A stretch of DNA of 64,000 nt from Octopus vulgaris (lineage: Eukaryota): NCBI GenBank assembly GCA_951406725.2, contig OX597831.1, positions 70,680,001-70,744,000 on the forward strand, written 5' to 3'. The translations under genes and the position numbers were made by a program. Shown here piece after piece: positions 1 through 64,000 of this stretch. The stretch's first letter is position 1; each line of letters begins with the position of its first letter. The notes beneath the pieces were generated by a model. It saw only the letters and a program-made list of their open reading frames with translations. It was not told where the DNA came from and did not search any database.

Positions 1-509
1 AGAACACTAGATTTTCCTTGTATACTTCTTTCTTATTTATATATATTCTTGATCAATGATTCTCAAACTTATTTTGTTATATTATATCTATTGGTATTCC
101 CAAAGATCACGGAACCCATCTATGATATTCTGAAATATTTTAGAACTTATATCTACATTTTCTGACAACTCTTGCTTTCCTGATTTTAGAAAGATATTAG
201 ACGAAAGAAAAATTTTTCTTGGAAAACTACTATTTTCTTAAAAAGCATACAACTTTCTATTTTGAGAATAATGAATACTATTATCTTATCAAATCAATTT
301 CTTAATGAAATTTTATTAAAATTTTGGCACAGAATTTTGGGTTTCTTTGGCACCCACTTTCAGAGACACTGGTCTTAATCATTCACATTTCCTAGACACA
401 ATAACCATCTCAAACAGAGGCTGTTCACTCATTTGGCTGAGATAAATGATGTGTCTAAATCCTATTAACAAGGCTACGAAAAACAATATTTTCTACAAGA
501 AAACCAAGC

Positions 510-923
510 AGGCGCAGGAGTGGCTGTGTGGTAAGTAGCTTGTCTACCAACCGCATGGTTCCAGTTTCAGTCCCACTGCGTGGCACGTTGGGCAAGTGTC
601 TTCTGCTATAGCCCCAGGCCGACCAAAGCCTTGTGAATGGATTTGGTAGACGGAAACTGAAAGAAGCCCGTCGTATATATGTATATATATATATATATAT
701 GCGTGTGTGTGTTTGTGTGTCTGTGTTTGTCCCCCTAGCATTGCTTGACAACCGATGCTGGTGTGTTTATGTCCCCGTTACATAGCGGTTCGGCAAAAAG
801 AGACTGATAGAATAAGTACTGGGCTTACAAAAGAATAAGTCCCGGGGTCAAGTTGCTCGATTAAAGGCGGTGCTCCAGCATGGCCGCAGTCAAATGACTG
901 AAACAAGTAAAAGAGTAAAGAGT
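510..923 (+). mobile_element. SINE family A (tRNA-derived, ~410 bp, internal (TA)n(TG)n); possibly the abundant octopus SINE Twhan
   Basis: Head AGGCGCAGGAGTGGCTGTGTGG (A box), degenerate B box, core TTGGGCAAGTGTCTTC, tail GAAACAAGTAAAAGAGTAAA; over 20 homologous copies in the window. Family name unverified. Confidence 0.9.
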
Positions 924-2611
924 AATACTTTTTCATCAACATTGATAAATTGATTTATTTTTGTGGGGTGTAACTGTATTTATTTAGGCCAATGTCATAT
1001 CGTTTTCATTATGTTTGATATCAAAACAGATAAACTTATGTTGTTCTTTTAAATATGAAATAGATATTTTTTTTTATTTCTTATTATATGATGTTATTTA
1101 TGTGATTCTGTTATTGTTCTGATCCCCATTATTACATTCTATTGTATATTTTTGCATCATGTTATATCATTTTATGGTGCTGTATTGCCATAATGCATGT
1201 TAGGTATCTTATATGTGTATTATTGTAATATTCAGTTTAACAATACATGTTATCCAATTTAATCTGATATGTTGCCATTCTACGCATGCTTTCCATCTTA
1301 ATGTCAAAAGTATATCCAAGTTGTAAATGGGATTGTAACTTCAATAACAACAAATAATGTTGTCTTTAGAAATATGGCAATAAATATTTCAAGTGTGGGA
1401 AGAGAGAGGGAGACATTTAGCATTCATGACGACCCTAATGGCATCTGAAGAAGTGAAACCATGTTAGATATATTTAGGAATCACTCTTACTTGAAACTTG
1501 CTCATTGCTCTAACACAAAAATTACTTTGCATAGCTTGGGTAAGAGCGAAAAATCAGAACTTACTGTATCTCCTCCCCTTTAAAATAGTGTTATTTGTAT
1601 GTCCACTGAAAAGTATGCATAAATGAGGAAACGTGTTTCAATGAAATATTTAAGCTACTTCGTTATATGAAGCAGAGAACAAAATACAGGGAATAAAGTA
1701 ATGTCTACATGTGTATTTACCTCCAAATTGTCCTCAAATTACACCTACCAGCTTCCCCCGCAAAAGAAAACAAAGAGAGAGAATGGACAGATTAGCTAGT
1801 GTGGTCTGACTTCTTCACAGCTGGAATATCTTTAGCTCCATAGACAGAGCTGACCTGGTTTTAAACAAAATATAACAACAGCCAAACATATTTTGAATTA
1901 ACAATATTCCACATATGGCTTCTACTAAAATTCCAATAAAATTTCACAGTCCAAACTAAAATGAGAGAATTAGGAAGAACATGAGAAAATAAGATATATC
2001 AAAATAAATGTTAAAACATAAAAAATATTCATACACCCCCCACAAGGTAAAACACAGCATAAATCAAAACAAATTAAAATCTAGAATAAACTTGTATAAA
2101 CGAAGTATTAAAAATAAAATTTAAAAAATAGATGATATTTTGGATAGACATTATGATTAGCATATTAATAATTATTGATTTTGCCACAAGACAACGATTT
2201 AGGTATTACGTGGCTGTCTTGGTCATTGCAGCTGTTAGTTTGCAGAAATTTTTAGCCACAAACAGTGGAATTGATTGTCATTATTTGTTCATGACTGTAG
2301 AGTTAAAACAAATCAAGATGGTTTAAAATTGATAGTTAAATAATGAGTTACTCACTTTTATGCTTCCTTTTTTTATCATTAAGAAATTATCATCATCATC
2401 GTCGTCATCGTCATCATCATCATCATCAATATAATTTAGTTTTATTTTCGTCAATTCTACCTTTTGTCTGTTGATTGTCATTGCTCACTGAGTTAAATAA
2501 AACTGTCTCAGAAGAAATATATACATATATATATACATGAATATATAAATAAATGAATATATAAATCAATAAATTTAGTAAATAGTCAGTTTGGTGTGTT
2601 TATATATATAT

Positions 2612-2887
2612 ATCATCATCATCATCATCATCATCGTTTAATGTCCGTTTTCTGTGCTACCACAAGTTGGACGGTTCGACCAGGGTCTGGGAAGCCAGGG
2701 GAGGCACCAGGCTCCAGTCTGATCTGGCAGTGTTTCTACAGCTGGATGCCCTTCCTAACGCCAACCACTCCGTGAGTGTAGTGGGTGCTTTTTACGTGCC
2801 AGGGGAGTCTGGCATCGGCCACGATCGGTTGGTATTTTTAACATGTCACTGGCACGGAAGCCAGTCAAGACGGCACTGGCATCGGCC
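2612..2887 (-). mobile_element. RTE-LINE 3' end or derived short element with (ATG)n tail
   Basis: (CAT)n-CGTTTAATGTCCG...CAGCTGGATGCCCTTCCTAACGCCAACC is shared with the 3' UTR attached to RTE coding sequence at 51340-52400. Confidence 0.75.
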
Positions 2888-3844
2888 ATATATATATATA
2901 TGTATATATCCCTTTTTAGCAGTATGTAGCTGCATGTGTATATATGTGTGTATAAGTGTAAAGTTTATAGCAATATATATTTATGAATATAGGAAGGTAG
3001 ATATATAGTTATACATACTCTTCACAACCACATAGTTTGATGTTCGGCCCCCACTGTATGGCACTTGGGCTTTTTTCTTTACTGTTACTCAGTATGATAA
3101 ACAGAAGCTGAAAGAAACTCCTCATATATAAGTGAAGAATGGAGTTACTGGCATTATATTTATTCTATGGTTTACAATCATTTCTATAACATATGGGTGA
3201 CAAATCAAATACCATGCATAAAGATATGAATGAGAATACTGATATAGTTGTATCATTTATATAAAGCCTATTATGTAACGATCTCCTTGTGGTCATTTAG
3301 CCACAACTGAATAAACAAATACTGGATATTTCACTTATAAAGGAAAATTATGGTAATCTCATGAAAAGTTGTCTCCAAGTTCTAGACGAAGAAAGGGCTA
3401 ATAATGGAATTTCGGCAAGAAACAAATTGGAATGATTAACTGTATTCTTCAATGTCACTGGTGCCATTCATCAGTTAACCAAAGTGTTTACATGTTTCTC
3501 TGCCTGGCTTACAAATCTGGGTAATTTTGGCAACCGGCTCTGAGTTAATGCTTCAGGTGATGGGAGTGGGATGAAGGGTTCACCCATCAAAAGTTGAGGT
3601 TTGCTAATGATAAGGATAGAGAAGATGTGTGACCTGGAGAGGGAATTGAAGAGCATACTCTCACACACAGTACATTGGCACCATAGACAAAAAGGGGTTA
3701 TACATGCCATATACATATACATGCCATATACATATATTCCTATATATACAGAAAGATATATCAACTGACTCACAACTCATGTTAGCCATGTGTGTGTGGG
3801 TGTGTGTGTGTATGTGTGTATGTAGATATATATATATATATATT

Positions 3845-4130
3845 TGAGGAAGCCTTGTCTCCCTTCCAAAGCAAGACACCTTTTTTGCCTCAATACTGCT
3901 CCCCCAGCTGTAGGGTCTCGTTCTGCAAGTTACTTGGTGAACCTCATTGATGCTGGTGCCATGTAAAAAGCACCAAGTACACATTAGATGAGAACATCCA
4001 GCTGTAGAAACCATGCCAAAACAGACATCAGAGACCAGTCAGTCTTCTGACTTGTGAATTCCTGTCAAACTCTCCATGCCTACTTGGAAAATGGATATTA
4101 AATAATGATGATGATGATGATGATGGTGAT
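3845..4130 (+). mobile_element. Decayed RTE 3'-end-derived repeat
   Basis: CATCCAGCTGTAGAAACC...GGAAAATGGATATTAAA-(TGA)n, the reverse complement of the family at 2612. Confidence 0.6.
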
Positions 4131-4144
4131 TATATACATATAGA

Positions 4145-4469
4145 ACTTTGGAAAACTGTTTACAACCTATATCTGCCTTTAATGGAATTATCTCCAATAT
4201 TTCATGAGTATAACCTCACCCACTAAGATGTCTGGAGAACTCATATGTATTTTAGCTGATGAGTACGGGACACTTTTATATGCTGCAATTTTTGCAACTT
4301 GTAATAAAGCCTGTCTTTGTATGAAACAATTGTACTAAAAACTAATCCATTCTTGTTGCTTCTTTCTCGTGTATATACCTTCCTGCTTCCATCTTTCCTG
4401 AGCGCCTATTAATAATAATACTGTAATTGTTCCACGTGTTGTTGTTTTTTCTGTTTTCCCGTTTGGATT

Positions 4470-4474
<5 letters not shown>
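4145..4474 (+). mobile_element. PLE pLTR-like terminus inserted at (TA)n
   Basis: Hammerhead motif, TTTCCTGAGCG and GTTTGGATTAA end abutting (TA)n; last ~90 bp homologous to 63375-63464; 5' boundary uncertain. Confidence 0.6.
4250..4340 (+). ncRNA. Type I hammerhead ribozyme motif (PLE/retrozyme-type minimal stem III)
   Basis: Stem I TTTTAG 4250-55 with CTAAAA 4335-40; CTGATGA 4256-62; stem II GTACGGGACA/TGTCTTTGTAT (G-U rich, one bulge); GAAA 4323-26; C-AATT-G palindromic stem III; GTA cleavage triplet 4332-34. Confidence 0.7.
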
Positions 4475-4534
<60 letters not shown>

Positions 4535-4535
4535 T

Positions 4536-4598
<63 letters not shown>

Positions 4599-4670
4599 TA
4601 GGTAGATAAATAGGTAGATAGACAGACAGACAGATAGACAGACAGACAAATAGATATATAGACAGACATA
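4475..4670. repeat. Compound microsatellite (TA)n(TAGA)n(CAGA)n
   Basis: Read directly from the sequence. Confidence 0.95.
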
Positions 4671-5192
4671 TGTATATAAATGGAAATAGATATTCAGAAA
4701 ATCAAACAGAGCTCCCAGTAAGCACTCTACATGGTTCCAGCTATCAGATAACATATTAGTTAAGTTTAGGATGTAATTTAATGACAATGTTATTCTAGAA
4801 ATCCAGGAAGCAAAAGTTGTGGAGTGTATAATGGTTAATGCATTGCAAGAGAAATATGGGGTAAAAATATATTTATTCCATATGTTTACATCTGTTTCGT
4901 AATCCATATTCAGTTACATCATCAATACCAATTATAAGTTGCATATCATTTTTATAGACATACATGTAAGTTTGCACACATAATCATATGATAGCATAAT
5001 GAAGTACTGAACAGAACTGCTCTTCAGAACATTTTATGGGCATTGAATATCTAACTCTGTTGTATGAAGTTGGGTCAGCCCAATTTATATAGTATTGCTA
5101 GAAAAGGGGAAATTTTCTCGTATACAACATAGCTTCTTAAATCTAGATTTCAGAAGCGCCCAGTTTACTGAGAACATATCATCACAAATGTT

Positions 5193-5601
5193 ACTCTTTT
5201 ACTCTTTTACTTGTTTCAGTCATTTGACTGCAGCCATGCTGGAGCACCGCCTTTAGTCGAGCAAATCAACCCCGGGATTTATTCTTTGTAAGCCCAGTAC
5301 TTATTCTATCGGTCTCTTTTGCCGAACCGCTAAGTGACGGGGACGTAAACACACCAGCATCGGTTGTCAAGCAATACTAGGGGGACAAACACAGACACAC
5401 AAACACACACGCACATACATATATATTTACATATATACGACAGGCTTCTTTCAGTTTCCGTCTACCAAATCCACTCACAAGGCATTGGTTGGCCCAGGGC
5501 TATAGCAGAAGACACTTGCCCAAGGTGCCACGCAGTGGGACTGAACCCGGAACCATGTGGTTGGTTAGCAAGCTACTTACCACACAGCCACTCCTGCGCC
5601 T
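5193..5601 (-). mobile_element. SINE family A
   Basis: Full-length reverse-complement copy. Confidence 0.9.
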
Positions 5602-5695
5602 ATATGTTACAATATGAAAATTTAAAAATAAAGATTATAAATAAAAGTAACAATGACAAAACCAATAAAAAACATTAATATATTGTATATATGTA

Positions 5696-5910
5696 AGGCA
5701 ATGGGCAAACAGAATTGTTAGTATGCTGGGCAAAATGCTTATCAGCATTTTGTCTGTCTTTACATTCTGAGTTCAAATTCCACCGAGGTCGACTTTGTCT
5801 TCCATCCTTTCAGGGTCAATAAAAAGGCATTAGTTAAGCACTTGGGTCAGTGTATTCAACTTTTCCCCTCTCTTAAACTTACTGGCCATGTGCCAAAATT
5901 TGAAACCAAT
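5696..5910 (+). mobile_element. SINE family B (Meta-core-like), decayed
   Basis: GAGTTCAAATTCC B box and GTCGACTTTGTCTTCCATCCTTTCAGGGTCAATAAA core. Confidence 0.75.
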
Positions 5911-6294
5911 GGAAGCACTCCATCGGTTACGACGACGAGGTTTCCGGTTGATCCGAATCAACGGGACAGCCTGCTCGTGAAATGAACGTGTAAGTGGCTG
6001 AGCACTCCACAGACACGTGTACCCTTAACGTAGTTCTCGGGGATATTCAGCGTGACACAGAGAGTGACATGGCCGGCCCTTTGAAATACAGGTACAACAG
6101 AAACAGGAAGTAAGAATGAGAGAAAGTTGTGGTGAAAGAGTACAGCAGGGATCGCCACCATCCCTGCCAGAGCCTCGTGGAGCTTTAGGTGTTTGCGCTC
6201 AATAAACACTCACAACGCCCGGTCTGGGAATCGAAACCACGATCCTATGACCGCGAGTCTGCTGCCCTAACCACTGGGCCATTGCGCCTCCACA
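5911..6294 (-). mobile_element. SINE family C (tRNA-headed), full length, tail type 1
   Basis: Minus-strand head GGAGGCGCAATGGCCCAGTGGTTAGGGCAGCAGACTCGCGG...GTTTCGATTCCC; TSD TTGAAACCAAT at 5900-5910 and 6295-6305. Confidence 0.85.
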
Positions 6295-6717
6295 TTGAAA
6301 CCAATATATTGTATGGGCGTGTGTGTATGTGTGTGTGTATTTACATTTGCATTTAATGAAAATCACATGCATATGCAGTGTTGCTGTGTATACTTGTCCT
6401 GTCAACAAGTTATCTACTGATAGCATATATTCACCAACACAGATGTGTGTGTGTGTATGTTGTGTGTGTATGTGTGTGTGTGTGTGTGAATATATTTATA
6501 TACTTGTGTGTGTGTGTATATGCCTATGCCTGTATTAGTCATACGTTGTTTTGTTTTTTTTCAGAATCCACAGTTCATTATTTTCACTGGGGCTGTAGGT
6601 TCTAATCCAACAATATGAACTTTGTTTTAGTATCAAAATAAGAATATACTGTGTTATATTCTTTGTTAAATCTTTACCAAACATTGTTGTACAGGAGCAG
6701 CAAAAAATATTATACAT

Positions 6718-6889
6718 AGGCGCAGGAGTGGCTGTGTGGTAAGTAGCTTGCTAACCAACCACATGGTTGCGGGTTCAGTCCCACTGCGTGGCATCTTGGG
6801 CAAGTGCCTTCTGCTATAGCCCCGGGCCGACCAATGCCTTGTGAGTGAATTTGGCAGACGGAAACTGAAAGAAGCCTGTCGTATATATG

Positions 6890-6928
<39 letters not shown>

Positions 6929-7147
6929 ATGTGTGTTTGTGTGTCTGTGTTTGTCCCCCTAGCATTGCTTGACAACCGATGCTGGTGTGTTTACGTCCCC
7001 GTCACTTAGCGGTTCAGCAAAAGAGACCGATAGAATAAGTACTGGGCTTACAAAGAATAAGTCCCAGGGTCGATTTGCTCGACTAAAGGTGGTGCTCCAG
7101 CATGGCTGCAGTCAAATGACTGAAACAAGTAAAAGAGTAAAAGAGTA
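6718..7147 (+). mobile_element. SINE family A
   Basis: Full-length copy with GGTTCAGTCCC B box. Confidence 0.9.
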
Positions 7148-7453
7148 TAGGTTTATGTCTTGTATTTTGTAATATGGTTAATATTGTTTGCTTTTTAATA
7201 TAAAATCAAAAATAATAGATAGCAATTCTCAAGGTAGACAAGGTGATATGCATATAGCAACTAATATAGCTTTCAGAAATGATATCTTCGAACACTGTAT
7301 ATTTATTATTACCTGTGTGGAATTTTATTTCATTTAAAGAACCAATGTTTCAGAAAAGATACAATTTCAAATGAAATTATTTATTTCTTCAGCCATTTAA
7401 TTGTTTTTCATAATAGTTAAGAAATTTCAAATGGTACTGCTGCTGTTGCATCC

Positions 7454-7454
<1 letters not shown>

Positions 7455-7484
<30 letters not shown>

Positions 7485-7833
7485 CTTCTTCTTCTTCTTC
7501 TTCTTCTTCTTCTTCTTCTTCTTCTTCTTCTTCTTCTTCTTCTTCTTCTTCTTCTTCTTCTTCTTCTTCTTCTTCTTCTTCTTCTTCTTCTTCTTCTTCT
7601 TCTTCTTCTTCTTCTTCTTCTTCTTCTTCTTCTCTTCTTCATCTCCTCTTTCTTCTTCTTTTTCTTCTTCGTCTTCTTCTTCTTCTTCTCCTTTTTCTTC
7701 TTCTTCTTTTTCTTCTTCTTCTTCTTCTTTTTCTTCTTCTTCTTCTTCTTCTTCTTCTTCTTCTTCTTCTTCTTCTTCTTCTTCTTCTTCCTTCGTAGTA
7801 GTTGTAGTAATAGTAGTAATAGTAGTAGTAGTG

Positions 7834-7884
<51 letters not shown>
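7455..7884. repeat. (CTT)n ~340 bp followed by (GTA)n ~90 bp
   Basis: Read directly; pure CTT to ~7632, then degenerate to ~7794. Confidence 0.97.
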
Positions 7885-7889
7885 TATTT

Positions 7890-8389
7890 CATTGCAGAGT
7901 ATGGATTTAAAATACTGACTTTTGGTGTTTTCTTCCTTCCTCTTAAAAATCAATCTTTAACAAAAGGCTCTAAATAGAAAGTTCTTTCCTTAGATTATTG
8001 ACTGCTTCAAGTTGAGGGAATATTCGAAGCAAATGCATGCCTTGCTTTGCTGTTCAGTCATTTGAGTAAAAATGATGGCATTTTAGCAATTTAACCTACT
8101 GCTCCAGTGATAATTGGTATAACTTACACTTTTGCAGTTGAACATACCTAGATTCTTGATATTTCTACTTGAAAGTAGCATAGTTTAAGAAACTTTTCTG
8201 CATTTTTATCTGCAATGTTTTTGTTCAAAGCAATTTCAACATCTATAATTGAAATGTTAATTTTGTTGTTATAACGACACTTAATCTGCAGAGTTCAATT
8301 GTTTTCTCTATCTGGATATCAAAATCCCAGAGAATTTTGATTTCTAAGTTCACTTAGAGCCTTTTCTACTCCATAATTATATCACCAGG
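7890..8389 (-). pseudogene. R4/Dong-like non-LTR retrotransposon, restriction-like endonuclease relic
   Basis: Minus-strand frames give EIKILWDFDIQIEKTIE, IIDVEIA..NIADKNAEKFLK and VIPIITGAVG, matching the KILWDF..QTD..I..RRPD..IIDVAIP..VIPIVIGALG pattern. Confidence 0.7.
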
Positions 8390-8724
8390 TGTGTGTGTGT
8401 GACTGTGTGTGTATGTGTGTGTGTGTGTGAATATATTTATATACTTATGTGTGTGTATATACCTATGCCTATATTATTCATATATGTTTTTTTCAGAACC
8501 CACAGTTCAATATTTTCACTGGGGTTGTAGATTCTAATCCAACTATACCAGTGTTGTATCCATATTTTTACAAAGTAACCAGTGTAAATTAAGATGAACC
8601 TTATCATGATAATTCTTGTACTTCTTCTGAGGTACTTCTTGTACTTCTTTCATAGCTTGCTACAATATACTGAATGTTTTCCTCTTGCTGGTTACAGAGG
8701 TAGATATATCTATTTTTTCCTATC

Positions 8725-9070
8725 TTTACTTGCTTCAGTCATTAGACAGCAGCCATACTGGAGCCCCGCCTTGATGAATTTTTAGTTAAATGAATCTACT
8801 AGCTGTACTTATAATACTTTTTTAAAACCTATTATTTATTCTGTCAGTCCCATTTGCTGAATCACTAAGTTATGGGGATGTAAGCACACCAACACTAGTT
8901 GTCAAGCAGTAGTAGGGGACAAACTCATATACAAATACACACACATACACACACATGACAGGCTTCTTTCAGTTTCCATCTACCAAATCCACTAACAAAG
9001 CTTTGTACTGCCTGAGATTATAGTAGAAGACACTCACCCAAGGTGCCAGACATTGGAACTGAACCTGAGG
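8725..9070 (-). mobile_element. SINE family A, old diverged copy
   Basis: GGCTTCTTTCAGTTTCCATCTACCAAATCCACT and AGTAGAAGACACT motifs. Confidence 0.75.
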
Positions 9071-9334
9071 CAAATAAATTCACTTGCCAATTGAATTAGT
9101 GTTTAGAACTTGATCTGCAGCAGCTACAAAAAAGCTCTAAGTTTTTCTCTTTAAATTTCCATTCTAGAACCCCTCCAAAGATGAGCCATGACCTTTTATA
9201 TCATTGGTTGGTATCTCTGTGATACCATCTATATCACTTTATTTCCTTTATCACTTTTCTTTCACAAGCTATTCTGATTTTCTATGTTTTCTTTTCCTTA
9301 CATTCAACACAAGTCATTATTGCTGTTGCTGTTG

Positions 9335-9653
9335 TTGTTGTTGTTGTTGAGCGAACGGTCTTCATCCCAGAGCTCACAAGATAGGAGAAGTCTGGATCGT
9401 GGTCCTTTGCTATTCGTAAGACCCGCAGAAGAGAAAGCAGGTCAACCCCTGACACCAAGAGCATCGACGGATGGATGAATGCGCATCCAGGCTCAGCGGT
9501 TGCGTAGGAAGTCGAGGAAAAGAACAAGAAGAAAGAGTGAGAGAAAGTTGGGGGCGAAAGAGTACAACAGGGGTCGCCCCCACCCCCTGCCGGAGCCTCG
9601 TGGAGCTTTAGGTGTTTTCGCTCACTAAATACACACAACGCCCAGTCTGGAAA
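9335..9653 (-). mobile_element. SINE family C, 5'-truncated, tail type 2 with (CAA)n end
   Basis: 9540-9650 aligns to 6118-6230; 3' half differs; flanked by a TGCTGTTGCTGTTG direct repeat. Confidence 0.8.
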
Positions 9654-9699
9654 TGCTGTTGCTGTTGAGTGGTGGTGTCAGAAGAGGAAATAGTGGTAG

Positions 9700-9780
9700 T
9701 GGCAGCAGCAGCACTCACAGTAGCAGCAGCAGCACTCACAGTAGCAGCAGCAGCACTCACAGTAGCAGCAGCAGTAACAG
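9700..9780. repeat. 21-bp minisatellite (AGTAGCAGCAGCAGCACTCAC) x~3.5
   Basis: Read directly from the sequence. Confidence 0.9.
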
Positions 9781-9819
9781 TGGTGACATCGTTGCTGTTA
9801 TTTGTAACTTAAACAGTTA

Positions 9820-11110
9820 AGGTACTTTCCAAGAATATTCATATTATTTTGATTCTGTTTTTCTTCTGCAATGAGATGATAGTTCATATAATAATTCTAA
9901 CGCATCAGTTGCTTTAAATTTCTCCTTTGAGTCAAAACTAAAGTTTATAATCAAATGTTATAAACTTTCTTTCGTATGCCAAGCATTTTGTTCAGAAATA
10001 TCAATCTGAATTTATGTCCAGCCCCAAATTGCATATAATTTGGACAATTTCAATTTTTGCTGTCCATATGATTTAAATTTTTTATTAGATTTATTGGGTT
10101 AAATGCAGACATAATGTCTGAAATCAGACATATCTGACAACTCTGCTCAAAGATATCATCACTCATTCATTTACAGAATGAAATGCATTTGTTTCACAGA
10201 TGAAATAGACAGGTTCTGGCAAAAATGCAAGAAAATAAATACGTCTGTAAAGCAACATGTTCGTTAATATTTGTGGCATTCTAACTTTTTTGAATGAAAA
10301 TTGTGTTGCTTCAATAATTTTTGATAGTTTCACTTAACTTTTCAACACATTTCTGAATGCATTTGACATTTATTCATGTTTTGCATTTAGTAAGTTTCTT
10401 TACTTGTGGCTATTTCGTTTTTCTTTCTGGATTCTTTTTCTGGTGGTGATTGTGAAGAACGTGTGTGTTTGGTGGTACTATTTTTATGAAAACCAATCCA
10501 ATGAAGAAGTTAAAATCACATATGTTATTCATTAAGACTAGGCTGTCTGAATATGTTTTGAGAGCCTTGATTATTTATGAAATCAAGCAATACCATTAAG
10601 ATATTAAGTAATTAATCTATGATAGGTTTTAATTCTCCGTATCTCCAAGATAACCCTGTTACACTTTGAGATTTAGTCTCCATTGACTATAATGCATTCA
10701 AAGATGGCATATCATTTGGTCTAACCTCCAGAGACTTGAAGAGGCTCTGAGTAGTCTCGGACCTATTGCAGGGTGGTTCGGCACTTATTGTCATCTCTAG
10801 GAAAGCAAGATATATCCATAAAGGTAGACGTAGATGGCTAGCAGAAGACACTCATTTATTTTTGCTGTCAAACATCTATGAACACTGTTTATATCTTCCG
10901 TGTCATCAAGACATTTTTCAACGGTTTTGTAGAGTTTCAGCTCTTGCTTTCCGAGTTCAGTTTTAACCAATTCATAGAAAACACTAAGGCACTTCATTCA
11001 TAAGGTTTTATTTTCTTTGGTGATAAATCTGAGTCGTGTTGCAACTTGCTCATTTCTGCTGACATCTAACATTTCATGAATAATGATGGAATACTTTAAA
11101 CTCTTTTTCA
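9820..11110 (-). pseudogene. hAT transposase relic (ZMYM1/THAP12-like)
   Basis: Minus strand near 11110-10860 reads KYSIIIHEMLDVSRNEQVATRLRF, resembling the hAT FSIIADETTDVS..EQL..LRF motif; the rest is heavily disrupted and the extent is approximate. Confidence 0.55.
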
Positions 11111-11417
11111 CATTACTTACCTAAAACCTAGCTTAACTATGAAACCAAAACTATTTTGAATAGCAACTGAAATTCATTTCTTGTATGCAACTAACTAACA
11201 TGGAAAACCTTGAAGTTTTAAAAAGTTATCATAGTTAATATCATAAACTTTGTTCAATTTAGTGTGGCCCTCTGAATGACTCTGTAGTGAATAATTAAGT
11301 TTCAGACTGGTGGTACAATCATGTCACAGAAAAGGCTTTAAGCGAACTTGGAAATCAAAATTCTCTGGGATTTTGACATCTAGACAGAGGAAACAATTGA
11401 ACCCTGCAGATTATCAT

Positions 11418-11975
11418 TGGTAAGAAGGTTGTTTCTCAACCACATGGTTCCAAGTTCAGTTTGTGAGCATGTGTCTTCTATTACAGCCCTATTTCGTCTG
11501 TTGTTATGTTCCGAGTTCAAATTCCGCTGAGGTCGACTTTACCTTTCATATTTTCCGGGTCGATAAATTAAGTACCAGTTTCGCACTGGAATCGATGTAA
11601 TCAACTTAATCCCTTTGTCTGTCCTTGTTTTAGCCCCTTGTGGGTAGTAAAGAAATATATTACAGCCCTGGGGCCAACTAAAGCTTTGTGAGTGAATTTG
11701 GTGGATGGTAACTGAAAGAAGCTCATTGTATATATGTATGTGTGTATGCATGTGTGTGTGTGTGTTTGTCCCCCATACCTCTTGACAACTGGTATTGATT
11801 TGTTTATGTTGCTGTAAGCTTGCAATTCAGCAAAAAATTCCAATATAATAAGTACCAGACTTAAAAAGAAAAAAAATAAATAGTGAAGTCAATTATTCAG
11901 CAAAAATCCCTTCAAGGTGGTGCCCCAGCATGGCCACGGTCGCATGACTGAAAGAAGGAAATGACAAAAATAAAC
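11418..11975 (+). mobile_element. Old SINE A with nested SINE B (11490-11658)
   Basis: SINE A interrupted at TATTACAGCCCT, which is duplicated on both sides of the B insert. Confidence 0.8.
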
Positions 11976-12010
11976 GGTATGCATGTTTCAGTGTTAAATA
12001 TGTGCATGTT

Positions 12011-12083
12011 ATTGTTAATCAAAAGTCATTGTTAATCAAAAGTCATTGTTAATCAAAAGTCATTGTTAATCAAAGACATTGTT
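12011..12083. repeat. 17-bp tandem repeat ATTGTTAATCAAAAGTC x4
   Basis: Read directly from the sequence. Confidence 0.9.
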
Positions 12084-12214
12084 ATTGTATATGATTCCTT
12101 CTCAGACGCATATTCAACCATTGAGGTTTTTGCTCTTAAAAGGACAAAGGGAAATATTACCTGACTTGCAACCGAGTGAAGATATGCAACAGGAAGAGCA
12201 TCTGGACTGTTAAC

Positions 12215-12575
12215 GATTTACGTGTTTCTGTCATTAGACTGTGCCCATGCTGGGGCACTGCCTTGAAGAATTTTTAGTCAAATGAATTGACTCCAGTAGA
12301 CTTCATTTTAATCCTGGTACTTATTTTGTTGATTTCTTTTGTCATAAAACACACTAACACAACTTGTGAAGCAGTGGTGGGGCCCAAAAACATGCACACA
12401 TACACACACATATGCAATGGGTTTCTTCCAGTTTCCATCTAACAAATCCACTCATAAAGCTTTAGTTGACCTGGTGCTATAGTAGAAGACATTTGCCCAA
12501 TCTGCCATGGCAATGGGACTGAACTCAGAACCATGTGTTTGGGAAGCAAGCTTCTTACCACAGAGCCACACCTGC
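12215..12575 (-). mobile_element. SINE family A, diverged
   Basis: Recognisable head and core in reverse orientation. Confidence 0.75.
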
Positions 12576-12726
12576 TTCAACAAAATTTATCTCGTACATA
12601 CAAGTATGAAAAAGTGGACCTTGATGTCGATTCTATTGACCCCAACAGCTTATTTCAGTTTAGTTCTTCCATCTATTCATCCATCCTCCTCACCCACTAT
12701 TCCTGGGAGGAATGTTAGGATAGCAT

Positions 12727-13152
12727 AGGCGTAGGAGTGGCTGTGTGGTAAGTAGCTTGCTAACCAACCATATGGTTCCAGGTTCAGTCCCACTGCGTGG
12801 CATCTTGGGCAAGTGTCTTCTGCTATAGCTCCGGGCCGACTAATGCCTTGTGAGTGGATTTGGTAGATGGAAACTGAAAGAAGCCTGTCGTATATATATA
12901 TATATATATAAATATATATATATGTATGTGTGTGTTTGTGTGTCTGTGTTTGTCCCCCTAGTATTGCTTGGCAACCAATGCTGGTGTGTTTACGTCCCCG
13001 TCACTTAGCAGTTCGGCAAAAAGAGACCGATAGAATAAGTACTGGGCTTACAAGGAATAAGTCCCGGGGTCGATTTGCTCGACTAAAGGTGGTGCTCCAG
13101 CATGGCCACAGTCAAATGACTGTAACAAGTAAAAGAGTAAGGAGTAAGAGAG
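12727..13152 (+). mobile_element. SINE family A
   Basis: Full-length copy. Confidence 0.9.
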
Positions 13153-13754
13153 TCCTCAGGCACAACCTCTACAGGGTCCTGTCAGAAGCAACCATTATTA
13201 CACTTCCTGGCTGGATTTTCAAATGTGACCACCTGATATTCCCTAACCATCTCATTCTTGCTCTAAGACAAGGTCTCCTGCCATCTGACTTAGCTACAAG
13301 ACTCCATCTCTTGATTTCCAACAACATTCTATTCATACATCTGTTGTATCGGAATTGCGACCTATCAATACAGCAGAGTAGTAGCTCAACTTACCAGTAC
13401 TTAAATTATTAATTGCTATTTATTGAATGGCTGTGTTTCAGTCGTTTTTAAATAAAGGGATGCACACTGAGCTACAGAAATATAATCAAGCAAACCCATT
13501 GATACACACACAAACACACACAAATAAAGTTTGCGTGATAGTGCGTGAGTTGAGAGAATTTGTAAAAGAAAATAATTAATTGAAAGGCGTTCTAAATATT
13601 CCAATTATTTTGTTAAATAAACCAATCATTAATGCAATATATTTTATAATTCCTGCAATCTGCAATAGACAATGGCTATACACAAAATTTCTTGAAATAT
13701 CAAATTCATTTTTCTCTCTTGTTCTCTCTCACTTTTACTATATGTGCATATGAA

Positions 13755-13953
13755 CACACACAAACACACACACACACACTAACATACACAAACATACACA
13801 CACATATACATACATACGTATATATAAATATATATATATATACATATGTATATATATATACATATATATATATATACATATATATATATACATACATAAA
13901 TATATATATATATATATACATACATAAATACATATATATACATACATACATAA

Positions 13954-14008
<55 letters not shown>

Positions 14009-14030
14009 AACACACACATATACATACATA
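13755..14030. repeat. (CA)n/(TA)n compound microsatellite
   Basis: Read directly from the sequence. Confidence 0.9.
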
Positions 14031-14101
14031 TAAGAGTGAATTGGGCATGAAATTGTATACTCTATTATAGCTACCTCTCTTAACGCATGCAGGACATATA
14101 T

Positions 14102-14155
14102 TCATTCTGGATATTTAAAGAACAGTTCAAGTTTGTCGTCAGATGAATGCTTTAC
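14102..14155 (-). CDS. Candidate terminal coding exon ([17 protein letters not shown]), unknown gene
   Basis: Acceptor CATTTCATGTTCACCTCAG; phase 0, compatible with the candidate exon at 14743-14819; no homology recognised. Confidence 0.2.
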
Positions 14156-14214
14156 CTGAGGTGAACATGAAATGCCAACTTGCAAGGTAATGTCAATAAC
14201 AGACTATATCATCT

Positions 14215-14289
14215 CAATACACACACACATACACAACACACATACACAACGCACACAACACAAAATATGCATACATGAATATATGTTAT

Positions 14290-14320
<31 letters not shown>

Positions 14321-14323
14321 CAT

Positions 14324-14378
<55 letters not shown>

Positions 14379-14680
14379 TAAATATATATATAAATATATA
14401 TATATTCATATATATATATATGAACATATATATATATATATGTACGTATATATATATACATATATATATGTACATATATATATATATATATATACATATA
14501 ATTATATATTTAAATTTTATATATATATATATAAAATCTTATTTCTACATGTGTATAATGATATCTATCATTTATTTATGCACGAGTGTGTATATATGTA
14601 TGTATGTGTGGTGTGGTGTGTGTATGTGTGTGTGTGTGTGTATGTGTGTGTGTGTGTGTGTGATGTGTGTGTGTATAGGT
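14215..14680. repeat. (CA)n(TA)n...(TG)n microsatellite block
   Basis: Read directly from the sequence. Confidence 0.9.
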
Positions 14681-14742
14681 AGAAGAATGTATATAGCCAG
14701 CCAAATGCCAGAAACGTGAGTGTGGAGAAGAAAAAGTCATAC

Positions 14743-14819
14743 GGAATGCTTGTGACATGACGGGTGCCAAAATGTCTGGCAGAAACCATTCTTCTCATAT
14801 TGTGAATCTATCCCTGGCA
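14743..14819 (-). CDS. Candidate internal exon (xPGIDSQYEKNGFCQTFWHPSCHKHS), unknown gene
   Basis: Strong acceptor ATTCTCTGTCTGTCTTCAG, donor GTATGA, one open frame, unique sequence between microsatellites. Confidence 0.3.
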
Positions 14820-15429
14820 CTGAAGACAGACAGAGAATATAAATGATGTTAATTATTTTACTAATATTGGCATTACATATCCTCTTGCATCTTTGCAGAA
14901 GTGTGTGTTTTCCAGCTTGTCTTGGTATTTTTCGTTTGCATGTGTGTGTTGGTTGTTTAGTGTTTGTGCCTGTGTACAGATGAACATGCCTGTGTCTCTA
15001 TATGCATGCATGTCTAAATATATCTTCTGTTGTATGCTCACAGACGGACACATGTATATATATATGTACTTGGAAATGCATAACACATATGCATGCACAC
15101 AGACTCACACATACACACACACACACCGATGCACATACACCAATGCACACACACACACACTGATGCGCACAGACATGCACATATGCCTGCATGCACACAC
15201 ACACCCATGTACACACACATATCATACACATACATACACCCATGCACACACATACACACACACACACGCGCGCACACACACACCCATGTACACACACACA
15301 CACACACACACGTGCGCACAAACACCTATGCACACACACACACACACACACAGGAGTTTACTGTGATTTCAAGCTTGGATATTTGAATGATTTGAAGAAA
15401 GCCTTAAGAGGCAAAATATGAACTCCCAT

Positions 15430-16860
15430 CCAACACCCACCTCTTTTTCCTGAATGATGTCCTTCTCAATTCCTCTAAGTAAATCTGTTTCCTCCAACAA
15501 TCTCCAAACCTCTCCCTATCACTAACACTCTTTGCCCATAATTCTTCCTGCATCAAGAATATCTACCTCTTTCTGATTTAATCATCCACCATGACTTCAG
15601 TGCTCACATTTATCCCATTCTGATGTGATACTATTCAGCAATCAGATAGTTTATATTCTTCAACTACCTCCGATGATTGAATTTGTCCCCAATTTACATC
15701 TCCGATGAACATGCATATAGAGACACAGGCATGTTCATCTGTACGCATGCACTAACACTAAACAACCAACACATACGTGCAAACGAAAAATACCAAAACA
15801 AGCTGGAAAACACACACTTCTGCAAAGATGCAAGAGGATATGTAATGCCAATATTAGTAAAATAAATAACATTGATCTCTTTATTGCCCCTAAACCTATC
15901 CTCCACGAAATTATAATTGCCTCTCTGTCCCCATTTCATCATCTGAACGTTGCTTTAGCATGACTTCTCACATCCACATTCCATATAACCTCCCTCATCT
16001 CAAATATAATGGTTCTGTAACCAGAAATCTCAGGAAGAAAGACTTCACATCTACTTAGTTCTATAGAAAATACTTTCACATTTACTGACAATTTTGAATC
16101 CAGCCCTTCAGGGTCACACTGGTGGAGATCTTTTCTGTAACCCTTCCATTCCTCTCATCTAGATTCACTGCTCTGTACAGACACACAGCAGGTATGAAAT
16201 TAACTACTTCCTGACAATATCGCTTCCTTTATCCTCAAACAATGCAAACAGCTATCCTTATCAAACTTTTCAGTCTCTGTCCCAATCCTTATAAACACAT
16301 TTCTCAGGCCAGCCACTCTGGCCTTGCCAGTTACCATCCTATTGCACCCTCTTCCAACATCTGATAGATTATGGAGAGTACCATTAATAACAATCTCCTC
16401 CAGTTACTTGACTCTTTCTCTCTCCCTCTCCCCCTCTCTCTCTCTCTTTCTTTCTCTTCTCAGTTACTACCGATATAACTTCTCAAAGAGAAATCTGTTG
16501 GAGGACCACTCCACTAATTATTCAGCAGTGTGCCCTCACCCTCAAGAAATTTGATGAAAACAATTATTCCACTCTGTATCAGCAAAGCATTTAACTGTGC
16601 TCCACAAGGAAATTACTTGGCAAAACTGCCTCCCTATGGGCTCCATTCATCTAACTTCATTAGGTCAGTAGCTTCTTTTCAGCTCTGACCATCATAGCAT
16701 GTGCTGATGGCACTCTTTCTAATCCACATTCCATCTGCTGTTGTGTGGGACATCATTTGATTTACTTCCCTACACTCTCTCTCTTAGTCATCAGTAAAGT
16801 AATTTCCATCACTTCTACACCTTACATTCCTCACTAAACTCCAACATCCAGTCATTAGCC
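15430..16860 (+). pseudogene. CR1/L2-like LINE ORF2 relic (reverse transcriptase region)
   Basis: About 16565-16800 reads IIPLCISKAFNC...LAKLPPYGLH, resembling LDISKAFDRVWH..LLAKLPSYG; continues at 17930-18545. Confidence 0.65.
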
Positions 16861-16870
16861 ATATGTAAGT

Positions 16871-17280
16871 TACTCTCTCTTTTCTCTTTTACTCGTTTCA
16901 GTCATTTGACTGTGGCCATGCTGTAGCACCGCCTTTAGTCGAGACAATCGACCCCAGGACTTATTCTTTGCAAGACAAGTACTTATTCTATCGGTCTCTT
17001 TTGCCAAACCGCTAAGTTACAGGGACGTAAACACACCAGCATCGGTTGTCAAGGGATGTTGGGGGGACAAACACAGACACACAAACCCATACGCACACAC
17101 ATATATATATACATATATATGATGAGCTTCTTTCAGTTTACGTCTACCAAATCCACTCACAAGGCTTTGATCAGCCTGAGGCTATAGTAGAAGACACTTG
17201 CCCAAGGTGCCATGCAGTGGGACTGAACCCAGAACCATGTAGTAGGTAAGCAAGCTACTTACCACACAGCCACTCCTGTG
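16871..17280 (-). mobile_element. SINE family A
   Basis: Full-length reverse copy inserted in the LINE relic. Confidence 0.9.
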
Positions 17281-17419
17281 TTAGGGACCTTATGCAAAAC
17301 TTACCCTGACATACTTCTTGCAGAGAAAGGGTGCATAAGGTCATAGAGGTAGTCAGAGTGAGTGATAAAGTGCTTAATCTCAGGTTAGTCTGCAGAATAG
17401 CATAGCATCACAGAACTCC

Positions 17420-17930
17420 AGTAGCCTTGTTCCTTCTTTGTTTCATGAACCAATTCCATGGCCCCCATGTACAGCATGGAAAATACTGGGCTGCCATCTG
17501 ACATGCCCATTGAAGTCCCCAGCCATGAGGATGAGATCCTTGTCATTCGTTTTTGAGGTAGCTTGCAGGTGAATATCATAAAAATGGTCCTTCTGTTCAT
17601 TTGGTAGGCCTACTTGTGGGGTAGAGGCAGGGATAATTGATGCTATGCTATTCTGTAAGACTAACCTGAGATTAAGCACTTTATCACTCACTCTGACTAC
17701 CTCTATGACCTTATCCACCCTTTCTCGGCAAGAAGTATGCCCACACTGCCTACCCCATCACTGTTACCTTCCCAGAAGATTTTATACCTATGTGTCTTGC
17801 CTGTGAGGAACCTGGTCAAAGCTCCTCTCCACCTTACCTCTTGCATGCAGCATACATCAACATCCGTCCTTTCAAGCAGCTCAACAATCTCATTAGACCT
17901 ACTTTAACAGTGCCTACATTAACAACATGC
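17420..17930 (-). pseudogene. RTE LINE apurinic-like endonuclease fragment
   Basis: VNVGT...YKIFWEGNSDGVGSVGILLA...VDKVIEVVRVSDKVLNLRLV...LMAGDFNGHV (ORF 17443-17718). Confidence 0.85.
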
Positions 17931-18545
17931 TGCATAAAATCATAATTAACTGGTCCTCCTGCACTTTCTTTTACATAATGCCTGGAACTTTTCAGTACCC
18001 ACTTGTATTTAACACAGCAAAGTCTAAAACCAAAGTCTAAGCCCTCTTTAATTCTTAATACCCTGCCAGGTTCAGATGATGGCCACAATGGAGTGCGATC
18101 AACACATCTGATATATTGCATTCACAGACAGTCCTCGAACTGATTGACATGAAGTCACTCACTGACACACTCTAACCTTTGGCTCACAGGCACAGTGTTG
18201 CCACTCTTTGATTTTCCTACACTACAACAATGTGCACAACTACATTAGTCCAAGCTTCAAGAAGGTGACCCCTTCTTGTACCACTTCTACTCAAGTACTC
18301 ATCACTTACTTATCTTTCCCCTTCTCATTGTATTGTTTTACCCCTCCAAACCTCATACTAATCCTTACAACCAGTCCTTTATTTCTCACAACTTCGGCCT
18401 TCTGAAATTTCTTCTCTTCACATGTGTTTCCTGCAACAATCAACTTGTGACTCTTCTAGAGGAACATTAACCTTATTAGTCTCACCAGGGGTATAACCTC
18501 TTTCCTTCACACCAAACTGAAACATGAGAATTCTTCTCACCAGTG
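17930..18545 (+). pseudogene. 3' part of the CR1/L2-like LINE relic
   Basis: Decayed motifs resembling MEYCSHIW and KPHTNPYNQSFIS..VFP. Confidence 0.5.
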
Positions 18546-18602
18546 ACTTAAATATTTTTTTATTTCCAAGTTTTGTACAGTTTTTTAAGAAATATACTTA
18601 TT

Positions 18603-18896
18603 ATAGTATGGTTGTATACTGTCAATCTAACGTGAACGTGACAGTAGGGGGTTACACCACCGCTGTTTAGCCCTAGGAAGCATCGACGCTTCCTGCTGGC
18701 TTTGACACATTTTTCCTGTGTCCTTATATACATTTACGAAGGGGGTGTTTGTCTCCCCTTCGTAAATGTATATAAGGACACAGGAAAAATGTGTCAAAGC
18801 CATCAGGAGGCGTCGATGCTTCCTAGGGCTAAACAGCGGTGGTGTAACCCCCTACTGTCACGTTCACGTTAGATTGACAGTATACAACCATTCTAT
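18603..18896. mobile_element. 294-bp foldback/palindromic element (MITE-like)
   Basis: 142-bp arms at 18603-18744 and 18755-18896, 3 mismatches, 10-nt loop. Confidence 0.85.
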
Positions 18897-19234
18897 CGCC
18901 CCACCACCGTACATATCTCTATGAGAGATTTGGAAATTTGATATTTCTGACTTGTTGTAGTATTTATATTGAAACCTTTACTATTAGTTTTCAATGTGTG
19001 TTTGTGTGTCGGTATGTACATGTGTGTGTTTTTGTGCATGTGCAGCCTTTCATATATTTTTCTTTATAATTTTACCAATAAATAATAAACTATATGATGG
19101 AAATCAGCCCTTGTGTATTATTATTGATAAAGATAACTCTTTCTGAACACAAAATTATGTATGCATGTGTGTGTGTGAGTGAGAGAGATTGTACACATGT
19201 ATAAATGTATGCATGTATTATACATGTGTATATG

Positions 19235-19279
<45 letters not shown>

Positions 19280-19283
<4 letters not shown>

Positions 19284-19425
19284 CTTTACTGCCCACAAAG
19301 GGCCAAACACAGAGGGGACAAACAAGGACAGGCAAAGGGATTAAGTCGATTACATCGACCCCAGTGCGTTACTGATACTTTATTTATCGACCCCAAAAGG
19401 ATGAAAGGCAAAGTCGACCTTGGGA
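19280..19425 (-). mobile_element. SINE B, 5'-truncated, inside (TA)n
   Basis: GGATGAAAGGCAAAGTCGACC core and tail. Confidence 0.85.
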
Positions 19426-19497
19426 TATATATATATATATATATATTTAGTCCAACCCATGCTAGCATGGAAAGCGGACGTTAAATGATGATGATGA

Positions 19498-19535
<38 letters not shown>

Positions 19536-19980
19536 CACTCGTGTACTCATACTTGTATATGACTATCTGTATGTGTGTTTGTGTATGCATGTGTATTTTG
19601 GGAGATGTCAAAGGTCTACGTTCTCCTCTGCAGAAAAATAAATGGAGATGTGTGCAGATTAAGTAAGATATATCAGTTTACAAGCTGTGCATCCACCACA
19701 TGCATGTAATGCAGAATATGCATGTACATGCAGTAATGTATTCAAATTGATAGATATTTAGTGCCTGTGTCTCAGTATATTCATATTTTGGTACATTCAT
19801 GTATATTCATAGACATATACTTGTGTGTATATATGTGTGCATGCATATTTTGTATATAACAGCTGTATTGTGCAAGTACAGTTGGCATGTTGATAGATGT
19901 CACCTTATCTCTGGACATGTCTTTATTTATTTCTGCTGCTAAAGGAAGGGAAAATAGATCTTTAACATCATTGGAAGCAA

Positions 19981-20045
19981 GCGCACACACACACACGCAT
20001 GCATGCACGTGCACATACACACACACACAGATACACACACACACG

Positions 20046-20139
<94 letters not shown>

Positions 20140-20158
20140 CACACACACACACACACAT
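19981..20158. repeat. (CA)n microsatellite
   Basis: Read directly from the sequence. Confidence 0.95.
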
Positions 20159-21081
20159 GTTTACACTCACTATCAAAGTACTTTTGATAACTGTTATCAC
20201 TCACTGTTCTTAACCCATAGGATACATGCATATAAGGTTATACTGTAAAATTGATATACTAATTTTTCTAGAATGTGCTTTGCATGCACACATCAGTTTT
20301 TATCTCTTTTTATTTTCATCTTTTGGCTCTTCTTTTGAGATTCTTCAGTCAATAAAATATTCAAAGACTATTGGAGAAGTAAATCATTGCACAAATCTTC
20401 AAGGTGTATAGAAACAATAGAAAAAGTAATAATTCCCACCGCCCCCTCTTATTTCATAACATATTTGGTTATTTCCTCTTTCCTATTAAATTTACAATAA
20501 ATTCTTACTTTGTACCACCTGCTTCATGCTTCCTGAACTAACAAAATTGGTCAGATTTCTTAGGCTGAAGTAATTAAATTAACTAAACTGACCACTGATC
20601 TATTGCCTTTGTTTAGTTTATATTCACAATTCTTATTTCTGTTTTTGTATATTCGAATTCATATATATTGTTTTCTTATATTTTGTTACATTCTGGAAAT
20701 GATTGAACGGCCTTTGTTGCTTTTCTCAGTACTTTGATCTCTAAGCACTTTAAATGAATAGATTTAGATGTGAGTGATGTTTGATAATTTATTGGATCAG
20801 GGGGATACCACAGAAGAAATCATCGACAAATGATGGGACCAGGAAGGATACACTGCTGTTTCCATTGAAAGATTTCGGTTTAGCACTGCAAAGTTGCAAA
20901 ATAGTTGCTATTCTTTCAGTTCTCTTTTGAATAACAAGTTGGTAGATATTAAAGAATGAGTGATGACTGGATGGAAGAGTGACAGGGTTGCCTGCTGCAT
21001 AGAAACTTAGCAGCAAAATGGACGATAACATACCCGATGTTAAGAGACCAGAAATGCAAATTACCTTACATACACATATAT

Positions 21082-21313
21082 ATTTCTTTATTTCCCACAA
21101 GGGGCTAAACACAGAGGAGACAAACAAGGACAGACAAAGGGATTAAGTCGACTACAGCGACCCCAGTGCATAACTGGTACTTAATTTATCGACCCCGGAA
21201 GGATGAAAGGCAAAGTCGACCTCGATGGAATTTGAACTCGGAATGTAACGGCAGACAAAATACGGCAATGCATTTCGCCTGGCGTGCTAACGTTTCTGCC
21301 AGCTCGCCGCCTT
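21082..21313 (-). mobile_element. SINE B, full length
   Basis: Minus-strand head AAGGCGGCGAGCTGGCAG, Meta-like core, TSD ACATACACATATAT. Confidence 0.9.
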
Positions 21314-21805
21314 ACATACACATATATGTCATAGCAATACACAAGTCACAGTAGTACATAAGTCTCGCCTTCTTTGTGTTTATAATATTGTGACTTTTGC
21401 TGTTGACTAATACATAAACTGCATGTTGCTTTGCATAAATACTATTTGTATCTTCACTAGAAATTGGGATTATTTCAGCTAAGCAAAACATTTAGTTAAA
21501 ATAATCACAAGCATTGTCAATGCAGTCAAGCAAAGCACCAGAGCCATAGATATGGTAGCTATATTTTTCTATAGTCTACAGACCAACTTTAATTTTTAAA
21601 TCATCAGTCTTGACTGGCAGACAGATTGTGCAACTTTATTTGATTAAGATTACTATTGGAGGATGGAGAACTCTAACTGTATGTTTTCAATATCCGAAGG
21701 TTATTTTTTGTTTTTGTACAAGATGTCAACCGACATATGTTCATTTATACCACTGATATTCATATACACGCATATGCACACATGCTTTGCATAACAGTGC
21801 AAGGA

Positions 21806-22090
21806 TGTGTGTGTGCATGTGCGTGTATGCATGTGCATGTGTGAGTGTGTGTGTGTGTGCATGCATGTCTGTGTGAATGCATGTGTGTGTGTGCGTGCAT
21901 GTGTTTGTGCGTGCATGTATGTGTGCATGCATGTGTGTGTGCATGCATGTGTGTGCATGCATGTGTGTGCATGCATGCATGTGTGTGTGCATACATGTGT
22001 GTGTTCATGCATGCATGTGTGTGCATGCATGTGTGTGTGCATGTGTGTGTACATGCATGTGTGTGTGCATGCATGTGTGTGTGTGCAAGT
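21806..22090. repeat. (TG)n/(TGCA)n alternating purine-pyrimidine tract
   Basis: Read directly from the sequence. Confidence 0.9.
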
Positions 22091-23289
22091 ACAATGTGTT
22101 TGTCAGTGTGTGTGTCTTACTGCATGCTGCAATTCTGAAGCCCAAGGCAAAGTCTGAGTAGAAAAGTCACATGCAGTCTATTGTAGCTGAGGAAAAGGCT
22201 GCTACTTGTCTATGAGTATACATGACAATTGAAACTGCATTTTTTGTAATGAGAAATCATTTTCTAAATATCTAAGATATAACAACCATAATCATCTCAC
22301 CTTGGCAAACAACTAGAATTACCTCATCTTTTACATTTAGCCTTTTTTAGATTGTAGTGTGCAGTTTGAACATAGTTACATCCTATTTCTAACAGTTGAG
22401 CAACAACATAGAGGGTCACTTATTAATTTGAGACCCTGGAAGTAAAATTCATAGGTGTTCACTCTTTCATTTCAATTTTGTTGGGCAATTATAAAATAAA
22501 TTAGTATTGATTTCATGTGACTATTTTGATCCTCTTAAAAACTTTGGTCTAGTGATTAGTGAAAATAAGTCATCATCATCATTATCATCCTTATCATTTT
22601 GTTCCTATTTTTGCTTTTCCTTGTTGGTGTGGGTCAGACAAATCTTATTGAAGCAGTATTAGTTATAGCTAAGAGCCCTTCCCTTTGCCAACTTTTACCT
22701 GTTTTTCACTGATGATGCAATGTTAGGCCCTTGTATGGCTCTTGAGCCTTACCAAAGATTTGCACATTCTATTACATAATGCAGTTGTGCTGGTTAGCAG
22801 AGGGTACAGGTTCCACAGTATGAATTTTGTGCCTTTTTTTAGGCTTCAGCCAGCCATGTACATGCAAGAGGTTCATTTCCTTTTCCTTTTGAGTAATACC
22901 CGTGTTTCATGCTTTTTAAAGTGAAGAAAAGTTTTGCACAGAACTAATCCCATTCGCTAAACTACAAAGCATGATACAAAAAGAAGAGCAACTTCACATC
23001 ATTGGGTGCATTTGCAGTCACGAGTTTCATATCAGACTGTCCTTTAGCCAATCTTTGTTCAATCAAAGGCTAACCACAAGGCAGCAGTGAAGCATTTGAA
23101 TTCAGAGTTACTTTCTCCTAGATAAATGGTAAGGTTTGATGACTGAGATATTTGGTTGCTATTTAAAGCAGGTCGAGTGATAACGGAGAGACTTCCTTGA
23201 ATCTTATCTTTGATGGATTAGATAGAGATAAAGTAGTAGAGATAAATGTAACCAAATAAATGAGGTATGTCATTTAAGACTATTTTCCA

Positions 23290-23690
23290 GGTGTGCCTGT
23301 GTGGAAAGAAGCTTGCTCCCACACCACATAGACCAGGGTTCAATCCTACTGTGTGGAATCTTAGGCAAGTATCTTCTACTATAGCCTCAGGTCAACCAAA
23401 GCCTTGTGGGTGGATGTGGTTGATGGAAATCAAAAGAAATCCATAACATGTATGTGTGTGTGTGTGTGTTTATTTTAGTCTGTGTTTGTTCCCTATCACT
23501 GCTTGACAACTAGTGTTGGTATGTTTTATCCCCCGTAACTTAGCAGTTCAGCAAAAGAAACTGATAAAATAAGTACCAGGCTTAAAAAGAAAATTAGTTT
23601 TGGGTTCAATTCATTTGACTAAAAATCCTTCAATGTGGTGCCCCATCATGGCCACAGTCTAATGATTGAAATAAATGAAAGAAAAACTAA
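23290..23690 (+). mobile_element. SINE family A, diverged
   Basis: Colinear degenerate match to family A. Confidence 0.75.
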
Positions 23691-25099
23691 AAGATCATTT
23701 TCCTTTAAAACAGTTCAAAATTCAGTGTTCTAAACATTTAGGGCTTCAGTCTATCAGCAACCTAATTTTTGGAACATTTGAATTTAGCCTTTTCGTTTTT
23801 GGCTTTCTCACATCCGGCCTTATAATTGACACTTCTTATGTGGCCACAAGACCTTGTATGATTCGTTTATAATTGGCTGCTAGCATTTTACCATATCTCT
23901 AAGTCATATACTTACAATCTAAATTTATGTATCACAATATTCATTAAGGAGCATCAAATTTATGAAGAAATATATCTCTGCTTGAATTCAGTATCTAAAC
24001 TGCAACACAGCAGCTTGTGTGGTTGATGAAAAGATAAAAAGAAGAAAAAAGGAAAAGTGAAACTTGTCATTGGTGAACATTTTCTTAACAGTTCTTATGA
24101 AATCTATTACTACATTTTCTTTTTCCTTTTCATTCATTAAAGAATGAACTTTGGATATCATGAAGTTTCTTTGTTGAGTATCTGAAGTCATATCTGCATG
24201 AGTAGGCTGAGAGGTTGTTCAGTGGTGTGCATCGAATCTAGACTTATGTACTGTCTAGCTGTAGATTGTCAGTCAGATTTGGAAAACAATTCCACTTGAT
24301 GATAATGGTTTCTGGTTGCTTATGTTATTCAGATTTTCCAGGTTGCTATTTTGGGAAAGAATTATTGCTGAAGAAATAAGTGTCTGTTGTTTTATACAGA
24401 TTATCGGCAACTTCTTTCATGGTTTCATTATTACGAAGTTTTTAGTCGAGCATTCCGCTTAATGCTGTAACAAATAAATAAATTGATATGAGAGATCTGC
24501 TTAAACAGACACGAAGGTTAGCTGAACATGCTATCATTCTACCATGTCATTTACCTTCATGACTATAGCAACAGAAACTATCAATACCCATCCACCATTG
24601 CCTGTGTGTATGTATATATGTATGTATATGTGTAAGAGTTGGGTATACTCTGTGTGTATGTATTTGTGTAGGAGTGCAATGGTTAAGTTGATACATACTG
24701 GTGTAATAGTTTCTGGTCAAGCTTTTAATATCTGCTACAATATACTCAATATCACCTGCACCAGTGCACCTAGATGCATTATGAATACAGACATGTAGTA
24801 ATTAGAGGGTTGCGCTCAAAATTTTAAGACTGTTGGTTCAATTCCTAATCCAAGCAGTGCAATTTGTTTTTGAAAAAGGTTCTTCATTTCATGTTGCTTC
24901 ATTTTACTGTTGAAATGTGTACCAAAGGCAGCTGGGGTTCATCTTGCGATACACTGAGAAATTTTACAGAGAGGTCTTGTAATCTGAAAGTCCCTTAAAC
25001 ATCTTAGAAACCTGGAAAAACCATGGCCTTATCTGTGGGTTTGAGATAGACTTTACTTCTTTAATACCCATCTAGATCATCAGTGTTATCATAACTATA

Positions 25100-25404
25100 T
25101 TATGCACCCTTTTCAAGCCTAGCCAGGCTCATGGGCCCGGTTTTCTGGTTTCTATGGCATATGTGTTCCTCCCAGCTGGACAGGATGCCAGTCCATCGCA
25201 GCGTTACTCAAGAAACAGGAAGAGAGAGTGAGAGAAAGTTGGAGTGAAAGAGTACAAAAGGGGTCGCCACCACCACTGCTGGAGCCTCATGGAGCTTTTA
25301 GTTGTTTCTGCTCAATAAACACACAATGCCCGGTCTGGGAATTGAAACTGCGATCCTCCAACCGTGAGTCTGCTGCCCTAACCACTGGGCCATTGAACCT
25401 CCAC
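25100..25404 (-). mobile_element. SINE family C, full length, tail type 3 (V-domain-like)
   Basis: Same head and core as 5911-6294; tail contains GCTGCGATGGACTGGCATCCTGTCCAG; TSD ATCATAACTATA. Confidence 0.8.
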
Positions 25405-25787
25405 ATCATAACTATAACTAACTTTGAAGTCCTAATAGTTCTTCTCGTTATTATCATTTTGTTTTAGCTGTTCTTTTCCCATGTTCATTGGTGATAGAGA
25501 CAGTTCTGCCAAATCTGTATAATTTGATCTGCAACTTCTCATGTTCTCACCTTATCAGTATTGCTGTGGTGTCATTTAGCTTTGATTTGTATTTTAAATC
25601 ATATTTAGTGAAAAAATAACTTTGTCGATTAAAATTTTCCTCTAGTTCAGCCACACACACTTTCACAAAATTTCTGACGTGAAATATTGATAAGGAAGCA
25701 TCTGTGCAGCCTAGGCAGAACAAATATCATACAGAATTTTCACACAAAATTAGTTTTCGAAAATATATAAATTACTAAAAGATACAT

Positions 25788-26203
25788 AGGTGCAGGAGTG
25801 GCTGTGTGGTAAGTAGCTTGTCTACCAACCACATGGTTCCGGGTTCAGTCCCAATGCGTGGCACCTTGGGCATGGGCTTTCTACTATAGCCTCCGGCCCA
25901 CCAATGCCTTGTGAGTGGATTTGGTAGATGGAAACTGAAAGAAGCCTGTCGTATATATGTATATATATATGTATGCGTGTGTGTGTTTGTGTGTCTGTGT
26001 TTGTCCCCTAGCATTGCTTGACAACCGATGCTAGTGTGTTTATGTCCCCGTCACTTAGCGGTTTGGCAAAAGAGACTGATAGAATAAGTACTGGGCTTAC
26101 AAAAGAATAAATCCCAGGGTCGAGTTGCTCGATTAAAGGTGGTGCTTCAGCATGGCCACAGTCAAATGACTGAAACAAGTAAAAGATTAAAAGAGTAAAA
26201 GAG
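25788..26203 (+). mobile_element. SINE family A
   Basis: Full-length copy. Confidence 0.9.
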
Positions 26204-26491
26204 ACAATGACACACACACCAATGCACACACACACATGCATGCATGCACACACGCATGCACACACACCACTATTGCTACCTGTATAGAATGTCTCCCACT
26301 GTCATCCTACTTTGACTGCTTTGTATGAATAAATAACAGGGATACTTCTTGATGCCCAAACCCTGGTCTTTGGATAAGTAGAGCTCAGTCTGCTATAATT
26401 ATTTGGACTAGGTTTCTAGTTTAAGGGTAGCTTCTACTTTCCTTCAACCAGTCTCATATCCCTGATGAATTTAAGGGATATGATTACTATT

Positions 26492-26770
26492 TTGCAGCGT
26501 GGAAGGTGTTTGTAAGCCATTTAAGAAACACACAAAAACCGTTCCATTCACTTCAACATTTATGTTTAATTTGTCAAAATATTTTCGTCGCTAAAATCCA
26601 CGACCTGTTCACTGACAAATATCCGTGCTGACAAAAATCCGTGCAGCACGGATTTTTGTCAGTGAACAGGTGTTTCTTAAAAGGCTTACAAACACCTTCC
26701 ACACTGCAATTGTTTTCGTTTCAGCACACGATCTCAGATCAAATCACTTGCTATGCAAGTACATCTCCGT
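26492..26770. mobile_element. ~280-bp insert with nested inverted repeats and a ~14-bp target duplication
   Basis: 40-bp IR at 26492-26531 and 26670-26709; inner IR CCTGTTCACTGACAAA..TTTGTCAGTGAACAGG; TGATTACTATTTTG at 26481-94 and 26770-83. Confidence 0.8.
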
Positions 26771-26873
26771 GATTACTATTTTGTATTCCTTGTACAAAGT
26801 CAAATGATAAAGAAAGATGCACCAGAACACAGCATATATTATATGCAGTGGTGCTTCTGCACCACTGACTCAC

Positions 26874-26980
26874 AACCTACAGACACTACGGAACGAAATT
26901 CATAGAATCTACATACTGATAATTGTAAAACCTCTTTAGCATCTTCTCTTAAACAATAGCCGTTACCGTACAGACAAGTT
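26874..26980 (-). CDS. Candidate exon (TCLYGNGYCLREDAKEVLQLSVCRFYEFRSVVSVG), unknown gene
   Basis: 35 open codons and consensus donor GTGAGT; the acceptor CAG has a poor pyrimidine tract. Confidence 0.25.
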
Positions 26981-26984
26981 CTGA

Positions 26985-27257
26985 TATGTGTGCATGCGTG
27001 TGTGTTTGTGAGTGTGTGTGTGTGTGTGTGTTTGTGTGTGTATGTCTGTTTGTGCGTGTAAATGTGTACATACATACACACACATACACGCACATACATA
27101 TATGTGTGTGCATGTGTGTATGCTAGCATGGAAAATGGATGTTAAATGATGATGATGATGATGATGATGATTTATTTATGTATGTATATTTAATATATAT
27201 GTTATATGTGAGTGTGTGTGTGTGTGTGCATATATATACAGAATATATATATATACA

Positions 27258-27294
<37 letters not shown>

Positions 27295-27535
27295 TACATA
27301 TATATATAGTGTATACATATGCACACACACGCATACACTCACATATAACACACACACACACACATATATATACCTGTTTATGTATGTATACTTCTTCATA
27401 TATATGTTATATGTGAGTGTATGTGTGTGTGTGTGTGCGCATATATATATATATATATATATACATATATATATACACACAGAATTCATATACACACAAT
27501 ACACACACACACACACACACACACATGTATATATG
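26985..27535. repeat. (TG)n/(TA)n/(CA)n block with a short RTE-tail insert (27122-27170)
   Basis: Read directly from the sequence. Confidence 0.85.
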
Positions 27536-27694
27536 GATGTGGTTACAGCATTAAAAAAAATTCTGTGATATTTTCTTGTAATCAATGTGTTAAAAAAATG
27601 TGTTTGTCTGAGATTTACTTTTAATCTATAAATACGACAGCAGAAGGTGAACATCATGTTTCAATACTAAACAGATAGAAAATATACTACAGCT

Positions 27695-28515
27695 TTTATC
27701 TTTTGCATGTTTCAATCATTAGACTGCAGCCATGCTGGGGCACTGACTTGAAGAATTGTTAATTGAATGAAACAACCCAAGTACATATATTTTTAAAACT
27801 TGGTACGTATTCTATCAGAGTCTTCTGCTGAACTACTAAGTTACAGGGATGTAAATACAGCAATACCTATTTCCTTACTACCCACAAGGGGCTAAACACA
27901 GAGAGGACAAACGAGGACAGACAAACGGATTAAGTCGATTATATCGACCCCAGTGCGTAACTGGTACTTAATTTATCGACCCCAGAAGGATGAAAGGCAA
28001 AGTCGACCTCGGCGGAATTTGAACTCAGAACGTAACGACAGACGAAATACCTATTTCTTTACTACTCACAAGGGGCTAAACACAGAGAGGACAAACAAGG
28101 ACAGACAAACGGATTAAGTCGATTATATCACCCCAGTGCATAACTGGTACTTAATTTATCGACCCCGAAAGGATGAAAGGCAAAGTCGACCTCAGCAGAA
28201 TTTGAACTCAGAACGTAACAGCAGACAAAATACCGCTAAGCATTTCACCCGGCGTGCTAAAGTTTCTGCCAGCTCATCGCCTTAAATACAGCAATACCAT
28301 GTATCAAGTGGGGGGGGGGGACAAACACAGAAACAAAGACATGCACACATAGATATATACATACGATGGGCTTCTTACAGTTTCCATATACCAAATCTTT
28401 TTACAAGGCTTTGGTCAGTCCAAGACTATAGTTGAAAATACTTGCCCAAGGTGCTATGAAATGGTATTGAACCTGGAACCATGTGGTTGGAAAGTAAGCT
28501 TCTTACCACACAGCA
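27695..28515 (-). mobile_element. Old SINE A containing a nested SINE B with duplicated 3' module (27868-28283)
   Basis: TSD AAATACAGCAATACC; ~183-bp unit tandemly duplicated. Confidence 0.85.
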
Positions 28516-28523
28516 CTTATACA

Positions 28524-28937
28524 TCTCTTTACTCTTTTACTCTATTACTTGTTTCAGTCATTTGACTGCGTCCATGCTGGAGCACCGCCTTTAGTCGAGC
28601 AACTCGACCCTGGGACTTATTCTTTGTAAGCCTGGGACTTATTCTATCGGTCTCTTTTGCCGAACCGCTAAGTGACGGGGACATAAACACACCAGCATCG
28701 GTTGTCAAGCAATGCTAGGGGGACAAACACAGACACACAAACACACACACATACATACATATATATACATATATACGACAGGCTTCTTTCAGTTTCCGTC
28801 TACCAAATCCACTTACAAGGCATTGGTCGGCCCGGGGCTATAGCAGAAGACACTTGCCCAAGATGCCATGCAGTGGGACTGAACCCGGAACCATGTGGTT
28901 GTTAGCAAGCTACTTACCACACAGCCACTCCTGCGCC
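28524..28937 (-). mobile_element. SINE family A
   Basis: Full-length reverse copy. Confidence 0.9.
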
Positions 28938-29699
28938 ATCTATAACATCTATATCCTTAAGCGCAACAAGATGATATTTAAACCAAAGAGCTATAATATA
29001 AATGTTCAAGTGAATATTTCAGACACCTCTTTAGGCTCACTCGTGTAATGTATAGAACATCTACAGGCAACTAACTGCAGTCGAAATAGTATAACATCTA
29101 TTTAACATTTACTCATAATGAACTGCAGGCACATTACAACAGCCATTACATCTCCCAATAGCTCATAAGCAAGACTACAATATCTATAAATCTTTTAGTG
29201 CATAGTGATTCTGAGTCTGTGTATTATTGTGGCCATGCTGGGTCTATTAGTGTGACTGGTGCCACTGCGACAAGCAGGGTTTTACTTCAGATAATGTTAA
29301 CTCTTGCAAGTCTATCCATTTGGTACTTGTTTAACTGATCACTGTTTATGGAACTAGTAAGCAATGGTTTCTGACATCAAGGACAAATTGACTCTAGTTT
29401 ACACCAGTAAATATAAACATTGATATGGAGAAAGGCAGATGCAACCACAAACACACATACACATATATCACATACGTACTTATTTAGTATTATCTTGGGA
29501 ACAACCTTATAGCATGCTTTCCAAAGCTCTTCTTTGGATATCAGCTACCAGATGCTATCATAAAGTAGGACTCTTCCTGTTACTGGAGGTGAGTCCTACT
29601 GCATGATAGGAGTCTTATATGGAAATTCACAAGTATCTGCAGAGTGTATACGAAAAAATTTTAATATAGGAAAATGGAATAGAAAGGCTTTATTACAAT

Positions 29700-30119
29700 A
29701 GGTGCAGGAGTGGCTGTGTGGTAAGTAGCTTGTTTACCAACCACATAGTTCCGGGTTCAGTCCCACTGCGTGGCACCTTTGGCAAATGTCTTCTACTATA
29801 GCCTCAGGCCGACCAAAGCCTTTTGAGTGGATTTGGTAGATGGAAACTGAAAGAAGCCCATTGGATATATGTATATATAGATGTGTGTGCGTGTATGTAT
29901 GTGTGTCTGTGTTTGTTCCCCTAGCATTGCTTGACAACCGATGCTGGTGTGTTTATGTCCCCGTCACTTAGCGGTTCGGCAAAAAGAGACCGATAGAATA
30001 AGTACTGGGCTTACAAAAGAATAAATCCCATGGTCGAGTCGCTCGATTAAAGGCGGTGCTCCAGCATGGCCACAGTCAAATGACTGAAACAAGTGAAAGA
30101 GTAAAAAGAGTAAAGAGTA
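29700..30119 (+). mobile_element. SINE family A
   Basis: Full-length copy. Confidence 0.9.
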
Positions 30120-30361
30120 ATTGTTCTGGTGTATCATTATCAGCTGGTAATTGCTGAATGTTACATTTATTATACACGTCACTGCATTAATGTGGTTCAA
30201 CAAAAGCTGTATTCAGATGAGCAGGGTTCAAATCTCTGCTTGATCATCTTTAGCACCTCTTCTTCTATTCCCATACATTTATGTAATTTTAATAGCATTC
30301 CATTGACAAAGAATACCACAGAAATACAAAGAGATACAAATGAGAAAAATACTAAAAATGA

Positions 30362-30665
30362 ATTGGTGGCATGTAAAAAGCACCATCCGATTGTGGCCGT
30401 TGCCAGCCTCGCCTGGCCCCCGTTCTGGTGGCACGTAAAAAGCACCATCCAATCGTGACTGCTGCCAGCCTCCCCTGGCACCTGTGCTGGCGGTACTTAA
30501 AAAGCACCCACTACACTCACAGAGTGGTTGGCGTTAGGAAGGGCATCAAGCTGTAGAAACACTGCCAGATCCGACTGGAGCCTGGTGCAGCCTTCTGGCT
30601 TCCCAGACCCCAGTTGAACCGTCCAACCCATGCTAGCATGGAAAGCGGACGCTAAATGATGATGA
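30362..30665 (+). mobile_element. RTE 3'-end-derived element
   Basis: GGCACGTAAAAAGCACC repeats and GCATGGAAAGCGGACG-(ATG)n end. Confidence 0.8.
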
Positions 30666-30965
30666 AACCCCTTATTCACTTCAGACTTCCAAGCACAGAC
30701 GTCTTTGAACTTATAGGAAAATAAAGTCATTCTAAGATAATAACGTCATGAAATGTTAAACTTGAACAATTACTTGTCTTTTGTGACTGTTACTACTTCC
30801 CCTTGTAAGGAAATCAATGGCATCTGGTCTCTTCCTTAGTTCAGCAGGGGGCCAAAACCTGTTTGCTTACAGATTCTTGATTTTGACCCAGGCTTTGTCA
30901 CTGTTGCTTTACAAGTCATTAAGAGAAATTGTTAAACCAAGAAGCTTTACTTGCATGTACCCTTA

Positions 30966-31162
30966 TACATACATACATACACAAACATATACATACCTAC
31001 ATACATACATACATACATACATACATACACATACATACATACATACATACATACATACATACATACATACATACATACATACATACATACATACATACAT
31101 ACATACACACACATACATACACACACACACACATACATACATACACATACATACATACATAC

Positions 31163-31195
<33 letters not shown>

Positions 31196-31620
31196 TACAT
31201 ATACACACACACACATACATACATACATACACACACACATACACAAACATATACATACATACATACATACATACACACACACACATACATACATACATAC
31301 ACACACATATACATACATACATACATACACACATACATACATACACACATACATACATACATACACACACATATATACATACATACATACACACTTACAT
31401 ACATACATACACACATACATACATACATACATACACACACACATACATACATACATACATACACACAAACACATACATACATACATACATACATACACAC
31501 ACACAGATACATACATACATACACACATACATACATACATACATACATACACACACACATACATACATACATACATACATACATACATACATGCACACAC
31601 ACACACATACACGCACACAT
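30966..31620. repeat. (CATA)n/(CA)n array ~650 bp
   Basis: Read directly from the sequence. Confidence 0.97.
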
Positions 31621-31981
31621 TTGTTTAACACTGATATACATATATCTACCTAAACATACACTCCTATTTTTCACTCTTATGAATGTATCTCCTTTCATGC
31701 AACTCTACATACAAGCCTCCAAATACACTCATATATAAATACTTTTCTCCGTACTTATAATCCATTCATTTTCACTTTTGAGACTAAACTCAAAAAAGAA
31801 ATATAATACTATGGGGTAACCATATTAGGTTTGTTTGTTCTGACCTACTAAGTTCAAAATATCATGATATCTCCATTTACGTATAATAATGCCACTTTGG
31901 AAACACGTGCAATATTCATTCTTTAACCAGGTCTTCCGAGTACATATTAGTACGTCATGGAAAATAGATCTGTCCTGCAGT

Positions 31982-32209
31982 TACTCTTTACTCTCTTTTA
32001 CTTGTTTCAGTCATTTGACTGCGGCCATGCTGGAGCACCACCTTTAGTCGAGCAGCTCGACCCCGGGACTTATTCTTTTTGTAAGCCCAGTACTTATTCT
32101 ATCGGTCTCTTTTGCCGAACCGCTAAGTAACAGGGACATAAACACACCAGCATCGGTTGTCAAGCAATGCTAGGGGGACAAACACAGACACACAAACTCA
32201 CACACGCAC

Positions 32210-32242
<33 letters not shown>

Positions 32243-32398
32243 TACGACAGGCTTCTTTCAGTTTCCGTCTACCAAATCCACTCACAAGGCTTTGGTCGGC
32301 CCGAGGCTATAATAGAAGACACTTGCCGCAGGTGCCATGCAGTGGGACTGAACCCGGAACCATGTGGTTGGTAAACAAGCTACTTACCACACAGCCAC
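31982..32398 (-). mobile_element. SINE family A
   Basis: Near full-length reverse copy. Confidence 0.9.
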
Positions 32399-32599
32399 AA
32401 CTTTTAACCAAATAACTTTACACACATTCAAATTATTATGAAATTGCATTAGTTTAGACAGACAAAAGTACAGTCATGCTAATAATGATAATAAAAACAC
32501 TTTCAATAAATATATTTTTCAATAAATAAATAAAGACATACACTGTGCATTCACTAGGATAAAATCAAATTTAATTCAATAATCTCAGACGAATTCATT

Positions 32600-32845
32600 T
32601 CAACAAAATGACATCAAGAGTTATTTCCCCTGTTTTTCGTTTCTGCATGTGTGACAAAAAGAAACAAAAACATTTTGATTCCTGAAACCAAAATTTAATG
32701 AGTTCGAGCCACTCATCCCAAAAATATTTCTGCCAAATTTGGTAAAAATCTGTTCAACCGTTTCTCAGTAATATTGCAAACACAAAGACAAACAGACAAA
32801 GGCATGTGACTACAATACCCTGCTTTCGCTTACACGTACAGGATT
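32600..32845 (+). mobile_element. Possible non-autonomous Helentron/HINE-like element
   Basis: GAGTTATTTCCC..CCAAATTTGGT..ATCTGTTCAACCGTTT..(ACAG-like repeat)..CAATACCC layout resembles molluscan HINEs as recalled; not verified. Confidence 0.4.
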
Positions 32846-32869
32846 ATGATTGATACAATATCAAATATC

Positions 32870-33013
32870 ACAGAATTCTCCAAAATTCCAAAATTGAGCT
32901 TTTAAGTCCATGGTTACATGTTGGAACAATTTCAGAGCGTTTGTTAATAAGATTATCATTGCATAACATTATGTCTTGCGTTTCTTCGAAGCAGAGTTTG
33001 CAGAGTTTGCATA
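32870..33013 (-). pseudogene. Penelope-like element ORF C-terminal fragment
   Basis: CKLCFEETQDIMLCNDNLINKRSEIVPTCNH resembles the PLE C.LCL.EK..I...LLNKRSE...C.H motif. Confidence 0.7.
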
Positions 33014-33293
33014 GAATACAGCTTTTGTTGGACCATATTAATGCAATGATGCGTATAATATAAGTAACATTCAACAATTATCAGCTGGTAATGATGAACC
33101 AAAACAATTGTAATGGTTTGTAATAAAGCCTGTTAATTTCACCTTTTCATATCAAAGTCATGTCACGCACACACACATACACACACACAAACACACACAC
33201 AAACACACACACCTCAAGCATATTTGTACTGGTAACAAGTTTGTATTTATAGCCATCACTGCTTATTACTTTCATCCCATACAATATACACAT

Positions 33294-33845
33294 TTACATA
33301 CATACATACATACGTACAAACTTACAAACATACATACATACGTACATACATACGTACATACGTACATACATACATACATACATACATACATACATACATA
33401 CATACATACGTACAAACTTACAAACATACATACATACGTACATACGTACATACGTACATACATACATACATACATACATACAAACATACGTACATACGTA
33501 CAAACATACATACATACATACATACATACAAACATACATACATACATACATACAAACATACATACATACATACATACATACATACATACAAACATACATA
33601 CATACATACAAACATACATACATACATACATACATACAAACATACATACATACGTACAAACATACATACAAACATACAAACATACAAACATACATACATA
33701 CATACATACAAACATACATACAAACATACAAACATACAAACATACATACATACATACATACATACAAACATACAAACATACAAACATACATACATACAAA
33801 CATACAAACATACAAACATACATACATACATACATACATACATAA
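33294..33845. repeat. (CATA/CAAA/CGTA)n array ~550 bp
   Basis: Read directly from the sequence. Confidence 0.97.
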
Positions 33846-34229
33846 CATAGAGTGGCACTATATTCTCTCCTGCTGAATCTTACCCACATTCTTATCACCC
33901 TCTTTACTCTCACTAACTCCCTGATGCTACTTTTCATTTCCCTCCAATTAACTTCTTCCTCAACAGTATCCCCCACCCTCAACAATAATCCTATGTAACT
34001 CTAAGAATTGTCTTGTATCTTAACCATCCAATACCATCACTGGATCCACCTGCTCAATCCGTACTACTACCATCATCCTTTTGACCTCTCCACCTCCCTC
34101 TTTTCTATTCAATAATCCCTAGTATTACTCTTCTTCTCCTTCTCTCTCCTTTGCCCCCTATACTCTCACCCCATCCTCTCACAATAAATTAACTCCTGCT
34201 ATCAATACGGACTCCTTTTTGATTTGCAA

Positions 34230-34460
34230 ACTGCAAGGTAATTTGCTTATGGTTAGGCAACCTCTTTAGTGCTGGTGCCGTGAAAAACATGTCCTCAGTA
34301 GACTCTGTAAAGTAGTTGGCATTAGGAAGGACATTCAGCTCTAGAAGCCAATCCATAGAGAAGGGTTATGAGGAAGATGTGGTCCTCTGACATGTTGGAC
34401 TATTCTACTCATGCCAGCATGGAAAGTAGACATGAAATGATATTGATGATCACCATCACC
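34230..34460 (+). mobile_element. Decayed RTE 3'-end-derived repeat
   Basis: GTTGGCATTAGGAAGGACATTCAGCT..GCATGGAAAGTAGAC. Confidence 0.6.
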
Positions 34461-35080
34461 ATGGGTGTGTTCATGTGCATGTTTACATATGAAGAGAATC
34501 CTGGAGATGATGGTGTGATTGAAGAATTTTTCAAACATTAATCCTTACTTCATGGTTACAATCACTTTCCAAATACTTCTTATGCATGCAGCAAGATGTA
34601 AATATTATTGTATGATTCAGATTCAAATTTCATTACTAGTGTTCAATACCGATCTAATAGATTTAGCCTCACTAATCAAGTACTGCCATTCAATAAATAT
34701 TCTAGCATAAAGATATTTGCTCGTATACTTTTAACAGACAATCCATTGCATACATCAAGAACTCTTGACTGGAATCAAAATCCAACACAAACTAATGAGA
34801 AACCTCTAAGTGGTTGCTATTTATTAATGATTTGTCCTAAAGATGATAGTCAGCCATTTATGTTTATATAAGATTTCTCAAAGAAGTGTCATACACTACA
34901 TAGCTTTTATACAAACTAAAAAATCAGAAACCTTATTGGATTTTCTTGATTTTAACCTCAGTTCATCCCCAACCCAACAGATTTATAGCCAAAGGTCTTC
35001 CTTCACTTATAATATAATAATGTATACCTGTTTTCTGTCACTATATTATTCTATGTTCTCTTTAGTAAAGGTTTACAACC

Positions 35081-36915
35081 TACGAAGTACTTTCCAGAAC
35101 TTTTGAGACTGTTTCAGGAGACGCATATATTAATTTCAAAGAAATACAAAACTCTAATCTCCTTCAAAGTAAGATCCTCTGACTTCAATGCACTTGAAGT
35201 ACTCCAGCCGCTTCTTGAAGGCGCCATGGAAGTTGTCCAAAGTGAAAGCATCCAGGTGTCTTGTCACAGCCTCTTTCATCTTTTTAGTGACTTCAGAACA
35301 ATTGCCCCTAAGCTTCAGCTTGAGGAATGTCAAAAAGTCACAGGGAGCAAGATCTGGGCTCTAAGTTGAGCAGGGACAGTTTTGATGCTCATCTCTGTCA
35401 AGTAGTTGGCTACCAGGAACATTGTCTTGGTGGAGGTACTAAGGCCTTTTGTGAAGAAACCATTTCCTGAACCTCCACAAACCATTCTCTGTTTTACTGT
35501 CTGATCTGAAGGAACCCAGTGGGTATAGATGATGCCCTTACAACTGAAAAAGCAGTATCGTGATGAGATTCCTGGTGGACTTACTTGCCTGGTTTTCCTG
35601 AGTCTGGGTGAGCCGGAATGATTCCATCAGGCATTCTGTCTCTTGGTCTCTGGATCATAACAATAGATCCAGCTTTTGTCACAGGTCACTAGAGTCCCAA
35701 ATATTCTTGGACTGGAGGTAATGAGTTTGACCATCTTCCTGCTGTCGCCAACAGATATTTACTTCTATTCATTACTAAACACCCTGGGAGCAAACTTTAC
35801 ATAAATTTTGCCCGTGTTTAAATCTTCATCAATAATTCTGAATACATTTGCCACACCAACTCCAAATTGTACGTTCATCGTCTTTATAGACATATGATAG
35901 TCATTATCCAGAAAATTGTGAATTTTCTCAACCAGCTCTGAATGTTCTGAAAACCCTCTACCTCCAACAGTCTCATTGTCCCTCACCGCTTCTCTCTTAT
36001 CCTGAAATGTCTTGTACTAGTGAAACACAGATGCTCAGCTCATACAAATTAATCCATTAACACTCTGGTGCATTTCATAAGTTTCCGTACCAATTTTGCC
36101 CTGTTTAACACAACTTTATTGCATAACAAGTTTCTAAATTGCCTTCAGAGGCGTTCAAAGAGTTGTCACAGCCATCTCGTTCAATCTAGAATAAAAAATG
36201 TTGGCATGTCAATTATTAGCTGTATAGTAATGATATTCTATGAAGGTCAGCTTGAAAAATTGCACATTTAATTAGGTGTCAGAAGACATGGCACTCACTG
36301 AGCAGAAACCTTCATCATGCCAAGTTCAGTGTGCAGAATATTCTCAACTCTCTCATGGAATATACTAATAGCATTGGTTATTTGACTTATAGTCAATTGC
36401 CTGTCATCCATCACCATGTGGTGAACACAATCAGTGTTTTCCACAGTAGTGGCAGTTGTAGCCTGTCCAGACCTTGGGTCATCTTCAAGATTCTTTTTCT
36501 CCCTCCTAAACTCAGCTGCCAACGTTTGCACTGTTGATAAAGCTTGAGCATCGTCCCCAAATATAGCAACCATGTCAGCATGAATGTCCTTGGGGCCTGA
36601 ACATTTTTTCTGCAGGTACTTAATAAAACCATGAAGCTAAATTTGAACCATTTTAAAGAGAAGTCATTACTAATTATTTTTGTAGTCTTCATTAAACAGT
36701 CAGATGTGAGTTCACCTGGAAAAAAGCGATGTAGTACTTAATAAGAACGGTTCAGATTTCACAGCTCTAGCATCATTCTTTCATAATCAGCCTATGAACT
36801 TTTCAGCTAGCCCTCATAAAATTATAATAATCTTGAACAGTCATAACTACCTCTCCTAAAAGAAATTCTTATACCTTCTCTAATGCAGCTCTTATAAGAA
36901 GTCTCAAATATTACA
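35081..36915 (-). mobile_element. Decayed mariner transposon with a second nested mariner
   Basis: ORF 35765-35986 (..FGVGVANVFRIIDEDLN..KIYVKFAPRVFS), VTCDKSWIYCYDPETKRQ near 35690-35630; degenerate ends. Confidence 0.75.
36239..36818 (-). mobile_element. Internally deleted mariner (HTH region only)
   Basis: ORF 36295-36573 AAEFRREKKNLEDDPRSG..ILHTELGMMKVSAQ; degenerate TA-flanked TIRs TATGAGGGCTAGCTGAAAAG. Confidence 0.8.
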
Positions 36916-37249
36916 TTAGTTGGAATGTTGAGAGCTAAGAAAGGATTCACGAATGTCTGAGAGCTCTCCTTGAAAAAACACTAACTGCATTATTTTACGA
37001 AAGTTATAACACTAGTATATTATGCACATGAAACATGCACTAATCTGTTCTTAATAATCATGAAAATTCTGTAAACACATAGAAAAAAAATATTAATAGT
37101 TAGGGAAATTCAAATATTATTTCAAATATATTTACAGAAGTGAAACATTTCCAAATTAATTATAGGGGACAAACAACATCTTACTTCAATATTGTCAACA
37201 AATGTCAACAAATTTATTTGATAACAAGTTGTCGTAAAGAAAGTACATT

Positions 37250-38200
37250 GGAAAATTCTTTCTTACATTGAAAAAAAAGCAGGAATTTTATGAAGTATAT
37301 TATTGCTTTGACTCTGCATGAGGTATTTAGTCAACAACTTGAAAAATGTCAAAATGTTGGTCGATCATTGATGGATCAATGATATAAGCATCAGAAAATT
37401 ACATGGATAGTATTTTTCCTAAAGCATCAAAGAGTGCAATTAACTGTTTTTTCTCTTTTGAGATGTTCATTGTCGTATCAACAACAGGTGAATGTCTTTC
37501 TAATGCAACTGAGTGCAAGAGAGGAAAGGATTCAAAGCCCAAAGCAGAAGCTAAATAAATAAAAAAAACACAAAGCAAATGGTTTTATCATTTCTTGAGC
37601 AACCTATTCTTTCATCAGCATTAATAATGACAGGAGTGAGTGTATCAGACAGAATTAAGGGCTCTTCAAGAACCAGATGTGGTTTTCGAAGAGGCAGAAA
37701 ATACTAAACCTTTGAATAATGAGAAGCGAGAAAACACTGCGCATCGTGTATCAGGTGTGATTCATAATTGCAATCTAGGTTCCTTGGATTTTGTAAAAAA
37801 AACATTTAAAAAATATAATTTTCTGAGATATTCTGCAGACAGAAATGCTTATACTGGGTTCTAACTAAAGAACTACAGAAATCTTTAGAAAATAGTGGTA
37901 TCATTGATGCTGAAATTCAAACTGAATGACATGAAAAATGGCAAGATCTTGTCCACAGAATTCCCAGTTACATAAAAGTTAAGCAATACAAAATCTTGCA
38001 TTACACAGTGACAAAGAATCCTTGATACAAATGCAGGAAAGTGATTTCAAAAAGTTTTCTGTTGTTACTAAAATTGTTAACAAAGTTCAGTTTTCTCATG
38101 GAAGCACAGTCTCTGGGAGAATTATGATATTTCTCCTTGTTACTGCTAAGTGAATATACTCAACTGATGGCTTCTATGGTTCTTCACAATCTGCAATATA
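37250..38200 (+). pseudogene. hAT transposase relic (ZNF862/C17orf113-like)
   Basis: Ordered decayed motifs SIIDGS/DISI, STTGECLSNA, SALIMTGVSVSDRIK (like DGASVMTG..GV..RLK) and NTAHRV (like HC.AHRL); 3' extent approximate. Confidence 0.55.
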
Positions 38201-38246
38201 TATCATTCATTCATAAGACCAAATATTTTACCCTCAGGTTTGATTC

Positions 38247-39528
38247 TATTGGCTCATCCCATAACTAATGTGGTTTTTATGTACTTCTTTTATTTTTCAA
38301 AATTAAAATAAACAAAGTTCTTTTTTCATCTAAAATATACTCTCTTTCATTTTCTATAATACTCTTCCATCTGTCTGTAGACTTGCAAAGCCCTCTTCCA
38401 AAAGTCACTTGTCCCGTGATGAAAATTACTCTTCCAGTACTGTTCTGACTTCATCTACAGAATTCATATTTTTTCCATTAAATTGATTTTGAAGACTGTG
38501 GAATAAATGATAATCAGATGGAGCAAATATGGTCAGTGGGGTATCTTTTCCAATTCAAATTGCCTCCAGCCTTTGGAATGTTATCCTCATTGTATGTGAC
38601 TAAGCATTATCCTGATGGAAGAATACCTTTCGTCTTGAAATCAAAGATGGTCGTTTTTCTTCTAGCACTGACTTATGCTGCTCAAGCTGCTCGCAGTAGA
38701 TCTCCTTTGTTATCATTTGGTTTGGGTTTAAAAGTTCAAAGTGGACTAAACCTTTCATATCTCACCAAACAGATAACAACTCCTTACATGGGTGAAGACG
38801 TTCTTTCACCTGGGGTCCCGGTGTTTCTCTTTTCCCTGCCCATTGTCTTCGGCACTTGATATTTTTATAGAGAACCCATTTCTCATCACCAGTCACTATT
38901 CAGTCCAATAAAGGTTCATTCATGAAATGTGACAGCAAAGAAGAGCACACATTCACTCTCTGCGTGTGATTAGACTTGGAAAGTTGATGAGGAACTCATC
39001 GACACAATTTGCTGACTTTTCTGATGGCTCGCAGGTGTCAATGAATGGTTGAATGACCAAATCCAAGTTTCTCTGCTTGTTCCTCAACAGTTACAATGAG
39101 ATTTTGTTCCACCAGGGTTTGCAGGACGTCCTCATCAAGCTCTACAGATGTTCTAGGATGTGACTTGTCTTCTAGGCTGTAGTTTCTGGCTTGGAATTTC
39201 TGGAACCACTGTTGATACTGGCTTACGCTTATTGTCCAATCCCCATATACTGCATTAATATTCCTCCCACTTTCTGTTATGTTGTTGCCATTATTGAACT
39301 CATAAAGCAAAATATGCTGAATATGCTCCTTTGTCACTTGCATTATAGCTTTGGAAAAATAGCTGTTCAAGTCAAACTACACTCTTGCAAACTTGCACTA
39401 AGAATAAGTAGAATGCAAAATTACTACATGCTATTATAGAAATTTGATGCAGGTAGTTTATACAATCCTCCTCCGACTTTAAGTTTAAGCACTTGAAAAA
39501 ACCACATTATTTATGGGATGACCCAATA
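38247..39528 (-). mobile_element. Full-length decayed mariner (Mos1-like), ~1.28 kb
   Basis: ~30-bp TIRs TATTGGCTCATCCCATAACTAATGTGGTTTTT and AAAAACCACATTATTTATGGGATGACCCAATA with terminal TA; ORF 39038-39370 HILLYEF..WFQKF; VTGDEKWVLY; APSDYHLFHSLQN. Confidence 0.9.
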
Positions 39529-39639
39529 CTTAAGATCAAGCATAACAAGAGCAAATGGCAGAAACAATTTATATTGATACATTGATGTTGATATTGATTT
39601 TAAAGAGACTTTTTTAACAATAGTTTTTCCTTGGATTCC

Positions 39640-40160
39640 ATCTTCATCATCATCATCATCATTTAACGTCTGCTTTCTATGCTGGCATGGGTTAGACAGT
39701 TTGACTGGAACTGGTAAGCCAGAGAGCGGCACCAGGTTCTAGTCTGATTTTCCATGGTTTCTACAGCTGGCTGTCCTTCCTAACCCCAACCATGAAGTGT
39801 GTAATGGGTGGTTTTTTATGTGCCACTGGCATGGATGTTTTTGTGTGCCATTCGCATGGGTGCCAGTTATGTGACACCAGCATCAGCCACAACTATGATC
39901 TCACTTGGTTTGACAGGTCTTCTCAAGCACAGCATAACACCAAAGGTCTCAGTCACTTGTCATCACCTCTGTGATGTTCAACATTCAAAGATCATGCTTC
40001 ATCACTCTGTCCATTTCTTACTAGGCCTACCTCTTCCACAGGTTCCCTTCACAGTTAGAGATTGGCACTTATTTACACAGCTGTCCTCCCCCATGTGCTC
40101 ACATGACCATACTAGCACAGTTGTCTCTCTTGCATACCACATCTAATGCCTCTTATGTAA
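39640..40160 (-). mobile_element. RTE LINE 3' fragment
   Basis: (CAT)n tail, UTR and C-terminal coding remnant homologous to 51340-52210. Confidence 0.75.
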
Positions 40161-40339
40161 TTAAAACAAACATAGGTGCAGGAGTGGCTGTGTGGTAGGT
40201 AGCTTGCTAACCAACCACATGGTTCCGGGTTCAGTCCCACTGCGTGGCACCTTGGGCAAGTGTCTTCTACTATAGCCTCGGGCCGACCAAAGCCTTGTGA
40301 GTGGATTTGGTAGACGGAAACTGAAAGAAGCCTGTCGTA

Positions 40340-40397
<58 letters not shown>

Positions 40398-40398
<1 letters not shown>

Positions 40399-41030
40399 CG
40401 GGAAGCTTTATGAAAATAAACAAAAGACGAAGGCAGGTGGAAAACAAACGAACAATTGTATTAGTATGGCGCTCAGGAAATATAAATAAAACAAGTCTTT
40501 AACGTTTCGAGCCTACGCTCTTCAACAGAAAGATACAGAGAGAGAAAAAACACAGAAAGAAGGAGAGAAAAAAAATGCGTGCAGTAGCTAACGAATCAAC
40601 ATGGCGATCTGATTTCGGCCAGAGGTCAAAGATCAAACATGAGACGCGAGAGCGAGATAAGGGGAGATAATAGGGTTGATAAAAGGGTTGAGGGACCAGC
40701 TAAAAGTGCGTGGGAGGGGTCTGGATGTGTGTATGTATAGGGTTGGTGTATGTATTAGTATGTATAAGGGTGTGTGTGTGTGTGTGTGTGTGTATGAGAG
40801 AGTATTAGTGCGTAAGATTGGTCTGGACGTGCGTATGTATGGGGTTGGTGTATGTATTAGTATGTATTAGTATGTATTAGTACGTATTGGTATGTATAGG
40901 TGTGTGTGTGTGTGTGTGAGAGAGTATAAGTGCGTATGCGGGGTCTGGACGTGTGTATGTATAGGGTTGGTGTAAGTATTAGTATGTACTGGTATGTATT
41001 AGTACGTATTAGTATGTATTAGTTCGTGTG
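40398..41030 (-). mobile_element. PLE pLTR/retrozyme-like insert with hammerhead motif and ~100-120 bp x3 tandem repeat
   Basis: 3' end abuts (TA)n; hammerhead-like motif 40496-40533; TTTCCTGAGCG at 40480-40470; repeat units begin GGTCTGGA at ~40719, 40820 and 40942. Confidence 0.7.
40496..40533 (-). ncRNA. Minimal hammerhead-like motif (A6-to-U core variant)
   Basis: Minus strand TCTTT-CTGTTGA-A-GAGC-GTAG-GCTC-GAAACGTT-AAAGA. Confidence 0.6.
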
Positions 41031-41812
41031 TGTATATATATATGCGTGTGTGTATATGTTTGTGTGTCTGTGTTTGTCCTCCTAGCATTGCTTGACAACC
41101 GATGCTGGTGTGTTTACGTCCCCGTCACTTAGCAGTTTGGCAAAAAGAGACCGATAGAATAAGTACTGGGCTTACAAAGAATAAGTCCCGGGGTCGATTT
41201 GCTCGACTAAAGGCGGTGCTCCAGCATGGCCGCAGTCAAATGACTGAAACAAGTAAAAGAGTAAAAGAGAGTATGTGGTGAAAACATGGTGGAAATATTT
41301 TTGGATCAACTTCTAAAAGACAAAATGCCATTATAAAACTGTTTATCTTCGTGCTCTGTTAGTTTGATATTTAGAACTGATTATAAAATGGTGTTCAACA
41401 GAAAAAGCTGTAGTTATTTTTATAAACTGCAATAACCATTCTTTGAATTTGGTTGGAATACAGTTTAGGATTAATGGTCAGTGACCACTTGAATCCAGGC
41501 TGAAATTATGTGTTGAATATTATATTCAAGTCACAATCATTTATGTATAATGTTTAACGATATGTTTCTGTTTGCTGTCATATTAAAGAAATAGTGTTGG
41601 TGTTGGAGGCGATCAAACAATAAACAGGGAGGGAGTGAGTCACAGGAGAAAATGTAAAACAGAACTACAAACACTTTGTAGACAATGGGGGGGGGGGGGG
41701 AGGGGCTATACACTCCACAAGGCTCGAAGCCTGGTGTAATCTGATGCAGCTATTCTAAGTGCAAATGAAACTATTCACATTAATATGGAAATCAGCTGAT
41801 TATGTATACAAA

Positions 41813-42217
41813 TGTGCAAGAGTGGCTGTGTGGTAAGTAGCTTGCTAACCAACCACGTGGTTCCAGGTTCAGTTGCACTGTGTGGCATCTTGGGCAAGTG
41901 TCTTCTGCTATAGCCCCGGGCCGACCAATGCCTTGTGAGTGGATTTGGTAGACGGAAACTGAAAGAAGCCCGTTGTATATATGTATATGTATGTGTGTGT
42001 GTGTGTTTGTGTGTCTGTGTTTGTCCCCCTAGCATTGCTTGACAACCGATGCTGGTGTGTTTACATCCCCGTCACTTAGCAGTTCGGCAAAAAGAGACTG
42101 ATAAAATAAGTACTAGGCTTACAAAGAATAAGTCCCGGGGTCGATTTGCTCGACTAGAGGCGGTGCTCCAGCATGGCCACAGTCAAATGACTGAAACAAG
42201 TAAAAGAAAGAAAAGAA
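41813..42217 (+). mobile_element. SINE family A
   Basis: Full-length copy. Confidence 0.9.
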
Positions 42218-43039
42218 ATGTTTCAAATGCCATTGTTAAGCAACTGATAAACAAACAAGAATAGGGATGTCCAAAGATCTCGTTAAAGACCACCAGGTTT
42301 GGAAATTTTGTCAAAAGTCTCTCCAAGTAAATAAGTGTTGTTTAAATAAATTAATTTTTAAGTTGTATTTAATAACTTGCATTTCTTAGAGTGTGAGATC
42401 ATGATTACACATCTTAATTGTGGAGTAGAGTTTGGAATCAAAGCTAGATGAGAGTAAAAATTGTTGTTTGCATGCATAAAACAGTGTAGAGATCCAGAAA
42501 ATTCAGTTTATCTGACTGTCAAAAAATTATGGGACCAATTGTCACCAATATTTGAACATATATGATTAACTAAAGATAAAGGTAGTTAGTTACCTTCTCA
42601 TATCATGCCAACTCTTAAGAGCCAGTTTCTCAGTTTCATGGTATATACATTTATTCTCCACCTGAACAGGATACCAGTCCATCACAGTATTACTCATTTT
42701 TGCCAGCTGAGTGGACTGGAACAATGTGAAATACTCTCTCTCTTTTACTTGTTTCAGTCATTTGACTTTTACTTGTTTCAGTCTGTAGCTTCGGTAATGT
42801 CTGGGTGTTGCACTTTATGACCAGCCATCACTGAAATGCACATGCTGTCCCTTAACCATTCTGTTATCTAATATCTGATTATTTAATAGCCCAACTTAAG
42901 ACCGGGAGAAATGGATCTATAATACTGTATACTTTTATTAATATGCCCACTCTATTGCTAAATATATGAGTGTGTATTATTTCCTGGTTTATGGATTCTT
43001 ATAAACACACACACACATACCCATGTGTATGTGTGTATA

Positions 43040-43210
43040 TCATCATACAGCTTGATGCCCTTCCTAACACCAACCACCCCTTGAGTGTAGTGGGTGCTTT
43101 TTACGTGCCAGACGGGGCTGGCAGACGGCCACGATCGGATGGTGCTTTTTACGTGCCACCAGCACGGGGACCAGACGAAGCTGGCAACGGCCATGGTCGT
43201 TGCCAGCTTC
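43040..43210 (-). mobile_element. RTE 3'-end-derived fragment
   Basis: GATGCCCTTCCTAACACCAACC..GGTGCTTTTTACGTGCC twice. Confidence 0.75.
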
Positions 43211-43407
43211 AATACATATATACACAAACACACATACACACATGCATACTCACACACACACACATGGATAGATGGATATGTTCTTCCAATTTCTGGAGGC
43301 TACAAAGACATTTAAAAAGAGAAACATCTTGTTCTTTTCTTTACTCTCTTATCTCACTCTGCATCAGTCTGCCTGTCTCTCTTTCTCCTCCCACTCTCTC
43401 TTTCTCT

Positions 43408-43439
<32 letters not shown>

Positions 43440-44094
43440 TCTCCCACACTCTCTCTTTCTCTGTCTTGGTTGTTTCTCTTTTGGTTTTTTCTTTTTAAAT
43501 GCAAATAGTATAAGATACTTTCTTCTGTCAATTATGAATTTTTGGCTTCACACAGATACTTAAATTGATTAAATAAATAGGACAACAGGATATGATGGAG
43601 ATTTGGCAGCTATTTCTTGGTCAGCCATCATGCAGAGGTGTCTACACCATAAATTTGTAGATAATTGCAAACAGCTAATGATGTTATACTACTGTGTATC
43701 TAGGTTTAGGATTAGGGTTATGTAAGGCCATAATCAAAAGCATTCCAGCCATGACACCCTATCTTTAATTTTACACTCCATAGAATGTGATATCAGCTGC
43801 TATTTCTTGCAGGCTGAGCAACCATGCAAGCACTTCCTCTTTAAATTTTGGATTACAGAAAGGTGTGATAGATGTTGCATCCATCAAACCAACTGGCCAA
43901 CCAGCCTAGAGCAACCTTAAATGGTAATCTGCTATGTTCTATATTTCATTCTACTGGTGAAATTATTAGTCAGTTCTTTTATTTCCATACTCTTTCACTA
44001 ATATCATCTACCGGACTGCTGTATTACTGAGGTACAATCTTCCATGTAGGTCGGTCTTGGCAAACTGGAACATTGATCAGCCTTCAATGTACAC

Positions 44095-44301
44095 GAGGCA
44101 ATTTCTACTCTTCTCCTCTGAAAGCTATCTACTCGCAATACCAGAGGGCGCACACTCTCCTACCCAGATGTAATCTCCAGGGATATAGGCATCCAGCAAC
44201 AGGACCTCCGTAATGCTATGATGGAACGTGAAGTCTGGCGTAGCATGGTAAATTCCATTGTCTCAACCAAGGTCGAACAATGATGATGATGATGATGATG
44301 A
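44095..44301 (+). mobile_element. 5'-truncated RTE/RTEX LINE 3' end with (TGA)n tail
   Basis: RNTRGRTLSYPDVISRDIGIQQQDLRNAMMEREVWRSMV...* followed by (TGA)n. Confidence 0.75.
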
Positions 44302-45131
44302 CAATTGGAAATGCTTCACACTTCAAATGTAGTACACTTGAAAAATGCATACAAGCCTTGTGCTCCCGAATCCCTCATTCTTAAAAGTGAAATGGCATGC
44401 TTTGGATTTGGGCCATGCTGGGGCATACCTTCAAGAGTTTCAGTCAATGATAGTCATACAAGTACTTCGGCTTGTGCTCATTTAAATAAAGTCATGTGTT
44501 AAGTAACTTACAAAAACTTATGTTTCCATCAATAATGCCATGAAATGAAAAACGATAAGAGAGATTGACGCAGAAACACACAAGAAGTATTTAATTGGTA
44601 CTTCATTTTAATATGGCTGCTATCATCACAGTCTGTTTAGTTTTTGTTGTTGTATCTTGCAATTCAGACTGCTTCGTGGTCCCATCAGACAAAATGGAAA
44701 AAGTGTTGTTCTGGAGGATGGCGAATGAGACACCCTGGGACAAACACTCCTACTCACAGGGCTTGCATTTACAGATAGCCGTCTCTACCCCAATAGCAGT
44801 GAGTAGGGACATGGGGTTCGGGGGTCAAGAACACCTGAGGTCTCTACTGACTGAACTCCTTTCAATGTATTACTTCTTAAAGTGTAAATATTGTTAGGAT
44901 TTTAAACCTATTTACACTGCTATATATTTTCGCAGATGTACATACACAAACAAATACATATATACACAGAATGGACATGGCTGTAGTTAAGAAATTCACT
45001 GCATACCAACATAGATTCAGGTTCAATCCTACCATGTGGCACTTTGGGAAAATATTTTCTACTATGGCTTCAAGTTGATGAATGCCTTGTTGGTGAAATT
45101 GGTACATGGAAACTATATGGAAACTAGTATA

Positions 45132-46027
45132 TATGAGGTCTGATCAATAAGTATCCGGACTGTTGACATAGTAATGAAGCTAAAGCACACAGAGTAAAAC
45201 TGCTTGGCACAGATTGACCTTGAACTCTGCTGTGCACGCGCACAAAGTTTTAACATTCTAGCTCACTTCTGCTGTTTACAGCAGTGCTTGGAAGGAAGGT
45301 GTGTAGCATGTGATCGTCGCATTGACCATGACAGAGAAAGTTGCATGGTAATCCCGCTCAGAGACCTACGCAAGGTTGCAGAAAATGTATGGAGATGAGT
45401 GTATGGGCTGCACACAAGTGTATGAATGGTTCAGATGATTTCAAGATGGCAAAAATAATGCCAATATTGACGACATTCTCAGAGACCCGCAACCGACAGA
45501 ATTGAGAAAAACTTCACAGATGTGCATGCAGCTGTGAGGGAAAATTGTCGAATCCCCATCCATGAGTTATCAGAGGATGTGCAGATTAGTTATGATTCAG
45601 TTCAGTCCATTATCACTGAAGATTTGGGTATGAGATGCGTGTTTGCCAAGTTTGTGCCAAAACTGCTTTCGTCTGACCAAAAAGACACTCAAGTTTCAGT
45701 TTCACAAAATCTCTTTCATTGTGTCGAGAATGACGAAAACTTTTCGAAAACTTTGCATAGGCCTCTGAGCAAGTATCGCCAAGCTTTTGGCAAAATTTGA
45801 GGCAGATTCTCTGCTCGACTTTCTCTGTCATGATCATTGCAACGATTACATGCTACACACCTTCCTTCCACGTGCTTCTGTAAATAGCAGAAGGGAGCTA
45901 GAATGTTAAAAGTCAGTGCACATGCACTGCAGTGTTCAATGTCAATCTGTGCCAAGTGGCTTCACTTTGCATGCTTTAGCTTCGTTACCATAGCAACAGA
46001 CTGGAAGCTTATTGATCAGACCATGTA
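45132..46027. mobile_element. Non-autonomous mariner derivative with inverted ends over 200 bp
   Basis: TATGAGGTCTGATCAATAAG..CTTATTGATCAGACCATGTA; ORFs 45204(+) and 45716(-) mirror each other; internal HTH remnant VQSIITEDLGMRCVFAKFVPKLLS; inserted in an old SINE A at ~44975. Confidence 0.85.
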
Positions 46028-46832
46028 TATAAATGTATCAGTGCATGGGTGTATATCTGTGTATGTGTGTCTGTGTCTGTGTCTGTGTACATGTTGGTAT
46101 GCATGTGTGTGTATGAGTGTGTATATGTGGTAAGGAGTGCATGTATGTGTGTAAGTGCTTGTATATGTGTGTTTGTAGCTTTGTCTTTGCATTGACACTC
46201 CTTTTCTTTATGGCTAACATAAGCAAAGATACCAACATCAATTCAACATGCAAAGTACCTTAAAAAACAAGTAAAGGTTTGCATCAGGAAAGGCTTCCAG
46301 TCGTAGAATACTGCCTCAAGGCATTTCATCCAGCTCATGAGAGTATAAAAATATGGACATGAAAACAATGATGACAGTGATAATGATGATGACGATGAGG
46401 GTGATGCTGTGGATGTGTGTGTGCGTATGTGTGTGTGTGCGTGCGTGTGTGTCTGTCTGTCAGTCTGTCTGTGTCTGTGTGTGTGTGAGACGAGCAGCCA
46501 CACAGTTTCCATCAGCCAAATTCCATACAGATAGGATTAATTCAGTTGAGGTTATGAAGTCAATACCCTTGCTCAAAGTGTTATTCAATTAAATTACTCT
46601 GGAAACTGTCATCATCATCACCATTGTTTTAATATCCATTTTTTTCCTTGCACAGATGGGTGGCACAGAATCTCCTGAGGTGGGTTTTCTCCAGCCGAAT
46701 GTTCTTGCTGTCATAGCCTTCACCGATTCCCAAGTAGTGTAACATTTCCCTGTGATGAAACATGTTCTCACAGAAGCTTGGAAATGGCGGTCACAGCTTA
46801 CATAACTCAAAATCAAGGCAAGAAGACACTAA

Positions 46833-46894
46833 CGCACACACGCACACACACACACACACACACACGCGCGCGCACACACACTCACACATACACA

Positions 46895-46937
<43 letters not shown>

Positions 46938-47152
46938 ACACACGCACACACGCACACACACACACACACTCACACACACACACAACCTATATGAAGGGCT
47001 TCTTTCAGTTTCAGATAGATCTTCCCCCAAGGCTTTAATTAGTCCATGGCTATAGCAGAAGGCACTTGCTCGAGGTGCCCTGCTCTGGGACTGAACCTGA
47101 AACCATGCAGTTGGGAAGCAAATTTTTCTGTCATGCAACCACTCCTGCACCT
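46833..47152 (-). mobile_element. (CA)n plus the 5' half of a diverged SINE A
   Basis: GGGCTTCTTTCAGTTTC..CCACTCCTGCACCT. Confidence 0.7.
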
Positions 47153-47703
47153 ACAAAACAACCTATAAGACTGAAAAACAAACTTCTTAAATACACAGCT
47201 GTATATTTTGTTTGCATTTGAATTTGAATGGACATCTTTATTACATTCTCTATTGCATTTAGCATATCAACAGTTTAATACATGTAAATATATTTAAAAA
47301 TATTTCCACCTCATTGTAGAAATATTGCTGAGCTATAAAGTCAAGTTTTTATGTTTTATTTATCATTTTTGTGGAGGAGGTGCAAGCATGGTCTGGTGCT
47401 GTCTGGATTAATGGAAACGGTTCTAATTAATGGGTTGCATTGTTAGTGTTTCTATTATAACTGAAGCCCACAGTAGCACCCAGGCTTGGCTTAGTATTAA
47501 CAAGTTGTGATCAATTTTCAGCAAGATCAATCAATAAAAATCAATGTTACAGTAATGCCAATGCTTAGCACCAAACCATTCCATCATGTGTTACCTTCTT
47601 TCAACTCAGGGGTCTGAGCTCTTGGGAAATTTTCAAAATCTGATAAACCCTGTGTATCATTAATATAATATTTCTGGAAGGCCCTTTATCAGAGAAGAAA
47701 TAA

Positions 47704-47920
47704 TGATTTCAACTTTTGGTACAGGATCAGTAGTTTTGAGGGAAGGGGCAAGTCACAAACATCGACCCCAGTAATTGATTGGTTCTTATTACTTTGATCT
47801 AAAAAGGATGAAAGGCAAAGTCAACCTCTGTGGAATTTGAACTCAGAACGTAATGCATCAGAAGAAATGCTGCCAAGCATTTTCCCCAAAGTGCTGAAGA
47901 TTCTGCTAGCTCACCTCCTT
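47704..47920 (-). mobile_element. SINE B, diverged
   Basis: Core GGATGAAAGGCAAAGTCAACC; TSD TTATCAGAGAAGAAATAAT. Confidence 0.8.
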
Positions 47921-47997
47921 ATCAGAGAAGAAATAATAAAAAGTGTAATGATACGATTTATTATATTAGTAATATCTGCTTTTGACATGAACCAGTT

Positions 47998-48415
47998 TCT
48001 CTTTCTCTTTTCTCTTTTACTTGTTTCAGTCATTTTGACTGTGGCCATGCTGGAGCACCACCTTTAGTCGAGCAAATCGACCCCAGGACTTATTCTTTGT
48101 AAGCCTAGTACTTATTCTATCGATCTCTTTTGCCGAACCGCTAAATGACGGGGACGTAAACACACCAGCATCGGTTGTCAAGCAATGCTAGGGGGACAAA
48201 CACAGACACACTCACACAAACACACACACATATATATATATATACATATATACGACAGGCTTCTTTCAGTTTCCGTCTACCAAATCCACTCACAAGGCAT
48301 TGGTCGGCCCGGGGCTATAGCAGAAGACACTTGCCCAAGATGCCACGCAGTGGGACTAAACCCGGAACCATGTGGTTGGTTAGCAAGCTACTTACCACAC
48401 AGCCACTCCTGCGCC
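47998..48415 (-). mobile_element. SINE family A
   Basis: Full-length reverse copy. Confidence 0.9.
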
Positions 48416-49174
48416 TTCTTTCTTAATGGTATCTACAAAGTTAGTGGATAGATAGAAATCTTAGAATAGAGGACTACAGACCACAATGTCATGTGTTTAA
48501 TTATGCTGTTTTATTTTGTGAATTCAGATTTTGCTGAGGTCAAATTTTCCTTCCATTCCTTTAGGTTGACAATTTAAGGTATCAGTCATCTAGTAATCTA
48601 TATAATTAAGCTTGTTGTGTCTTGAGAGGATCATTATGCCAATAAAACTAAGATTAATCTTAATCATTTATTATACATGTTTCAATGGTATAACAAACAA
48701 GAAAATTGTTTGTCTTTGTTTAGAAATAAAGGTTCCTTATTCAAATTCAGCTTTGTATAGTGTAAATATTCAGGAATAAAGTACTTCGTTGTAATCAGAG
48801 ATAAAATTAATAAAAACAATATGCAGGTGAAAACAATACTTTCTAACATATAAATACCTCAGTCTTTGATGTACTCATATTATATCCCCACATTTCGTAA
48901 GAGGAATCTAGAAAGGTAGGAGAGACAGGAAGGGTATTTGGCTGTGGAATGCTGCCCCACAAAATCCATTCAACACATGCCAACATGGGAAAGCAAATAT
49001 AAGCAATGATGGTAAAGACAAGCAGAAGGCTTTGAATTTTGAGAATGGTTGTAATCAATTAAGATCGACTCAAATTCTTGAGTGATACATATTTTATTGA
49101 TTCGAGATGGATGAATAGTAAAGTTACCATGGCAAAATATGAAATCAGGCAAGTTATTTACGTATTTTTTCAGA

Positions 49175-49367
49175 CTTTGATCTGTTCCATTCAATGGACT
49201 GCAGCCATACTTGAGCAACACAATGATTAGTCAAATAAATCGACCCTTGTTATTTTTGTTGTTTTTTTTAAGTCTTATCCTTCATCTATCAGTTTCTTTT
49301 ACTGAACTGGTAAGTTATGGGGGACATAAACAAACCAACTCCAGTTGTCAAACTGTGGATGAAGGAC

Positions 49368-49408
<41 letters not shown>

Positions 49409-49615
49409 CATGCACAGAAACATAGACACACACACATGCACATATGTATATATGAAGGCTTTCTTACAGTTCCCATCTAGCAAATCCACACACAAAGCAT
49501 TGGTCAACCTGGGTTTATAGCAGATGACATTTGCCCCAGGTACCAGGCCAGTGGGACTGAACCTGAAACCACATGGCTGCAAAGTGAACATCTTGACAAA
49601 ACAGCCATGCCCGCA
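49175..49615 (-). mobile_element. SINE family A, diverged
   Basis: Colinear degenerate match. Confidence 0.7.
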
Positions 49616-50379
49616 TATGAATATATGAATATATATATATACTAAATACATCACTAAGTACCACAAGGCATTTTGTTTGACCCTCTAACAATTCTACTAA
49701 TCTGCTATCGATTATGTGGACGTAAATATTAAAATATCTTTCATCTCCAAAGATGAAAAACATACAATAACTCACCTCAGATATTTAGACATTTAATCAA
49801 AGAGATAAGTGCCAAATGTCTGTAAAGTTTTCCTTCTAATTTTCTTGACCAAGAAACTTTCGAAAAGCTTCAGAATTCTGCTCATAGCACAACATCTTAT
49901 CATAAATCTTGCCGCCTTCATAAAAGGAGATTTGCCAACACTGACTATTACTGTTTTCTTTACTCTGTACCATTTTTTTTTTTTTTGGAACCATTAAAAG
50001 TTAAATATTGTGTTGCCTTTTATATCACAAATAAGGAACAACAGCATCAGAAGTTACTTGTTTCCAATTTACCAATCATTTGTTTATTGCACTTCTGACA
50101 ACAAGAGTGACACAGATGTGTTTACTACATGATGTAAGAAAAATATCATAGGCTCCTTCACTGAAAGTGAAATTATTATTTAGTTTCCGTACTTTTGTTT
50201 ACATTCTTTACCAACATAAATTAAAAGATTTACACACAAAAATGCACATGGGCACTAACTTTCATACAGATACACACGCATACACACCTATTCATACAGA
50301 GACATAAAATCCATCTGTTCATACATATACTACACACATATACAAATATACATAAACGTACACACGCGGAATTTCTTGC

Positions 50380-51330
50380 CAAGTTTCATGCAGTAATCTC
50401 AAAAGATTTGGCTTTGAAGACGCTTTTTTGTTCTTTTTATGAAGTATCCTGTCCATTATGTCCCAGAGGTGTTCAATAGGGTTCATATCTGGTGACTGGC
50501 TTGGTCATGGAAGCTTTTTAATGCCATTCTCATCCAACAAATCTTGGGTCATTTTAGTAGTATGACAAGGAGCCCCATCTTCCATAAATAGTCTTCTTTA
50601 ATTATTTTACTACTGGAGAAAATCTGAAGGAGTCTTTTTTGCAATATGTACACATATTTATTTGAGTTTATGTTTCCCTCACACTCCACCAGCTCTGATT
50701 GACCATTGCTTCAAATTGCTCTCCAGACCATCATAGAATAGCTGCTGTGTTTCATTGTTGGCTGCAATCTTTTCACATCGAATTCTTCATCACAGGGTCT
50801 CCAGACCCACACTCAACCACTGTCAGGAAATATGGCAAATCTGGACCCATCCGAGAATATGAAGTGTTCCAAAATGCTAGTGGCCTTTCCACCATCTCAC
50901 TGGCACAATCTTTTCTCCGCTTGATGTTGGCTGATTGAAGAAGTGGCTTCCTTCTTGCTGCTCTGCCAGAGTAACCAAGTTTTAGAAGATACCTGACAGC
51001 TATTCTGAGACTGACATCAACTTGTTCTGCTATGTCAGAGGCCTTGTAACAAGGATTATCCTCCACACTTCTTTTAGCAAAGAGAAAAGTCCTGTCAGAG
51101 GCTCTGGTTGATCTGGGTGAGGAGATGGGAACTCCTTCCCCTCTCTGGTGAGAGGCACAATCACTCTATTAACTGTAGAAAGTGGGAATCATAGGTTGTC
51201 TGCGATTTTACGCTATGTCCACCTTCAGAATGACCCTTGATATGGCCTCTTTGAAATCCAGATAATTCCAAGACATTTTTTCTACATGGCATGATTAAAT
51301 AGTCACATATAGAACCTGAGACATAAAAAT
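50380..51330 (-). pseudogene. Tc1 (DD34E-type) transposase relic
   Basis: LGYSGRAARRKPLL, FMEDGAPCHT and PSQSPDMNPIEHLWD motifs on the minus strand; stops and frameshifts. Confidence 0.85.
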
Positions 51331-51339
51331 ATCAATTAA

Positions 51340-52400
51340 TCATCATCATCATCAATTTGAGGCTCCAATCTGATCTAGCAAGGTTTCTACAGCTGGATGC
51401 CCTTCCTAACACCAACCACACCGAGAGTGTAGTGAGTGCTTTTTACATGCCACTGGAATGGGGGCTAGTCTGGTGACATTGGCATCAACCACCCACGAAT
51501 GGTGCTTTTATGTGCAACCAGCATGAAAGCCAGTCAGGCAGCACTAGTATCAACCATGCTCAAATGGTGCTTTTTACATGCTACCAGCATGGGAGCCAGT
51601 CAGGTGGCACTGCCATTGATGACACCCAAAGGGTACTTTTATGTGCCACTGGCTCTGGTATCAGTCATGCTTGAATGGTGCTTTTTACATGCCACTAGCT
51701 TGGATGCCAGTCAGGTGGCACTGGCATCAGCCATGACAACGATTTCACTTGACTCAACAGGTCTTCTCAACCACAGCATATTGCCCAATGATTGAAGGGT
51801 ACTCTTAAATGGACCAGTTATGGTGCAGTGGCATAGGTCATGGTTACGGTCTCACTTGGCATGCCAGGTCTTCTCAAGTACAGTATATTGCCCGATGATT
51901 GAAGGGTATTTTTAACTGGGCCAGTTATGCAATACTGGCATCAGCTACAGCTACGACTTCACTTGGCTTGCCAGGTCTTCTCAAGCACAGCATATCTCCA
52001 AAGGTCGCAGTTGCTTGCCATTACTTCAGTGAGCCCCAACGTTCAAAAGTCATGCTTCACCACCCCAACCCAGGTCTTCTTGGGTCTACCTCTTCCACAG
52101 GTTACCTTCACTGTTAGGGTGTAACACTCCTTCACACAGCTGTCCTCATCCATACATAACACATGACCAGAACAATTGTCTCACTTTCACACCACATCTG
52201 ATGCTTCTTATGTCCAACTTTTCTCTTGGGGCACTTACACTCTGTTGTGTATGCACACTGACATTACACATCCAGCAGAGCATACTAGCTTCATTTCTTT
52301 CAAGCCTACACATGTCTTCAGGAGTCACAGCCCATATTTCATTGCCATGTAGCATGGCTGTTCACACACATGCATCGTACAGTCTACCTTTCACTTTGAG
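51340..52400 (-). mobile_element. RTE LINE 3' ~1 kb (ORF C-terminus plus UTR with tandem GGTGCTTTTTACATGCC units)
   Basis: ORF 52146-52355 MLHGNEIWAVTPEDMCRLERNEASMLCWMCNV; (CAT)n tail. Confidence 0.85.
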
Positions 52401-52489
52401 TGAGGAAAAATATAAACTTTTACAAGTTAGAATAAACACAGAAAGATGTTTTATGGGACATATGTTTACATCTCTCATGTCTGTGTATA

Positions 52490-53070
52490 TATAAACCTTA
52501 CCATAAACCCAATGAGAAGCTTTCCAACATACACAAACAGTCTTGTTACCCCAGCCCCCATAATATTTAAAACCTGATAGCCAACATTAGCAACAGAATA
52601 TCTAATCTCTCTATCGCTAAAGAAATTTTCAAGAAAGCAGCCCCCTATTACAACAAATCTCTAGCCAATAATGGTTTGAATGGTTAATTAATTTACAACC
52701 CATCTAGTAATAATATGAATATCAAAAATGGACCTAAAATAGACCTAGGAGAATAATTTGGTTTACCAGCCCCTCTTTTTCCCTTAATGTTAAAACCAAC
52801 AGAGGTAAAAAAAAATTCCTGTCTCTCTTAGATAAACATTTTCCCATTAATCACAGGCATAGAAAAATATTCAACAGGCACTCAGTCAAACTATCATGTA
52901 GCTGCTGCCCTAATATGAAGAGCATCATTACACCAAACACAGCCAATAGCTTACTCCCAGTTATAACTGTCTAGACTCAGGAACCTGTCCTATTGACCAG
53001 AGGTGCATGATTAACTCTGTCATATATGAGGCAGAAGTTACTGCAATGCTAGATGACAATATGACATGAA
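52490..53070 (+). pseudogene. Penelope-like element relic (RT thumb to GIY-YIG linker)
   Basis: [41 protein letters not shown] and [38 protein letters not shown]. Confidence 0.8.
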
Positions 53071-53439
53071 AATCATTTAATGTCCTTCAGTTCTTCCATA
53101 TGGGTGTGGATTGGATGATTTCAGTATCCAATGAACCAGAAAATTGCATTGAGCTATTTGTCTAAATCTTACCACACAGAACTAAAGAAATAAAACAAAT
53201 TACTATATAGCCATAAAGAGACCTGCTTAAACACTCAGCCACAGCTCATGGCTGTGGCCCAGGACTCAGTTCAATGTTGCTTACAGAATATGAACTTATG
53301 ATTGCTTTTCAAAATCTCATTGATTTGTTTATAAAGGGTGTTATAAGTCCATGTAATGGGACACAATAATTTTAACACTCATCGTATTTAAACTTCAATT
53401 GAAAACACAAAGTCATCTCTCCCAAGCGCTGACTAATAC

Positions 53440-53700
53440 TGCTTCACTTCTGGTTTGACTTCCTGTCCATAAGGTAACCCAAGATCCATACCACTCTAGA
53501 TTGTTTCCTTAAATACCGTATCACTCTAGCTTTCGGGCAAAGTCTCCATTCATAGAATTTGTCAAAAGTTTTAGAGAAATCTGAAATAATGCTGTTTATC
53601 TGTTCGCCTTTGTTTAGCAGACATGCCAACTTGTTCTTGACAGCTTTGTAGCAAATAGATTCTGAGAAATCTCGGTGCTGTCATTGTAAATACTGTATAT
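53440..53700 (-). pseudogene. LINE reverse transcriptase fragment
   Basis: EQINSIISDFSKTFDK resembles QVD.I.LDFSKAFDK. Confidence 0.5.
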
Positions 53701-54020
53701 TTGCGTGTTTTGTTAATGCATTTGAGAATTAGAAGGAACAAGGTTGTTTAACTTGACAGAGTGTACAACTTTATTATACTGTGCTGGGAGTTTTTATTGG
53801 ATTCACTCATTGGAATGCACCCATGCTGGAGCACTGCATTCAAGGGTTTCAGTTAAAGATATCAATCCCAATACAGTTTGGCACTTATTTTTATTAATCT
53901 CAGTTTGTTGAAATGAAATAAGTTATGGAACATAAAGCAGCACAATATAATTACAAAAGTTTCTGAAATAACGCAAATGTGGATGCAAGCATAAACAAGG
54001 ATGGATGGATGGACGTATGG

Positions 54021-54063
<43 letters not shown>

Positions 54064-54164
54064 CATACCTATATTTATACATACGTACATACATACACAA
54101 ACTCAGTTTGTGCACACTTTCTATGAACCAAGTTATGCTCACAGTGAATTGGTCAATGAGGGTC

Positions 54165-54452
54165 TACAGAAATGATTCTTAATTGGGGTCCATATAAACT
54201 TTGGAGGTTTACATGACCCTTGGGGGTCCATATTCGATCTTGTTGTTAAGATTTATTGGCAATAAATTGGTCATACTTTTGCAATACACAAAATATTTCA
54301 AAGATTTTTTTATACATTTCCTAATATAATATTTGACTATAAAAATACTATAGGATTTTTTTTATTAAGCATCGAATGGCTATGGGGTTCCAGAAGAGTA
54401 AAATAGGAATCAAAGTGGTCCAGAAGCAAAATATGGTTGAAAACCACTTGTC
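54165..54452. mobile_element. Possible hAT-type MITE (a similar one at ~54-371)
   Basis: Ends GGTTGAAAACCACT, resembling Charlie-type CAGTGGTTCTCAAC termini; degenerate. Confidence 0.35.
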
Positions 54453-54803
54453 TGCAGTAAAAAGTACTTATCCCAGATGCCACATATCTTGCAATCGCCA
54501 TCTTATGAAGTGAACTTCTTAACCACTCAGATTCACCTGCACATAGTTTTATATACAGTTTCAATGTTCTACATGTACATCGATTCTATTAGACAGTTGT
54601 AAATAACCATACAGCTTAGAGATATATGATTCCCTTTGAGATGTACATGTTTTAGTATTTATATTCTAATAGAAATGTGTGGTATGTCATCCACAGAAAA
54701 GTGATATATCTTCTTTCTGTACAGTAGCATATACATTCAGCAATGGTATACAGTTTATTGCTCATGTGTATATATGAATTATGCATGCATGTATGTGTAT
54801 GTA

Positions 54804-54859
<56 letters not shown>

Positions 54860-54978
54860 AAATAAGAAAATGGAGAATACCTCACTTGGATATTTACCAC
54901 TTCCGAGGTTCCGCTCACTACTCATTATGTAACATATGCAGCCCAGATTTTATTTACTCCATTCCTTAACTGTTTTAT

Positions 54979-55029
<51 letters not shown>

Positions 55030-55057
55030 TCATATATTTATATATAGATATATATAT

Positions 55058-55428
55058 AGGCACAGGTGTGGCTGTGTGGTAAGTAGCTTGTTTAGTCCCA
55101 CTGCGTAGCACCTTGGGCAAGTGTCTTCTACTATAGCCTCGGGCCGACCAATGCCTTGTGAGTGGATTTGGTAGACGGAAACTGAAAGAAGCCCATCGTA
55201 TAAATGTATATATATTTATATGTGTATGTGTGTGTGTTTGTCCCCCTAGCATTGCTTGACAACCGATGCTGGTGTGTTTATGTACCCGTCACTTAGCGGT
55301 TCGGCAAAAGAGACCGATAGAATAAGTACTGGGCTTACAAAGAATAAGTCCCGGGGTCGAGTTGCTCAACTAAAGGCGGTGCTCCAGCATGGCCGCAGTC
55401 AAATGACTGAAACAAGTAAAAGAGAGAG
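55058..55428 (+). mobile_element. SINE family A (deletion in the head)
   Basis: Colinear match lacking ~25 bp before AGTCCC. Confidence 0.9.
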
Positions 55429-55559
55429 TATAGATATATTATTCCTGTTTCAGTCATTTTGACTGCAGTTATGTTGGAGCACTACCTTAAAGAGTTTTCA
55501 GTCAAAGCAATCAGCCCCAGGACTTATTCTTTGTGAGCCTAGTACTTACAAAGGTATGC

Positions 55560-58400
55560 ACAGATATATAGGCAGAGTAGTTGGTGGAGGTTTGTTTTCC
55601 ATGGGTCTGCAAATGAGATTTGAGCCCAGCAAAAGAAAAGCATGGTCTGTCACAAACTGTGCAGAAAAAAGAAACTGAAATTCTCCTTCTCAATTGCAAC
55701 ATTCTTCTTTAAATTTCTCTTGCAGGTGTCATTCTGATCTTCTTCAAAAGCTTTCCCTCCACTCCACACTTTTGTTCGCCAACCAGCTCAATCTGAAGGA
55801 AGGGCTTCTATGGCCTTTGGAGCCCTTCCAAGTGACTTCATGGTAGTCCTTATGCCATCCTTAAACCTCTTTTTGGCTTTACACCATTTGTGTTTCCCCT
55901 CTGCATGCTCACCATAAAACAGCTCTTCACATACACATGCACATGCATGCCCACACACACACATACGCATGTGTGCTTGCGCAAATGAGTGGATAAATGA
56001 AAGAAAAGGGCACTCAACACATTTAGTAGGAGTTACACGTATTATTTAAAACAGTTTGATTCAGATTCTCTTCTAACTCAAGTTTTGCAGACCCCTAATG
56101 GAGCCCATCTCCTTCAGGTTCTGGAATGGTCAAATGAAGAGGTTCAGGAAAGCCAAAATGGCTGCCAGAAGAGGGACTGCTGTTGGTCAAAGAAGGTTAC
56201 ATGGTGTTACGGTAGATAATGTTGCTTGGCAAGCAACACAAGTTCCATCAGAGACAGAAGGTTCTTTGACTGTGTAGTTGGAGAGGAAATGGACAAGCAT
56301 CAGTGAGTCTGGCTGGTGTGTGTATAAGCTTGTATGCATGTGTGTGTGTATGTGCACATGCATGTGCATGCATGTATGTATAGGTTTGTGTGTGTGCATA
56401 TGCCTGTGTATGTAATATAGGTCTGTGTACATATGAGCATGCATGCATGTGTGTGCGTGTGTGTATTCAGACAATATTCAGACAATATGGCCAGACCATC
56501 TCATCTGATTTTTCAGAATCCTTAATTTAATTGAAGTAATGCCTGCAGATGCAAAGTCATCTTTGTCTGGAGTAAAAAAAAAAAAAAAGCCCTATTTAAT
56601 GTTTAAAATGTGGCGAAGGCATTTTTGGTGGAATCATTCTAACAATTTGAAATGTCTTTCATAACACATCCATGTTTCAGAAGAATACATCATGGATGGT
56701 AAGACAAACGATTTGTAAAGAGACAATTTTGTATTGTTATTTATATGTCGGTGGCACCAAATGTGTGACTCCAAACCACCAAATGCTTGTGCTGCCCTTT
56801 GAATTTGTAGATGTATTTCTGTGTCCAGATTTCCATCAATTTGGACAGAGCTTCTGAGGTAACTTCAAGCAAACTTAACCTTAACAAAAATTTTAGGCAG
56901 GTTGCAAACAGCACCACGTGCAGGTTGATACATTACAACAGTTTTTTTCAAGTTGATGGTCAAGCCCAAATCACCACAAGCTGAGTCAAATGCAGATACA
57001 AGAGATTGCAGGCCCAGTTCAGAGTGACTGACTAGATCACAATCGTCAGCATATAAGAGTTCACTGATGAGTGAAGTAAAAACTTTTGTTTTGAATTTCT
57101 GTCTGATCAGATTAAAAACATTCCCTGTTGTTCGATATTTTAAGTAAATACCCCACTTGGAGTTTCAAAAAGCATGTGACAACACAACAGCAAAGTATAT
57201 TGCAAAGAGGGTGGGTGCATCAAGGTCTCCTTGCTTTACTCCATTTTCCATGGCAAAATATTCAGAGAACCTAACACCAAAATTAACTCTAACCTTCATA
57301 TCTTGATGCAAAGCCCTGATCATGCTTACAAATTTTTCTGGGCAGCCTATTTTCCTTGGAATTAGCCACAGAGCATTTCAATTAACAGTATTGAATGCCT
57401 TGCTTAAATTAACAAAGCAATGGTATAGGGCAAGATTCTGTTCAATGCACTTTTCCTGAAATTATCTGATAGTACAAGTACGATCAACTGGAGGAGCAAA
57501 AATCACGTTGAGACTCAGACACTATATTTGGAATTATGAAGGTGTTTAAATGTTCTAACAGAATGTGGGAAGTACCTTTCCAACTACAGACAAATGTGAA
57601 ATCCCACACAGATCCTTTGGCTCTGATTTCTACAAGGAAACTAAAATGGCATCAATCCAGTCTTGAGACACTTCCTTGGTTTTCCAACAGTGACAAATGA
57701 ATATATTTAAAGTCCAAACACTTTGTCACCCTACCATATTTCAAAATCTCTACACAGATTCCATCAGATCCTGGAGACTTATTGTTATTCAGCTTATTCA
57801 CTGCTAAATAAATTTCATTTAGGGTTGGTTTAAATGCCATCTTCTCTATAACTGAAGTTGTTCGATTTTTTCTATCATTCTAATGTCAATAGATGATGGT
57901 CCCTTCAAAACTGCAGTTAAATGTTCTACCCAGCACTTGAGATTAGAAGTGGTGTCAGTCAAAAGTAAATGTCCATTTGTTGTTCTCACTGAAACTATTG
58001 GAGATTGAACATAAGAGTACAAACCCTTGGCATCATTTCTATCAGCTGTTTTTTGTGCCTCATTTGCCCTGCCATTCCACTATTCCTGTTTAATTTTCCT
58101 TAGAGCAGTCTGCACTTACCCTTTCAGCTTTCTGTAAGCTTCATTTGAGTTGGGGTTCAAGGACCGAGAAAGAAGTGTATTGCCTAAGCTTTGTTTTTCT
58201 AAAAGTAGATCATGAATTTCTAGTGATTTGTTTGAAAACCAGTCACTGGACTTACACGATTTAAATCCCACTGATGAACTTGCAGCCTGAAATACTTTAG
58301 ATTTGAAATTTCCTTATAGACTGTTTGGATACTTTCTATAGCATCATGGAATCTTTGCAAGTTGCTTGCTAATTTGAAGTTTGTGCAACATTTAACTGTT
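55560..58400 (-). pseudogene. RTE (BovB-like) LINE ORF relic, interrupted at ~55930-56480
   Basis: LNNNKSPGSDGI, NLSKAFNTVN, NGVKQGDLDAPTLF, ELLYADDCDL, GLTINLKKT and C-terminal C2H2 CTVCDRPCFSFAGLKSHLQTH. Confidence 0.9.
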
Positions 58401-58425
58401 GACTTTTAAGCATTATTAAAAAATT

Positions 58426-58429
<4 letters not shown>

Positions 58430-58470
<41 letters not shown>

Positions 58471-58473
58471 CAT

Positions 58474-58514
<41 letters not shown>

Positions 58515-58516
58515 CA

Positions 58517-58551
<35 letters not shown>

Positions 58552-58576
58552 CTATCTATCTATATATATATATATG

Positions 58577-58626
<50 letters not shown>

Positions 58627-58650
58627 TATATACACACACACACACATATA
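58430..58650. repeat. (TA)n/(CATA)n microsatellite
   Basis: Read directly from the sequence. Confidence 0.9.
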
Positions 58651-58797
58651 GTGTGGGCCAAAAGTTATGCATCAAAACATTTGATATTTTATTTATATTG
58701 CCTTATTATTATTTATTTTGTTCATCATGTGTATTCATCGTTATTTTATTTATTTTATTCAATTTTAGAAGAATTGTTTTTGAAATGTGCAATATAT

Positions 58798-59070
58798 GGG
58801 TGCAGGAGTGGCTGAGTGGTAAGCTTCGGATCAACCAAAGCCTTGTGAGTGAATTTGGTAAACAGAAGCTGAAAGAAGCCCATTGTATATATATATATAT
58901 ATGTATATGTATATGTTTGCATGTCTTTGTTTGTTCCCATCCCAACCATCGCCTGACAAACGATTATGGTGTGTTTACATCTCCGTAACTTAGTGGTGCA
59001 GCAAAAGAGGCCAATAGAATAAGTACTAGGTTTACAAAGAATATATATTAAATGAGTTTCAATCTGGGTG
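58798..59070 (+). mobile_element. SINE family A, diverged and deleted
   Basis: Head, CTGAAAGAAGCCC and GAATAAGTACT. Confidence 0.7.
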
Positions 59071-59104
59071 TGTGACTTTTGGCCCACCCTCTGTGTGTGT
59101 GTGT

Positions 59105-59570
59105 GTATCAGGGAAATGCCCTTGCAGAACAGAAGTAGCAGAAATTCTATACAGTGCATTCAATGTAAACTATAGACACCCAGAGGGGCAGTGGTACACA
59201 GACAGGTTAACAGAGACAGTAAATTTTGTCTTTATATGTAGCAGATGTGCAGGAGCAATAAACATTTAGAGCAGAAGGGACATGCATTTTTTTTTCAGAT
59301 GCATAAGAGGATCCCTAAAAGTAGTAGATAGCTTCCATTACTTAATCAGCAGCAGAGGAGGAGGATACTTTGAAAGCCTCGTTACTAGACTAAGTATGAA
59401 ATGGTCAAAGTTCAGAGAGCTGTTACCTTTGTTGGTAACAAGAAGTTTCTTAGAGTAAAAGGCAGATTGTATGATGCTTTTATGTAGCATTACAATGCTA
59501 CATGGTAGTGAAATATGGGTCTTGAGAGCAGGGGGACTTGTGAAGACTAGAAAAACATGTCTGTGTGTCA
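59105..59570 (+). pseudogene. RTE LINE ORF fragment
   Basis: CSRCAG, SLKVVDSFHYL, KWSKFRELLPLL, RVKGRLYDA and MLHGSEIW. Confidence 0.75.
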
Positions 59571-59706
59571 GATAAAATGTGATGCAATCTTTCCTGTTCT
59601 TTGTACACTGACTCTAAATCCTGTTGAAGTCAGCTTTGCATGTCAATCTTCAGCATTGATAAATAAAGTAGTAAGCCAGTCCTGGTACATCTCTCTCTCT
59701 CTCTCT

Positions 59707-59899
59707 ATGTGGTTTGTGGGGTCAACCGCGTCATCCGCTTCATTTTTTGTTAATCACTCATTCTCATTTAATTGTATATATTTTAATTATTTGTTTATTC
59801 ATACGTTTCGTCTCATTCGATACCCTGACCCCAACGTTTGTTTTGTCTGTCCCCGTATTGTCCCCTCTTTTTCTCAACCTTATGGTGAATAAAGAAATA
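59707..59899 (+). mobile_element. Short insert in (CT)n, likely the 3' UTR of a 5'-truncated non-LTR element
   Basis: Flanked on both sides by (CT)n; ends TGGTGAATAAAGAAATA. Confidence 0.55.
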
Positions 59900-60329
59900 C
59901 TCTCTCTCTCTCTTGCTACCAGTCATAGCCTGGATGCTCTACCAGACCAAGGGCAGAAGGGCCAGAAAAACGTTGATGTTTGATTATGACTTCATGAGCT
60001 CCTAAAACTATTCATTAAATCCAAGTCATCCTTGACTCTGACAGTTATAGTTATATAAGGAGACATATCACCATGGTTACTGTATACATGATATCACTGG
60101 ATCTTAGCAACCAAAAAGATATGAAAGGACGAGTGGTTGCTATAGAAACCAAGTGCTTCCAGATAAGCAGTTTTGCTTGTTGTTGTTTAACCCCAGGTCA
60201 GCTCTGTTCACACTGATTAATGATCAAAGGTATTCCAGCCATGACCATGTTTTCTTTTTCTCAGTTATCTGGTATCTAGGACCACGTTGTCAATGTCTCC
60301 CCAGTTTTAATGTGATAGTATGTGAATTT

Positions 60330-60560
60330 GACGGTGAGCTGGCAGAACCGTTAGCACGCCAGGCGAAATGCTTAGCGGTATTTCGTCTGCTGTTACGTTC
60401 TGAGTTCAAATTCCGCCGAGGTCAACTTTGCCTTTCATCCTTCAGGGTCGATAAATTAAGTACCAGTTACACACTGGGGTCGATGTAATCGACTTAATCT
60501 GTTTGTCTATCCTTGTTTTTCCCCTCTGTGTTTAGCCCCTTGTGGGTAGTAAAGAAACAG
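60330..60560 (+). mobile_element. SINE B, full length
   Basis: TSD ATAGTATGTGAATTT at 60315-29 and 60561-75. Confidence 0.9.
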
Positions 60561-61025
60561 ATAGTATGTGAATTTATGGAGATTTGGTTGCTATTTCTAA
60601 CGAATTGAGCAACTAAATAGAGACTTCTTCGTTGGCTCAATAAACAGATTTGTGTTGTATTGAGACAGACAGTTAACGTAGCAGAAGAAACAATTACGAT
60701 GGTCACACATAATGGGACAAAGCGTTACTATAGCAACCATAACAGGACAGCCAAGTAGTAGCAATCAACTTTGAACAGCTTCATTAGAATCGTTGTTGTT
60801 GTCGTCATCATCGTCATCACTGCTGCTGCTGCTGCTACTATTATTACTGTTCTTGGTGGTGTTCTTTCTTCTTCAGCTGCACCAGGCAAGTTTAATGCAA
60901 CATGTAAATAGCCAAACAACATTTTTCAATATAGTATTTTCAATAATAGGGAGAGAAGAATAATGCCCAGTACCCATGACCCTTTATTTTTGAGGCTTAT
61001 GATTCTGATGAAATAAAGATGAAAT

Positions 61026-61440
61026 AGGCGCAGGAGTGGCTGTGTGGTAAGTAGCTTGCTAACCAACCACATGGTTCCGGGTTCAGTCCCACTGCGTGGC
61101 ACCTTGGGCAAGTGTCTTCTACTATAGCCTTGGGCCGACCAAAGCCTTGTGAGTGGATTTGGTAGACGGAAACTGAAAGAAGCCTGTCGTATATATGTAT
61201 ATGTATATATATGTATGTATGTGTGTTTGTGTGTCTGTGTTTGTACCCCTAGCATTGCTTGACAACCGATGCTGGTGTGTTTACGTCCCTGTCACTTAGC
61301 GGTTCAGCAAAAAGAGACCGATAGAATAAGTACTGGGCTTACAAAAGAATAAGTCCCAGGGTCGAGTTGTTCGATTAAAGGCGGTGCTCCAGCATAGCCA
61401 CAGTCAAATGACTGAAACAAGTAAAAGAGTAAAAGAGTAA
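61026..61440 (+). mobile_element. SINE family A with ~68-bp flanking direct duplication
   Basis: 60944-61011 is identical to 61438-61505. Confidence 0.9.
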
Positions 61441-62299
61441 TAGGGAGAGAAGAATAATGCCCAGTACCCATGACCCTTTATTTTTGAGGCTTATGATTCT
61501 GATGAGATGAAGAGTGGAAGGGATCCACATACTGAAGGCCTGGCCAAAATGTTTGCCAGAGAAAAACGGAGGAAAAGAAGATATGGTCATGGCTGGAATG
61601 CCTTTGATCATTAATCAGTTTGAACAGAGCTGACCTGGGGTTAAGCAACAACAAGCAAAACTGTTTATCTGGAAGCATTTGGTTTCTATAGCAACCACTC
61701 GTCCTTTCATATCTTTTTGGTTGCTAAGATCCAGTGATATCATGTATACAGTAACCATGGTGATATGTCTCCTGTTTGCAACAGAGGGAACTTTACTAAA
61801 AGCATCCAAGAGCCAGGTGGTGGATTAAATCCTCCATCTAAAAATTCAGAACACAAAAACAGGTACTACAAGGTAGCATGTTTGATGCCCTAACAATTCC
61901 TTCTTCCATACCATTAAATGGATTCTTATTTTATTGAAAACAAATGGCAAAGTTCACAGAGTAATGATATTAATTCTCATTTATTTTGTGAATGTTTTCA
62001 ATGGTGTAGCATGGATTTTGACTGCTCTATATGGTAGCCAGATTGACGACTTTCTTCCTTAAACTTGACCTATCTTTGACCATAGAAAAATTTTGTATAT
62101 AATGTTGCTGACCTATATGGTCTAGACATCCAAAGTTTCTCCACTGCAGATAAAAATGACAAAAAAAAGTTTGTTTCAAATAATTCTTGAATGTTTACAC
62201 TTATGTCAAAAATATATTTTAACCCTTTGGTATAAATATTACTCTCTCAACATAAGGCTTATTCATTCACATTAGTTGAAATTAATCATGCATTATCAT

Positions 62300-62471
62300 A
62301 GGCGCAGGAGCAGCTGTGTGGTAAGTAGCTTGCTAACCAACCACATGGTTCCGGTTTCAGTCCCACTGCGTGGCATCTTGGGCAAGTGTCTTCTGCTATA
62401 GCTCCGGGCCGACCAATGCCTTGTGAGTGGATTTGGTAGACGGAAACTGAAAGAAGCCTGTCGTATATATG

Positions 62472-62514
<43 letters not shown>

Positions 62515-62727
62515 TTGTGTGTTAGTGTTTGTCTCCCTAGCATTGCTTGACAACCGATGCTGGTGTGTTTACGTCCCCGTCACTTAGCGGTTCGGCAAAT
62601 GAGACCGATAGAATAAGTACTGGGCTTACAAAGAATAAGTCCCGGGGTTGATTTGCTCGACTAAAGGCGGTGCTCCAGCATGGCCACAGTCAAATGACTG
62701 AAACAAGTAAAAAAAAATGAAGAGAGT
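62300..62727 (+). mobile_element. SINE family A
   Basis: Full-length copy. Confidence 0.9.
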
Positions 62728-63252
62728 ATCTAGCAGCTTCGAAATTTTGATGACATGATTGTTTCTTTTTACAATGACATTGAAAGGTAGATATGAGAAT
62801 CTGGATCTAACAAGCCTGAAATTGAAATGGGTAGAATATTTGGGCTGGGTATGGCTGGTTTAAATGCTAAAGGATTAAAGTTAAACATTTAAAATGTCAA
62901 TTCGTGAATATCCTTTCTTTTCACATATATTCTAGTCTATAATGTGAGTATATTGTTTTACTGTCCTTCAAAGTTAAAGAGAAAAAGTATTTGTTACAAG
63001 TTGAAAGTTAACCCAGTATGATGCACACTAACTCAGGCCTTTATGGGAAGCTTCAATATGTAATTCTGTATACTTTAATAGTATACCTTGATGAAATATG
63101 GTGGGTTGCCTGTCGTATTAATTTTACAAAACTAACTACAAACAAAGAAACTGAATTTTCATCAATATATATACAAACTTACACACACACACACATGCAT
63201 TCATGTATGTGTGTCTGTGTATGAACATATACATATATGTGTATATATTTAT

Positions 63253-63625
<373 letters not shown>

Positions 63626-64000
63626 CTTAAAAATGCAATCTTGTATTCATAAAACTCAATATCCATAACATTACATTATTGCATTTATTTGAAAAATTCT
63701 TATACAAATCAGCCAGATTTTTTAAATAAAAAAAATGAAAATAAAAGGAAATTTCAGAATCTCCATGTACAGCTTATGGATATCATATTTTATTACATAA
63801 ATACAGCATACCACCAAAAGACCCTAGCAAAATATCCAACAGTCACAAAATAATTATCTGTATGCTCACAACTCCAATTATCTATCTGTCTATCACTTTC
63901 TCTGTCTATTTCTTTCTCTCATTACACACACACAAACAAACACACAAGCCAGCATATACATACATGTATTTATATAACCAAATATATGACAGCCAGTATG

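What the first reader, a model, noticed from the sequence alone, without database searches (positions are those of the whole stretch)
4250..4474. Hammerhead-bearing inserts ending at (TA)n share an invariant TTTCCTGAGCG at a fixed distance from the junction (also 40398-40533 and 63330-63464)
Seen: three otherwise divergent inserts, two on + and one on -, share the order hammerhead motif, then TTTCCTGAGCG (4394-4404, 40480-40470, 63381-63391), then a T-rich spacer of 70, 72 or 73 nt, then (TA)n. Known: Penelope-like element pLTRs and retrozymes carry minimal type I hammerheads with palindromic loop 3, and some PLE clades insert at microsatellites. PLE ORF relics occur here at 32870 and 52490. 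Inferred: the 11-mer at constant spacing is a cis signal for the PLE RT/GIY-YIG enzyme or for 3'-end formation, shared by several (TA)n-targeting, possibly non-autonomous families. I do not recall this motif being described.
Basis: partly seen in the sequence, partly recalled or inferred. Interest (0 to 1): 0.8.

Follow-up and report, generated by a model that had tools for sequence, protein, structure and literature searches.

The report
Conserved motif in Penelope-type repeat ends
The 11-letter motif is real and is the best-kept part of a 100-base tail shared by three related repeats, likely ends or offshoots of Penelope-like jumping genes; it likely helps their copying enzyme find its start point, but that is untested and one of the three inserts is probably two elements stacked together.

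Summary
The 11-mer, the 70/72/73-nt spacing and three hammerhead-like folds are in the sequence. The inserts are not otherwise divergent. B and C align end to end, and A's last 100 nt are 74% identical to C, so constant spacing is largely shared ancestry. Insert A is probably composite. Public contigs show its long-stem hammerhead running into (TA)n at 4377 without the 11-mer, while 4375-4474 matches a short-hammerhead family and begins at that family's predicted cut. C belongs to a very abundant family, in which the 11-mer is not invariant. The motif is more conserved than its flanks in the three-way test (904 of 200,000 shuffles) but not pairwise. Best reading: 3' ends or non-coding offshoots of Penelope-like elements, with the motif likely an RNA loading site for internal reverse-transcription start, as shown in outline for Anolis Poseidon (PMC11167929). 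No genome was available, so the genome-wide test was not run.

The parts
4140..4377 (+). 3' end of a repeat family with a long-stem-II type I hammerhead; 5' boundary approximate; family ends at (TA)n near 4377
   Evidence: Depth rises stepwise from 4133 to 4238 in X1, X4 and X9; 4 contigs of X13 run into (TA)n behind 4377, one spanning 4298-4377
4250..4340 (+). Hammerhead A: stem I 4250-4255/4335-4340, core 4256-4262, stem II closing 4263-4266/4319-4322, palindromic stem III 4326-4333, predicted cut after 4334
   Evidence: cleavage not tested
4375..4474 (+). Likely 5'-truncated copy of a short-hammerhead family related to C, beginning at that family's predicted cut
   Evidence: BLAST homology to C starts at 4374/63360; 2 contigs matching from 4394 carry a short hammerhead upstream; depth at 4392 is 3-6% of that at 4339
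4394..4404 (+). 11-mer, 19 nt after the start of the piece, 70 nt before (TA)n
4475..4532 (.). (TA)n at the junction of insert A
40398..41033 (-). Insert B, about 635 nt, no evident ORF, inside the TA run of an abundant repeat pair; 5' part holds 2.3 copies of a 122-bp CA-rich unit; 5' boundary approximate
   Evidence: Anchor gap 738 against 41-71 in 11 of 13 anchor pairs
40496..40533 (-). Minimal hammerhead B (extra A before stem II, ACGT palindrome, A6 changed), predicted cut after 40501
40470..40480 (-). 11-mer, 20 nt after the predicted cut, 72 nt before (TA)n
40346..40397 (.). (TA)n at the junction of insert B
63260..63464 (+). Insert C, about 205 nt, member of a very abundant family; 5' boundary abuts a masked microsatellite and is not firmly fixed
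   Evidence: 18,908, 6,553 and 5,630 contigs laid in X4, X9 and X13; peak summed depth about 1e5 times the unique flank, which is not a copy number
63330..63364 (+). Minimal hammerhead C (U4C in about three quarters of family depth; ACGT palindrome in 92-98%), predicted cut after 63360
63381..63391 (+). 11-mer, 20 nt after the predicted cut, 73 nt before (TA)n
63465..63514 (.). (TA)n at the junction of insert C

Best explanation
The 11-mer is the most conserved block of a homologous 100-104-base segment that runs from a predicted hammerhead cut site to a (TA)n junction in three related repeats, which are likely 3' ends or non-coding offshoots of Penelope-like retroelements, and it likely acts as a single-stranded RNA site that loads the element's reverse transcriptase so that copying would start internally 70-76 bases further on. 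Shown: homology, spacing, hammerhead anatomy, insertion of B into an existing TA run, abundance of C and of A's two parts. Inferred from known PLE biology: a GIY-YIG endonuclease nicks (TA)n and the RT primes on an internal RNA site downstream of the hammerhead, usually on uncleaved RNA (inserts B and C span the ribozyme). Inferred from one case: the piece 4375-4474 was copied from a self-cleaved RNA and landed in the short TA tail of an unrelated long-stem hammerhead element, which would place the needed signals within the 100 nt after the cut. My odds: PLE-related families 0.85; A composite 0.75; motif under selection 0.65; RT-loading role if selected 0.55-0.6.
For: Homology: B-C 71% over 131 columns, A-C 74% over 108; A-C stays significant with the motif removed (0 of 2000 shuffles). 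Register: cut to motif 20, 20 and 19 nt; cut to junction 103, 104 and 100 nt. Conservation: 48 of 107 columns invariant, longest run is the 11-mer, reached in 904 of 200,000 column shuffles; in B-C the three longest identical blocks are the 11-mer and two hammerhead pieces. No shared fold downstream of the cut (0 pairs). Minimal hammerhead with an extra base between 9 and 10.1, G10.1-C11.1 and palindromic 15.2-16.2 matches PMC4209133. Precedent: in Anolis Poseidon the cut is at +26, RT starts at +111-118, the active RNA needs only +20 to +172 and ribozyme mutants still insert (PMC11167929). Composite A.
Against: Only three copies were compared in full, and the motif was chosen after the fact. 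Pairwise B-C the run is unremarkable (14,530 of 100,000 shuffles), and the shuffle test assumes even mutation rates in slippage-prone U-rich DNA. The motif varies within family C, and other stretches of C also show no variant above 10%. No ORF was linked to B, C or A's 3' piece. The Anolis start site is an AC-rich stem-loop, whereas these segments are U-rich with no shared structure. A's junction at 4375 also lies in a 3-nt ATA microhomology with the TA run, so it need not record cleavage. A 4350-4374 resembles B's upstream tract weakly (71 of 2000 shuffles). C copies do not step up in depth after the cut.
Confidence: 0.4

Rival explanations
1. No function: the 11-mer is simply the longest surviving identical stretch in three families descended from one ancestral PLE end, and the spacing is inherited.
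For: End-to-end homology; pairwise run not significant; variants inside the motif; spacer length varies by about 3 nt within family C; A's hammerhead family reaches (TA)n without the motif.
Against: Three-way run reached in 904 of 200,000 shuffles; B keeps the motif exactly while the rest of its downstream segment has almost lost similarity to C (649 of 2000 shuffles with the motif removed).
Confidence: 0.3
2. The motif is a DNA-level internal promoter element of the pseudo-LTR rather than an RNA signal.
For: PLEs have internal promoters in this region (PMC8557442 section 15); no RNA structure is shared; the opposite strand holds a GGAA core like an ETS site (recalled, not tested).
Against: No promoter or start-site data; the RNA status of run X13 is a guess and contigs cannot show starts.
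Confidence: 0.13
3. Insert A is one element whose long-stem hammerhead family has two RT start points (4377 and 4474), so the 11-mer lies in an optional tail and is shared by structurally different hammerhead families. This concerns A only and is compatible with a signal role.
For: Two start points define the PLE tail; one X13 contig leaves A at 4369 into another 120-nt tail whose first letters resemble the block behind the 11-mer; earlier notes report two fixed ends in this genome (unchecked).
Against: Depth at 4392 is 3-6% of that at 4339 and 2-12% of that at 4436 in all four runs; 2 contigs matching from 4394 carry the short hammerhead upstream; homology with C starts at C's cut.
Confidence: 0.2
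4. The motif is recognised in target DNA by the GIY-YIG endonuclease, or is constrained as coding sequence or a splice acceptor.
For: The Drosophila Penelope tail was needed for endonuclease recognition and the Anolis ORF starts inside the hammerhead; one frame reads FPER in all three; the motif holds the only AG in two of three segments.
Against: B landed in a TA run whose host repeat has no such motif; no ATG precedes the motif after the cut, A's frame stops 8 codons after FPER begins, and B and C differ by one base in loop II; GAG acceptors are rare (recalled).
Confidence: 0.08

Closest known systems
Minimal type I hammerheads in pseudo-LTRs of metazoan Penelope-like elements (Cervera and De la Pena 2014, PMC4209133; parts 1-2 of 4 read)
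   Same: B and C have the extra base between 9 and 10.1, G10.1-C11.1, short stem I and palindromic 15.2-16.2; most such motifs occur as solo, probably truncated copies.
   Different: Stem II is 4 bp; family C mostly carries U4C; no downstream motif is described in the parts read.
Poseidon of Anolis carolinensis, PAc (Frangieh et al. 2024, PMC11167929; abstract, main text and start of methods read; supplements searched without hits; figures not seen)
   Same: RT starts internally 85-92 nt after the hammerhead cut, inserts into AT-rich DNA, uses uncleaved RNA, and needs a short RNA region after the ribozyme.
   Different: There the region is the start of the ORF and an AC-rich stem-loop; here it is 100-104 nt, U-rich, apparently non-coding and unstructured, with a short conserved sequence.
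Hydra clade of PLEs, including Hydra-1_Obim (Craig et al. 2021, PMC8557442; sections 6, 11, 15, passages, supplement parts 2, 52, 53 of 59 and term searches)
   Same: (TA)n targeting; hammerhead A has the 3-4-bp near-palindromic stem III seen in all 26 Hydra rows of File S2 and a short cut-to-end distance (about 40 nt, against 36 counted by eye for Hydra-1_Obim); both ORF relics in the window are Hydra-like.
   Different: None of the 26 rows has the 2-bp ACGT stem III of B and C; the 11-mer occurs 0 times in the supplement text; no Hydra ORF is linked to any insert.
Animal non-LTR retrozymes (Cervera and de la Pena 2020, PMC7229834, passages; Li et al. 2026, 10.64898/2026.07.22.740005, parts 1-3 of 5)
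   Same: Short non-coding type I hammerhead repeats related to PLE ends, often as monomers.
   Different: Defined by tandem units with two or more hammerheads; no end-to-start joint was listed for C and all three inserts are single.

Membership tests
EN+ Penelope-like element (3' end or derivative) | Type I hammerhead in sense orientation near the 3' end | tested here: met
   family restores the ACGT palindrome in 92-98% of depth
EN+ Penelope-like element (3' end or derivative) | Interspersed repeat with fixed 3' end and 5' truncation | tested here: met
EN+ Penelope-like element (3' end or derivative) | Insertion into microsatellite | tested here: met
   B fills a TA run that is empty in 11 of 13 anchor pairs; all three end at (TA)n
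EN+ Penelope-like element (3' end or derivative) | Linked PLE RT and GIY-YIG ORF | tested here: inconclusive
   No ORF match at the inserts, but the copies are short and the families could not be extended without a genome
Hydra clade | Hydra-type RT/EN motifs (RWK, DKT, CxCx5C) linked to the element | tested here: inconclusive
   Met for relatives of the relic at 52424-53078, not linked to A, B or C
Hydra clade | Canonical hammerhead with 3-4-bp stem III | tested here: met
   Met by hammerhead A only (against File S2)
Hydra clade | Canonical stem III in the 11-mer-bearing families B and C | tested here: not met
   B and C have the 2-bp ACGT type; so they are not filed as Hydra
Neptune or Penelope/Poseidon clade | Clade-specific ORF and linker | not testable with these tools
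   No full-length partner could be fetched; assignment of B and C would rest on hammerhead type only
Non-LTR retrozyme | Tandem units each with a hammerhead | tested here: not met
   Single copies in the window; no end-to-start joint among 13 listed joints for C; contigs drop rare forms, so absence is not proven
Non-LTR retrozyme | Circular RNA and self-cleavage | not testable with these tools
   No raw RNA reads among the 24 runs listed
Pol III SINE | tRNA-, 5S- or 7SL-derived head with A and B boxes | tested here: inconclusive
   No such Rfam row at the inserts among the 150 shown; runs of 7-8 T in B and C would stop Pol III (sequence; termination rule recalled)

The most novel reading that the evidence does not exclude
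The 11-mer, with the AATAC and TTGTTC blocks behind it, is a short sequence anchor by which a Penelope-type reverse transcriptase measures out an internal start about 70-76 nt downstream, akin to template positioning in telomerase RNA, and the 100-nt hammerhead cleavage product that carries it is a minimal mobile unit. A looser TCCTGA or TGAGY core seen by eye near the ends of several published Hydra consensuses could be the clade-wide form.
Probability: 0.25. Interest if true: 0.65.

Novelty: new member of a known kind. Interest (0 to 1): 0.35.

Why it matters
How PLE reverse transcriptases choose an internal start on their RNA is open: the one in vitro study narrowed the binding region to about 150 nt without naming a motif in the text I read. 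A short conserved sequence in a 100-nt non-coding segment would make that directly testable and would explain how non-coding repeats borrow the enzyme. If the motif is only inherited, the finding reduces to ordinary PLE-type ends, with one very abundant family whose hammerhead mostly carries U4C.

Tried and rejected
No genome held. Raw-read run X21 laid 3 of 12.9 million reads on C and was uninformative. Motif plus (TA)5 at 55-85 nt: 0 loci in viral contigs; 60 loci in metagenome contigs, 0 of 60 with BLAST similarity to A, B or C, 2 of 60 with a loose core-like pattern upstream, 5 of 60 at 70-73 nt, some loci redundant: chance matches in a collection with little animal DNA, so no test of the idea. 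No further copy in the window by nhmmer (next best E 2). No consensus structure; single folds gave z -2.27, 0.76 and -0.74. TTTATTGAGCG-like words at 6206 and 9629 lie in another repeat and TGAGCG at about 54917 has no hammerhead or motif context: rejected. A 16-nt match between A and 33118-33133 is opposite in sense to that relic: taken as chance. Pfam, word search and atlas were blank for relic peptides; the full scan found 2181 relatives. Spurious-peptide search to extend C found nothing. TTCCTGAG occurs 7 times in the Craig supplement, once in the Hydra-1_Crog tail: about chance level, kept as a lead only. In print: the exact string is in 15 papers whose titles are unrelated (listing only); other searches showed no description of the motif. 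Repbase, Dfam, the O. vulgaris repeat library (PMC13282606: passages and a 5,371-character supplement without sequences) and bioRxiv supplements could not be seen and may hold these families.

Full report
Observation. The 11-mer occurs exactly three times in the window, at the stated places, with no further match at one mismatch; 0.25 are expected and 0 of 100 shuffles reach three. The distances to the first (TA)6 are 70, 72 and 73 nt. I call the inserts A (4250 region), B (40398-40533 region, minus strand) and C (63330 region). The window looks like an octopus genome; that label rests on repeats I recall and on earlier notes, not on a test of mine.

Hammerheads. Rfam showed none among the 150 of 195 rows listed, so I checked by hand. 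A: 6-bp stem I, CTGATGA, long stem II, GAAA, an 8-nt palindromic stem III, predicted cut after 4334. B: 5-bp stem I, CTGTTGA, an extra A, 4-bp stem II, GAAACGTT, cut after 40501. C: 4-bp stem I, CCGACGA, extra A, 4-bp stem II, cut after 63360. B and C fit the minimal hammerhead of PLE pseudo-LTRs (PMC4209133). A resembles the hammerheads of the Hydra clade (File S2 of PMC8557442). In C's family the palindrome ACGT is restored in 92-98% of summed depth, and the canonical U4 is present in 23-26%, so C4 is the majority form. U4C is reported to lower activity in vitro yet permit viroid infectivity (PMC3088659, passages). No cleavage was tested here.

The inserts are related. B and C align over 131 columns at 71% (E about 5e-7) and are collinear over about 200 nt (119 of 209 columns identical). 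A and C align over 108 columns at 74% (E about 1e-13), and this holds with the motif removed (0 of 2000 shuffles). From the predicted cut, the motif lies 20 nt away in B and C and the junction 103 and 104 nt away. Constant spacing is therefore expected from common descent. Loose ends behind 63437 in 20, 65 and 24 contigs suggest a common C variant with 3 more bases in the spacer (my reading), giving about 70-76.

Insert A is probably two elements. Its own hammerhead is 59 nt from the motif and 140 nt from the junction, and the part before 4375 has no similarity to C (1633 of 2000 shuffles score as well; against B, 71 of 2000, a weak low-complexity match). Similarity to C starts at 4374 against 63360, which is C's predicted cut. 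In public contigs, 4 records of run X13 pass from A's hammerhead side straight into (TA)n behind 4377, and 2 records that match from 4394 carry a short B/C-type hammerhead ending just before ATACC. Depth at 4392 is 3-6% of that at 4339 and 2-12% of that at 4436 in all four runs; smaller dips of about threefold occur elsewhere in A, and a locally diverged copy can cause dips, so depth alone is not proof. The simplest reading is a long-stem hammerhead element ending near 4377, followed by a 100-nt piece of a C-like family that begins at its cut site. The junction overlaps an ATA microhomology with the TA run, so truncation by microhomology gives the same picture. One contig leaves A at 4369 into a different tail, which I cannot explain.

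Abundance and targeting. C is covered by 18,908, 6,553 and 5,630 contigs in X4, X9 and X13, with peak summed depth about 1.1e5 and 1.9e5 times the unique flank in X4 and X9; the tool warns that this is no copy number. A's body shows a 5' truncation gradient. B lies within the TA run of an abundant repeat pair: the anchor gap is 738 nt against 41-71 nt in 11 of 13 anchor pairs, the remaining one being a partial copy upstream of a normal one. B thus inserted into an existing TA tract whose host lacks the motif. No tandem joint was listed for C.

Is the motif constrained? In the three-way alignment 48 of 107 columns are invariant and the 11-mer is the longest run; 904 of 200,000 shuffles of column labels reach it. 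B keeps it exactly although the rest of its downstream segment barely matches C (649 of 2000). Against this, the pairwise B-C run is reached in 14,530 of 100,000 shuffles, the test is after the fact and assumes even rates, and within family C the first base varies in 12-20% and the last in 3-10%. The conserved region is better seen as about 35 nt: the 11-mer, then AATAC-like and TTGTTC-like blocks. No shared secondary structure or reading frame was found.

PLE relics. The peptide at 52747-52971 has 2181 relatives at E up to 0.001. Of the six relatives of 500 aa or more, all have YRDD, 3 RWK and 4 DKT or DKS, and one scores weakly to GIY-YIG (E 0.0009, below the curated cut-off), matching the Hydra traits named in PMC8557442. 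A profile from the 17 of 150 relatives that reach past the linker also hits 33008-32898 on the minus strand (E 0.0014). Neither relic adjoins A, B or C, so they show that PLEs were active here, not which one moved these repeats.

Mechanism. In Anolis Poseidon the RT starts inside the RNA, 85-92 nt after the hammerhead cut, at AT-rich DNA, needs only +20 to +172 and does not need cleavage (PMC11167929). The layout here is parallel: junction 100-104 nt after the cut, inserts that span the ribozyme, a weakened core in the most abundant family. An internal start needs a cis element, and the best-kept block after the cut is the natural candidate. I put this at 0.4 overall, against 0.3 for no function, 0.13 for a promoter element and 0.08 for target recognition, coding or splicing. 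Every functional step is inferred.

Novelty. The kind of element is known (PLE ends and their non-coding derivatives, (TA)n targeting, minimal hammerheads). I found no description of this motif in the searches listed under Tried and rejected, but Repbase, Dfam and the published octopus repeat library were not visible. Earlier notes of this scan describe related themes in the same genome; look-ups by sequence with C and B and by place returned nothing. Verdict: real, mostly explained by homology among related PLE-type ends, with a plausible but unproven signal role; interest 0.35.

Noticed in passing
window 52424-53078 (+): Decayed Hydra-clade PLE ORF (RT thumb, linker, start of endonuclease); 147 of 150 relatives hit it by tblastn.
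   Followed up: yes
window 33074-32871 (-) and 30214-30119: Decayed C-terminus of a Hydra-like endonuclease, with a second 86% identical piece in the opposite orientation.
   Followed up: partly
window 63335: About three quarters of family C carries U4C in the hammerhead core; the rest has canonical U, above the level of other CpG positions.
   Followed up: partly
window 4369 (run X13, record 13): A contig of depth 507 follows A to 4369 and continues for 120 nt with another tail whose first 30 letters include a stretch like the block behind the 11-mer; unexplained.
   Followed up: no
window 40585-40529 (-) and 63277-63333 (+): Pyrimidine tracts of 82-84% directly upstream of both minimal hammerheads; the first AG after the tract in C lies inside the core, so splicing there would remove half the ribozyme. 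Speculative.
   Followed up: no
window 41033-40748: 2.3 copies of a 122-bp CA-rich unit at the 5' side of insert B.
   Followed up: partly
window 3944-4027: Fragments of another very abundant repeat with go-back joints from 4026 to 3951, just upstream of insert A.
   Followed up: no
window 35765-36737, 39038-39376, 45471-45800, 50773-51165: Frames that look by eye like decayed mariner/Tc1 transposase pieces (resemblance recalled).
   Followed up: no
window 6290-5920 (-) and 9650-9400 (-): Two copies of another repeat, the first with a tRNA-like head by eye, holding TGAGCG words unrelated to the 11-mer.
   Followed up: partly
PMC8557442 File S7: By eye, TCCTGA or TGAGY words lie near the ends of the six novel Hydra consensuses, closest in Hydra-1_Crog; chosen after the fact and not tested.
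   Followed up: partly
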